Below are positions 1-64,000 of a stretch of DNA of 64,000 bases, piece by piece (position 1 is the first letter of the stretch; each line of letters begins with the position of its first letter). The position numbers were made by a program, and so were the translations under genes. Source of the DNA: Ruditapes philippinarum (lineage: Eukaryota). The stretch spans positions 62,001 through 126,000 of the forward strand of contig NW_026866698.1 of the NCBI RefSeq assembly GCF_026571515.1. The letters are read 5' to 3'. Under the pieces are notes generated by a model. It was not told the origin of the DNA, did not search any database, and saw only the letters and a list, made by a program, of their open reading frames with translations.

Positions 1-42
1 AAACATGTACCTATTATCAATTTCAGATATTTACTGTACAGA

Positions 43-3000
43 ATGCTTTTTCAGAAATTACTTCAAAGAGTGTCAAGGATTGCTTGTCAGAACTGCAAAT
101 CTAGTGTAGGTTGTCCATTAGAAAAAGTTAAATCTGTAAGCCTGACGAAAAAAACAAAATTTAAAAATAAAGTTGTGATATTAATTATGTTATTTGAAGT
201 TTTACTCTGTCATTAGTTCACAAAGAATTTATTTCTGGAATATTATTTAAGAAATTTTCTTATAAAAATCAGTTCAATGTGAAATATATGTATTTATGAC
301 GCAGTGCATATATTAATTCCTTTTATCAAATTAATTAAATGTAATAAACATTTGCAATTTATTATTGTATTGAATGTTCAAATGGTTTTAAATGTGTTTT
401 GTAATATTCTTATATATTGTACAATAGACATTTAAGCAGGCGATCAAATATTCTACCTCATCTGCAAGTGATGTTCCAGTATATAAACTAAGCTCAAGGG
501 GAATTGTTCGAGTTAAGGGGCGAGATACTATTCAGTTTCTACAAGGGCTTGTTACCAGTGATGTTGAATGCCTGGGATCTGTGATGGGAGCTCAGTACTC
601 TATGCTGTTGAATATTCAGGTAAAATAAGATTGCCATGAGTGTTAAATACAGGATATTTCAGCATTCAGGGTTGTCTTTAAGATTTTTCTGAGAAGGTTT
701 ATTTTAAGGTTTGAGTCTGTCATTTTTAATTTTATCACATGAAGCAAAGAGTGTTTTCTATGATTTGAAGCGGCACAAAATGCATTTGAGACAGGCATTT
801 TGATCTCTTACCACTGATTCAAGAATCATTCGGAATTATTAGTTGGTCAATGGCAGAGAAATTGGTAATTACTGCTTAGTTATATGGGAAAGTTTGTTTG
901 GTGGACTAATCATTGTGATAAGACCAAAATGTGTTAAAATCAGCATAAAAACCAGATAAACAACAAAAAAACAAAAAAAAAACATGAATAATGGTTAAAT
1001 TTATTAGCATCTGATACACATACAGCTTGCCAGTATGATTTCCACAAGGCATATTTCTTCCTCTTATGAATACAGTCATTTAAGCTTAACAATGATTGGT
1101 TGATTTACCCACTTTCAACTAGTCCAAGAATTGCAACTTTGGCATTGATGCTTTTTAAATAAAGATTGAAATACCAGAAAAGATCCCTTGTTATTATTTG
1201 TTATGCCTAAAGTCTTCAGTGTTATCTCTTTGTCTTGCTGTAGTGTACCAGTTGAAATGAAACAGGTAGGCATCCAATGTAAATATGTTGGTACAGTTGA
1301 AAAATTAGTCATGTAACTCATTGATACTTAGGCAGTGTACCACTTGCCGCTCATTGCTGTCGGTTCCATTCTTGAAGGGGACTTTTGATTCTTTCATGTG
1401 AGGAAGCTATCCAGCTAGCTTACGGAACATTGGTGGTTCTGCTAAAGTGCTCTGCTCATTCATGCCTGAAATAATGCACGAAGGGCACCTGAGCTCTTCC
1501 TCACCACCAGTAAAGCTAGAAAGTAGCCATTTGACCTATACTGTGTTGGTGCAACTAAAATCCAACCAAAAGGGAAAAAAGACTTAGGTAGTGTATTGTG
1601 TAATTTAACTTTGCTGGACTGTTGTACAAATAAATAAGAAAATACCATCACAATCCATTGTTGAGTTACGACCCTTTGATACTTCAAAAGATACATGTAC
1701 CTGTTTTTTGCATTCCTTCTCTTTAGACTGGTTTGTGTCAATACTGTTTCAACCTTTCAATAACTGTTTCAACTTCTGTAATGCACCTTTTGACTAACCT
1801 GACCCCCATAAAAACCAGATAAGCAACCCAAAAAAAACAAGCATGAATAATGGTTAAATGGTTTCAGCATCTGATCCACATATAGCTTGCCATTATGATT
1901 TCCACAAGGCATATTTCTTCCTCTTATGAATACAGTCATTTAAGCTTAACAATGATTGGTTGATTTACCCAGTTTCAACTAGTCCAAGAATTGCAACTTT
2001 GACATTCCTCCAACAATACTGTAGAGCTAATAGTCATGATATTAAAGTGAGCTTCTATGGTCCACATGTTAGACCTGCTGTCATTAATTCACTTCACTTT
2101 CACAGCTGGAAATTCAGTCCAACCAGGGGGGGTGGGGGGCAAGACTATGAATTATTTTATGTTACAAAGCTGTGTAGCTAGTTGTAAGCTATCAACATAC
2201 TTTACAGAAGGTTGATGGTTGTACACTGGTGCCAGCTCTTGTGATGATCTGAATTTTGCTGGTATGAATTTCAACCAAATGGCCACCAAGTGTGCAGCTC
2301 TCAGTGACATTATTCTTGGGTCCTAGGTCTTCATTATACGCCCGTTTGAAAAACGGGACGTATTATGGGAACGCCCCTGGCGGGCGGGCGGGCGGGCGGC
2401 GTCCAATTTTGTCCGGAGCATATCTCCTACATGTATGGAGGGATTTTAATGAAACTTCATAGAAATGTTCACCACTATGAGGAGCAGTGTCGCGCACATG
2501 AACCAGGTCTCTAGGTCAAAGGTCAAGGTCACACTTAGAGCTCATTGAAAATGCTTGTCCGGAGCAAAACTTCCACATGTATAGAGGGATTTCAATATTA
2601 CTTGGCACAAATGTTCACCATTGTGAGGCGGAGTGTCGCGTGCAAGATTCAGGTCCTTGCGGCCAAGGTCAAGGTCACACATAGAGGTCAAAGTTCAGAT
2701 AAAAATATGAAGATGTGTATATGGACCATTTAGTCATCATTTATTGAGGGATTGTAACACAAATGGTCATTATCAAGACTATGGCTGTGATACATATAAT
2801 TTAGGTCAATATATACAGGTCAAGGTCACTAAAGATGATGAAATATCCAGATTTTGTAAATAGAATTTAATCAAAGGGGGACAACAAAGTTATTACTTTG
2901 TTCATAAATGACTTACACAATTACTCCCCTTGATCTACTTTCACTTTCAATTCTAAAAATAGAATTTAATCAAAGGGCATAAAATAATCCTCTTTCTTGG

Positions 3001-6000
3001 ACTTGAGTATGTTCTAAAGAATGTAACATTTATTTACACATGTTTCATTCATTGGTCAAGATTCTTAACTGTGATAACTATGGTGTTCTGTAGCCTTTGT
3101 ATTTGTTCATAAAGATCATACAGTAATTACCTTATCAAATGTAAATACTTTCTCATAGAAATTTAATTATATTTTAATTTTCAAGTAAATATCAGTTCAG
3201 CTCTCCTACATGTATGGAGGGATTTTCATGAAACTTCATAGAAATGTTCACCACTATGAGGAGCAGTGTCGCGCACATGAACCAGGTCTCTAGGTCAAAG
3301 GTCAAGGTCACACTTGGAGCTCATTGAAAAATGCTTGTCCGGAGCAAAACTTCCACATGTATAGAGGGATTTCAATATTACTTGGCACAAATGTTCACCA
3401 TTGTGAGTTGGAGTGTCGCGCGCGCAAGATTCAGGTCCTTGCGGCCAAGGTCAAGGTCACACATAGAGGTCAAAGTTTAGATAAAAATATGAAGATGTGT
3501 ATAGGGACGATTTAATCATCATTTATTGAGGGATTGTAACACAAATGGTCATTATCATGACTACGGCTGTGACACATGTACTTTAGGTCAATATATGCAA
3601 GGTCAAGGTCACTAAAGATGGTGAAATATCCAGATTTTGTCTGGAGCATATCTCCTACATGTATGGAAGAATTTTTATAATACTTTATGGAAATGTTCAC
3701 CACCATGATATATGTATTGCTCCATGCATGATCCAGGTCTCCAGGTCAAAGGTCAAGGTCACACTTAGAGCTCATTGAAAAACGCTTGTCGGGAGCAAAA
3801 CTTCTACATTCATAGGGGGATTTCAATATAACTTGGCACAAATGTTCACCATTGTGAGGCTGAGTGTCGCACGCAAAATTCAGATCCCTGCGACCAAAGT
3901 CAGTGTTACACATAGAGGTCAAAGTTCAGATAAAAATTTGAAGATGTGTATAGGGACCATTTAGTCATCATTTATTGATGGATTGTAGCACAAATGGTAA
4001 CTATCATGACTACAGGTGTGACACATTTAATATAGGTTAATATTTGTAAGGTCAAGGTCACTGGAGATGATTAAATATCCAGATGTTGTCCGGAGCATAT
4101 TTTCTACATGCATGGAGGAATTTTAATGTTACTTTATAGAATTGTTCACCACCATGAGACGTAGTGCCCTGCACATAAACCAAGTCTCTAGTTTTATTGT
4201 TGGTATACTCATTGCATATATGTAATTTCAAGTTACATTTTAATCTTACAAGATTTTGCTTTTTCTCATAGACACCTATGAAAATCTGTGTTACCGAGGT
4301 GTTAAATCATTACATTTTCCTTAAAAGTCTCCAAAAACTGAACTTCCTTTTCACAATTTATTTTATTTAAAAAAAATCATCAAAAATATAAAGTAGGAAT
4401 ATATATTGTTAGTACCGCAACATTAGAATCAAACAGTGGATCTGAAGATATAATTACAGTCAAACACAGAATGACATGAATATTGATCTGTATATTTCAG
4501 GGCCGTGTACAGTATGACTTGATATTGTATGATGTAAGTCAGATATACGGGGAGAAGGCAGTGTTTATGGAGTGTGATAGAAACATGGTTAATCAGCTTA
4601 TAACAGATATAAAAAAATACAAGATTAGAAAAAAGGTACAAAAATTATCATTCAGTTTCGAAGAAAGTAATGTATTTCCTTCAAACATGGTTTGTGATGC
4701 CCTTATAATTGTTATTTCACTGATGTGTTGTTGTACATGTACATAGACAGTGTATAATTATTGTTATTATTATGTTTGTTTTTCAATCTGGTTAGTAGCT
4801 GATGTAACAATATCATACAATAATTATAGTGGTTATTTTTATTGTAAATTTTAATAATATTATATGACTGAAAAGTTAAAAGAAGTACTTACAGTTTTTA
4901 TTTAACACAGGTTAGCCTGGATGATTTAAGTTCCAGTTATCATGTATATGCAACAGTATCTGATAAAGGCGGCCATCTTATAGAACTGGCGTCTGCTGCA
5001 GTAGAAACTACAGATCCTAGAGTAACAGATTTTGGATTGAGAATAATTAGTGAAAAAGGTATGTTGATAACGTTGAATAATAAATTTGTAGATTTCCTAA
5101 TGACTGTACATAGGCAGATCAGTTTGTATATAGGCACAGACTTACCACAATCTATATACTGCAGACTGCTCAAATTTAGGTTTTTGATATTGAAACCCAT
5201 TTAAATAACAAGTCAATTCATAATATTAACTGAAATTTATATGCAACATTCTCTTTAAGTTTTATGGGGTCCTTTGCTTTACTGAGTACTCAGGCTCACA
5301 GGTTTACCCTAAAGTGCTTAAGGGGCACCTGAGGGATCTTTCTTTCACCGAGAAATTGGAAGGTTGCCATATGACCTAAACTGTGTTGGCCTGAGTTGAT
5401 TTTGTAACCAAAAAAAAAATAGTAGAAAGTTTGAAAAGCAACGTATTGATAATTTTAGATAACTTTTTAATGCAATGAATACTTAGGGCTGTACATGGTC
5501 TTTCAAAGAAATTTCTATTTAGTTAAAATGATTTGACTTGTGTTGTTTTATCACCCATTTAGTAACAACAAGTTAAGAATTCCTTTCATACAGAACTATT
5601 CAATTTCAAAACATGTATTATATATTGTGTCTTATAAGTTAAGTGGTTTCTTTACATAAGGGGTATTTGCCTCGATATACATATATACTAGTTGCTAACT
5701 ACATTATACATTTGTTTTCTTGATTTCAGATCCTTGTGATGTTGTAGAAGATGAAGCCGGGTACCATGAAAGTAGGTTACAGTGGGGAATCCCAGAGGGC
5801 CCACAAGATCTTCCTCCAGGAAATTGTTTTCCTTTAGAGAGTAATCTAGTCTTTATGAATGGAGGTATACATTCATTTATACTTATCACATGTGAACAAG
5901 TGTCAATTTCTTGATTGTTTTGTTTGATTTGTTGGTTCTTTAATAATTATGGAAGTTGTATAAAACATAAACTGCAAATATGTTTACAATGTTTGATATG

Positions 6001-7379
6001 ATAGAAATTTAAGAAATTGTTTACATTTAGTAGTACATAAAAGTTTGTTTTCGATTATTAGCTTAATTTTATCTAATAAAAGGGAGTAAGCTTGTAGGAC
6101 CCAGATGGATGGCTCTGCTCTTAAAAATCACAATCCTTGAATATTCTTCTAGAGATATTCTTCTTATAGTGCTTAAAGTAATCACATAGGGGTTTGGGGT
6201 GGGGAACAGAGAAGCTATGTGGTTTAAGCTCACCCCCCCCCCCTTCAACCCCCTCCCCCCACACACACACTCACATACATGTAAATAGCTATATAAAGGG
6301 TCAGTCATCATGTGGTATCTCTCCCACCAGTAAAGCTTAAAAGTTTCTATAGGATTCTTTATGGTTGTCATTGTAACCTGAAAATGAAATGCAAACAAAA
6401 TTGAATTTTCAAGTGCATGATCTGATATGATATTTTGAATATTTTCAGTGAGTTTTAGTAAAGGCTGTTATTTAGGTCAGGAGCTGACAGCAAGAACACA
6501 TCATACTGGTGTAACACGGAAACGTATAATGCCACTCGTATTTGAAAAGTAAGTTGTTTAATTGTTTGAAATGTTGAGTCAAGCTTGCTTATGATTTCTA
6601 GTTTTGGGGAACTGTTTAATGTGATTTTGAGGTAACAGGGGTCAAGTTCAAGGCCATATTGAGGCTGAAAATATCTGTAAGAAAGAAATATGCTTTGATA
6701 TATCCTTGAGAGCGAATGTTGCATGCACAAAGTAGTTGCTAAGCAACAAAATCCTTCTAAAAATAGCAGCAAAAATATTTTGTTCCAGAACATTTTATTC
6801 AGTTTACAAACAATATTCATGTGTGATAAATAACAGAAACATTTTATGTTACAATTCTTCATAGAATCAGCCATAAGATTATTGTAACAGTATTATATTA
6901 CTGTTTATAAACTGTTCAAGTGATTAATATTTTCATCCTTATCTATGGTGTCCCATGGCTTAGTGGTTAATTTGTCCAACCAGTAATCTAAGGATGTGCG
7001 GGTCAAAGCCCTGTCAGGGGGGGGGGGGAGCGGTTGTTTCATTGAGCAAGAAACTTACATGTAACTGTTTAGTTCTGGTTGATTTCAGGAAAAGACTGAG
7101 AATGTGTAATTTAAAAAGCTTATAGTGAACTAAAATAACTTCTGTATAATGCAAACACTGTTTCCATATTTTAGGCATCCAGGGAACATTGAGCCAGGGG
7201 AGACAATTCAAAATGAAAGCAATAAAAATGTAGGGAAGTTTAGAAGTTCCTGTGGTATATATGGTCTTGGACTGTTGAGAACAAATGATGTTGCAGGCAA
7301 TCTTTTAGTGAAAAATACACAACAAGAAACTGTCAGCTTGAAAGCTGTAATACCAAAATGGTGGCCGGAATCAACCTAA
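43..7379 (+). CDS. IBA57: Mitochondrial iron-sulfur cluster assembly factor IBA57 (YgfZ/CAF17 family), 7 coding exons, ~335 aa
   Basis: Exons 43-135, 428-619, 4501-4635, 4911-5058, 5730-5864, 6449-6548 and 7175-7379. All introns are GT-AG and the exons sum to 1008 nt in frame. The N-terminus [17 protein letters not shown] resembles a mitochondrial presequence. Motifs: [76 protein letters not shown] (YgfZ signature KGCYxGQE), ending PKWWPEST. Confidence 0.95.
948..2006. repeat. ~195-bp direct duplication inside IBA57 intron 2 (copies ~948-1145 and ~1810-2006)
   Basis: The near-identical block ...CATGAATAATGGTTAAAT...GATTTCCACAAGGCATATTTCTTCCTCTTATGAATACAGTCATTTAAGCTTAACAATGATTGGTTGATTTACCC...GTCCAAGAATTGCAACTTT occurs twice about 860 bp apart. 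Confidence 0.9.
1340..1570 (+). mobile_element. tRNA-derived SINE with Meta/MESC-type core (5'-degenerate copy)
   Basis: Core GAGGAAGCTATCCAGCTAGCTTACGGAAC...GCCTGAAATAATGCACGAAGGGCACCTGAG...CTTCCTCACCACCAGTAAAGCT is shared with copies at 21372, 25500, 39130 and 50130. Confidence 0.75.
2334..4190 (+). mobile_element. Helentron/HINE-like non-autonomous element carrying a ~450-bp higher-order repeat of three ~150-bp subunits
   Basis: The 5' end TTATACGCCCGTTTGAAAAACGGGACGTAT (short inverted repeat) is followed by a (GGCG)n microsatellite. Then come repeated units containing TGTCCGGAGCA...AATGTTCACCA...GGTCAAGGTCAC, with about 3 full units plus a partial one and an interruption at ~2855-3200. 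I did not find the 3' terminus. Confidence 0.65.
6948..7110 (+). mobile_element. Second tRNA-derived SINE family (degenerate); related reverse-strand remnants at ~21010-21060 and ~48520-48680
   Basis: A-box-like TGGCTTAGTGG and B-box-like GGGTCAAAGCC, then TTGAGCAAGAAACTT...TAGTTCTGGTTGATTTCAGGAA. The reverse complement of the latter matches 48540-48600. Confidence 0.5.
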
Positions 7380-7785
7380 AATTTTATATATTACATTTTA
7401 TTTATAAATTACTTTAGAGATCTTGTGTTTGAGGAACATGTTTGATTTGATAAAATTTTGTAATCAAGCAGTTTGTATGTGTGAACCTTTTTTGAGATTT
7501 AATTTTTAAATGTAAGGCTTATATCAAAGAAAAATAAAACCTTTGACAATATGTAGAATTTTCCTCTTGTATGAACAGTACACCTACGTTATATTGTGTG
7601 ACATTCTTTTAAAATCTTTGACAGGTTATATAAACGTTGTTTGCAAATATGACCCAAGTTGTTAGGCAATGGTTATATTACAAATATTCTTTTTTATACG
7701 GCCAGATAACCTGTCAAGAATCTTTATAACAAATTTATAAGACTGCAAACTTCTTTTTAGAGATTACTTTTATAAATAGACAGCT

Positions 7786-7870
7786 AGTTGGTTTGATGTG
7801 GGTAGTTTTCACTCCAGATCACGGTACCAAGCCACACTGAATTTACTAGAGCACAGTTCAGCTACCCATA
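7786..7870. repeat. ~80-bp dispersed repeat; second copy at ~36826-36905
   Basis: GGTAGTTTTCACTC..GATCACGG...AAGCCACA.TG.ATT.AC.AGAGCACAGTTCAGC occurs in both places. Confidence 0.7.
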
Positions 7871-8540
7871 TAGTTTATATAAACATGAAGATTATCCAGT
7901 GAAAAACGACTTTACAAACGTGCAGTAATATAAATATTATTTAATTATACGTGCGTCTACGTTAACATTATGATTACATATTTAAGTAAGAAAAACTGAC
8001 TAAAAAACGTTTCCTACAGTATTGCATTTTGAATTACTTAAGTAAAAAATGCAGTACTAAAGTATCTTTAGAAAGGTCTTAAAATAGTAAGTTTGTTTAA
8101 CTGAACTAAGTAGATAACATGCAAATCCATACAAGTTCGTGTTTAAGCATGTCATGCATTCAGTCAATTTAGCAAACTATGCACATGTATGAATTAAAAG
8201 TTTATATGTAAATTGCTTATAATCATTTCCCCTATTATGATGTAAACGCAATGCAAACCTGGACTACTTGTTTAGAACATTGCATGCAGTAATGTCTCCG
8301 CATTATTTATTTAACATGCAATATCATCAGATCTTTTGTTGAGATAATTCTTTCACAAATATTCTAAATCATTTACTTAATCAATGCTCGCATTTGATTG
8401 ATTTTCTTTCAAGATAATTTTTCAACCAGGTCTTGCAACGGAAAACCTTGATTAGATTGGTAAAATATTAGCGGTCGGGGTGCATAAGGGTGCATAATTA
8501 CAGGCATATACCATTTCTTAACAGGCGGTAGAATGTACTT

Positions 8541-8761
8541 GAGCCGCGTCACGACAAAACCAACATAATGAGTTTGCGACCAGCATGGATCCAGACCAGC
8601 CTGTGCAATCACGCAGTCTGATCAGGATCCATGCTGTTCGCTTATCAACTCTATTACAAGTGGAGAAACTGACAGCGAACAGCATGGAACCTGATGCGCA
8701 AGCTGGTCTTGATCCATGCTGGTCGCAAACCCATAATGTTGGTTTTGTCCTGACGCGGCCT
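8541..8761. mobile_element. Fold-back MITE family A, copy 1 (GAGCC termini, 4-bp flanking duplication; Sola-like by inference)
   Basis: Long TIRs GAGCCGCGTCACGACAAAACCAACAT...GCGACCAGCATGGATC and their reverse complement, flanked by ACTT on both sides. It is 14 bp shorter than copies 2 and 3. Confidence 0.85.
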
Positions 8762-9423
8762 ACTTAAGGGATTTCAACCAAATTTTTACAGAATGTAAAA
8801 TCTCCGGCGCATAGTATCATGATTTTGGGATTTGTTAATTTTTAACAGAATTGTGACTTTTCGCATTTTGTGAAGATTAAAACCCGGTCGATATTTTTAC
8901 AATTTCCTGTTATATTAAATACAATGTACATGTGATAGTAAATAAAATAATGCTGATTGTTGCTTGTGTATCTATATGGAAACTGAATGTATTTCTATAT
9001 ATATTTCTTTTGTTTCAATGATTTATTTATTATCACCATATCCTAACAACAGCTGGTCTACTATATAGCAAATTTAAACCACTATCTCTTTTGTGTTAAA
9101 TTTAGCGCTGCTAGTTTGTACATGTAGAGCCTTTAACACAGATGAAGTCCTCCTATTTTGACTGTGTCATGACTGCTGTAGATAAAAGCATAAAATTGAA
9201 GATAAAGGCGTTACGTTTAGGGCTGAAGGTCAATTTAAATTTATCATTCAGTTATATGTTTAAGTGGACCTCATATTTGAACTGCGGGTTTAACAGCGTT
9301 TGTAGATAATGATTTGTGGATGCCGCACGATAGTGGAATGTGTGTGTAAAGTCATAGATAACGACACTCTTCGTGAAGGGATTGTCTCAAACGTTGACAA
9401 AACCGCGGAAAAATGGCTGTCAC

Positions 9424-10000
9424 TGCGATATATGTGTGCATGACTATTGTAGTATTACATTTCATTGCGAGACATTCGTTCATTGCGATATGCCGCTAAA
9501 TTCATGTACGCGCTTCCATTGCGATATTCCGCTGTGCATTCATGTACGCCCGTTCATTGCGATAGGCTTTGCACGTTCATTGCGATATGCGTGTACATCG
9601 CGATTGTAGTATATATGTATTACATTGCGAGGCATGCGTTCATTGCGATATGCCGCTGCACTCATGTACGCGCGTTCATTGGGATATGCGCGTACATTGC
9701 TTTATTTGCATTCATTTTTCTATTTATGTATTACATTGAAAGCTTTGCTCTATTTATGTAATACATTGCAAGCTTTGCGTTCATAATGATGTGTGTTTTT
9801 ATTGCTGTACATGCGTTCATTGGTGTTTTGCTTTGTTGGATTTCAAGCCACACTGACATCGTAAAAGTTGTTTATTGTAATGTATGCATGCTGCTGTAAT
9901 TGTAATATATTCGTGCATTGCGACAATTGCCGTGCATTGCGACAATTGCCGTGCATTGCGACAATTACCCGTGCATTGCGACAATAGCCCGCATTGCGAT
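9424..10000. repeat. Degenerate CATTGCGA-based minisatellite, including ~4 copies of a 19-20 bp unit GTGCATTGCGACAATTGCC at 9913-9999
   Basis: CATTGCGA(T/C) recurs more than 10 times in a region that is CpG-rich relative to its flanks. Confidence 0.75.
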
Positions 10001-10461
10001 ACACGTGCTTTACGTGAGTGAATAAGATCGAAAATCTAATCATTTTACAAAAGCATAAGTAAAAACCAATAAAGCAACCATTGCAGCACATAAAACTTGT
10101 CCAAACACTTGTTCTGTTTTTATCTACAAAGCTTAACTGTAATGAATTTGTTTTGATTACTTATCCCGTTTTAAACTGGGGAATTTGTTTTAGAAGATCT
10201 TTGAGTCTGGTCTAAAGTGTTTTGATATTGAGAACACGTCTACAGTACAATTATTCAGCCTGAACGCGGATGTTAAATTTGGCCTTATTTTATATACTTA
10301 TTGCAATAGAGGTTTTATTGTAGTGCTTTTATTTGGCGGAATTTGATTCCAGTTTCAAAAATGAATATTTCATAATAGCTGTTTAATTACGAGCACGTGT
10401 TTTGTACTATAATTTGATGAAAGTGATAAATTACATGTAGTACTGAACCCGATTTAACATA

Positions 10462-10641
10462 CAGTCAAACCCACGTTAAAGACCATCTCTAAGTACAGAC
10501 CACCCTGCAAATAAAGCCACATTTCGACAAATCGTCATTGATTAAAAAGAACAAAGTAACCTCTAAATAAAGTCCACTTGTCTATAGAGGCCATGTTCTG
10601 TCACTAACTTGGATTACCTGTTTGTTCACAAGTTTGACTGT
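10462..10641. mobile_element. Tc1/mariner-type MITE (CAGTCAAAC...GTTTGACTG); related copy at 24383-24536
   Basis: TA|CAGTCAAACC...AAAGACCA internal repeats...AAGTTTGACTG. The second copy reads TA|CAGTCGAACC...AGGTTTGACTG|TA with a TA duplication. Confidence 0.7.
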
Positions 10642-11464
10642 CTAATGATTACGTAATGATTACAGAACTTTCTTTACCTACCGTTTACTAGTTTTCTTTA
10701 TTTAATATAATAAACATGTTTCCCGTTTCGTGCAGAATAATTAAAATTTTTCCTTAATTGAAAATGCGTATGAAAAGGAAAAAAAAACAACAGTGCTTGA
10801 TTTTCAAGTACCATCTACTTATGTTAAAGTAGTTTATTTGACATTGTGTCAAATGACATTTATTTTTAATGATTCCCGGAAAATTATGTTGAAGTGACTG
10901 TTGCTCAACGAATAGGAAGCAATAATTTAGTATTTATATTTACGTAGTTGAGTGGTATCGTTTTAAACATGTTGAGAATTTTAAATCATGAGAATTTTAA
11001 ATCATGAGAAGTTCCCTGTAGTTGTTGATATTAAATATACCGGAGATAGAATTTATCAATCAGCAATAGGACAAAAACTGATAATGAAATGTTAAAGACC
11101 TTATTTTCAGTTTTTTTTCAAAGTGTAAATAAAGCTACATGTATATATGAGTATCCTTTATGTCTAGCTTAGATATTTTTGCGCTCTTATGAAATTTATA
11201 CTGAATTTTAGACATAAATACAATGTGATTCCATGACACAAATGAGTAAGGATTTTTTTACTTGTATAGAAAAGTGAATGATGGATTGTGATTTAAAAAA
11301 AGAACGTGGACATTTTTATTCTTTTATTACGATTTCCTGGTATATTCCGACAAGGGTATACTGAAACATGTGATAAATATAAAGGGTGATAGGATTTAAA
11401 AATAAATCAAGAAGAGAAAAGAAATTTTAAAATAATTCGAGATCTAGAGTTCACATTTTTGTAC

Positions 11465-12847
11465 ATGATGAAGTACTATGCACGTGTTTTTGTGACTATT
11501 TATCTAATCCTTCTAACTGTGATATTACTATGGTGGAAACAGAGCAATGTGACAGTACAACTTGAAACATATGAGCAGCCCATAAAATTGTACAGACGGT
11601 ACAAAGCAGACGACAAAAGAGTCTTGAAACGTGACGTCATGTTGCTTCAAGAAGTTGCTATGGAAAAACAGGATTTCTTAAGGAACCGCCATCCGTACAT
11701 TTCATTCCTTATTGATGACCGTGTAAGACAGTGCGGTGGGCATTTTACCGGATATAAAAATCTGTTTGCAAAACTTGTTAATGTCTTAGTCGATCCTAGG
11801 TTTGCACGCGGGAAACATGGCGGCGAGAATATGTCGAAGGTCATGAATCAGGCCGAGGAAGAGGAATTTTACACGCTAGAGAAAGGTTTTTTTAATCTTC
11901 CCTGTACTCAACAAGTTAAATATGAGTTTGGAGTTGACAGTCATTTAAATAAATGGATTGAAACTATTGAATTAAGTACTGATTTCCCAAACCATTATGA
12001 GGCCCCTCAGTGGACCATCGCAGTGCAAAGGTATGAATATGTTAATATGTACCATACTATGACAGACTGGTACAATACATTTCTTGTTACAAAGGTATTT
12101 AAACTAGACCCTAAAAATGTAACCATTCTATGGATAGATGGCCATCCTGCAGGAGGGCTTGACGCCACATGGAGTACACTTTTTGGGGACATAAGACGAA
12201 TAGGAGAAATCCGAACACCAGTGTTGTTTCCTAATATGATTTGGGGCATTGTGGGATATGATAGTCCGCTTGATGAACATTATCTACCGGAAGTAGCATA
12301 TCTTGAAGAGTTTAGAAATTTCTTCCTGTCAAAACATAACATTGTACCCGAGGACTTTCCGAATTGTAATCAATTAAATATTTTGATAATCTGGAGAAGG
12401 GACTATGTCGCGCATCCAAGAAACCCAACCGGATCGGTTGTAAGAAAAATACAAAATGAGGACAAACTTTTAAAGAAAATCAAATCGTATTTCAACGGCC
12501 ATAATGTTAAAGGATTACAAATCGATAAACTTTCTATGCAAGATCAACTTGCAATTATATCAAAAACAGACATTTTAATAGGAATGCATGGCGCTGGACT
12601 GAGTCACACTTTATTTCTACCTCGTCACTCAGGGTTAATAGAACTCTTTCCTTTATATCATCCTGCAGAAAATATACATTTTAAGTCAATGGCGGAATGG
12701 AGACACATGCACTATATGTCGTGGAGTAATTTTAATGCAGAGAATGAACTTGACAATTATTTGACAGTTGTAAACGTTGATGAAATTGCCTTACTTGCCA
12801 TTGGAATGAAAAACAAAATTTGCAATGCTAACGAAAGTTTTAGGTGA
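11465..12847 (+). CDS. Glycosyltransferase family 61, type II Golgi membrane protein; beta-1,2-xylosyltransferase (plant XYLT)-like, 460 aa, intronless
   Basis: Single long ORF with the first ATG at 11465. It has a short basic tail and one TM helix (VFVTIYLILLTVILLWW). The GT61 C-terminal motif QLAIISKTDILIGMHGAGLSHTLF is present, along with XYLT-type motifs GGENMSKVMNQAEEEE, RYEYVNMYHTMTDWY, WIDGHP and RRDYVAHPR. Confidence 0.9.
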   Translation: MMKYYARVFVTIYLILLTVILLWWKQSNVTVQLETYEQPIKLYRRYKADDKRVLKRDVMLLQEVAMEKQDFLRNRHPYISFLIDDRVRQCGGHFTGYKNLFAKLVNVLVDPRFARGKHGGENMSKVMNQAEEEEFYTLEKGFFNLPCTQQVKYEFGVDSHLNKWIETIELSTDFPNHYEAPQWTIAVQRYEYVNMYHTMTDWYNTFLVTKVFKLDPKNVTILWIDGHPAGGLDATWSTLFGDIRRIGEIRTPVLFPNMIWGIVGYDSPLDEHYLPEVAYLEEFRNFFLSKHNIVPEDFPNCNQLNILIIWRRDYVAHPRNPTGSVVRKIQNEDKLLKKIKSYFNGHNVKGLQIDKLSMQDQLAIISKTDILIGMHGAGLSHTLFLPRHSGLIELFPLYHPAENIHFKSMAEWRHMHYMSWSNFNAENELDNYLTVVNVDEIALLAIGMKNKICNANESFR

Positions 12848-15118
12848 AAAATATATTTATTACTTTCCTTGCTTGTCTTGTCTTTTGTACATTTTGCATG
12901 ATATAATTTGATTGGCTAGACCTTAGAATCTGTCCGCAGCTATTTAAACATTATAATTTTACCCAATATTATTTTTTCAATATTTCTATTACTCTAAAAA
13001 ATCACACGGATTACTTCTAGGCGTAGGATTAGGGGTTAGAGTTAGAGTAATGGGTAATGTAAGGGTCAGAGGACAGATTCTAAAACTGCTCAAGTTTGAT
13101 TTTACCCATAGCCAGTTAAATATCTTCAGTCTTTCATCTTTCAGTCTAGATAAAACCATTACTCATTTTTAGAGAATTGTCACTAAATGTACTGACTGGA
13201 TATGGAATAGTGCATACCATAATCAGACTGTTGGCAGCACTGGTCATGTGGTTAGTAGTATCACTTGCCACCAGCAGGGTAAGGGTAAATGTTCGAATAA
13301 GCTTCTGTCTTCGATAGTACGTAATAAAAGAGTAACCGTTATATAGGGTTTGTCGTTATACAAGGTTTGTCAAGGATAATAAAGACGCTCATTTAACAAT
13401 GGTTGACATTAAACCCCTCTTGCGACAGGAAATAACACCATCATGTACGCGAAATATCGTTCTGTGTCCTGTTGCATATGCACTCAAATATTGTCGTTTT
13501 GCTGTCACTCGTTGTTGTTTCGTCTTGCCGCCCGCGGAAATTCCAAAATGTCAACATAGAACTACTATTATGTCGTAAACAGTATATAAAATAGCAACAT
13601 TCTCGTATGATACGAGGACGTATGTAATGGACGTATTCAACTGGTTCAAGGATGCAGCCGATTTGGCTGGTATTAATTAGTTAGTGTAGACCGAGGCAAA
13701 GTGAAACACTTTTTTGCTTTTATTGGTATTCTTTAAATATGATCGGCTCGGTTTTGAATATTTCTCTCTATTTCTCTAATATCTCTCTTTAACACAGATT
13801 GGTTTCTATTCTCCATTTCTGACTAAATACGTAAAATATTACAAAAACAAGTTGAGATTTTAGTTTAGAAAGTATAAGTGAACTGTTTTACTTTGCCCCG
13901 AGTACGTGGGCAAAGATAAACAGTTACTATAACCAAAACAAAATCTCTGAACGATAATTATATTCATTTTCTATTCAGAAATTTACATAAACAATTAGGA
14001 ATTTTGCGTTTATAGACATAGCGCTATATATTAATTATTTCGGATTCTAATACTTTTAAATCCTTTCGTACACGAGAGATTATTAATTGTGTGGCACTTA
14101 TTCAAATTTATTAATGTAAACAATCCTACACTTGAAACTTTGTTCTATATAAATAACATCTTGTATGTTATAAAAAAGTTTCACCAATGGTTTTAATATA
14201 CATATTGTAATATCAACAATTTACTATTAAAATGGTATGTTCAGAGTCGCGAATCTTTTTGATTGTCTTAAGCTTTCGAAAAGAGCCAACCATTGACATG
14301 TATTTTATAATATTGAATCAATTCTTCAACGGGGTTACTATCAACGCAATTTTAAGTGCCCGCTGTCATAGAACGATTCCCTATGTTTTTATGTTTTGTT
14401 GGGTTTTTTTTTGTTTTTTTTCGTTGTTGTTTTTTATTTTTGTTGTGTGTTTTTTTTCTTGTTGTTGTTGTTTTTTTAACGATGAGTTATTATGTCGGCG
14501 CAAATGTTTCGGTTTTCCTCAGTGATGCTGTTTTATTTACTCCATTACACCCTTTGTCACAAGTCATTGATAAAATATTAAATAACCCACTCATAAATTC
14601 ACATGTACGATTTGATCTTACGTGTATAATCTATATTTAATTGATTTCTGATAAGGGATATTTTTAGACACGCACTGCAACCCCTGCACACCGATGTGAC
14701 TTAGTATCGATCAAAAATTAAAATCATTTTTCATGAATCATGTGCTTACAGATCGTTAACTTTCGGTCCTTTAATTCCGACTTAAGTTCTATAAATCTTC
14801 AAGGATAGGCTATTCAAATAAATTAGCAACAATTTGAAAGAAGAAATGCCACAATGAATTGCATAAAATAAAGATAAAATGATGACGTACGTTGATTTTA
14901 TGGTATGCTATTGGTTCTAAAGACTAACTGAATAAATCTTTGGCTAAATATAGACTAATGTAAGTACATGTATACATAAAGGTAACGTATACAAACTAGT
15001 ATTCGCCAGATTCTTAAGTATGAGAACATAGGTAAATATATATACATCCGTATGTGTCTAACGATTTCGTTCACTTTTCCAAGCCTGATCGTATTAGCAT
15101 ATTTCCATTTCTGTTACT

Positions 15119-16176
15119 TTTTAACCAGGTTTTCAACGAAAACCGGGTTATTGTAAGGCGGGCGGGCGGGCGTCAACTTTGGTTTCCGCTCAATAACTTT
15201 AGTTTACTTTGGCCTATTGACACCAAACTTGGTGTGTAGGTAGCTTATATCAAGAGGCAGCATGGGATTGCTACCCAGGTGTCTGTGATCAAGGTCAAGG
15301 TCACTGTTACTAAAAATAGAAATTCAGTTTCCGCTCAATAACTTGAGTTTGCTTTGGCTCATTGACACTAAACTTGGTGTATGGATAGCTTATTTCAAGA
15401 GGCAGCTTGGGATTGCTACCCAGGTGTCTGTGATCAAGGTCAAGGTCACTGTTACTAAAAATAGAAATTCAGTTTCCGCTCAATAACTTGAGTTTGCTTT
15501 GGCCTATTGACACCAAACTTGGTGTATGGATAGGTTATATCAAGAGGCAGCTTAGGATTGCTACCCAGGTGACTGTGATCAAGGTCAAGGTCACTGTTAC
15601 TAAAAATAGAAATTCAGTTTCCGCTCAATAACTTGAGTTTGCTTTGGCTTATTGACACTAAACTTGGTATGGATAGGTTATATCAAGAGGCAGCTTGGAA
15701 TTGCTACCCAGGTGTCTGTGATCAAGGTCAAGGTCACTGTTACTAAAAATAGAAATTCAGTTTCTGCTCAATAACTTGAGTTTGCTTTGGCCTATTGACA
15801 CCAAACTTGGTGTATGGATAGGTTATATCAAGAGGCAGCTTGGGATTGCTACCCAGGTGTCTGTGATCTAGGTCAAGGTCACTGTTATTAAAATAGAAAT
15901 TTAGTTTCCGCTCAACAGGTGTCTGTGATCAAGGTTAATGTATTTAGTTTTCATGTTATAACTTGAGTTTGCTTTGACCTTTTGACACCAAACTTGCTGA
16001 GTGGCAGCTTTGGATTGCCACTTAGATATCTGGGAGCAAGGTCAAGGTAATTTGCTTACAATAGAATTTTCAGCTTCTACTCAATAACTTCAGTGCACTT
16101 TGACCTATTGATTGCTGTCACATCAAAACTTGGTCATTGAAAACCTGGTTTTCGTCGCTTTGCGGCGCTTCTTGTT
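15119..16176 (+). mobile_element. Complete-looking Helentron/HINE (DINE-1-like) non-autonomous element with a 145-bp internal tandem array
   Basis: The 5' subterminal repeat AACCAGGTTTTC is followed by a local hairpin and (GGCG)4. The 145-bp units start at 15183, 15328, 15473, 15618, 15761 and 15905, followed by degenerate ones. The 3' GAAAACCTGGTT (reverse complement of the 5' repeat) precedes the short stem-loop GTCGCTTTGCGGC and CTTGTT. The insertion site is T-rich. Confidence 0.85.
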
Positions 16177-17044
16177 TATTGTTTAATTTGAAGTCTATAA
16201 ATAACATATAATACAGATATTGTGTGTTTTAAGCTAAATTTCACTTATTTTATTAGTTATCTATTTAAATTTGACATTCCTAAACGATTTATTCATATCA
16301 AATTTACGCACATATATATCTTGATAGTGAAAAAGTCATACGACTGACACCATAAATTATATCAAAATATCATAAGATCGGTTTTGATAACATGTATTCG
16401 TATATAGTTAATATAATACAAATGTATATCAAAGTTGATTGATTATAATTACACAACTATAGTGTGGTTATTTTTGCAAAGCGGAGATTTTGATATTTTG
16501 GAAACATTTTGAAAGCTAGAATCAGATAATAAAGGTGAGTTGAAACATTTTTTTTCATTTTAACGTTTTATCATAAACTTTAGGGTAGTGTTTTTCTATC
16601 CATTTCAAAAATAACTCCTGTTTTCCTGTACATTTCTTGATCTTCCGACATCATTGATTCGACACCACACCGTTCAATCTGAAACGGGGAAAGAAATGAA
16701 AGTTTGGTGAAATCAAGTTAACACTTTCAATGTCCAGCTGAATATGTCATTCGTCGATTTCTAATTTAAGTCATACTAGAGGTATCAGAAGTTCACCATA
16801 ATGCACAGTCTTTTGTATGTCGCGGACTTTAATCGAGCCAGTATTTTGATGTGTTTCAACCTTAAGTTTTATAATATATGTATACCTTTGGTTGAAGGGT
16901 TGGTATGACAACTATTGAAATATTCAAATCTTCAAATCTAGGATTAATAGTGGTACCTAGTGTAGTTTATTTATAAACAATTGTGTTCCACATTTTTGTT
17001 TTTTGTTGTTGTTTTTTCAGGTTCAGAAAAATCAAAGTGTAATT

Positions 17045-20000
17045 ATGTCAGGGGATGATGATTTTCAAGACAGTTTTAGGTCAGACCAACCTGGACATGT
17101 CCAATGTGACTATGACACTGTTAGCATACCCGGGTCCATTTTGGAGCAGAAAGTTAGAATACACGACCGTAGATCAATCGACACGCCAGTAGGCGGATCT
17201 TATTATGAATCCTCGCTGCCAAACTTAGCTGAGTCTGTGAATTCAAACAGCGTTTATTTGGTGAAATACGAACCTTCTTTTTCTGCCCGTAAATGGTTGG
17301 TTGGACCGTACTGTTTCTTATATATGGCAGCGTATATTACTTCATATTTTACATTTATACAATACGTGTACGCAAAGATACAAAAAGATTTGTTTCCCGA
17401 CGTAACGTCTTTCAATGTCTCAGGAACTTGTAATTCCAATTTAAGCTCAGAGGATTATAAAAAGCAGACTTTGGTTCAACAACATGCCGCAAATTGGACC
17501 ATGTATTATAGTTTAGCAGCTGGTATTCCAGCAATTTTATCAAACATTATTCTTGGATCATCAACTGACAAGTACGGCAGAAAGTTTTTGTTCTTCTTGC
17601 CATGTATCGGAACATTTCTTAAAACGGTATTATATGTTCTTGGAATTCATCTGAACTTGGATTTAAAATTCTATTTAATTGGTTATTTCATAGAGGGGCT
17701 TACTGGTCAAATGTTTACAATGTTACTTGTAAGTTTTACGTATGTTGCGGATATTACTGCTACAAATGGGAAAAATAGGTCATTTGGAATAACTTTGATA
17801 GAATTATCATTAGGAATAGCAGTTGCCCTGTTCAGCTTTACAACTGGATACTTCATTCAAGCATACGGTTTCTTTTATCCAATGTTATCTTCAGGCGTCA
17901 TGACAACCGGAAGTTTAATTACAGTTATATTTATTCCTGAAACCTTTCCCAAAGAAAAAAGAAACCCAAACGAATCGATTCTAATCAAACTGAAAACTGC
18001 GTACGATTTATTTTTCGGATCTTTTAATCGAGGACGTCGCTGGATGTATAACATTTTGATGGTAACGTTCACTTTAACCATGTTTACAGTGTTCGGGCGG
18101 AGCAGCGTCGAACCCTTGTATCAGTTAGGCACGCCATTCTGTTGGAGCCCAGAGAAGTTAGGCTATTATGGTGGCCTTAAAAGTCTCTTGCAACAAATGA
18201 TTGGTATGGGAATGGTAAAATTGATGCAGTGGATAATGTCTGATGAAGCCATAGCAATGTTCGGATGTCTGTCTTTTTCTGCAGCATATGTTATGGAAGG
18301 CTTTGCCCGAACAGACATTATAATGTATCTAGGTAAACAAGTTCAATGTTCTCGTATACATTTATAGAATTATTTTTTTTTATATAAATAAGTGACCTAC
18401 TCGTTATTGGTAGATGGCAATGATAAAAACCCAACTGTTTCAACACCTAGATAGGACCTTTTCTTTCTGTTGACCATTTACCTTCCGGAGTCAAAAATGT
18501 TTTCCATGTTTAGCAAGTGCGGTATGACCTGGCTTTGCTCAAATTTGTATTGTATTATAATTAATATCCATTTAAATATGAATGGAATTTCCAAAATGTC
18601 ATTTTAAGATGAATGAAACTGGAAAAATAGTCATCAAGTTAGGTGTTCATAACTTTTTCTTTAATCATTTTTTATTTTCTATGAAATTTACAGATGTAAT
18701 TCTAGACATGACTGTCTTCTCTATACATATATAGAACATTCTGTACATTGAATTATTGTAATTCCTCTTTCGTTGGTACATTTGCTACATCAATATTTGG
18801 GTTTTCTTTTTTTATTTTACAAAGTCTTGTTTATCGATTCAGTTCCAGTGGTCGGTGCATGGGGGCTTCTGACCATTCCAATGTGCAGATCCATCATGTC
18901 CGGATTAACCAGATCTGACCAACAAGGTATTACTTGAAGCAGTTCACATTACTTTTACAGTCTTTTAATACATCCAGTATATGGCAAGTGCACGATTTTT
19001 TGTAGATAAAGCAAAACAGTTTCCTCAAGCGGTCAAGATCTTATCACTCGGTAGTCTTTTCACGGTGCCTATACCATGTTATATTTTGTCATCTGCGTGA
19101 GGAAGAACACGAATACTAATGCAGGTTTCATATACTGTCATAACATTTTCAATATTTTATGGGATAAAGTGTAGGGCGAGTAAACCATACAAAGAATGTT
19201 CCTGCAAAAATAAATATTTATTTTCATAAAATGAAAGCGCGTGTGAATATTTGATTGATCAAACACGCGTTTGAACTTTCTATTGCATTGTTTTGTTGTT
19301 TATCATTATTATTTGGCCCGCGCGGATCATAAAATGTCATGTGGTAAAGGGCACCGTGTTTTCATTGCATTAAGTTTGGCTATAATCCGAAACTTAACAG
19401 AAATAGAAATAAATCTAGTATGATAATATACATGCATGATTATCTAGTATGATAATATACTAACATAATTATACCCAAGATCTGCCAAGAAAGAATAATG
19501 AATTCGAATTTTTTTATATTTCATTTCTGTTTTGTTTTTAATATCTTTGATATGATAGGTATATATGGATTGTAACAGAATCTGAACAATTTTAAAAATC
19601 TCTAATACATTGTATTTTTATTCATTTTTTTTTCTTCACTTTTTGTTATTTTTTATTATTTTTCACCAGGAGCTATATTTGCTGCTATTGCTGCCATGGA
19701 GACGGCGATCAATCTGGGTGGTTCCGTGGCAGCCAATGAGATTTACTCACATACTGTCGGCTTTTACAGAGGCTTTGTGTTCTTCATTTTCGCAGGCTGC
19801 TGCGGCATAGGCTTCTTTCTAATATGGTAAATATTGGATTCTTACTTAGACTTTTGAAATATTGTTTGACCCTCTGCTTGTAATTATTTTGGAACGTGGG
19901 CTCAATTTTAACTTAAATATATATGTTCATTGGTTATTGCGAACAAACATAGAGTTTTATCAATTTTGCAAATTTGTATACCTACCAGAGAAACTAACTT

Positions 20001-20272
20001 TTTCAACAAAAATAAATAAATAAATAAATAATAAATAAATAAATAAAATTTCAAAAAAATTAAAAGTTATACTAATAAATATGTTTAAAAAAAGTCAAAA
20101 TGTATTTTAAATGAAAACAAATACACAAAACAAGTAATAATAAAATTTATCAGTTAAAAGATTTATATAGGGACACAATATTTATAATTGTGACGTCTTT
20201 TTCTCACCTTTTTTCAGGATTTACAGAATAGGAACAAGGAGGTCAAAACCACTCTTCCTGGAAATAAATTGA
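17045..20272 (+). CDS. SLC46 family (PCFT/SLC46A3-like) major facilitator superfamily transporter, 4 coding exons, ~527 aa
   Basis: Exons 17045-18332, 18843-18926, 19670-19826 and 20218-20272 are GT-AG and total 1584 nt in frame. It has multiple TM helices, MFS motif A GSSTDKYGRK, and SYVADIT-like FTYVADIT. PFCWSPEKLGYY and RSIMSGLTRSDQQGAIFA are typical of SLC46. An acceptor at 17020 and a donor near 16534 suggest an upstream 5' UTR exon. Confidence 0.9.
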
Positions 20273-21371
20273 ACATTTCACGACTTAATGTATTTTGTCT
20301 TAAAAAGGACAAATATGTACAAATTATTCCTTGTTTGACCGAGATGGTCGTAAGCAGACGGTTAGGTAGATCACCCCTTAATGAAATCGTAAAAGTTCGT
20401 TTGATGACGATTATTATGTTCCGTAATTATGTAAAGGTAGTTTCAAAAAGTTTCTACCAATTTCTCCACATAATTAAATTGAAACAACATTGGATTACGG
20501 ACTATTGCAATAGTTATAATAATGTCAAAGTTATTATATACTAAATTTTCTTGGAATAAAATGTGCCTTACTCAGTGCTCAAACTCGCAAATACGAGGTC
20601 AGTGGACTTAGCGCTCTACTTATTGATGGTTATCAGATGGGTTGTTTTGCATTAATTGATAAATCTGATAAACCGTTGAACGGTTTTTATACGTATAAAT
20701 ATGTTCATATTTTCAGGTAAAAATGAAATGTTACATGGAATACATAGTGTATATTCAATAGCCTCTACTAACATTGTACTAATTAATATCCATATTTATT
20801 CGTGTTAACATGAAATGTGTGTAATAAAGGAAATTTGACTTGATTTGATTGCCCCCTTGAACTAGTGAGTTCTTATCCTGGCACAAGAAACTTCAATACC
20901 TCTGTACCAGAAATGATAAAGAATTAACTGAAAACTTCAAATATGCAGGTGTTAAATGAAACATGTGATAATTATGTTAAGCGCTAACATTTTGATTGTG
21001 TTGGAAGCTATAAGCTTTCTCGAATCCGTTCCATGGAACCAGTCAGTACAGCAATGAGGATAAATATTATTATCATATTTAAACATAAAAAGTCATGCAT
21101 GTACGTATAACCAAGCCCATTTTCATGTTATTTACGTGGTGATTTTTCAAAACAAAATTAAAAAAAAAACAAAAAACAAAAAACATATAAATCTATTACA
21201 AAAAAAAATAGAAAAAAGAGGAAATAACCAAAAGCTTGTTATTCCAAATGTGAGTTAAAGTTGTTTCCCTTCAAACATTGAATCAGACTTTGACATGGCA
21301 TGCATTGACTTTATATAATTCTTTTAATTTCAGTGAACATATTGTTTCGTATAATAATTAATGTTGCAGTT

Positions 21372-21635
21372 GCGTCCTAGGTCGAGTGGTTAAGGTAGTT
21401 GACTTCAAACCACTTGCCCCACACCGCTATGGGTTCGCATCCCGACAGGGACTTTGGATTCTTTCATGTAAGAATGTTATCCAGCTTGCTTACGGAACGT
21501 CAGTTGTACTACTCAGGTCCACGTTCGTGCCTGAAATAATGTACTGAAGGGCGCCTGTGGTTTTCCTCCGACAGTAAAGCTGGATTGTCGCTATGTGAGT
21601 TGTGATCTCTTCTTGCAACGTAAATTCCAACAAAA
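21372..21635 (+). mobile_element. Near full-length tRNA-derived Meta/MESC-type SINE
   Basis: tRNA-like head with A box (TAGGTCGAGTGG) and B box (GGTTCGCATCCC), Meta-like core ATCCAGCTTGCTTACGGAACGTC...GTGCCTGAAATAATG, and an A-rich tail. Confidence 0.8.
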
Positions 21636-22373
21636 AATAATGTTGCATGTATTAGTTTCACTACCGACATGACGGGGTCCAGTCCACCAATAAAATTGTT
21701 CTGTCTTGTGGAGTGACATACCTATATTTTATATATTTCGCTTTTTTCATATCAGCTTTTAACAGGAAAAATAAAACAAGAAGAAAAGACATACTTATTA
21801 ACAAGACATTTATTATAGCACCAAATTGATATAAATTTATATAAATAGCAAACAGAAAGAAATGTGAATGTGCAATGACATTGGATATGCTTTGTTTTTT
21901 GTAAATGTTTGTACATTTTTAAACTTGTTCGGTTTTTAAGTTACATCGATATCGGCACTTGAAAGGTTAATATTTAAAATGGAATATAAATGAAATAAAT
22001 AGAATGATTCATTACAACATAAAGACACAGGATAATTCACAGAAGTGTTAATTCTTGCACTGTTTACTGAAACAAAACTAACTTTTTGAATACACAGAAC
22101 ATACATATGTGCTTTTATGCTTTCTAAAAACCATCCCTGAATGTCTTTAAAGTTACAGAATAGATAAGAAGTAAACATTTAAGTTGATTACACTCATTAT
22201 ATCGTAAGGTCCGTTTTGTTTTCCTTGCAACTTGTACAATTTTCTAGCGGAGAACAACTATTTTATCTCTGAACACGTGACTATTTTAATGAAATAAATA
22301 AATAAATAGATATTCCTGAAAGTACATCTTTAAATTCAGTGGCAGTTTCGTCTTTTCTCTGTTAGAATAGCTG

Positions 22374-25300
22374 TCATACGTCCTTCATCATTATAGTGTA
22401 AAACTCTGAAACAGAAACAATACATGATGCTGTTGGCTGACATTTTTAAAGCAACATACCTCTAGATTCAGAGTAATTTGCATTTTTAATGCATTTAAAA
22501 AGTTAAATATAATTGTCAAGTGAACAAAGAAAATAATTTACACATTGAAACCGGCACTTAAAATTTACGAAAATTATCAAAAATAGGTCAGAATATAGCC
22601 CTTACTGCGCTAGTCACGCAGTAGAAACATATGGTGAATAAATTTAGCAAAATCAATTACATTTGTGTTATAATTGCATATAACATATAAATCATTTCTT
22701 GAATTGTAAATAGTTTTGACTTTTCTTAAAACATTAGTACATTTTTTTCAAAGTTGATTTTCTTCACATTCTTTGGCTCATCTTGAGGCATGTAACTTTA
22801 AAGTTAATTAAATTTTTCTTTAATCTTGACAAAACCATTCATTGTTGAATGAATAGTAAACAATGCAGATACAGTGCAGACCATATAAATCCAGTCTGGT
22901 GAGTTGGCTAATTTAGGACTGCACTGCATGCCGCAAGCTTGCAAAGGGTTGAAGAGAAATTGGATATGCTTTCTAAATGTTCACTCAATTGATATTTTGC
23001 GCTTAGATGCTGAAGTTTATACTCATTTTAATTATACATTGGAAAAACGGTGTGGCTGCCTATATTTAAAAAATCCAAAAAATTGTTTGGTATTTTGGCT
23101 ATTTTTCAGAGCAAATTGAATTGAAACCGCTGCCATAAAAAGGTAGTCTGTCAAAATTAGCAGAATTAGAAAATTTTTGAGATATAACAATTTTAAACGT
23201 TACCACGAGACAGTCACTGTCACATGCTTCTTATGTATGTTATAATATGGTGACTATTAAGTTAGCAAACAAAAATACCTGAAAGGGTTTTGAGCTACAA
23301 CTTTTGAAATCATTGTATAAATTTTATAAACTGTTTTTATATATACACCATTATGTCGATTTTATAAGAGTTGTAACATGTAATTTAATATTTCGTGCAT
23401 GGGTTAGTCCTTCCTAAACAAATTTACAATCATATTTCTTTCATACTAGTATTTAAAAAATATTCTTTTAAACTTCAATCGATAATTTAGTTAACTACAG
23501 ACTGCAGATATATAATTAGTTATACAAGTTGGTGACGGGATATACGGGAGAATATAACCTGGATAAGATAAATATGATCCGAGGCCTTTTTGTCGAGGCG
23601 TTAGCAAGGGGTTATATATTATGATATTTATGTAACACACACCAAACACAAAAAGATGTTTTCCGTGTCTCATGTTGTTGTGTTTTTTTTTGTTGTTGTT
23701 TTTATTGTGGTTGTTGTTTTGTGTGTGTATGCGTGCGTGCGTGTGCGTCTTACCGGGTATTTCAATTTATTGGCCATATAGCTAAACCATCTTATAAGTT
23801 ATATGTATAGTAATCTAGTATTTTGTATTGAATTCAAAATTCACGTTTAGTACTACTTACACCCGATGATAAACATCTAATATGCTTAAGAGGGTGTTTT
23901 TATTAATATTAAAACATCACTAACACATGTTTGTTACTTCTATAGAAGGAAAAAAATCATATTGGAGGCATTAAGGTGCCTTTAAGGTGCGATATTTTAT
24001 GCAAATGGATTTGTCTGGGTGATGATTACTATTCACCTATGCTATCAATATCTTTAGTAACTAGTACACCCTCCTGCGATAGTTAAAAATATTCGTGACT
24101 TCAATACAAAACATGTTTTTTTACATAGTTCATACATTTATGTTACATCGGTTTTAAACAGATATAAATAGTTTTATAATTTTATTTAATCAAGAAAAGT
24201 TAAAATGTGTATTTTATTTATTTATTTATTTATTTTATGTCATGTAAACCAAGTGATTTAGTAAGATATATTATGGTATACTGAATTTCCCACTTAATAT
24301 GGTAAACCTAACGTTGCTTGAACAAAAGGAGTCATTCATTTTTTTGCAATTCGCAAAATATAGTTTTTTTCACATACTTTTACAGTCGAACCCGAGTTAA
24401 AGATCACCTCAAAATAAAGCCCGACAATTTAGATAAAGACCAGTATTTGATAAACCTTCATTGATAAAGACCACTTGTCTATAATGACCATGAGTAGTCT
24501 CTCCTTTGTATGTCCATTATTCACAGGTTTGACTGTAGATGACATCACGGCGGAGTCACATGACCATCCGAGACACCTTATTTCCGTATACCCTTCCGCG
24601 ACCATACGATTCTATTTGACCCTGCCCAAAATTACCTTTCCACGTCATTTTCCCTGCTTTTTCTGTTTCGGCTTCTTTTAACATTTCACTAACTTCCTCA
24701 TCTGTTAATTTTTCTCCCAACTGATACATTGCATGCTGTAGATATACAAAACACGATGTTAATATGCCGGAATTTCTTGTGATAACGAAGTTGCATAAAA
24801 GAACCCGAGGTGAGAACAACAAAAAGTATGCAAACAAGACACTATACTAAAACAATGTTATATTCTTATAACATAACTTAAAAGATTCAATGTTTGGACA
24901 ATGTAACGTCTATTACGAGTACGGTAAATTTATACCGTTGTATCCGGATATCGTTATATCTGAGAGCCAACCAATTGGAAACAATGAAAAACGCGACCAC
25001 ATCATCGTTATAAGCGGTATATCGTTTTAAACGATATCGTTATACGTGGAGTTTACTGTACATGTAATTGATAAGCATGCATGTAGCAGAGGTGTAATTC
25101 TATATCTTCTAGCTTAACAAATACATGTATATAGCTACAAACCTTCAGATCTGCATGTGTTACAAAACCTGATCCTTCTCTATCAAAGATTTCAAAGGCT
25201 TCTTTAATTTCAGCTTCGTGATCAACATCGTTCATCTTTTTAGCCATCATCATAAGAAATTCCTCAAAATCTATTTCACCATTACCTTTTAAAGCAAGCA

Positions 25301-28300
25301 GCATTGCACATGTTAGAGCTGTATCTATAATAGCTATTCTGAGCCAAAATCAAGTATCAGTTTCATTTAATGTGGTGTTTTAAAAAGGTATTAATTCATA
25401 TCGGGTACAGATAATTTGTTTAACATTCTTGTCTTCCATTAGGGAATACACTATAATCTTTTAATATTTATATAAAGTGGTTTAGCTTTCCAACTTAAAA
25501 ATTCTTGTCTTTCACCTCTGTGGGGTAAAATCCTTGCAGGCACTTTGGATTCATTTATGTGAGGAAGCTATCCAGATAGCCAGCGTAATGTCAGTGGTTC
25601 TATACTCGGGTGACCGTATGAACATAACAGTGTCGATATTACTTAACACCCCCCCCCCACACACACACACACACCAAACAAACAACAACAACAAACAAGC
25701 ATAAATAGTTCATAATGCTTTTCTGCTATTCGGAGCGTTTGAATACAAAAAGTTTTGTTTTCGAGGAATGTTAAATGAAATAAACTCACTGGTAATATTT
25801 TCCAGCTCCGTTTCCCTTAGGGATAATCTTTACAGATTTTTGTTTCTCTATAGTGAGAAAGTTAACTCCTCATCTTATAACTATGGGCTGAGCAGTTATA
25901 CAATTTACGTTCTAAAAAGCCTGGCTATAAATGAATATAAATTTATGTAAGTTACTACATTAAAATGCACTAAATTATTACCGTCAACATCCACTTCAGC
26001 TACCATCTCAATCAGTTCTTTCTGAGAAGGATCTAAACCAAACGATCTCATTACAGTTCCGAGTTCTTTCGTTGTCATGGTACCATCCCCATCCTTGTCA
26101 AACAGACTGAATGCTTCCCTAAATTCTTCAATTGAAACAAAACTTTATTTGGTGCTATAAATTAAAAAAAAATTAAAATCTCTCCATAGTTTTGGACATA
26201 GATTTACAGTTTTCGGACACACGTTAATTCTGAATTTTAAGTTCAAACATTTATTTTGTCATTTACATTGAAAGCATATATGGAATTAAGTAAATTTAGA
26301 TACATATCCTATCTATTGTTTACTTTCACTCTCTAATCATAGTTTAATATATCGTTAGAAGCTTGTAGCTGGAAGCTGGTAGGTGGGCAAAACCAACCAG
26401 AATACCCTTAAACGATAGAAAATGTTCAATATGCAATACTCTTGAAGACGAATACCATTTTGTTATTGAATGCTCATTATATACAATATTAAGAAACACA
26501 CACAAGAAGTTTTGGAACAGACCAATTATGTATAAATTTATAGAATTATTAAATTCAGAAAATAAAAAAGTGATAAGAAACCTAGGGATATTCGTTGAAA
26601 AAGCTTTTAAACTTAGAAATTTTATCATTTAATTATTTGTTAAAATTATAATTATTTTTGTTAATACCATTAGTTGAAACAATCTTATGTAGTCATTAAT
26701 ATAATGTTAAAAATACATTGTGTAGCATGCATATTTATTTTATTGTATGCTATGTGCTCATTTTGTTGAAATATCTCATCTTTATATGAACATATTAGAA
26801 TGAACATATTAATGACAATAAGTCATTTTGAACATGATTGTTAATTTATAACATACATGTATTATCAGTCTTGCAGTTTCCTTTCGGTAAGACCGATATG
26901 TTTATGCTATTACCATTACAAATGAATTAAATATGCATCAATTATATTCTATGTTTCTTGTCTTAGAATGTGGCAAGAATCGTTGATATATTCAGTACAT
27001 GTATGTACATGTATATAACCTATTTGATGAATGTATAGAATTTCACATGGGTTTAAAACTTTAAACATTTGTCAAATATATATGTTTTGGATAACATTTA
27101 TATCAATTGATACTATACATATATATGTAAGTTAAACACAACATTAATGTATTTATACTTGAAGAGATTGTCGTTATGACCTTCTCCGATATTATCATCA
27201 TGCTATGTTAAGTAATCCATATTTATTAATGTATGTGAACTGTTCGTTGTCTTGTACGTATTATGCTATTATCATGTCATCGTGGGCTTTTAAGCCTAAT
27301 ATGATTGAAATAAAATTATCTATCTATATCAGACTTAACTAATACATATAAACATTTAATTCTGATACAAATCGTTTGCCTCACTTATACACAAACATGA
27401 ATGGATGTCGATTCGATTGTCTATAAAAAAAAATAAAATATTTCTTTATTTTCTTATATTTTTACTAAAACAAACACTTATCCTATCGTGATATCATTTT
27501 CAAAAATGATATCTTTGTATACATTTTGGTCAAACAAAAAAATCTGTTAACGATATTACAGCTTTATCTCATTTTGTTAATTAACAAAAAAAGTTGACAT
27601 GCGGTAGTCTGGTTCCCTGCGGAAACGTAGTATAAGGGGAAGGAACTCCAGACTAACTGGTGTGAACCGTATATAATACTGTTTGGACATATTCGTTTTT
27701 TTCTGGTTTAAAACCTCGAGTATACCGTTTCTTTCAAGAGACAACATAAAATACATGTAGTGTATATACCTTAGTCAAGCTCATTCATAAAACAATATAC
27801 AATAAACATATACAACAAATGTTCGAAATATCAAATTTCAATACAGTACAAATTTACAATCATTGTATGTATGTATATATCTGTATGACTAGGCAAATCG
27901 TGAACATAGACAAAAACTGGACTAGAAGTAAACAAAAGATAATACATAAAGACTGAAACATTGATGAAATAAGTTATCTTACGGTCATCTAAAAAAAAAT
28001 ATAACCCTCCCTGAAGTATAATTGTTTCATGGTATAATTTACAAAATAGATTTGTACTTAAAGCTGCATGCCTCCAGATGAGCCATTTTTTATTTTTAGT
28101 TAATCAAACTTGAGATTTTAATAAAAGTATAAATATTCAAGATTCTAGTAATAATTTACATGTTATGTGTGATTTATGACTGATTTTGCGGTTTTTATCA
28201 CCATATTTCTATTACGTGACTAACGCAATAAGGGTTATTTTTGCATATTTTGACCTCATTTTTGGTAATTGACGTCAATTGTTATGGTCGTTTGCAATGT

Positions 28301-29977
28301 ATAAAATACTTTCACAATTCACTTCATAATCTTTAACTTTTAAATACATCTTCAAAATTTTATGAAAATTAGCATAAATCTGGAGGCATGCTTCTTTAAC
28401 TATGATTAAGGTTTTTTTAATCGACATACTTTTATTATCTTTTCGTGCTGAGACACTTTATAAACGAATCTTTAAAATTGTCAAGTTACTTGTTTTACAT
28501 GTATACGATAGCTAATAAAATGACGGAATTTAATCAATAAATTATATATTCCCGGTTATTTATAATGAAATTGATGTAGGTAACCCTTATCTAGAGCACG
28601 CAATGAATTATTTTAATCAGTGTGTATCTTTGTGATCAAAATATTTTCTAAAATGAGCCGCGCCATGACAAAACCAACATAATGGGCTTGCGACCAGCAT
28701 GGATCCAGACCAGCCTGAGCATCCGCGCAGTCTGATCAGGATCCATGCTGTTCGCTTACAAACCCTATTATAAGTAAAGAAACTGATAGCGAACAGCATG
28801 GATCCTGATCAGACTGCGCAGGTGCGAAGGCTGGTCTGGATCCATGCTGGTCGCAAACGCACTATGTTGGTTTTGTCGTGACGCGGCTCAAATTAATTTC
28901 ATTAAAATATGACAGTTGTTTATTTGACAAGTTTATAAACTGAATAATGATCTATGACAATACCATTTGTGTACTTTGGATGGAAAAGATTTTTTCCACG
29001 AGATTTTCAATTATTTTGAATATCTATTTTGAGGTTATTTTAGTTTGGTTTACGTTAACATGGGCTTACGGCTTGTGTAAATATGTTAAGTAAGAAAGCA
29101 CACAGCTTTTCACTGAATGTAAATAATAACTTAATATATCCTGTCGCAAATATTGTCACAGGATAAAAAATGACCACTGCTTCAAAAGAAAGTCTGCATA
29201 TTGGATCATTTTTATAAAAGAAAGAAAAACATTTCAAATGTAATTGACCTATCTGTTGGAAAGATTTAATTTAAAACAAGATTGTTTGATGAAGCTAAAT
29301 AAAACACTGACCACTTACACAGAGTTTATTGTATACTTATAAATGAAATATTGAGAAATATTTATGAAATAAAATTTGCATTTTCATTTATCGTATTTTC
29401 ACTGTCAAATTTTTTTTTCACTGCAGTGAAACATATTTTCCGTATTTTCACTGGTATCTTGTCGGACTATTTTCTTCTAATTTCAGCCAATACAAAAAGT
29501 GGATGCCTCAAACTGTAATGTCAAAAATAGAAACGGCATGTTCCTGATAGGGTTTGAACCCACACAGATTACTATTTAGATTACCAGCCCGATGTGTTTA
29601 CCACTCGCCCATGCTACCACTTTAAGAGTTCACCAAGCTAACTCATCATCAGAAAAAAATAAACAAACAAAAAAACTTTGTAATGTGAAATATAAAACAA
29701 CGAGATTACCTTCGATTTGTTCTTCCGATAGATTTAAAGAGTCCTGAAATTAAATGTTTATATGGTTAAATTTTGTTTCATTTTTATTGACATAACAACA
29801 CACTTGAAAAAAGTACAACCACTCAATTTACGATAATTTCAGTTATGTCAAGTTAATCGTTAAACATTTCAAAATTTAAAATGCTTCGTGCATAGATAAA
29901 ACACATTTTTTTTTAAATTTCATTATTCATTACAATAATTAAGAGTTTAGTAATAATTTTATTTAATTTCTTACCAT
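22374..29977 (-). CDS. Calmodulin-like EF-hand protein 1, 6 exons, 151 aa
   Basis: Minus-strand exons 29975-29977 (ATG only), 29710-29743, 25982-26125 (144 nt), 25143-25285, 24636-24735 and 22374-22405 total 456 nt in frame. Protein: [151 protein letters not shown]. Confidence 0.92.
22450..22797. mobile_element. TTAA-flanked MITE family B (Kolobok-like), degenerate copy
   Basis: TTAA|AGCAACATACCTCTAGAT ... ATCTTGAGGCATGTAACT|TTAA. The interior matches the copies at 28062 and 49421 (inverted) and 33955. Confidence 0.7.
24921..25058. mobile_element. Small Tc1/mariner-type MITE with ATATCGTTAT internal repeats
   Basis: TA|CGGTAAATT...GAGTTTACTG|TA with repeated ATATCGTTATA motifs. Confidence 0.5.
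26360..27330 (+). mobile_element. 5'-truncated non-LTR retrotransposon (CR1/L2-group) 3' end, antisense within calmodulin-like gene 1 intron 2
   Basis: The frame 26369-26632 reads [42 protein letters not shown]...[10 protein letters not shown], the C-terminal CCHC zinc-knuckle region of LINE ORF2. It is followed by an AT-rich 3' UTR ending AATAAAATTATCTATCTAT. Confidence 0.8.
28062..28395. mobile_element. TTAA-flanked MITE family B (Kolobok-like), best-preserved copy; partial copies at ~33955-34162 and ~49421-49748
   Basis: TTAA|AGCTGCATGCCTCCAGAT ... ATCTGGAGGCATGCTTCT|TTAA. Confidence 0.8.
28655..28889. mobile_element. Fold-back MITE family A, copy 2 (235 bp)
   Basis: AAAT|GAGCCGCGCCATGACAAAACCAACAT ... 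ATGTTGGTTTTGTCGTGACGCGGCTC|AAAT, with ~100-bp TIRs. Confidence 0.9.
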
Positions 29978-30837
29978 ATTTTACAGAAAACGTCTGTGCA
30001 AACTGCTCCTTTTATCCAAATTAATTTAATTATATTCCACCGAAGAACACTTTAATAATGAATCAATGAGATTTTAATTTCTGTGACTCCCATGAACTTA
30101 ACATAGGTCAAAGATTACTTAAATGTATTCATTTACAAAAGTTAAAAAAGAATTAAACGGCGATTCTTGTGGCTTTAAATTTTATAAGTGTTATGTGTGG
30201 TCCTCGTTCAAAAGGTTGCAGATAATTTAAGTATCAAAATCTAATATAACCTTTTTATTTAATACTCTTTGCTAGCTATGACCGTACACTGATTTATCGA
30301 TGACAGGTTAAATTGATTAAATGATTAATCCTTAATTTTAAATTTTAATATTCCGCGTATTATAAGATTATTCAAAGTGTTTAACATTTACAATCATCGA
30401 GCTAGTTTTCTGTAGCGATCATAAACGATCGGGTAAAAACGTCTTTTCAATTTGTGACAAATTTTTATAGCAAATAGTTAATCGATGCTATTACACACGT
30501 GAAAACCGACATGAAAACGCTATTAAGCGGCCGTTTCAGTCTATTGAAAGAGATACTATTTATGTAAATAAGAGGATACAATAAGTGGCCTTAAAGATTT
30601 GCATTTGATTATTCCTGTTTACTGATAAACACAATTTTTTATTACGTCAGCAAATACAAACATTTACGTTTGATGGTTATAAATCTACCTTTATATAATA
30701 TATATAAACAACATTGGCAGAGAAAGGCCAGCAGACATTAAAAAAATAATAAAAGTATATTTGTCGGCGTATGCATGCTTTGTTATCTTTTTAAAGTAGC
30801 AAACATATTGTTTTTGTTTTTTGTCATTGCGGCGGTG

Positions 30838-31142
30838 CCAATAAACACATTGGCGGTTTTCAAGTCAATAAACACACTAATGTATGTGACAATAAACACA
30901 TTGCTGATGTATATTTATTTATTCTTCATTTTGTGTATAAAAATATATACATTCATAAATAACAAACATACCATTAAGTTATAGAATTACAAGAGATTTA
31001 TATACATTTATATATGCAATTTACACAAATATCAACACATATAATACTGCATGTGTCAATAAATACATTCATGACGTGTCAATAAACAAATACATGACGT
31101 ATCAACACACACAATCATGACATGTCAATAAACACATTCATG
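30838..31142. repeat. Degenerate minisatellite built on CAATAAACACA
   Basis: (T)CAATAAACACA recurs about 8 times at 20-27 bp spacing in two clusters. Confidence 0.55.
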
Positions 31143-31607
31143 GTGCCTTAATTGAATGTTACACTCATCCGATATCGATTGTCCTGACGCCTCTTACTTA
31201 TAACATTTTAATGAAATCTTGAAAATGTATATAGCAGAATGTTTGTAGAGCTTTGTTGTTGTCGTCGGATTCTATATATAGCTTGTGGTGAACGTAAATC
31301 ACGTAATAGGCGAGTGCTACCTTTTATTGAGATAAACAATTCTATGGCAAAGTACAGAATAAAATATTCAAATGTAAATTTAGTCCAATGACCTTCTAAT
31401 GCTGATGATACGGTCTGCATATAGCATACTAGTAGTAACTTGATCAAGATTTATCAACTTTAAACCGCACCACAATAAATATACATAACACATGAATTTT
31501 TATAATAAAAATCAAGTCGCAAGATCACTTCTTTCATAAATCTACATATCTTGTTACTGAGAGATGATACTAAAAGGCGCTTTGGTATTCCTGTAATTAA
31601 TATTGCG

Positions 31608-34600
31608 TCACCGGCAAAGAATTGTTATAAAATCTGCAAAGAAATGTTTAAATGACATGTAAAGAAAATACATCAAAAGAAATTTAATTTTCGTTCTATT
31701 TTATGTAAAATAATACTATGATAAGATAAATAGGTTATCTTGTCATTGTAGTTTGTCATTATTTATATAGACGTAAAACATGTACATTGAGAGAAAATAA
31801 TTAAGTATATTAATACGAGAATATCGTACAATATCATTTTCAAAATAGTTTCCCCCGGTAAACTGAAAATGTGTCCACCAATATATAATGTGGTGTTGTA
31901 AGCAAAAATAAATTCAAAACTGAATGTGGTCACTGTTTTTATAGACATTTATGTTATAGCATGGGGTTATCATACATTTCTGAGTACAATACTGAATTTT
32001 ATTGGACGAGTATACAGTGTCAAAACTATATTGGACGAGACGTTAGCCGAGCCTGATATAGCTTTTGTAGGCGTGTACGAGTCCAATTAAATCAGCATTT
32101 TATTTAACAATGTGAAATGTTGTCTTTATTTCACATCACTAAATTTTTTACGTTTAACAGAACAATATGGATTTGATACGAAATTCTTGGACTCTGTATA
32201 TAGTTACATGGCTAGACGGAATACAACAGTTATTAGATATGGAAGTTTTGGAATGGTAAATCAAAAACGAAGCTATATTGATACGATTGGATCCAATAAT
32301 GATTTATATTATGATGTTATGGAAGTCCATTTTGTTTACATTTTATAAGAACACAAAATAATGCTATATAACAGTAACAAGTCTCTTTTCTCTTCCCCTC
32401 GGTATTGTGCGCGTTGTTAAGAAAGCACAGGGCTTCGGCAAAAGTTTTGAAAAACTCGAAATAGATAAAGACCAAAACTTGTATCTGCGGATCTGACTGA
32501 AGACGAGAAGATTGGCCATAAAAAGTAGGCAGGGGCGACTAGGAAGGGTGCTAGGGTGACTGAGCCCAATGCACGAAGTGACAGCTTGAAAGAAAGGCAG
32601 GCCCTTTGCTTGGCTCCAAAAGCATTTTCAGGGCTACACCACCTCTTTATATTTTCTCGATTTACCGTACATATAGGTTCATATTGGCCGCCGTAAAGTG
32701 ACCTACTTTTGGCTCAAATTTCCTCATATGTAATTTGTCATCATTCTGTGCTTCAAAATTATTTTTTTACGGGCTTGAGTGGTGACATGTCCGGAGACCG
32801 TATACTCGGCAGCAAGAACTGTCTTTTGTACCTTAAAAAGTCCATATTAAACATTGACTACCCCAGCAAACATACCTATCCAAACTTATTCATGGTAAAT
32901 GTACCTTAATGTTGTACGATTCAATGACTATATGCTCTTCCTTCGGGGAGCACAATGATGCCTTTTCCTTCACAACTTATATAGACAATTACTATTTTGT
33001 GAACGAGTCAATGATTATTTTACATGTTTTATTGGTTATAAAGAGTACCAGATATTTTGATATTGCCATTTTTGACAGAAGCCTCCTGTATCATCTCATC
33101 TACTTCCTCGTCTGACAGACGCTCACCCATGCTGCTCATGATCGTCCGGAGGTCTGTTACACTGATATAACCTTTGCCATTGTCAAAAACCTGCAAACAT
33201 TTATATAAAAAGGTACACTACTCCAATGAAGCCTTTTTTTGGATATAGCGGGACTGGAGGGTCCCCGCCCCCAAAATTTTTATACTATTTGGTGTAGGTC
33301 TATAAAAATAACTTATGTGCAAGAATTCAAGTCATGCTATATTCTATATCCTATATTTCTCTGTTATCATTTTATCATTTTACCGTCATAAGTGCACCAG
33401 CTGTAATATATTTTACAGGTTCGTCTTTTTTTTTTTGCTTTTGGACCACCTGTAATACTGTTTAATCAATTAATTTATAGCACAGCTTAGATAAAATTCA
33501 ACCAAACGATGAAACGATAATAAGTACTAATTGTCACGACTCCTATAACAATTTACCTTAAATGCTTCTTTAACTTCTTGTACATTTTCCTCACATGCTT
33601 CTTTATTAGCAACCATCATCAGAAATTCGTCAAAGTGGATATCAACTCTATCTGAAAAGAATAGTACATGTATTGATTTTCATTCCATTGCTTAAAGCAG
33701 CACACCTCCAGATTCATGCTAATTTTCATGTTAAAAAGAAAAAAAAGAAAGAAAAAAAAATACCCCTTCTGGGGTTTGAACCCACGCCCCCTCAGTTTCA
33801 ATACACTTTACAGTGATTTTAGCCTATTTGAATACTCTTCAAAGTGGAGACAGTGCATTAGGGGTGTACTACCTTAACAGGATAATATTGATAAGTTACC
33901 AAAAGAATGCAATTTACACATCATGGCACTAACAACCTATGTAAATTACTATAAAGAGGTCAAAATATGCAAAAATAGCCCTTACTGCGTTAGTAACGCA
34001 GTAGAAATATACTTATAAATACTGAAAATTTCGTCATTAATCGCATATAACATGTAAACTTTTCATATAATTTTGAATCTTTAAACATTTCCTAAAATCT
34101 TTGTACATTTTTCTCAGGCTTTACTTTATCGAAATATTTTGCTCATCTGGAGGCTCGCAACTTTAAATAGTACTCTATTGTTATTTTGGTGTTGCCTTTT
34201 TGTTTTTTGTTTTTTTATTTTTTTTGTTTGGTTTTGTTTTTTTAATAATTGTTATTGATATTGATTCATATGAAACATAAACATATGTAATATTCATTGA
34301 GATGGTTAAACGTGTTTTATGTTGTAGCACTATGCTATCAACTAAGGCAAAACTAATACCTCCCGCAAAAGTTGTATCCTAACAAGCTAAGTACTGTCGT
34401 AGTGTGTATATCTCCGTGGCGGGTAACTGTATCGAGGTCATTATCTCCCTTACATGTAATAACTGTCGTACTGTGTATATCTCCGAGGCGGGTTACTGTA
34501 TAGAGGCCATTATCTCCCTTACATGTAATAACTGCTGTGGTGTTATATCTCCGGGGCGAATAACTGTATAGAGGCCATTATCTCCCTTACATGTAATAAC

Positions 34601-37600
34601 TGTCGTACTGTGTATATCTCCGAGGCGGGTTACTGTATAGAGGCCATTATCTCCCTTACATGTAATAACTGCTGTGGTGTTATATCTCCGGGGCGAATAA
34701 CTGTATAGAGGCCATTATCTCCCTTACATGTAATAACTGTCGTACTGTGTATATCTCCGAGGCGGGTTACTGTATAGAGACCATTATCTCCCTTACATGT
34801 AATAACTGTCGTGCTGTGTATATCTCCGGGGCGAATAACTGTATAGAGGCCATTATCTCCCTTACATGTAATAACTGTCGAAGTGTGTATATCTCCGGGG
34901 CGAAATACTGTATAGAGGCCATTATCTCCCTTACAGGTAATAACTGTCGTAGTGTGTATATCTCTGAGTCGGGTTACTGTATCAAGGTCAATACCTACCT
35001 TACATGTAATAACAGTCGTAGAGTGTATATCTCCGAGGCAGGGTACTGTATCAAGGTCATAATCTCCTTTACATGTAAAAAAAAAATCTTGAAGTGTGTA
35101 TATCTCCGGGCGGTTAACTGCATATAAGTCATTCTCCCCTTTACATGTAATAAATGTTTTATTGTGTTTATCTCCGAGGCGGGTTATTGTATAGAAGTCA
35201 TCATCTATGTTACATGTAATAACTGTCGTAGTTTGTATATCTCCGTGGCGGGTTACCGTATCAAGGTCATTTTCTCCCTACATGTAGTAACTGTCATAGT
35301 GTGTATATCTCCGAGGCGGGTTACTGTATGGAGGTCATTTTGTACCTTACACGCACTAACTGTAGCCGTGTGTACATCTCCGAGGCGGGTAACTGTATCA
35401 AGATCATTATCTCCTTTAAACGTATCGAGGTACAAATACACAAGACAGTTGATGATATTATGTTCAATATCTTCCAGCATAGTGACTGCCGTATGGTCAA
35501 TATCTCCCAGGCGGGTAACTGTATCAATATGGATCTCTTTCACAGGATACGAAGGCAAAGATAATATCAAATTTACATGCAGGTAAATATCTCCCACTCT
35601 TGCAACTGTCGCAAGTTCAGTATCTTCTAGTCAGTCACCAGTACGAAGGTCAATATCTCGTAGGCGGGTAATTTTATCAATATCTTTTTGTTCATCACTT
35701 AAAATTATTACAAGGTCTATAATTATCAAGGTTTCTTTTACTGGTAACTCTTTAAAGGTCAATGTCTCCTAGACGAGTAAATGTCAAGGTCAAAATTGTC
35801 TTATTTTTAGATATAATGCTGAAGATAAAATTTAATGTCAATACATACTTCCTAAATCAACAGCCCTCATCATATCAACCAAGTCAGCTTTGGTGACATT
35901 TTGCCCCATCTCTATCAGAAGTGTCAGGAGTTCGCTAACAGTGATTATACCATTACCATCACGGTCGAATACGTTAAATCGTAGACGGAACTCTGAAAAG
36001 TACATGTTAAATTATAATCAATTCATTATATAGAGAGAAATAAAATGAGACCCCTAAAAAGCAATGAAAACAAAAGGAATAAGACAAATGGTTAAGAACA
36101 CGTAGACTTGATTTAATAGAGTCTGTTCATAAAAATTAATGGAAGGGAAAAGCAAACATCTCTCTCGCCCTCTAGCACCAGAACTCCTCTGTTCTTAAAA
36201 ATATAAATCTATAAGATCATAATGAAGATTTGGATTTATAATTGATCCTAATCTTAGTATTGATCCTGACCCTAAAAATAATCATTATTTTAATAATGAT
36301 ACTGATCTTTAATACTCATTATGATCTTAATATTGATCCTGATCTTGGAATTTATCCTGATATGTATGTTAATCCTGATCTAAATTTTATCATGATCTTA
36401 TAATCTTGATCAGGATTAATATAATCGGTCCTGATCTATAATTGATCCTGATCTATATTTGATCATTATTTAAATATTGATCCTGGTCTTGATTTTCATT
36501 ATGATCTTCGTATTGAACATGAGCTTAATTTTTATTCAATATTGATCCTGATGATATATTGATCTTGATATTGATCCTGATCTTAATATTGATCCTGATC
36601 TTAATATTGAATCTGATCTTAATATTGATCCCAATCTTTATATTGATTCTGGTCGTATTCTTATTCTTGTTCAATTTATCATTTTTAAATATTCCTAAAT
36701 TTTATCAAACAATGCAGGTTTTATTTAATACGCTACTTAACAGTGATGTGAGCCATGTATTGTTCTTACTGCATCGGGAACAGAATTCGGATGCATAATT
36801 GATGATTTTTCCTTTGTAAACACGTGGTGGTGGTGGTGTTGGTAGTTTTCACTCTTGATCACGGCAGTAAGCCACATTGTATTAACCAGAGCACAGTTCA
36901 GCCACATATTAATTACTAGTATATGTCATGAACAGACTCATGTCAGCCGTGTCTGCATTGATATCAATAGTTTATAGTGTGAAGCTTATTTTCAAGAAAA
37001 AAATAAGCCTTCGGTTTACATTTTCTTTCCGCACTGAAGAGTAAATTATCATAAATAATAAGTTACACCAAATGATTTTATAGCACTTCCCCGATTTCTG
37101 TTGCAACTATTCTTTTTTTTTTTTTTTTTTTTGGGGGGGGGTTCCTATACATTTTATATGGAATAAAATCTATCTATAACTGAATGGACTTTGTTATTGT
37201 TTATTCATCTATTACAGCAAGGGCTCTATAAAAAATATTATAATGCAAACTTGAAATGATATCCAAAACTGTAAATCAAAATTCAATCATTTGACTCAAT
37301 ACCATGAATACAAGCCAAGTTTAAAATAGGTGAGGTATTTTTCGCTTTGTTTTATTTTTTTTGTATTTAAATTTTAATGTAAGATAATCATTACTTTAAG
37401 TTTCCTGTGAATTGCTGCTTGTTTATCATTGGAGTTTATATTATAACTACAGTATTCAATTGATCGCAATTAATAATAAAACCTGTCCTATAGGAGTTGA
37501 TAAATTTGCATGTTATATAGAAAAGTATGATAAAAACAAGTGTAGCAATTCCCAATATAACAAGGTATTGTGCGTTACTTAATACGACGAAACACAAAAC

Positions 37601-37799
37601 AAGAAGAAGAAAAGAAGTAAAAAGAAGAATAAAATAATACAAAAGAAGAATAAGAAGGAAAAAGAAGAAAAAGTATACCAAAAAATTAATCCAAAAAAAA
37701 AGTAAACCGAACACTCGCAAAAGTTTTAAACTATAACCAAAAAGCAGCTACCGTACCTTTCAGTTTCTTTGGAACAGTTATCCAAAAGTAGTCCTCCAT
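31608..37799 (-). CDS. Calmodulin-like EF-hand protein 2 (highly divergent), 5 exons, 149 aa; not visible in the ORF track
   Basis: Minus-strand exons 37757-37799, 35849-35992 (144 nt), 33557-33651, 33049-33190 and 31608-31633 are all GT-AG and total 450 nt in frame. Protein: MEDYFWITVPKKLKEFRLRFNVFDRDGNGIITVSELLTLLIEMGQNVTKADLVDMMRAVDLGNRVDIHFDEFLMMVANKEACEENVQEVKEAFKVFDNGKGYISVTDLRTIMSSMGERLSDEEVDEMIQEASVKNGNIKISDFITILCR. The first and last exons are less certain than the middle three. Confidence 0.85.
34392..35680. repeat. 69-bp tandem minisatellite (~15-18 units) in calmodulin-like gene 2 intron 2
   Basis: Unit GTGTATATCTCCGAGGCGGGTTACTGTATAGAGGCCATTATCTCCCTTACATGTAATAACTGTCGTACT, period 69 (e.g. 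34411 to 34480), decaying toward the right. Confidence 0.95.
36225..36660. repeat. 18-bp (ATCTTAATATTGATCCTG)n minisatellite
   Basis: Clean units at ~36570-36630 and degenerate units to the left. It produces the spurious poly-IL ORF 36559-36798. Confidence 0.85.
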
Positions 37800-39131
37800 A
37801 ATTTGTTAGTTATTTTTGTTTTCTTATACTGAAATCGCCTACAAACTTCGTCGTATATACACTATGATTAGCGTATAATGTATAATTTGTCAATTTGTAA
37901 AGACTATGCTACAGCCTTATCTCGGCGTCAATAAATGATTTAATAGTAAGGCAACACGTAAATCTATCTATTCATCAAAAACCCATCTATTATGTTTGTA
38001 AAAACTTATCTCATATACATGTACTCATAAACGTGCCGCTTTATCCATAATAAACCAAAATACCATAAGTTCAAAATTTATATTATGACGATTTTAGAGT
38101 GATACATTTTTTTGACATGAAGTCGTGACTATCAAATAACAATGAAGGCTCAATTAAAAAACGATAAATTACCAATTTGCTCTCTACTGAAAAAGAAACA
38201 ATACAAAACAAAAAATCTGAAACGACCTATCGAGATCAAAGGTATCGGTTTAAAGTTCTTACCTTGGACAGGCAAGTGTCGTGTGTCAGTTATTTCATTT
38301 TTAAAAGGTAACTGAATTCCACGGGCAATGACATGTAATCAATTAGTTCAGATAAACTAGTTGTGCCGGTACAATAAGAACGATTTCTCTAGAGATTTTA
38401 TCTGTAAATTTGAATGACTTGGTTTCGGACAATACATGTTTTGATTGTATCTGTAATGTCCTTGTTTTTAGTTGTTTCGGCACTGGCTGAATGAGATTCA
38501 AACCTAGGACACATAAATTTATAAAATGGGTCAAAAATACGTGTTCATTGGCTGAATGTTAATACAATATATATGGCAATGATGGAAATGAATGAAGTGC
38601 AAACCGAACATTTGCAGTGACTTAAGAAAAAATTCCGTCTTGGCATTGAAACATCCTAGCAATATGCGCTGTGATATTTCAAGTCGAATGTACAGCTATT
38701 TATTGGTTCTGAGAACCTAGTCGTAAGAAAACGAAGTACGAGCAAAAACAATTTAATTTATACAAAGGTGCGATTCCTCAATACATATGTAAAACAAGCA
38801 CTTAAGGGAAGAAGCTTTCCAGCTGGCTTGCGGAAGAACGGTCTTGAAGGTCGACGATTTATACATGTACGATTGTCCGCTTGTGCCTAAAAATACACAG
38901 TTTTCCTCTTCTTCTTATTTTAACAATTCTAATGCGAGCTTTCTCAAAGTATATGTACCTAAGATATTAAAATATAACTCATCATGTTCGTGACCACAGT
39001 TTGGCTCAAACCCATGATCGTTGCATTCTGAGGCAGATTCATTTATACATTGATTACCTTCGTCCATCGATTTATATTTCACAGATATCATTTATCTTGC
39101 ACTAAACAAAATGGTTAACTGACTTATAGAT

Positions 39132-39359
39132 TGGTTTTTTGTTGTTTTAACGTCACACCAACACAGTTTACTGGTGGAGGAACACCTTATATTATTTCAG
39201 GCACAAACAGACATCTGAGTAAAACAACCAACGTTCGGTAAGCTAGCTGGATAGCTTCCTCACATAAAATATGAAGTGCCAGTTGATATTCGGACCCACA
39301 ACGGTGTGGAGCAAACGGTTTGAAGTCAACGACCTCAACCACTCGGCCATGGACGCCCC
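39132..39359 (-). mobile_element. Meta/MESC-type tRNA SINE, reverse strand, internally deleted
   Basis: The reverse complement gives GGGGCGTCCATGGCCGAGTGGTTGAGGTCGTTGACTTCAAACC...GAGGAAGCTATCCAGCTAGCTTACCGAACG...GTGCCTGAAATAAT, matching the 21372 copy. Confidence 0.8.
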
Positions 39360-40471
39360 ATAGATCGTGTGTCAACGATAACAAGGTACATTTGAATCTG
39401 TGCAAAACTAGATCAGTCATGACAACTTTTAAGGATGGGGGCTATAGTTAATTATCGGGCTAATATATAAGAAGCGTAAGAACAAGAATTTACATAGATA
39501 TTTTATGTATTTCATGTTTCAATGAAGATATGATATAGAATCAACTTTACCTACAAACCTACAAAGAATAATAAAATCTACAGATCATTCAAGATAATGT
39601 GGTAATTAGGTTTGGGCTATTTCAATTGCAAATCTTAAAGTAGGCCTTTTCAAGAATCATTCTTTGGTATATAATAAATAATGTCAAAAATACTGCAGAA
39701 ATAAAATTATTCTTAAACATTGATTACTTTTGATCTTTATTTGTTGGTACACATGAGCTCATATAAGAACTATATATTGATAACAAACTTGGCAGTTTAT
39801 AATTTAAAGAAACTCCACAGAGGACCAAAGGCCTATAAACAGAAAAATTGAAATTGTTATTTAGCTAAGATTGGGCACTTAAAATAGAAAAATATGCAAA
39901 TGATATTCAAGAAATATACTTTGAAATAAATTGAAAATCGTATTTTTGTGCTAATCTAAGCCCTATCTAAGTGGAAAGCCATGCAGCAATGTTTAATTTG
40001 GAGTCATTTTTCACAATTAAAATAATTATTTTGGAATAAAACAGAGTGAGCAAATGGGCTAAAATTCTGCACACAAATTATTTGTCTATACCTACATAAA
40101 ATGGAACATTAATCTCGAAAAATAATTTCCAGTCCCGTCATGTCTAAAAATCTCAGTGGAGAATCTTTAATACTAACATTGGTGTTTACAGTCATCAACA
40201 AGTCACAGTATCACTAGAGAATTCGTACTGGCACACTATCCTAGATGATTTGTAAGATTAAAATCTAACAATCCATAAAAAAAAACAACAAAAAAAAACA
40301 CATCCTGATGCATCTAAAACATAAATCTAAAACAATCATCAAACAAAACAACGTTGTCATTTATATACATACTTCACATCTGTACATATTTGTATGGGAT
40401 ATATTTACAATTGTCATGAATTTTAAATGAAAGAAACGGAAGTATTCAATCTCCCTACAGTCATATCTTAA

Positions 40472-40813
40472 AGGCCCATTATGCCCAAAAAATGGTATTA
40501 TTTTTATTCTCGGAAGCTTTTTATTTTTAGTGTTCCAAAAAGGTACTGATTAGACAAACACCTAAACCATCTTTTTCTTCTGTTGCTTTTTTGCAATAAA
40601 TGCAGTTTTAGTGATTTAGTATGGAAGTCAAAATACTACTTTGTTTGCATTTTACTACTTTTATTATATAACAAATAATTTCACATTCAGCTCTACTTTG
40701 TTCCGGAGATAAACATCTATACATATACATGACTGTACTCTAAATGCTATAAAACTCATGTTTGCCTTTTCTGAAGATGGAAAATGTTTTAATTTTTGAG
40801 GCATAATGTGCCT
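40472..40813. mobile_element. TTAA-flanked MITE family C; second copy at ~42725-43470 is interrupted by an insertion
   Basis: TTAA|AGGCCCATTATGCC ... GGCATAATGTGCCT. The interior is collinear with 42725-42860 plus 43305-43470. Confidence 0.7.
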
Positions 40814-42860
40814 TTCAGACAATCAATAAAGTAATAACAGTCAATATGAGAAACATATTAATACCAAAACATGGCAATTCATGACAACATAGTAGCCAAT
40901 AACATAAATTTAACGACAATTAACATAACAACACAGCCCTTTTTTAGCATAATTTTAACTTGATTCGGTTAACAAAAAATTTAATTTCTCAATTCAATGT
41001 ATGTGCAACACAATTCTGCAAAATGACAGAGGAAATCATCTCCTCTTTTTTGTTTTATGTAATTTATGTTTCAGAAAGTATTTAGAATGTTTTATTAAAC
41101 GATACCTAAATGATTTAATAGCAAATTCTTTCAATAAAAGCTTCATTAAAATATAATCAAGAACAAGAAAAACAAAGCGTTTGAATAGTAGATCTACTGT
41201 CTATATTCATATATAATAATCAAATAACTGAGGACTTATTACTTGTATACTTCAAAATTTCATTATCAACATTAGAATTTAAGAAAGTTGAAATCTCTGA
41301 CCCTCGACAATAAAAACAGTATGATAATATATGTATGTATGTGATGTCATAAATTGGCTTTGGAAACATTTAAAATGGAAGATGATATTCAACATTGACA
41401 AATTTTCCATAACATAATCAAACATCAAAATAAAATTTTTCCAGGTATGTAAAAGTATACCTCTTTAAAAGCAACTTACATGGCAAAAAAATTCTCAGTC
41501 TCTTTAACGCAATGATTTTGTTTTGTTTTGTTTGGTTTTAGGCCATACCAACACAAATTAGGTCATATGGTGCTAAGACAGGAAAGAAGACATTGGCTAA
41601 CTTTGGGAGTTACAAACTTAAAGCAACACCAGGGGTCAAAACCATCTCATCTGCTGGAGCTTATAGACATGCATAGACTGTAGTAATTTGAACCCATTTA
41701 GTTGCCTCTTACAATCACGCAGGGATAAATGCTGGCTGCAATTCTGATGCCTTAACACTTAAATGCAACCCATTAGTCAAAAGGGGAGGTAATGCAATAA
41801 AACATTGCATGTTATACAGCAGATGTACACTCCCTGATACACACTCAAACTTCTACAAAGTAATTAATGTTATTTCTTTCTTTTAATTTATCCTAAGAGA
41901 CTCTTAACATCAAGAACTTTGGTACATGTAACACAATCAAAAAAAAACTTTCATGGTTATTCAATATCCTCTCTTCTTTAAATGAACAAAGAAAATCAGC
42001 AATTCTGATGCATGCTCCCTGGCCTTGTTTTAACAACAAAAAAAACATGGCCTTATTTATACGGTAAAACATGAAAATTTATTTTAAACCATATAAAATT
42101 CCTTGACTTTGACATCATCATCTTAAAATCTAATCTGAGACTAGAGTACTGAGATGGCAACATTCATCTTCAATGTCTGAGCAAGAGGCATCTATCAAAA
42201 TTTGATAAAAAAAATTGTTGGCATATCTATTAAGGATGTTTTCGAGACAGAAGTGAGAACAGTGACCCCCAATTGTTTCCAGCTTAAGCTGTTTCTATTA
42301 TCATATTTTAACAACATGCCAAGTTTAAGAAATTCTATTGAACAGTTTTACTGTAGCCTATATTTCTATATGAAAATATATTAACACTAAATCATCTGAA
42401 ACAAAATCAGATTTCATTTGAGTTGCTTCCCTTTACTTGATTTCTACAAACTCTCAATTATACAAAAATGTTGCTTAATTTTAATCTAAACTTTCAGAAT
42501 CCTAGATTTTACAGAGTTTATCAGATATAAAAACAATGTCATAGCATGGCAAATATTATAATAAATGATTAAATGTTTGTACAAATAATACTCTTATAAC
42601 ATTACACAAAATGTATTTTACTAGATCTAATATTTAACATGACAGCATTATGATAATACTTCAAAACTTAAACAACTGACATTTGTAATAAGGACATTCA
42701 ATGTTTAAGCTGTTTTAATATTAAAGGCCCATTTAACCTTTAAAATGATATTATTTTTATTTCTCAAAAACATTTTATTTTCAGTGTCCTACATTTTCCA
42801 AAATGATACTTTTAACCACACTGCTGAGCCACCTTTGCATATTGAAATTTAGTTCAGTTC

Positions 42861-43304
42861 AATAAAGGATATTTGTTTAGTTCAGTGTAAGATCGGAATA
42901 TATTTCACCAAGTGAGCACCAAAAGGTATATTTCACGAGTGGCGCAGCCACAAGTGAAATATGAACTTTTGGTGTTCACAAGGTGAAATATATTTCAATC
43001 TTACACTAAACTAAACAAATTTTATTTTTATTATATGCAAAGAAACGTTTTAAAAAGACATTAAACCTAATACTGAATGAAAAGCGCGCCAAATAATAAT
43101 ACAATGTGACATCATTTACGACGTCACGTCATTAAGTTGGTACCCAGTTCTGTGCACGCTGGTATTTCATTGAAACAACGTAAGGGGCTTAAATTCAAAA
43201 CAGTAAAAATATCAAAGTGGTAATTTCACTGTTTCAAACAGTGAAATTACCAGTTTTATATCACTGATATATTTCTATAAACCACCGAAAAGCATGTAAT
43301 AAAG
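42861..43304. mobile_element. Crypton-like non-autonomous insertion with a ~150-bp terminal palindrome, bounded by AATAAAG direct repeats
   Basis: AATAAAG at 42861-42867 and 43298-43304. The palindrome at ~42870-43022 is centred on GTGGCGCAGCCAC. The uninterrupted family C copy has a single AATAAA at 40595-40600. Confidence 0.6.
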
Positions 43305-43812
43305 TGATTTAGTGTTTTATAAGAAGGTCAAAATACCACTTTGTTTAAAGTTTGCTACTTTTATAAAAACTTATTTCACATTCAGCACTTCTTTTTTCAG
43401 GGTATAATCTTTAAACTTGCTCTAAATCCTTCTTCAAAATAGTATGAAACATGTTTGACTTTTCTAAAAGAGAAACTAGAAATGTGTCCATAGGACACAG
43501 ATGCCCCCACACTGTCAGTCTACTGACATAGAGCAGGACAGAATGACAGACGGACAGACAAAGGATATTCTACATGATTCCCCTACCCCTTAGTGGTTGG
43601 GGCAGAGAAAATGACATCCAATTTTTTTTTTTTGTAGAAAAAGATTTCTTTGAAAAGATAAAAGCAAATTGACCGATACATAAGAGGAATAAAATATTCC
43701 ACTTTACTTTTAAAAAGGAAGAAGCTGAAATAATTTGTCTTCCAAAAATATTTCAGTTGTTAACTTAATTGACTCACAATGTATCATATCTTTTGAAGCA
43801 CAAGCAGACATA

Positions 43813-44605
43813 CAGTAGAACTTCCATGAGTCGAACTTCGATTAGTCGATTTTCTCGATGTGTCGAAGTAAAATGATAGTCCCGATTTTTTCCCTTATAT
43901 ATTCCTTATAAAAAGCTATTTATGAGTCGAGATTTTATGTGTCGAGATTTTCGATGTGTCGAAGTTTTTTCGTGGTCCGTATAGAATAAATCTAGTACAA
44001 TTTACAACAAATAAGTCGAAGTTCTTCTGTTATTTTGACACTTTCAATCTCGAGACATTTTCACACCTTTTCTGGCCGCGAAGACGATTTTCGATCAACT
44101 TTAGTGACATGTGTTAATTACACAGCCGAGTGTTCAAACAGCCTTTGTATGCGTTTAAATGTGTGAAAAAATGCTTTAATCATTTCTGTTTTAATTGCGG
44201 TAGCGGTTTTTTAAAGTACATGTGAACAGTAAGACCTATCATTTGTGTACTTCCGTGACCCGGTGTCGCGTGATAATCACACGCGAAATATTTACTATAA
44301 GCTGGTTTAGTTATTGCCCTTTCGTATTGTTACGTCTTTTATAACTTCATTGTATACGTCAACAGGGAGTCCAAATCATTAGCTGTGAAAAGTTAACATG
44401 TCATATTTATCATTTTATAATGTAAAATATCAGATTAATGAATGAAAGAAAAACATGAAACAGGTTACGTTATAGATCTTATAATTAGGGCTAGTCACGG
44501 GTTGAAATTTTGTCATGAAATTCAGATCGATTCATGAGTCGAAGTCCCGATGTGTCGAAGTTTTTACGCAAGTCCCTCCAACTTCGACTTACCAAAGTTC
44601 TACTG
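43813..44605. mobile_element. Tc1/mariner(pogo)-type MITE, ~790 bp; degenerate relative at ~45150-46216
   Basis: TA|CAGTAGAACTT ... AAGTTCTACTG|TA, with subterminal (T/A)GTCGAAG repeats at both ends. Confidence 0.85.
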
Positions 44606-44690
44606 TATTTCAAAAATAAAATATTGCAAAATTAAATCATTGTCTGTGTAACAAATGTTATCATAATTCATGTCCTTAAAACAAAATAAT

Positions 44691-44925
44691 GAGCTGTGTC
44701 ATAACAAAACCAACATAATGTGTTTGCAACCAGCATGGATCCAGACCAGCCTGCGCGTCCGCGCAGTCTGATCAGGATCCATGCTGTTCGCTTACAAACT
44801 CTATTACAAATACAGAAACTGATAGCGAACAGCATGGATCCTGATCAGACTGTGCGGATGCGCAGGCTGGTCTGGATCCATGATGGTCGCAAACGCATTA
44901 CGATGGTTTTGTCATGACGCGGCTC
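44691..44925. mobile_element. Fold-back MITE family A, copy 3 (235 bp)
   Basis: TAAT|GAGCTGTGTCATAACAAAACC ... GGTTTTGTCATGACGCGGCTC|AAAT, highly similar to copy 2. Confidence 0.9.
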
Positions 44926-45541
44926 AAATGTCTTGATTGCAACTGGTCCCTGAAACCCGTACATTGTCATGGCCACAAAAATTTATTAAACATTTCAAAA
45001 TACATTTCACACTTTTATGCTAAATACAAAACCTGTGTTTGTTTCTTAGGTGCACAAGATAGTTTTCATTTGTTAAACACAAGAACATATTGTTTGCTAT
45101 AATTCATTAAATTAGATCCAATACACCAAACAATGACTTCATCTCTTACAGTAAATACAATAGAACTTTCATAAAAGGAATTCAAATTCGTTGATTTTCT
45201 TGATGTGTCGAAGCAAAATATAAGTCCCAATTTTTCACCTAAAATAGTCTTTATTAAACCTTAGTGTCAGTTGAATTTTTAAGTGCTGATTTTTTTTCGA
45301 TGTGTAAAAAGTTTTAATGTTGTCCATATAGAATAAATCTTAAAACATTAAGCAGTCCCCCGATTTATGGACACCTTCCATCTCGAGACATTTTTCACAC
45401 TTTTTCTTTGTCATCAACTTGTTTGACAAGTATCAATTCTAATGGCCTTTGAAATACTCCCCCCCCCCCCCCCAGAGTGTGAGAATATTTTTTAATTGTA
45501 ATCATTCAAACTGCTGAAGTAGTATATAAACAATACAAATT

Positions 45542-45975
45542 TAGAGTTGTCATCAATAGAAACAATATCAATGTATCATGGATATTTTTCTGTCAATCAA
45601 TAATCGATACACATTTAAAAATATCGATAATTTTGACAAATTAAATGTCTAGAAATTACACAATTTAACCCAAAACATATACAAAAGCAGGTGTCCATAT
45701 CTAACATTATGCTGTTAATTGTTTTATAGTGGAAATATTTCACAGCAATCATGACAAAATTAGAATGGTCTGAAAAAAAGTCATGCAATGGGCTTTTATA
45801 AACAAGACACAGGAAAGAACATGTTTTTAACCCGGAAATCATTTAAACAGGTATGAAAGTGAAGGACAGACAAGAAATCTAAAGTAATTATTGATATATC
45901 AGTGTACCGCTGATATCTGTCATCCGATATCTATATATCGCTGATATGGTTGGTACTAAATCAATGACAACTCTA
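45542..45975. mobile_element. hAT-type MITE with perfect 8-bp target-site duplication
   Basis: TACAAATT|TAGAGTTGTCAT ... ATGACAACTCTA|TACAAATT: a 12-bp perfect TIR and an 8-bp TSD at 45534-45541 and 45976-45983. Confidence 0.9.
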
Positions 45976-46512
45976 TACAAATTAGTTTTGTTTTGAACCT
46001 TCTGAGACCAGGAGTCATGTGCTAATCACACAGGATATACTAATGTACATGCTATTTCCTGCTTAAATTATCACCCTTTCCTTTTGTTACACCTTTTGTA
46101 AGTCACTTGTAAACATCAACAGCTAGAAATACTGTTGTTAATATGAGACAATGAGTCACCTTCTGGATGTCGCGAAATTTTTACAAAAGTTCCTTGGACA
46201 GACTGAAGTTCTACTGTATAAGAGAATTATTTAATTTTTTTCAATTTTTTTTTTTTCAAATTAACAATACTTTCCTAATATTCTCAATTTAAATAAAATC
46301 TACAGAAGAAAAATTAAACAATTAACATTTTCAAATTTTAACATTAAAACAATCACTATTTTGTAAGTAATTAAACCAGTTAAAGTAAGCACTTTAATAG
46401 ACTGTCAGATATAGAAAAACTATGATTCTATCTGGTAACATTACAATGTTCAGAACATTTAGACATCTGAGCACCTAAGAAAACAAACATTTTGTGGCCT
46501 AACACCTTTCTT

Positions 46513-49500
46513 TTACAAACACTGTTCTGAGCTTACAGTGTGTAGCTCTACTTTACTTCCAGGTTTCTGCTCAGCAGTTAAAGTGTTAGAATTTACAGAT
46601 GGCGGTCCGTCCCAGCTTGTGCTTGGCTGTTCTGAGCTACCAAAACCCTGCCTGCGGGGTCGGAGACAGGCTTTGACGGGAGTTCTGATGCCAGCACCAT
46701 CTGCTCCAAGTCCCTGCCCGGGGCTCCAACCCATCGACTGTAACATACGGTTGCCAATATTTGATTCAGGAATTGGGTCTGCATCAGCACCAATGAAAGC
46801 TGAAATTAAGTAAATTTTTTTTACTTATTTTTCTTTGTGATTTTTATGCAAATTTAATACATATTTTTATTCATATTATCAGCAGTTGGCCAGCTAACCA
46901 GATTTTCTTGATAATTAACCAGTATTTACCAATTTCTCTGCAAGCAACTGACTATTTACCCTATATGATTTCCACAAACATTTGACTATTATTGTCACAT
47001 GATTTCTGAATATTCCTTGAGAGACAAAAGATCTGAATATTTATTGAGAGACAAAGAGACAAAAGACCATTCGACTCAATCTCAGAAATAAATTGTTGTG
47101 AAAAATTAATGACTCATCTTAAAGGATTGAATCACTCATCCCTAGATTACTAGTTAAATGCTCTCCCTACTTAGCATGTGGTAAGTAAATGATAACTTTC
47201 AAAGTTAATGGTACATTCTCTTTTTGTTACAGAAAATGCCGGGTAGATATCTAACATTTGAATATCAAACAATGCTTTTAATTAAATTAATTATTGAATA
47301 TCTTTATAATGGTGTATACAAATGTACCATTCTTAATGATAACTTTTGGTAAGTTTTAACTATTGTCAACATCTTCTACAAACAAAAGGAATGAGACCAT
47401 CAATGCATCAATTAATATGATTCAAGGTCAATTTATGTGTTGACTGCCATAACTACATGTAATAATTTTAATATTTTGTTATCAAAATACAGGAAACTTT
47501 CTGCTGCTTTTTCAAAACAAAATTCTTTTAGCAGTCAAAATATGGTTGCAACTGGCAGAGACATAGATAACAGAGATAAGCAGCTCCTATATACTCCATT
47601 GAAATATCACTCGTGCCTATCAAAAAGTGAAAAATTAGGCATTTTGTAGCAAATAAAACCTAATGGACGTACAATTTATTCTTTAATATTATATACCATT
47701 TGAAAGGTAAATCTTTTATCTATTGCTGCATGTTAAAATATTGGTAACTTTCCATACCTTTCACTTAGAAAAACATGGCAGAACATACCCACTGAGCCAG
47801 TTTTTTTGTCATATGAATAGTTTTGTAACAAAAATTATTATAGTGGTTCTCTTTGAAAAATGATGTAACATTTATTTAAATGGGAACTGTAAATATTTTT
47901 ACCTGCAGCCATAGACAAATGCATAAGCTTTCAGAAAATGTATTATTTTACTGATTTTGATATCTGGCTAATAAGTTTTACTTGCTACAAGTTTTACGTT
48001 TAGCAGACACGCGTGATATTTTAACTGGCTAGGAAGTTGCCCATCCCTGTTATCTATGTCTCTGCAACTGGCAAACAGAAATATGGCTTCTAAAACATGT
48101 TTTCTTCGTAATGTCGTAGTTTTTAACTATATAAAATACCTAAATCTGCCTCTGTGAATGGCGGTGGTGTTTTCCTCTGCCGTTTACTATCTGCCAATGA
48201 ACTGCTGCTGTTGCCGTTAGTGTTAGAACTAGTATACCAGGAGTTGATTTTACCTTGAATACTGTTCCATTTATGTCTCTCCTGAATAAATCTTTGTACA
48301 GTGTACCCTGGTATCTGTAAATTATACACAGTGTGTTAAGGTAGTTAATAATACAATAATATATAATCTGTGGCATTTGAAGACTCAGAACATTACTTAA
48401 AATAAACATCGACAGCCTTGTTTCAAATTCATTATCAATATTTCAAAACTAAACTTGAACACCAATCTACATACATAGTTTATACCAAATTAATTTTAAT
48501 TTTACTTTAATGTTATAAATTTGTAGAAACACTTTAAAATCTGTTCCTGTAACCAACCAGTATTAAAGAAATGAGTTTGAAGTTTCTTGCTAAAGAAAAC
48601 AACGGCTTGCCCCTAATCTGATTTAAGCCCACATAACTTAAGGTTACTGGTACAATATGTTAACCATTCAGCCATGCTGCCACATAGCATACTTGAATAT
48701 ACATTCAATTAATTATCTTATCCTATCATTGGGAAACAAATATTTATTGTTATGTAGTAATTTTTCTTTACCTTGCCTTTCAATTTACGTCTTCCAAAAC
48801 GAATTTCTCTACCACACTGTAATGTAGAGACAAGACATTTATGATAACTATGCAGTTCCTATAATACTCAGGATGGTTAGATTCAAGTAAATGCCGAAGC
48901 ATGTTTGGTTTAGAAATATTTTTCTACTTTTTTATTATGAATATTAAAAGGACAATAAGTGCCCAGAACATTTTGTCATTGGTTAGACAATATGTTCATT
49001 TGGAAATCTAAGTTAGTAAGTAGAAGCACCATCAAAATTTAATTTCTTAAAGGGACTCAACTGAGGATTTTTTAGATGAAGGGATTGGATATATCTTTTC
49101 CAGACTAATGTTCCATTTGATGAAGGTCTAGACCAATAACTTGTGTGCGAAATTTCAGATCATTCACTCACTCCGTTTTCCAGAATAATTATTCTGGTTG
49201 GAACAAAATACCCCAAAATTGAAAAGGGTAAATTGGACTAAGAATAGAACAAAACTATTATCGTTCTGTTTTAAGTGCCAAAGCTGATCTACATGTATGA
49301 ACGATATTCAAATTTTATGTTTTTCAGATTGGACCTCAGTGGAGTTCTTTTATTTGTAATATACAATGTGGCCTTTACAGGCTGGCCCTCAGCAGCGCAA
49401 TTATGTCTGTAAAAAGTGGTAAAGTGCCTCCAGATGAGCCAAAATATACAAGAAAATCAAAGTTGAGAAAAATGTGCTTTTTAAGAAAAGTAAAAAGATT

Positions 49501-51803
49501 CAAGTAATAACATGTTATGTGTGATTAATGACTGATTTTTCAGTACTCATCACCTATTTCTACTGCATTACTAACTCAGTATGGGCTATTTTTGCACATT
49601 TTCACCCAATTTCAGTAATTTATGTCGACTGTTATTGTTTTCAATTTGTAATTTAATACCTTTGTTCACTTCACAATATTTACTTTTTCACACATGTACG
49701 TTTTCAAAATTATTAAGAAAAGTTGCATGAATCTGGAAGCATGCTACTTTAAAGCTGGGCAAGATCAGCTTGAAACGCCTCTAACAACTTACATGTCTCA
49801 TTATCCGCGACATCCTGGCCTTGAAACCAATTTGTGAAGATCTAGAAAGGTGTTGAAAACTGCCGTTGAGTATTTGTTGAAACTGTTTATCTGAAACCAT
49901 GGTTTCATCTCCGCTATTGACTCTTTCGTTCTCCCACCAGGGGATCACTCCTGGGATACCACATGCAGGTCCCGCCTCATGGAAGAAGTCACTCTGCTCA
50001 TCATCAGCTAGACAAACATTAGGACAAATTGTGGATGTTATTATGTTCAGCAAAACTACATAGAAAACAATATACACGCATACTTTTTGACAGTCAATGT
50101 ACAAAATTCAAAATCACTGTATGAAGTTTTGTTTGGATGATTGGGTTTTAAGTCGACCAACACAGTATAAGTCATATGGCGATGTTCCAGCTTTACTGGT
50201 GGAGGGCGACCTCAGGTGCTCTTCCATGATGCATTATTTCAGGCACGAACAAGCACCTGAATAGAACCACAGCCAAAGAGTTTTAGGATTATTTATTTAT
50301 ATATAAGACAATGACAATAAGCATGTATACTTAGTTCGCAGTGATTACCTTTTATAGTTTCTGAAAAAATGGACTGTCACAAAAAATGTATCCAATGCCA
50401 ATGCAAACAATTGCTCTACTTTTCTTCTTCTAAAACTGGAGCAAATAAGGTTAAAACAAATAAAAGATACCTTCATGTGTTACACAATATTCATCGCCTG
50501 ATATTGACTCACTACTGCTGCTCAGTGTTGAACTACTTCCCTCTCTAGAAAAGATGATAATACATTCATTTCAGTTTTGAATATTATCAATGAATTAAAT
50601 TTGGTTGAGTTTTCAGCCACGCCAACAGGGTAAAGGCCATAAAGTGACTTTCTGGCATTAATGGCAGATGAAGACCTTGGATGCCACCTGTGCATCATTC
50701 CAGTCAAACTGGGATTAGAGTAAAACTACCAAACATAAGCAAGCCTGTTGCATAGCGTCCATACTCGAAAATATTCATACTCAATAGTCCTGTGAAGGAT
50801 TCAAACTTTCAGCAGTGAAGGACAGATGATTACGTCAGTAACCTTAACCACTCATTGTTATTGAACATATGTTTGTTTAAAATTTTCATGAAATTGCACA
50901 CATGTTAAATGAACATATATAATATATATATGTAGCAATTTAGCATAAAAAGTATCAAACTTTTGAGCTAAAGATTTTGATGTTAATTAAGTACAAAGTA
51001 ACTTCCTCTGAATGAAAGTTTATTATATATATATCAAAAATTACATACTGTGAGTTCATCGCAGAGTCCATTGCATCATCATCTTTACAGCAATCTTCAG
51101 TCCTATTCTGATCTGTTCCAGTTCCATAATCTGTTTTAGGTCTGATACTACGCTTTCTCTTGCCAGGAACCATCTCATCTATACCTGACTCCTTCATCTG
51201 ATGCATAAAACCACTACCATCCATTGGGCTGGTACCCATACTACAATGAGGAAGTTTAACAGTCTTACTCCTCTGTCTGTTGTATTTTGGTTTACCCTGC
51301 TGGACAGGTGAGTCATGCTGCGAGGAAGACGGATCGGGATCTATGGCCATTGATTTGTATTTTTTTCTACGTCTCTGCGGTCGTATTGGTGAAAACATTG
51401 ACTCATTGACCGAATCTGACTCCACCTGAGAGGGAACATAATTTATGTTCAATGGCATAGTGAGTCTAACTATATGATGAGCAATAGCTAAATCATCTGA
51501 GTCGCTCTGAGCAATGTTTTCCATGTAGTCTTTGATTGCTTCATCGATACTGCTTTGTGAAGCTTCACTCATATTTCCTAAGTCCGGCTGATGTCTTTTC
51601 CGCCTACCCTTTCTTTTTCTTGGAAGACGTCGTGTGCTAGAAGACGATGCCCCGTGTCCCCCGTCACTTTTGGAACGTTTATGACTAGCGGCATCCTCAA
51701 GAGCTAGGCTGAGGTCATGTACGAGGTCGTCCATTTTGCCAATGGAACTTGAGAACACTCGTAGCCGTTCAAAGTCTGTCACTATGTTATTCTCCATGAG
51801 CAT
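46513..51803 (-). CDS. GPATCH2: G-patch domain-containing protein 2, 6 coding exons, ~516 aa (493 aa if started at ATG 51734)
   Basis: Minus-strand exons 51049-51803, 50471-50544, 49793-50007, 48772-48816, 48140-48314 and 46513-46799 have consistent phases. Motifs MDDLVHDLSLALE, VESDS...RPQRRRKKYKSMAID and ADDEQSDFFHEAGPACGIPGVIPWWE are GPATCH2-like. The C-terminal G-patch reads PIPESNIGNRMLQSMGWSPGQGLGADGAGIRTPV...RQGFG. Confidence 0.92.
49051..49348. mobile_element. TTAA-associated MITE (Kolobok-like family D)
   Basis: TTAA|AGGGACTCAACTGAGG ... CCTCAGTGGAGTTCT|TTTA, imperfect TIRs. Confidence 0.55.
50128..50272 (-). mobile_element. 3' half of Meta/MESC-type SINE; a further degenerate SINE lies at ~50600-50855
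   Basis: Reverse complement of GTGCCTGAAATAATGCA...GCACCTGAGGTC..CCTCCACCAGTAAAGCTGGAA. Confidence 0.7.
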
Positions 51804-53410
51804 TTGTGAGATAAAATCTGAAATAATGAATCTGTCTAGTAAAACAAGAACACTGCATGCTGTGTTAACACTTTTCTGTTAAATTACTAAATTACCTATA
51901 ATTTTTTGTAAAGTTCCCGTACATAAAATATGACCCTATTATAATGAGGTAATATCAGTCCAATTTTTCATTTATAATCATTGAAGAAATCATTTTTTTC
52001 CTAAAGAAAATAGATTTATAACTAAGATAGATGTCATTTAGGAAATACAGTGCGGACTCAATATTGGTAATTTACTACCTAGTAGCTTTATCGAGTAAAT
52101 GCTCTTGATATCAACAATATCCCCTCCCCAAAAACCAGGGACTCACAGGTTCAAAAGAAACTCTGAAATGGCTGAGCTATTATCGTATAGTTACTATTGA
52201 TAGTTGAAAAGTAAATTTACAAAAGAAATCTCCGAACAAGAACGTATTTAAATGTTTAAAATAATTTGGAGCGATATTGGAAATTTGTCATCGAGCGGGT
52301 CAAATTACTAGAATATATTCTGTTTTAGTTGACATTTCAAACAAGCGCTACACAAATAAAATGTTTACAAGTATACGATAAGCTTTTAACGGTAAAAACA
52401 ATGTAAAATGTCAGCAAAAACATTTACTGTTATAAGATTGACATAACTTGGACACAATTTGGTATTTATTACCAAATTCCTGTCAGACAGGACTTCCTAC
52501 TCAGAAAATGCATGCATCCAAAAGATGCATATTATTTGAAACTTTGCATGCACAGTTAAGTCATTGCGTTCTGGACGCAGGAAGCAGAGGTTAAAAAAAT
52601 CACTGTTAACTTATTGGTCGTTTTAACTAATTACTAATAAATAATAGCGAGCTCGAAGAGCTGGCCCGAAGGGCCTGCTAGCAAAGCGAGCTTTACAGTA
52701 ACGAGAGTATACCTGCTAGATAGATGGTTTTGAAAACTTTCGTCCGGAGTACAGAATTGGCACATTGCAACTTCAGTGTTAGCGATTTTCCCTAACTTTA
52801 CTGAGTACCTGGGACTCAGTGCTAATAGATCTGTTACGTCCCAATTCAAATGGAACGAGTCCTCAATTACAAAAATGTCAATGTTTGCATAACTTCATAA
52901 TACAATCAAATTTGAGACTGTTGATGTTCGCGGATACCATTGATAGGTTGGCCCAAAACGAGGCCGAGCACTTGCTCCTAGTCTACGTTTGGGATATAAA
53001 TCTGCATTGCTAATGAGAAAGGAACAAATGAAAATGAGGTGAAAGTCAAGTTCTTATAATACAATTTTTTTAAAGTGAATAGAAAATCATTTTCAAGCAG
53101 AGCAAAAAAACTTAAGAGAGAATTGACCAATTATCGGGGAAAAAGTGTTTCGTCCCAGGGACTCAACAGCCCTTTTTTTCTTTCCTCCCTGGCAATTTTA
53201 GCGAGTAAATTGATATGTTTACTCAGTAAACGCGAACACTGAACTTTTCGAATTACAAGATAACGATGAAAGCTGAGGTATTCTCATTGAAAACAGAAGC
53301 GTTGATTGGTGTCCTGCGCACTTATATAGGAACCATAATAGGACAGGGAACCAGAATAAACGGCAGTAGTGGATGAAATACCAAATGACAATTTTTAGAC
53401 GAAAAATGTA

Positions 53411-54026
53411 GAGTGGGTGGACCAACGCTCGGCGTAAAAATACTATATTTGATATGGCAAATTCAAATCAACGTCAACAAACCTCAATGTTATATGTCCA
53501 TTTTCAAGACCGATGATATTGTTTTAAATAGCCATTGTGTAAAATTCGCTAATCACATAATGATGTGCATGGCTGGAGCTATAGATAGTCCGGATAAACA
53601 AGAGTGGTTTGCATGAAATTGTACCATAGCTCGGCGTACAATACTACATGATGCAGGATTGTTTTTCGAATAAAATCTCTTTTTTATCTTATGAAGAAAA
53701 CATATTGAATAAATTGTAACAACCAAATTAGGTTCATACATTTACAAGTACCCAACTTTTAGTTTAAATTTTACAGCCCCAGAACTCTAGTGTTAAAAGA
53801 TTTTAATAATTTATATGTTGGGGATTACATAAGGTTGTTCGTCTGCTATAAGCATTGTCACGTGACTTTACCGGAAGTGAACCACACCAGGATAAAATGG
53901 TGAAAGATGTAAATTAAAAGCACCAGTGACCTAAATCTGAGATAACTCGAGACATTTTCAGATATTCTAAAAAAAATATTTTTTACGCCGAGCATTGGTA
54001 TGCGCCGAGCATTGGTCCAACCACTC
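53411..54026. mobile_element. TIR element (~615 bp) flanked by TA
   Basis: TA|GAGTGGGTGGACCAACGCTCGGCG ... CGCCGAGCATTGGTCCAACCACTC|TA, a 24-bp TIR with 2 mismatches. The right end has a partial duplication of the TIR. Confidence 0.7.
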
Positions 54027-55194
54027 TAAAATAAAAATGAAGCGATTATTTTATAGTATTTCACGGTAAAAGAAAATCAAGCCCGCTTTGAGGCTTTGAC
54101 AATATTATACAGGGAAGTCAAAGACCAGGCCCGCGAAGCAGGTCCGGGCTTTGGCTTGCCCGGCTATAGACTACATGTGTATATTTAAAAGAAAATCAAA
54201 TAAAAAACAATAAAAAAATATATAAAATTCCTTATATACCTAATACCTTGATATACCTATCAACGAAATTTTCAGTGTCAGTTCTAGTCGGGCGCCGCCA
54301 TTTACAATGTAACTCAATGATAATAGGCGGGGTATTCCGATACCGGAACAAACCTCAACTTTTCGGATAAATAATAATCGTCGAGTGTTTCGAGTGAAAA
54401 CAGAAGCAGTGCATGTAATACTGAATGACACCTTTAACACGGAAAGAATGAAAGGAATTTTTCACGACTTCCCCGTTCATAGGCTTTGCCTAATTTCATA
54501 TTATTATTTTGTACTAAGAACTTAACTAAGTGTACTTTTCTAAAATGACATTTTGGTATTTTTAAATGATGCAGGAAACAGCCTGCGATAAAAGTATTAA
54601 AACATTTTTTTTTTTTATTTATCCGAAACATTTTGACCGAAAGTGAAAACTTAGTTGAAATAAATTTATATACACCTAATTGTATCAGAATTAAAAATGC
54701 ATTTAAACATCAGAATAAGCTATAAGCGTTTTAAATAAATATGTTTACCATGTGCATATCTAGATGAAAACTATGGGTAATACTTTGATTTTCTGCAATC
54801 CTATTTCCCTAAATGTCCGCCATTTTAGTAAGCTTAATTATAATATCAATATGAAGAATAAGTTCAGGAAGAAACGACCCAATTTTAATCGAATAGTGTG
54901 TGGTTATCTTTGATTGCAAATTAAGTTTAGATTGCATTTCGAGATAAATTAAATATATAACTTGTATTTCAGATTTCTGGAAAAAAAATCATTTTATCAC
55001 ACACCCGTGCCAATTTTGCGACTCCGAATTTATGGTATTGCACGGCCGTGCATATATTTTGACGTGACGTCATTACTCAGTAGCGTTATACAAACATAGT
55101 GTAAAGACGCGCTAAATGTTAGCGTTATACTATAGGCGCGTCAATGAAAAATGACTCTTTTTTCACTTTAAACGGTCTTTATTTTTGGTATGTG

Positions 55195-55356
55195 ATAAAT
55201 AGAATATTAAATTCGTGTAAGTTCATTACTGAATTTATTGCAGTCGTTGAATAGAATAATATATAATGCTCGCCAGAGGCTCGCATAATATAATTTTATT
55301 CAACTCGTGCAATAAATTTAGTATTGAACTCACACTCATTCAATATCCTCTATTTA
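55195..55356. repeat. ~160-bp imperfect palindrome, probably the end of a Crypton-like element starting near 54990
   Basis: TAAATAGAATATT...CTGAATTTATTGCA...GTTGAATAGAAT | centre GCTCGCCAGAGGCTCGC | ATTTTATTCAAC...TGCAATAAATTTAG...AATATCCTCTATTTA. Confidence 0.65.
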
Positions 55357-55624
55357 TTACAAAGTTTTGATTTAATAGCTGTACGTGTATTTTATAGGAA
55401 AGTCTGAACAGGTAAATTAAAGGTGTTTCAAATAAAATTGGAGACCCATTTATCATTTCAAATATATCACCCTTTTATTATTTCAATCTAAAGAAGTACG
55501 TAGAGGTTTGCGCTAGATAGAAAATGATTGTATTAATTAATTATCATAAGTACTTTTTTATAAAAATGACCAGAAAAAAGGATTCTTGAAAAAAAAGCAA
55601 CAAGAATAAAGATCAACAAGGTAA

Positions 55625-56972
55625 AAGCAACGTTCACAGGGCGTAACCCCCGACACACCCAAGTAGGGCACCCAGAAGACACTCAACAAAAACCTTGGAG
55701 TGGATATAAGGGCGGCGAAAGGAGAGGGATGTAATGTGTGAAATAATATAAACTAAAACGGGCCCATATGGGAATAAAAGGGATAAGGGCTGTAAGGATG
55801 AAAAGGGGAGGGGCGGGAGCGTGAGAAAATACCTACCGTAAACGACAATCCAACAAGGCAGACATAAAAAAATGTAAACATTCAAAAACAAGTAACAATA
55901 CGGACATGAAAAAACACGTGAAGGAACACAGAGGGGTACCGTCATGGAACGGCCAGTGGTGGTTAAACCACTGGGGAGTTTAAACCGGTTTTAGGCGCGC
56001 CAAACCTCACCCAATATGTTCCTGAATGACACGAAAGTGTAAATAAAATTAATCCCCGCTTAGTGAAATTCTAACAATGGTCATGGTTACATTAGAAAAA
56101 ATAAATAAAACACATAAAAAATTGCGTAAATATGTAGAAAAAGGTACAGCCTAATGACCATTACCAAAGTTCTCGATGCCTTTAAAGAAGACAGAGCAAC
56201 AAGAACATCACCTATAAGGGCCAAACGAAGCAAGACAGAAGACGAACATTAAGACGATTCAGTACCAAAGGGCTTTAAGAACTGTCCACCATAGAGTCTC
56301 CCACTTAGTTCGTCAGATGTAATTAAAAGAGGAAAGCGTAGCGTCCAACTGTAAAAAGGTTGAACACCAAGCATGCGGTATGCCTTAAAATAATTGGGCC
56401 ATAACCTTTTTTAATAAACGGTTTGATAATTTTAGTGAAGATGGCAGAAAAATTACTATGACCAATGATCCTACGAAGTTTGTAAACCACATCTCCACAG
56501 AAATCAGGTTTGCTAATACCTACTCGTAAAATAGTTTTTAAATTACAATTAAAATTTAAAACTCAATCTGAATTACGATGGTAAAACTTAGTAAAATATT
56601 TATGCAATTTATGATAGCGATAACCTTATTTAAGAAGTTTGTTAGTAATAAATAAATAAATTGCGTTCATTAAAATCATCTGCACGCCCTAGCAAATCTA
56701 ATTAATTGAGAAATATACACCCCATATGATGTAGCATGAGGTACATCTCCATCTAAATGTGGATAGTTAACAATATTAAAATCAAAATCATCTCTTTTAC
56801 CGTAAAGTTTAGTTACTATAGTATTATTAATGATAGAAATGTTTAAATCTAAAAAATGATGTAATAACGTCTGAAGAGTTATAGTTTTATTCAATTTAAG
56901 TTCACTAGGATATATTTTAGAAACCAATTGATCGAAATAAGGATTATTCATGTTAAGGATATCATCTAGGTG
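55625..56972 (-). mobile_element. 5'-truncated, degenerate Penelope-like retroelement (RT C-terminal half plus 3' non-coding region)
   Basis: The minus strand reads (H)LDDILNMNNPYFDQLVSKIYPSELKLNK...FLDLNISI...LYGKRDDFDFNIVNYPHLDGDVP...SYGVYISQLIRFARAC. After frameshifts it continues DDFNERN...KLLK*GYRYHKLHKYFTKFYHR...GISKPDFCGDVVYKLRRI...RHTACLVFN. Stops and frameshifts show it is inactive. Confidence 0.85.
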
Positions 56973-59900
56973 TCATCTATCATTAAACCTGTTTTGTACA
57001 TGCAACTTCATGTATATTTCTTGCCTATCTTGTAATCTTTTTGATGGATGCGGCAAGATCTACATTGTTAATGTGATATTAAAGTGAATGTTAACAGTTC
57101 TTTTGTGGAAAAAAATACAAAAAACATGGCTTTTTCAAAACTGAGAGGCATTCAGTATATTTTCCAACATGCATGCTAGGCCGTGATTTTCCTATAAATT
57201 ACCCTACTTCACTTCACACTTTAAATTTACAAACAAATGTAACCTTAAGAGTAAAAAGAGAAAGCATTTATCATGAGTCCTTTCTTTTTCTTTAACTTTT
57301 ATCATTTTAATTCGTATTTTTAACAGTAGAAATTCAAGTGTTTTTTTGGTTGTTTTTTTTGCTATGGACACTTTATATCTAAAGGCATAACAGTAGTTTA
57401 AATTGCATTTACAATATTAATTAAATGCCGGTGAGTACCTTGGCTTATTTTGAGTATACGCCGAGTTCAGGTTTTTGGCCGAAACATATTTTAAATACAC
57501 CTCTATGCTATTACCAGGGATTAAGGTGCATGGAATGTCATTTACATGTAATTGTACTACAATTGTTTTTATCTATAGTTATGAAAATAACATCAAGCAC
57601 ATGTATTGAATGTAAAATAAATTGCACAGTCTAGCGTGTACACTGTCTTAAATGATTCAAAAGTTATTAACTACAGTGTATCAAAAAAACAAACTAAACA
57701 TAGCCAGGTGTCTCTATATTGTAATCAAGATGGGTTTTATTTCCTTTTCTAAGAAGTGTTTTTTCATTGTTATTTTTCTTCCGTTTCAGCATAACCTAAC
57801 ATGAGAGATATATATAATCAAGAAAAATGTGATTTAAAATGACTTGTATGACGATAATACAAACACAACAACTGAAAAGTTTCAATGTAGCAGTAAGTTA
57901 TTCATGTTCACATCTATAATGTAGTATCGCGTGATCATTTAGGTCCTTTAAAAATATTTCTAAATGCGCATTATGTCAATGTTGCAGAAAAATAATCTTT
58001 AAAAAAAAATTCTCAACTATTTTATTACAATTTTCATTCGAAATATTTAAGTTAGTTAAGTTCATAGATAAATGCCTAACGCACATAAAAGCATGTTGGT
58101 ATAATAAGACTCTCCATCAGAAATCATAAGAAATTAAAAGAGTCGGGGCATGACATGACTCTTATGGGTATATACATTGTTCTCATTGTATATGTTTCTA
58201 TGTTTAAGATGTATAGATGAGACTACATATAATAATGAATATATGTCATTGTTTGCCGAAGCATGCAATTTTTTTTATAGTCAATATAATAAGACAGTAG
58301 AAATCACTATATATAGTGATACATTTTTTTACTGTCAAATAAACATAATTTGAGTATGGTTTGTGGCGATAGATGTGTGCAATGGTTCGCTGCAAAGATT
58401 TGATTTATAGGGTCCAAATTAATCTACACAATTTGAATGAATATAAGATGAATAAGAAATAAATGTTTAGTTTTCATAGATTTTGATTCTGCATGAAAGA
58501 TGATTTTAATAAGTTGGACAGTTTCTTTTCATTATTTGGATTTTGACGAGGTTAATAAGCATGATAACACTGATTATTCAAATAACTCAATCTGCAAAAA
58601 GAGAAATTTCCAAAGAAATTATTTATACCATAGTTTTGACATTGTGTACGTAACTCCTTGGCTCTGTAGAAAGGTCCAATATTTTGTTTTCTGAGCCGCA
58701 TAGGGCCGTATGGTGCTATCTCGATACGGAATAAGACCCAGTCCGTTGTAGTCTAGAAAGTAGTTCTTGTAAATTTTGAAATGGCCTTTTTTTACAAGTC
58801 ATCCCAATTGATACTGGTTATATTTTAAGTATATCTTTTGTAATTGTGTACATAAAGTTTCATTTCTGAGTACTTTAAATGTTGTTTTTGATGTATTTTT
58901 GCAGGACTTCATTTCTGGGTGGAAAGTTTCAGGAAGTACTATGCACAAGAATATACGCCAGTTACTATTTGGAGTATTTTATAGTGATTACACAAATTAA
59001 AAGCTGCAGAAAAACTCCATTGGCTAATGTGTTGGTTTTTTTTTGTGCTAAATTTACTTGGACTGCATTGGTGTTTAAAGAAATAGCCATGAAATTCCTG
59101 TACCTGATATGCATTGTCCAGAATTTAGCCTTAAATGTAGGATACAGAGTACGAATATTCACTAGACGTCTCCGTGTAAATTGGAATCTTAAGATAATTC
59201 AAACCATACCTCCTTAAAATCTTTGATTACACGAATTCCAGACTGAGACAAAGATAGATCAATTCTCTCGAAAATGGCTTCTAGTTGATATCAAGCATTG
59301 TAATTAATTTGCTCATATGTGTGCTTACACGTACCCTTCTCTCATAATCTTTGTTTGATTGTATATATACACTTTATCAAAATAGGTAACACATATTCAA
59401 ACTAGGAAACATCCTTAGTATATCTAAAGAATCAATTATTATCAACTACGAATATGTTGATCGATCCATGCCCAAATTACTGATTTTATTTTTGAAATTT
59501 TATTTTTTTCGAAACTTGTTCTTTTTATACGCACGTGCGTATTGGCATATCGGTAGATACGCCACTGCTGAATGAAAATTATTAATGAATAATTGCAATC
59601 TGGAAATAGACTTGTAATGTTATCTGATACTTGAGCTTATCAGCATTCAATGTGGTCAATACAGTATATAAAATATTAAACTGTTAAAGTTAAAAATAAC
59701 TTTGAAATTATTAATACAATATTACCATGATTAGCATTTTATCAGCCGTCATATCTTTTGCAAATCATTCACAGTCAAGTTACTTGTATGCATGTCTTAT
59801 CAGCAGTTATTATTAATAGCTTTCATAGCACTAGCTACCATGCAATTAGCCTAATGACAGTCACGCGATTATATCAAAAGAACAGGTAATTAAACAAAAA

Positions 59901-61789
59901 TAATGAAATAAAATAGGTGTCATAAAATATTAACAACCAAATGATTTAACAGTGCATGTCATTTCAAATATCATTCATAATTTATTTATCATAAAATAGC
60001 AACGTTTGGCACTAATTAAGAAACTCTTTCAATGGCTTATCCACAGGGATACATTATAAATTTGTTTTATAAAAATCAGTATGTTTCTTTTGAAGATTTC
60101 AATATTTCTACATTTCTTTTAATTAAGCAACGTTAGCATTTGTTTGAATTTTTAAGATCAATAAAACATGATCGTGGTATTTAATTGTTCAATCATTGAT
60201 TTGCTATTTTCAGATTTTCAGGCCTTCTACCACCATAGATATACTATTTAACTGTTACAAATATAGTGGCGACTTATAAATATTGTTAAATAATTATGAT
60301 GTTTTGCGCCTTTTTTCCCATCGTACGCAGTTACGCAGACCAACACTTTTGATAAATCAAACGCAGCTCCAGTAACATTTATTGATTTTAGACACAGTCG
60401 AGCAAACATTTAGTCGAGAGAAAATGATATGTGTTCTTTATCTGCCATCTGGTTGTGTATATGTTAACCAATTTTAACTAAAATGGACTGATGTAAATGT
60501 ATATACATGTATGTTCGCTTGCAGGATTTACCTTATTCGATTTTGGTAATTAATTTTTGTAAAGACTAAAGAATGTAACTTATTCAAACATTACAGGGGA
60601 ATTTATAACAGCTTATTCGACCTAATCGTGGATCAGTTTAGGTGAGATCGGAGCAAAACAGGGCAATATAAACCAACTCGTAAATTATCGTCTCACCTGA
60701 ATTTTCTTATTATGTCTAGGTTTTAGTGACTTATAGGTCCGCTGAGATGCTTTCAATACTTCTCTAAACTATTGTATATTCGTAATATATATTACATGTG
60801 TCACGATAAAAATATTTACTTCCCAATTTATACTTACTTAATTACTTATTTAACTAGACCGACAACAATAATCAGAAAATGATATTTAGCGATATTCATT
60901 GAGTAATGTTACAATTTTAAGGAATCAGTGGGTTTTTAAAAGTAAAATAATGATGAAATACTAGATAAAGTTAACATGAGAGCCTTCACAATTTCAAAAC
61001 AATTTGTGTTCCGTTTTGCTCCTGTCTTTCCTTAAAGTATTTAGTTTACATAATTATAAAACAAAAATGTTAAACATTAAAGTGAAAACTTTTTAAGTTT
61101 ATAATTATGCTAGTGTTTGTACATATATTGTTTCACAATTCAACTATAACTGACTGTACAGAAAGAGGATGGATGCATTGTGTTATTTATATATCAATCT
61201 AAAATCGACATTATGATCTAAATTTGCACATCGATCCTTATAGCAATGATGGAGTTCATGTCAGTAGAAAGTAGGCTGTGTTGGACACGACCCTCACATT
61301 TTCAGGAAATGTCTCCAGGAAAGTAAAAAAAAAAGAAAAGAAAAATCATATGTTTAATTGCTTGCAATTTCTAATTATCGGATTATCCCCGGAACATGCA
61401 TGTATATTTACTTTACAAACTATACGCCTAAACACACCCCGATTATCCAGTGCGAAAATGTAATGGGTGCATACCACTCGATACCTCTAATATATTCACA
61501 TACATATAAACCAAACTATGCCCGTTCACGTGTGCTTAATGTATAGATCAATTCGCGTGACTAAATAAACGTTACCCTGTTGAAATCACCATAACTGCAA
61601 GTGTAAGTACTTGATTCTATCTTACTGCTGGTTTATTTTCTGTTTTAGGTGTCTGAAGGAACTGATGTCCCGATTTGCACGGTGAATGTAAATGTAAATA
61701 TTAAAAAGGAAGCCAGTGCACTTAGATTTTTTTTAAAAAAAGATAACAATTCCAGTGGGTACAGATTGTAACAAAAAGGAGAAAGCAAA

Positions 61790-63619
61790 ATGGCTGATAG
61801 TGAAAAATCTGAAGTATTGTTTCAATTTCTTCAGTGCATACACAGCAAGACTATATTCAAACAGGACAGAGAACAAATTGCAGATCTTGAACAAGGGGTT
61901 AAAAAGATGATAGAGAAAATTATTGATGTTTACTACTCGAAAAGTAAATATGACTTTGATAAACTAATTCATGTTGGAAGTTCATTTGAAGGCTCAAAGA
62001 TAATATCACCAAATGAGTTTGACTTCATGTTGGTACTAAAAGGTCTGTCTGAACCAGGAAAAGTTTTCATTGAGCCTGGTTGTCAACCAGGAATGAAGCT
62101 GTTAAGGTATAAAAAGTTTAAGAGGAAACACATGAAAGGCCCGAATTTGGTTTTAAACAACATGCTAGGACTTGAAATAGATTCTCTAATGACAAGCAGC
62201 GACGAAAAGAGAGCAAAGTACAATAGCATTAGAATCCAAACATCATTAGGAGAGCTCCGTATTAAGAACATGTTTCGTTATACATTACATTTGGAATGTA
62301 TCAGTCAAGAAAGTAGCTTTGATATAGACGTTGACCTCATGCCAAGTGTAAGAATACCACCAGATTCAAAGGAAATTATGAAAGATATTATGACGTGTCC
62401 TGTAGAAATAAAAGATTTGGCATTCAAGGATGGTTGTTTCTTGGTTGGAAAATTCTGTATTATAGATGGCATGTGTTGGCAGTTATCATTTGCAGCCGCT
62501 GAAAGGAATATGATGAAATCTTTATCACCAGGCCATATGAAAATATACAGAGTACTGAAATATCTTTTTGTTGAGAAATCTATAATTGGCATTTGTGATC
62601 TGATGTCGTCATATGTACTGAAAACTGCAGTTTTAAGACATGCATACTTTGAATGTGATAATAATTCAAAACCAACCACATGTTTCATAGCAATCATACG
62701 ATCATTATCAATATCAATCGAATCAGCATTTATGAAATCTTTGTTTCTTCCCTCTCTTAATTTATGGCAGAGAGTCATTCATGAAAAAATGAGAAATATA
62801 ACAGAGAACGAAACTATCTGTGAAAAATCAGTGAAAGAACAACTCTCTGAAATCATAAGAACTGAAGGCAAAGGTCTGAAGTATGCTGTTTATATATCGG
62901 TTATATTTGAATTCTGGAAACGTGTTTTTATTCTATTAGCATGCTTGTTCGAAAAAGTAGAAGACGGAACAATACATTTTAATTCAATGGAAAATGCCTT
63001 ACGAATTATTTACACCAAGTTAAATGAAGAGGACGAAGAGGATGACATTGTGAAAGATTACTTTCAACAAGATGTAATTGCTTCTGACGACAAAGTCTTA
63101 CATGACAATGATTGGAGCATTCGTAAGTTTCATACAAAGTCTGATGTGAAGGAAACTCCTGAACAACCAAGAGTAAGTTCATTTGAACTAAATGAAAATA
63201 CATGTAAAATGAATGGTTTACACGCAGACAGTGAGACTACAAGTGAAAAGATTGACGTTGCGGGCGAATGTGTTGATGTTGAGGAAGAGTCACAAGATTT
63301 GAGAGACATTGAACAGTTTGTTAACGATTATGTTGAAGAAACTGGAGAACATTTTGAATCAGATGAAGAGTGGATGACAGATACTGACGACTCATGTGAT
63401 GACATCAGTGAAATATCTGAGGATGAATTGTTTGTACAAGCTCATCAAGAGGATGTATATGAGATGTATGCTAAGCATGGAGATGTCATCAGGACTATAA
63501 ATATTCCAGTTTTTTCCACATTTTTGCAACAAATTTCGGATCGAGAACAGTGCATGTCCATTCAACGAATTGTTGAACAGTTCAATGTACCTTCAGGGTC
63601 ACATAGATCCAGTACCTAA
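61790..63619 (+). CDS. Mab-21 domain nucleotidyltransferase / cGAS-like receptor (cGLR) with acidic C-terminal extension, 609 aa, single coding exon
   Basis: NTase signature VGSSFEGSKIISPNEFDFMLVL (G63-S64, E76, D78) and third acidic residue in DIDVDLMP (D182). Mab-21 motifs WQLSFAAAERNMM, YRVLKYL, SSYVLKTAVL and SLFLPSLNL are present. The ATG context is AAAATGG. A splice acceptor near 61648 indicates upstream 5' UTR exon(s). Confidence 0.9.
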   Translation: MADSEKSEVLFQFLQCIHSKTIFKQDREQIADLEQGVKKMIEKIIDVYYSKSKYDFDKLIHVGSSFEGSKIISPNEFDFMLVLKGLSEPGKVFIEPGCQPGMKLLRYKKFKRKHMKGPNLVLNNMLGLEIDSLMTSSDEKRAKYNSIRIQTSLGELRIKNMFRYTLHLECISQESSFDIDVDLMPSVRIPPDSKEIMKDIMTCPVEIKDLAFKDGCFLVGKFCIIDGMCWQLSFAAAERNMMKSLSPGHMKIYRVLKYLFVEKSIIGICDLMSSYVLKTAVLRHAYFECDNNSKPTTCFIAIIRSLSISIESAFMKSLFLPSLNLWQRVIHEKMRNITENETICEKSVKEQLSEIIRTEGKGLKYAVYISVIFEFWKRVFILLACLFEKVEDGTIHFNSMENALRIIYTKLNEEDEEDDIVKDYFQQDVIASDDKVLHDNDWSIRKFHTKSDVKETPEQPRVSSFELNENTCKMNGLHADSETTSEKIDVAGECVDVEEESQDLRDIEQFVNDYVEETGEHFESDEEWMTDTDDSCDDISEISEDELFVQAHQEDVYEMYAKHGDVIRTINIPVFSTFLQQISDREQCMSIQRIVEQFNVPSGSHRSST

Positions 63620-64000
63620 TTGTAAACATAAGAATGAAAAGGAATGCATGACTATGTATAAATAAATATACATGGAAATATTTTAGCTAAATTCTTAACA
63701 CAAATTTTATTAAATGTAAAGAAATACATATCTTATGCTTTTTACTTTTAAACTTAGTTTCGTTAAAACATATGTACTTATTTAACCTTATTGTTTCAAA
63801 AGTGCAAACTAATTCATAATAGTATTGTTTCGATTTCTGATTGTTTTATGAATAACGTTGATTAGTTTTTTGGACCCATTCCAACTGGACGCTCATTGGG
63901 TGATACTTTAATAATTTGAAATGAAGTCCAATCGAAAGTTACAATGTTTAATAATAAATGTGTACAGTAATATTTAAATGATTATTATAAAAAATATAGT

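What the first reader, a model, noticed from the sequence alone, without database searches (positions are those of the whole stretch)
11465..12847. Candidate for the molluscan N-glycan core beta-1,2-xylosyltransferase: a GT61 with plant XYLT-type motifs
Seen: an intronless type II membrane GT61. Its motifs (GGENMSKVMNQAEEEE, RYEYVNMYHTMTDWYNTF, IDGHP, RRDYVAHPR, GMHGAGLSH) match my recollection of Arabidopsis XYLT (GGEKLEEVMGRKEEEE, RFEYANLFHTVTDWYSAY, VDGHC, RREDYLAHPR, GAHGAGLTH). They fit much less well with the usual animal GT61s, EOGT and POMGNT2. Established: core beta-1,2-xylose, a cross-reactive IgE epitope, occurs on N-glycans of plants, snails and schistosomes. To my knowledge the animal enzyme has not been biochemically assigned to a gene. 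Inference: this gene may encode that activity, through patchy retention or old horizontal transfer; the lack of introns fits transfer or retroposition.
Basis: partly seen in the sequence, partly recalled or inferred. Interest (0 to 1): 0.8.

Follow-up and report, generated by a model that had tools for sequence, protein, structure and literature searches.

The report
Clam XYLT-type GT61 glycosyltransferase gene
This is a real, expressed clam gene for a Golgi sugar-transferase of the same subfamily as the plant enzyme that puts xylose on N-glycan cores. That makes it a reasonable candidate for the animal enzyme, which has not yet been tested, but it is one of many paralogues, and the family was already flagged in the literature and in database annotation.

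Summary
Window 11465-12847(+) is one uninterrupted 460-aa ORF for a type II membrane GT61 protein.

It is not EOGT or POMGNT2. The same 1.41-Gb clam genome has clear orthologues of both elsewhere. The gene belongs to a third GT61 branch, found here only in spiralians (molluscs, annelids, nemerteans, flatworms, a brachiopod). Sources already name members 'beta-1,2-xylosyltransferase RCN11-like' or 'glycoprotein 2-beta-D-xylosyltransferase'.

All six UDP-binding or catalytic residues of EOGT are conserved (N194, H197, R311, R327, Q361, H381). The predicted fold is GT-B.

Three limits apply:
- The genome holds 14 XYLT-type loci, and five are co-orthologues of the gastropod gene, so no single gene can be called 'the' enzyme.
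- Intronless ORFs are the rule for GT61 in this genome, EOGT and POMGNT2 included, so they say nothing about transfer or retroposition.
- Schistosome papers proposed this family as the animal core xylosyltransferase in 2014, and a fluke paper did so in 2022.

No recombinant animal enzyme was found in the searchable literature. I could not fetch a labelled plant XYLT, so the plant grouping rests on indirect evidence. Verdict: a new member of a known candidate family, of modest interest.

The parts
11465..12847 (+). Complete single-exon CDS (460 codons plus stop) of the XYLT-type GT61 glycosyltransferase
   Evidence: ORF list; Pfam PF04577 at 3.1e-15; the identical protein is on record as P0001
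11110..12931 (+). Approximate extent of RNA-seq coverage, taken as the transcript. The 5' end lies somewhere in 11110-11182 and the 3' end near 12931.
   Evidence: read laying depth table and contig pieces (X1: 11182-11859 ... 12611-12931; X3: 11408-12738). No joints; flanks have little or no depth
11449..11453 (+). Possible alternative 5'-UTR splice acceptor (an AG at 11449-11450), 12 nt upstream of the ATG
   Evidence: 3 reads of run X23 have unmatched upstream letters ending at 11453 (table 7); sequence read. Weak evidence: the reads could come from an allele or a paralogue.
11468..11542 (+). N-terminal signal-anchor (residues 2-26, hydrophobic helix): type II membrane topology
   Evidence: Translation; AlphaFold helix H2-26 followed by a low-pLDDT stem at 28-50
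11543..11719 (+). Stem region (about residues 27-85), poorly conserved. It carries all 3 non-synonymous polymorphisms seen.
   Evidence: pLDDT 42-59 over residues 30-70; SNP classification
11720..12775 (+). Luminal GT-B catalytic domain (about residues 86-437)
   Evidence: pLDDT above 90; Foldseek matches POMGNT2 at E=3e-16; homologue alignments span residues 72-456
12044..12055 (+). N194-M-Y-H197: the Asn of the N-R-R UDP-binding triad and the putative catalytic-base His (EOGT N245/H248; POMGNT2 N163/H166)
   Evidence: phmmer alignment to 9wjk_A, with residue roles taken from PMC13123520. N194 is nearly invariant in 96 homologues; H197 is conserved in every core-clade sequence compared.
12395..12445 (+). 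R311 ... R327, the two Arg of the N-R-R triad (EOGT R372/R377). They flank an 11-residue insertion, D313-G323 (DYVAHPRNPTG, nt 12401-12433), that EOGT and POMGNT2 lack.
   Evidence: Alignments; R311 and R327 are invariant in 96 sequences
12545..12607 (+). Q361 (EOGT Q412) through GMHGAGLSH, ending at H381 (EOGT H432): the uridine-contacting residues

Best explanation
The gene encodes an active Golgi type II membrane enzyme. It is an inverting GT-B glycosyltransferase of the XYLT-type branch of family GT61.

Shown here:
- The ORF is intact, transcribed, and under purifying selection across the catalytic domain.
- The UDP-binding N-R-R triad, the neighbouring His, and the uridine-contacting Gln and His are all conserved.
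- The gene is distinct from the clam's own EOGT and POMGNT2.
- It sits in the slowly evolving 'core' spiralian clade that roughly follows species phylogeny. That clade includes the genes of snails with measured beta-2-Xyl-transferase activity (Lymnaea) and of oysters whose relatives carry xylosylated N-glycan cores.

Inferred by homology only: it takes UDP-xylose in the Golgi lumen and adds beta-1,2-xylose to the beta-mannose of N-glycan cores that GnT-I has already acted on, as plant XYLT and the Lymnaea activity do. It would then be one of up to five isoenzymes in this clam (L003 is the window gene; the others are L001, L005, L007 and L009).
For: - Gene and fold: ORF and motifs; GT61 domain; model at pLDDT 91 with a GT-B fold matching POMGNT2 at E=3e-16.
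- Catalytic residues: N194, H197, R311, R327, Q361 and H381 align with EOGT N245, H248, R372, R377, Q412 and H432. R311, R327 and Q361 are invariant in 96 homologues.
- Not EOGT or POMGNT2: the true EOGT (L006, 2.8e-177) and POMGNT2 (L015, 6.5e-95) lie elsewhere in the genome. The window protein scores only 7.8e-13 and 2.8e-8 against them.
- Trees: an XYLT-type clade is separated from EOGT (SH-aLRT 100). Spiralians are monophyletic (97). The window gene sits in a core clade (94) with Lymnaea, Aplysia, Pomacea, Haliotis, oyster, annelid, nemertean, flatworm and brachiopod genes.
- Source names: 'beta-1,2-xylosyltransferase RCN11-like', 'beta-(1,2)-xylosyltransferase-like', 'glycoprotein 2-beta-D-xylosyltransferase' and 'XYLT'.
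- ESM Atlas: the second and third nearest clusters are from Streptophyta, and one is named beta-(1,2)-xylosyltransferase-like.
- Expression: RNA contigs from several studies cover the gene.
- Selection: 21 synonymous against 3 non-synonymous variants, with none non-synonymous in the catalytic domain.
- Literature: beta-2-Xyl-transferase activity in Lymnaea (Mulder 1995, cited in PMC8699351); 42% of C. gigas N-glycans are core-xylosylated (PMC10301044); schistosome homologues have been proposed as the core XylT (PMC4122909).
Against: - No biochemical data exist for any animal member.
- Donor and acceptor cannot be read from the sequence.
- There are 14 XYLT-type loci in this genome and five co-orthologues. 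This invites sub- or neofunctionalisation, and plant GT61 members show the fold can serve quite different acceptors such as xylan (PMC13123520).
- N-glycan xylose has not been reported for this clam or its family. One oyster study cited in PMC10301044 found none.
- No labelled plant XYLT could be placed in my trees, so the link to the characterised enzyme is indirect.
Confidence: 0.5

Rival explanations
1. It is an active XYLT-type GT61 transferase, but a neofunctionalised paralogue. It would act on a different acceptor (another position on N-glycans, O-glycans, glycolipids or a polysaccharide) or use a different UDP-sugar. Another paralogue, or none in this species, would do the core beta-1,2-xylosylation.
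For: - The family is large: 14 loci, tandem arrays and an Imparidentia-specific duplication that separates the window gene's subclade from L001/L005/L007/L009.
- Characterised plant GT61 enzymes act on several different acceptors and donors (PMC13123520; bioRxiv 10.1101/2025.07.18.665579).
- Core xylose is not documented in venerid-like clams.
Against: - The window gene has a short branch inside the conservative core clade and keeps every catalytic residue. The clearly divergent paralogues (L004, L011, L012) are the ones that have changed the His.
- Orthologues are retained in Mercenaria, Mactra, Dreissena and Mya.
Confidence: 0.38
2. The gene entered the animal lineage by horizontal transfer from a plant or alga, or it is a recent retrogene. 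The lack of introns would be the trace of that event.
For: - The CDS is a single exon.
- Among named animal hits the family is seen only in Spiralia.
- The nearest non-animal look-alikes are from plants and oomycetes.
Against: - Almost all 16 GT61 loci in the genome, including the EOGT and POMGNT2 orthologues, are uninterrupted ORFs.
- There is no poly(A) tract after the 3' end and no GC break against the flanks.
- The core clade roughly follows spiralian phylogeny with deep divergences, so any transfer would predate Spiralia and cannot be told from ancient retention with losses.
- The non-spiralian relatives are only about 30% identical.
Confidence: 0.07
3. It is an EOGT- or POMGNT2-like GlcNAc-transferase acting on proteins (EGF domains or O-mannose).
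For: [quoted passage not shown] The only solved relatives are EOGT and POMGNT2.
Against: - True orthologues of both exist elsewhere in the genome, with E-values 80 to 160 orders of magnitude better.
- The window protein has a membrane anchor rather than the EOGT-type signal peptide.
- It carries an 11-residue insertion and a GGE...NQxE motif that both enzymes lack.
- It is separated from EOGT with 100% SH-aLRT.
Confidence: 0.03

Closest known systems
[quoted passage not shown]
   Same: - Both are type II Golgi GT61 proteins.
- Source annotations of close homologues point to it by name.
- ESM-feature neighbours are Streptophyta XYLT-like clusters.
- Unlabelled non-spiralian XYLT-type relatives share the family signature: GGE...E motif, RYEYAN.YH, DGH, and the AHPRNP insertion between the two Arg.
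- The product, core beta-1,2-Xyl, is known in molluscs.
   Different: - No labelled plant sequence could be aligned here.
- Identity to the nearest non-spiralian relatives is only about 30%.
- The animal family is massively expanded (14 loci in this genome).
- The activity of any animal member is untested.
Schistosoma and Cardicola putative beta-1,2-xylosyltransferases (Sjp_0055390, Smp_125150, CfXylT2)
   Same: They belong to the same spiralian GT61/DUF563 family and carry the same homology-based candidacy for core xylosylation (PMC4122909; PMC9565688). A flatworm member (Macrostomum) falls in the same core clade as the window gene.
   Different: They are trematode genes, not molluscan, and they too are uncharacterised. 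I did not have those sequences in hand.
EOGT (EGF-domain O-GlcNAc transferase, GT61; PDB 9wjk)
   Same: It has the same GT-B fold and the same UDP-contacting residues, N-R-R plus His, Gln and His.
   Different: - Similarity is only E=7.8e-13.
- EOGT is a soluble ER protein with a signal peptide.
- It lacks the 11-residue insertion and the GGE motif.
- The clam's real EOGT is L006.
POMGNT2 (GT61; PDB 6xfi, 7e9j)
   Same: It is the best structural match for the model (Foldseek E=3e-16, TM about 0.5) and has a conserved Asn/His/Arg core.
   Different: - Sequence identity is 15-16%.
- Sequence similarity is detected only over residues 327-429.
- The clam's real POMGNT2 is L015.
- Its acceptor is different (O-mannosyl peptide).

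Membership tests
CAZy GT61 / Pfam PF04577 (Glyco_transf_61) | Pfam domain match above the gathering score | tested here: met
   57.1 bits against a cut-off of 27, E=3.1e-15, residues 284-392
CAZy GT61 / Pfam PF04577 (Glyco_transf_61) | [quoted passage not shown] | tested here: met
   AlphaFold2 model at pLDDT 91.4 and pTM 0.83. Foldseek top hits are all POMGNT2, E=3e-16 to 2e-13. This is a predicted model, not an experimental structure.
CAZy GT61 / Pfam PF04577 (Glyco_transf_61) | N-R-R constellation for UDP binding plus the adjacent His (PMC13123520) | tested here: met
   N194, R311, R327 and H197 align with EOGT N245, R372, R377 and H248. R311 and R327 are invariant and N194 nearly invariant in 96 homologues.
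Core beta-1,2-xylosyltransferase (XYLT, EC 2.4.2.38, KEGG K03714) | Phylogenetic grouping with experimentally characterised plant or algal core XylT, to the exclusion of EOGT, POMGNT2 and xylan-type GT61 | tested here: inconclusive
   Exclusion from EOGT and POMGNT2 is shown. The gene groups with unlabelled non-spiralian XYLT-type proteins (SH-aLRT 91). Names and Atlas neighbours point to plant XYLT. No labelled plant or algal sequence appeared in any result list, and no xylan-type GT61 was included.
Core beta-1,2-xylosyltransferase (XYLT, EC 2.4.2.38, KEGG K03714) | Type II Golgi membrane topology | tested here: met
   N-terminal hydrophobic helix at residues 2-26, a disordered stem, then the luminal catalytic domain. 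Golgi localisation itself was not tested.
Core beta-1,2-xylosyltransferase (XYLT, EC 2.4.2.38, KEGG K03714) | Uses UDP-xylose as donor | not testable with these tools
   No sequence rule separating UDP-Xyl from UDP-GlcNAc use in this branch is available. It needs an enzyme assay.
Core beta-1,2-xylosyltransferase (XYLT, EC 2.4.2.38, KEGG K03714) | Transfers Xyl in beta-1,2 linkage to the beta-Man of GnT-I-processed N-glycan cores | not testable with these tools
   Such an activity is known in Lymnaea extracts (Mulder 1995, via PMC8699351), but it has not been linked to a gene.
Core beta-1,2-xylosyltransferase (XYLT, EC 2.4.2.38, KEGG K03714) | The product (core-xylosylated N-glycans) is present in the source organism | not tested
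   It is known in gastropods and oysters. I found no N-glycome for this clam or its family.
EOGT | Orthology to EOGT (reciprocal high similarity over the full length) | tested here: not met
   The window protein scores 7.8e-13 over residues 193-421. The genome's L006 scores 2.8e-177 over the full length. The two clades are separate.
POMGNT2 | Orthology to POMGNT2 | tested here: not met
   The window protein scores 2.8e-8 over residues 327-429 only. The genome's L015 scores 6.5e-95 over the full length.

The most novel reading that the evidence does not exclude
This gene, or its four co-orthologues, is the long-sought animal N-glycan core beta-1,2-xylosyltransferase. The 14-member spiralian expansion of XYLT-type GT61 would then also contain enzymes with new acceptor specificities that help explain the unusual diversity of mollusc glycans. 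The subfamily would be an ancient eukaryotic one, kept in plants, stramenopiles and spiralians and lost from other animals.
Probability: 0.4. Interest if true: 0.5.

Novelty: new member of a known kind. Interest (0 to 1): 0.3.

Why it matters
Core beta-1,2-xylose is a cross-reactive carbohydrate determinant shared by plants, snails and schistosomes. According to the papers I could search, no animal gene for it has been confirmed by recombinant assay (PMC6935376 in 2019; nothing later). A short, intronless, expressed clam gene from the conservative core clade is a convenient construct for that assay.

The candidate family has been named since 2014, public annotation already labels its members, and this clam offers five equally placed candidates. 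The finding therefore sharpens an existing hypothesis rather than opening a new one. The useful additions from this work are:
- Intronlessness is no evidence of transfer.
- The family splits into a conservative core clade and several divergent paralogue lineages. Some of those lineages have lost the putative catalytic His.

Tried and rejected
**Attempts to fetch a labelled plant or algal XYLT for the tree**
1. The word-index search with the window protein listed only spiralians down to 4e-100.
2. The exhaustive representative search gave a top 150 of spiralian-type or unlabelled proteins down to 3e-59.
3. A search with the GC-rich relative P0165, which I guessed was algal, returned the same spiralian set. 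That guess is rejected.
4. A length-filter trick with the 992-aa fusion protein P0121 listed all 50 hits. It revealed four unlabelled non-spiralian XYLT-type proteins but no named plant.
5. Three cluster look-ups added few names.

**Other steps that led nowhere**
- The Atlas did not hold P0319.
- Two paper searches failed on syntax.
- The first FastTree placed the gastropod genes away from the window gene. The mixture-model trees did not reproduce this, so I dropped that reading.
- I considered that the many partly fitting raw reads and the loose ends inside the ORF might mark introns. I rejected this because the ORF is continuous and RNA contigs are colinear. Reads from paralogues or divergent alleles explain them better.
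- I looked for a poly(A) remnant of retroposition and found none.

Full report
**1. Observation**

The six-frame ORF list shows one long frame at 11459-12847(+).
- Pfam finds Glyco_transf_61 at 57 bits against a cut-off of 27.
- An AlphaFold2 model built on 96 homologues is confident (pLDDT 91.4). It shows an N-terminal helix (2-26), a disordered stem (28-50) and a two-lobed Rossmann-type catalytic domain.
- Foldseek's only strong matches are POMGNT2 crystal structures, at E=3e-16.
- The gene's GC content matches its surroundings.

**2. Expression and selection**

Twenty public runs from ten studies hold the stretch; four of them are on record as RNA and ten more are guessed to be RNA. Four runs were laid on 9300-14700.
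- Depth is concentrated between about 11110 and 12930. Elsewhere it is low or absent.
- RNA-library contigs are colinear with the genome across the whole ORF.
- No splice joint is reported.
- Three reads have a loose end at 11453, right after an AG. This allows an alternative 5'-UTR intron.
- Many raw reads fit only partly. With 14 paralogues in the genome, I attribute this to cross-mapping or divergent alleles.

Of the 24 variant positions that these runs show inside the ORF, 21 are synonymous. The 3 non-synonymous ones all lie in the stem, at residues 40, 72 and 76. The catalytic domain is therefore under purifying selection.

**3. What family it belongs to**

Against solved structures, the protein hits mouse EOGT at only 7.8e-13 and POMGNT2 at 2.8e-8. 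A profile of the family improves this to 2e-29 and 6e-18.

The window's own genome is 1.41 Gb in 15,874 contigs. It has 16 GT61 matches.
- L006 is a full-length EOGT orthologue (2.8e-177).
- L015 is a POMGNT2 orthologue (6.5e-95).
- The other 14, including the window gene (L003), form a third branch.

The word-index and exhaustive searches found hundreds of relatives (308 and 197 significant hits; 323 representatives at E<=1e-30). Every named one comes from Mollusca, Annelida, Nemertea, Platyhelminthes or Brachiopoda. Several carry these names:
- 'beta-1,2-xylosyltransferase RCN11-like' (Haliotis, Gigantopelta, Aplysia)
- 'beta-(1,2)-xylosyltransferase-like' (Pomacea, Lingula)
- 'glycoprotein 2-beta-D-xylosyltransferase' (JGI, Mytilus galloprovincialis)
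- 'XYLT' (Mytilus coruscus)

The ESM Atlas lists two Streptophyta clusters as the nearest after the protein's own cluster. One of them is named beta-(1,2)-xylosyltransferase-like (a lead, not a test).

**4. Phylogeny**

Mixture-model IQ-TREE trees (quick search, SH-aLRT support) give the following.
- EOGT forms its own clade (100).
- An XYLT-type clade (91) is made of four unlabelled non-spiralian proteins (95) and all spiralian proteins (97).
- Inside the spiralians, a 'core' clade (94) unites gastropods (Lymnaea, Aplysia, Pomacea, Haliotis), oysters, an ark clam, a cephalopod, annelids, nemerteans, a flatworm, a brachiopod and an Imparidentia bivalve clade (99).
- In that bivalve clade the window gene pairs with Mercenaria, then Mactra, then Dreissena plus Mya. 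A sister subclade holds the clam's L001, L005, L007 and L009.

The window gene is thus one of five co-orthologues of the single-looking gastropod gene. The remaining clam paralogues (L002/L008, L004/L012/L014/L016, L010, L011/L013) sit on long separate branches.

The four non-spiralian proteins are about 30% identical to the window protein. They share the GGE...E motif, RYEYAN.YH..TDW, DGH and the AHPRNP insertion. The Atlas puts one of them next to oomycete GT61 clusters and, by structure, next to the Streptophyta XYLT-like cluster.

**5. Catalytic machinery**

The 2026 EOGT structure paper (PMC13123520) defines N245, R372 and R377 (the 'N-R-R constellation'), H248, Q412 and H432 as the UDP-contacting or catalytic residues. 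It reports the triad in POMGNT2 and in plant GT61 as well. In the phmmer alignment these map to N194, R311, R327, H197, Q361 and H381 of the window protein.
- R311, R327 and Q361 are invariant, and N194 nearly invariant, in the 96-sequence alignment.
- All six residues are kept in every core-clade sequence examined except the C. virginica protein, which has F in place of H381.
- Several divergent clam paralogues replace the His with W, R or N.
- An 11-residue insertion between the two Arg (DYVAHPRNPTG) marks the XYLT-type branch. EOGT and POMGNT2 lack it.

**6. Mechanism**

By homology, this is a Golgi-lumen inverting transferase that binds a UDP-sugar through N-R-R/Q/H and uses H197 as the base.

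That the sugar is xylose and the acceptor is the beta-Man of GnT-I-processed N-glycans is an inference. It rests on subfamily membership and on glycobiology:
- a GnT-I-dependent beta-2-Xyl-transferase activity in Lymnaea (Mulder 1995, cited in PMC8699351);
- core xylose on 42% of C. gigas and 19% of O. edulis N-glycans (PMC10301044);
- core xylose in schistosomes and Cardicola.

I put this at about 0.5 for this particular paralogue.

**7. Origin**

- Nearly all GT61 loci here are uninterrupted ORFs, including the EOGT and POMGNT2 orthologues.
- No poly(A) remnant follows the 3' end.
- Orthologues exist in at least four other bivalve families, and the core clade roughly follows spiralian phylogeny.
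- Earlier notes of this scan also record other intronless and expanded glycosyltransferase families in this genome (I did not check them).

An origin before Spiralia, through ancient retention with losses or a very old transfer, remains open.

**8. Prior knowledge**

- Mickum et al. [quoted passage not shown] They call the schistosome genes likely candidates.
- A GT61 'CfXylT2' is listed for Cardicola (PMC9565688).
- Paschinger and Wilson 2019 (PMC6935376) say xylosyltransferase activities were detected but genes and recombinant enzymes were characterised only for core fucosylation.
- My searches to late 2026 found no later characterisation. The library covers only open-access papers.

**9. 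Limits**

- No labelled plant or algal XYLT sequence could be obtained. The result lists are capped and the spiralian family fills them.
- Tree support values come from quick searches.

**10. Verdict**

This is a real, expressed and probably active XYLT-type GT61 gene. It is a sound but not unique candidate for a function that is already hypothesised for the family. It is a new member of a known kind; interest 0.3.

Noticed in passing
window 17003-18367 (+): A 454-aa single ORF with a Major Facilitator Superfamily domain (PF07690, 1.1e-10) lies 4 kb downstream of the GT61 gene on the same strand. Its substrate is unknown and no link to the GT61 gene is shown.
   Followed up: partly
window 61790-63619 (+): A 609-aa uninterrupted ORF has Mab-21 nucleotidyltransferase and Mab-21_C domains, making it a cGAS-like (cGLR) candidate.
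   Followed up: partly
window 50955-51803 (-): A 282-aa Ser/Arg/Lys-rich ORF with no Pfam match. It may be an exon or a chance frame.
   Followed up: partly
G000 contig C6102 (L012, L014, L016, L004) and C4655 (L005, L007): There are tandem arrays of XYLT-type GT61 genes. Two members of the C6102 array (L014, L016) carry an in-frame stop and look like pseudogenes. L005 and L007 lie 6 kb apart and are nearly identical.
   Followed up: partly
L004, L012, L014, L016, L011 (own genome): These divergent paralogues replace the putative catalytic-base His (window H197) with W, R or N while keeping N-R-R. They may have lost or changed activity.
   Followed up: no
L006 and L015 (own genome): The clam's EOGT and POMGNT2 orthologues are also encoded by single uninterrupted ORFs of 523 and 622 aa.
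   Followed up: partly
P0121 (992 aa), P0125 (1029 aa), P0122, P0139, P0272 (1403 aa, Macrostomum): These long proteins from other organisms carry the XYLT-type domain at the C-terminus, behind 400-1100 residues of unexamined sequence. They may be fusions or long stems.
   Followed up: no
P0318-P0321 (unlabelled environmental proteins): These non-spiralian eukaryotic proteins carry the full XYLT-type signature at about 30% identity. One sits next to oomycete GT61 clusters in the ESM Atlas. This suggests the subfamily is wider than plants plus spiralians.
   Followed up: partly
window 11693, 11790, 12436, 12545 (read laying loose ends): Small groups of raw RNA reads from two 2026 runs diverge from the window sequence inside the ORF. 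They are probably reads from paralogues or divergent haplotypes, not splice sites.
   Followed up: no
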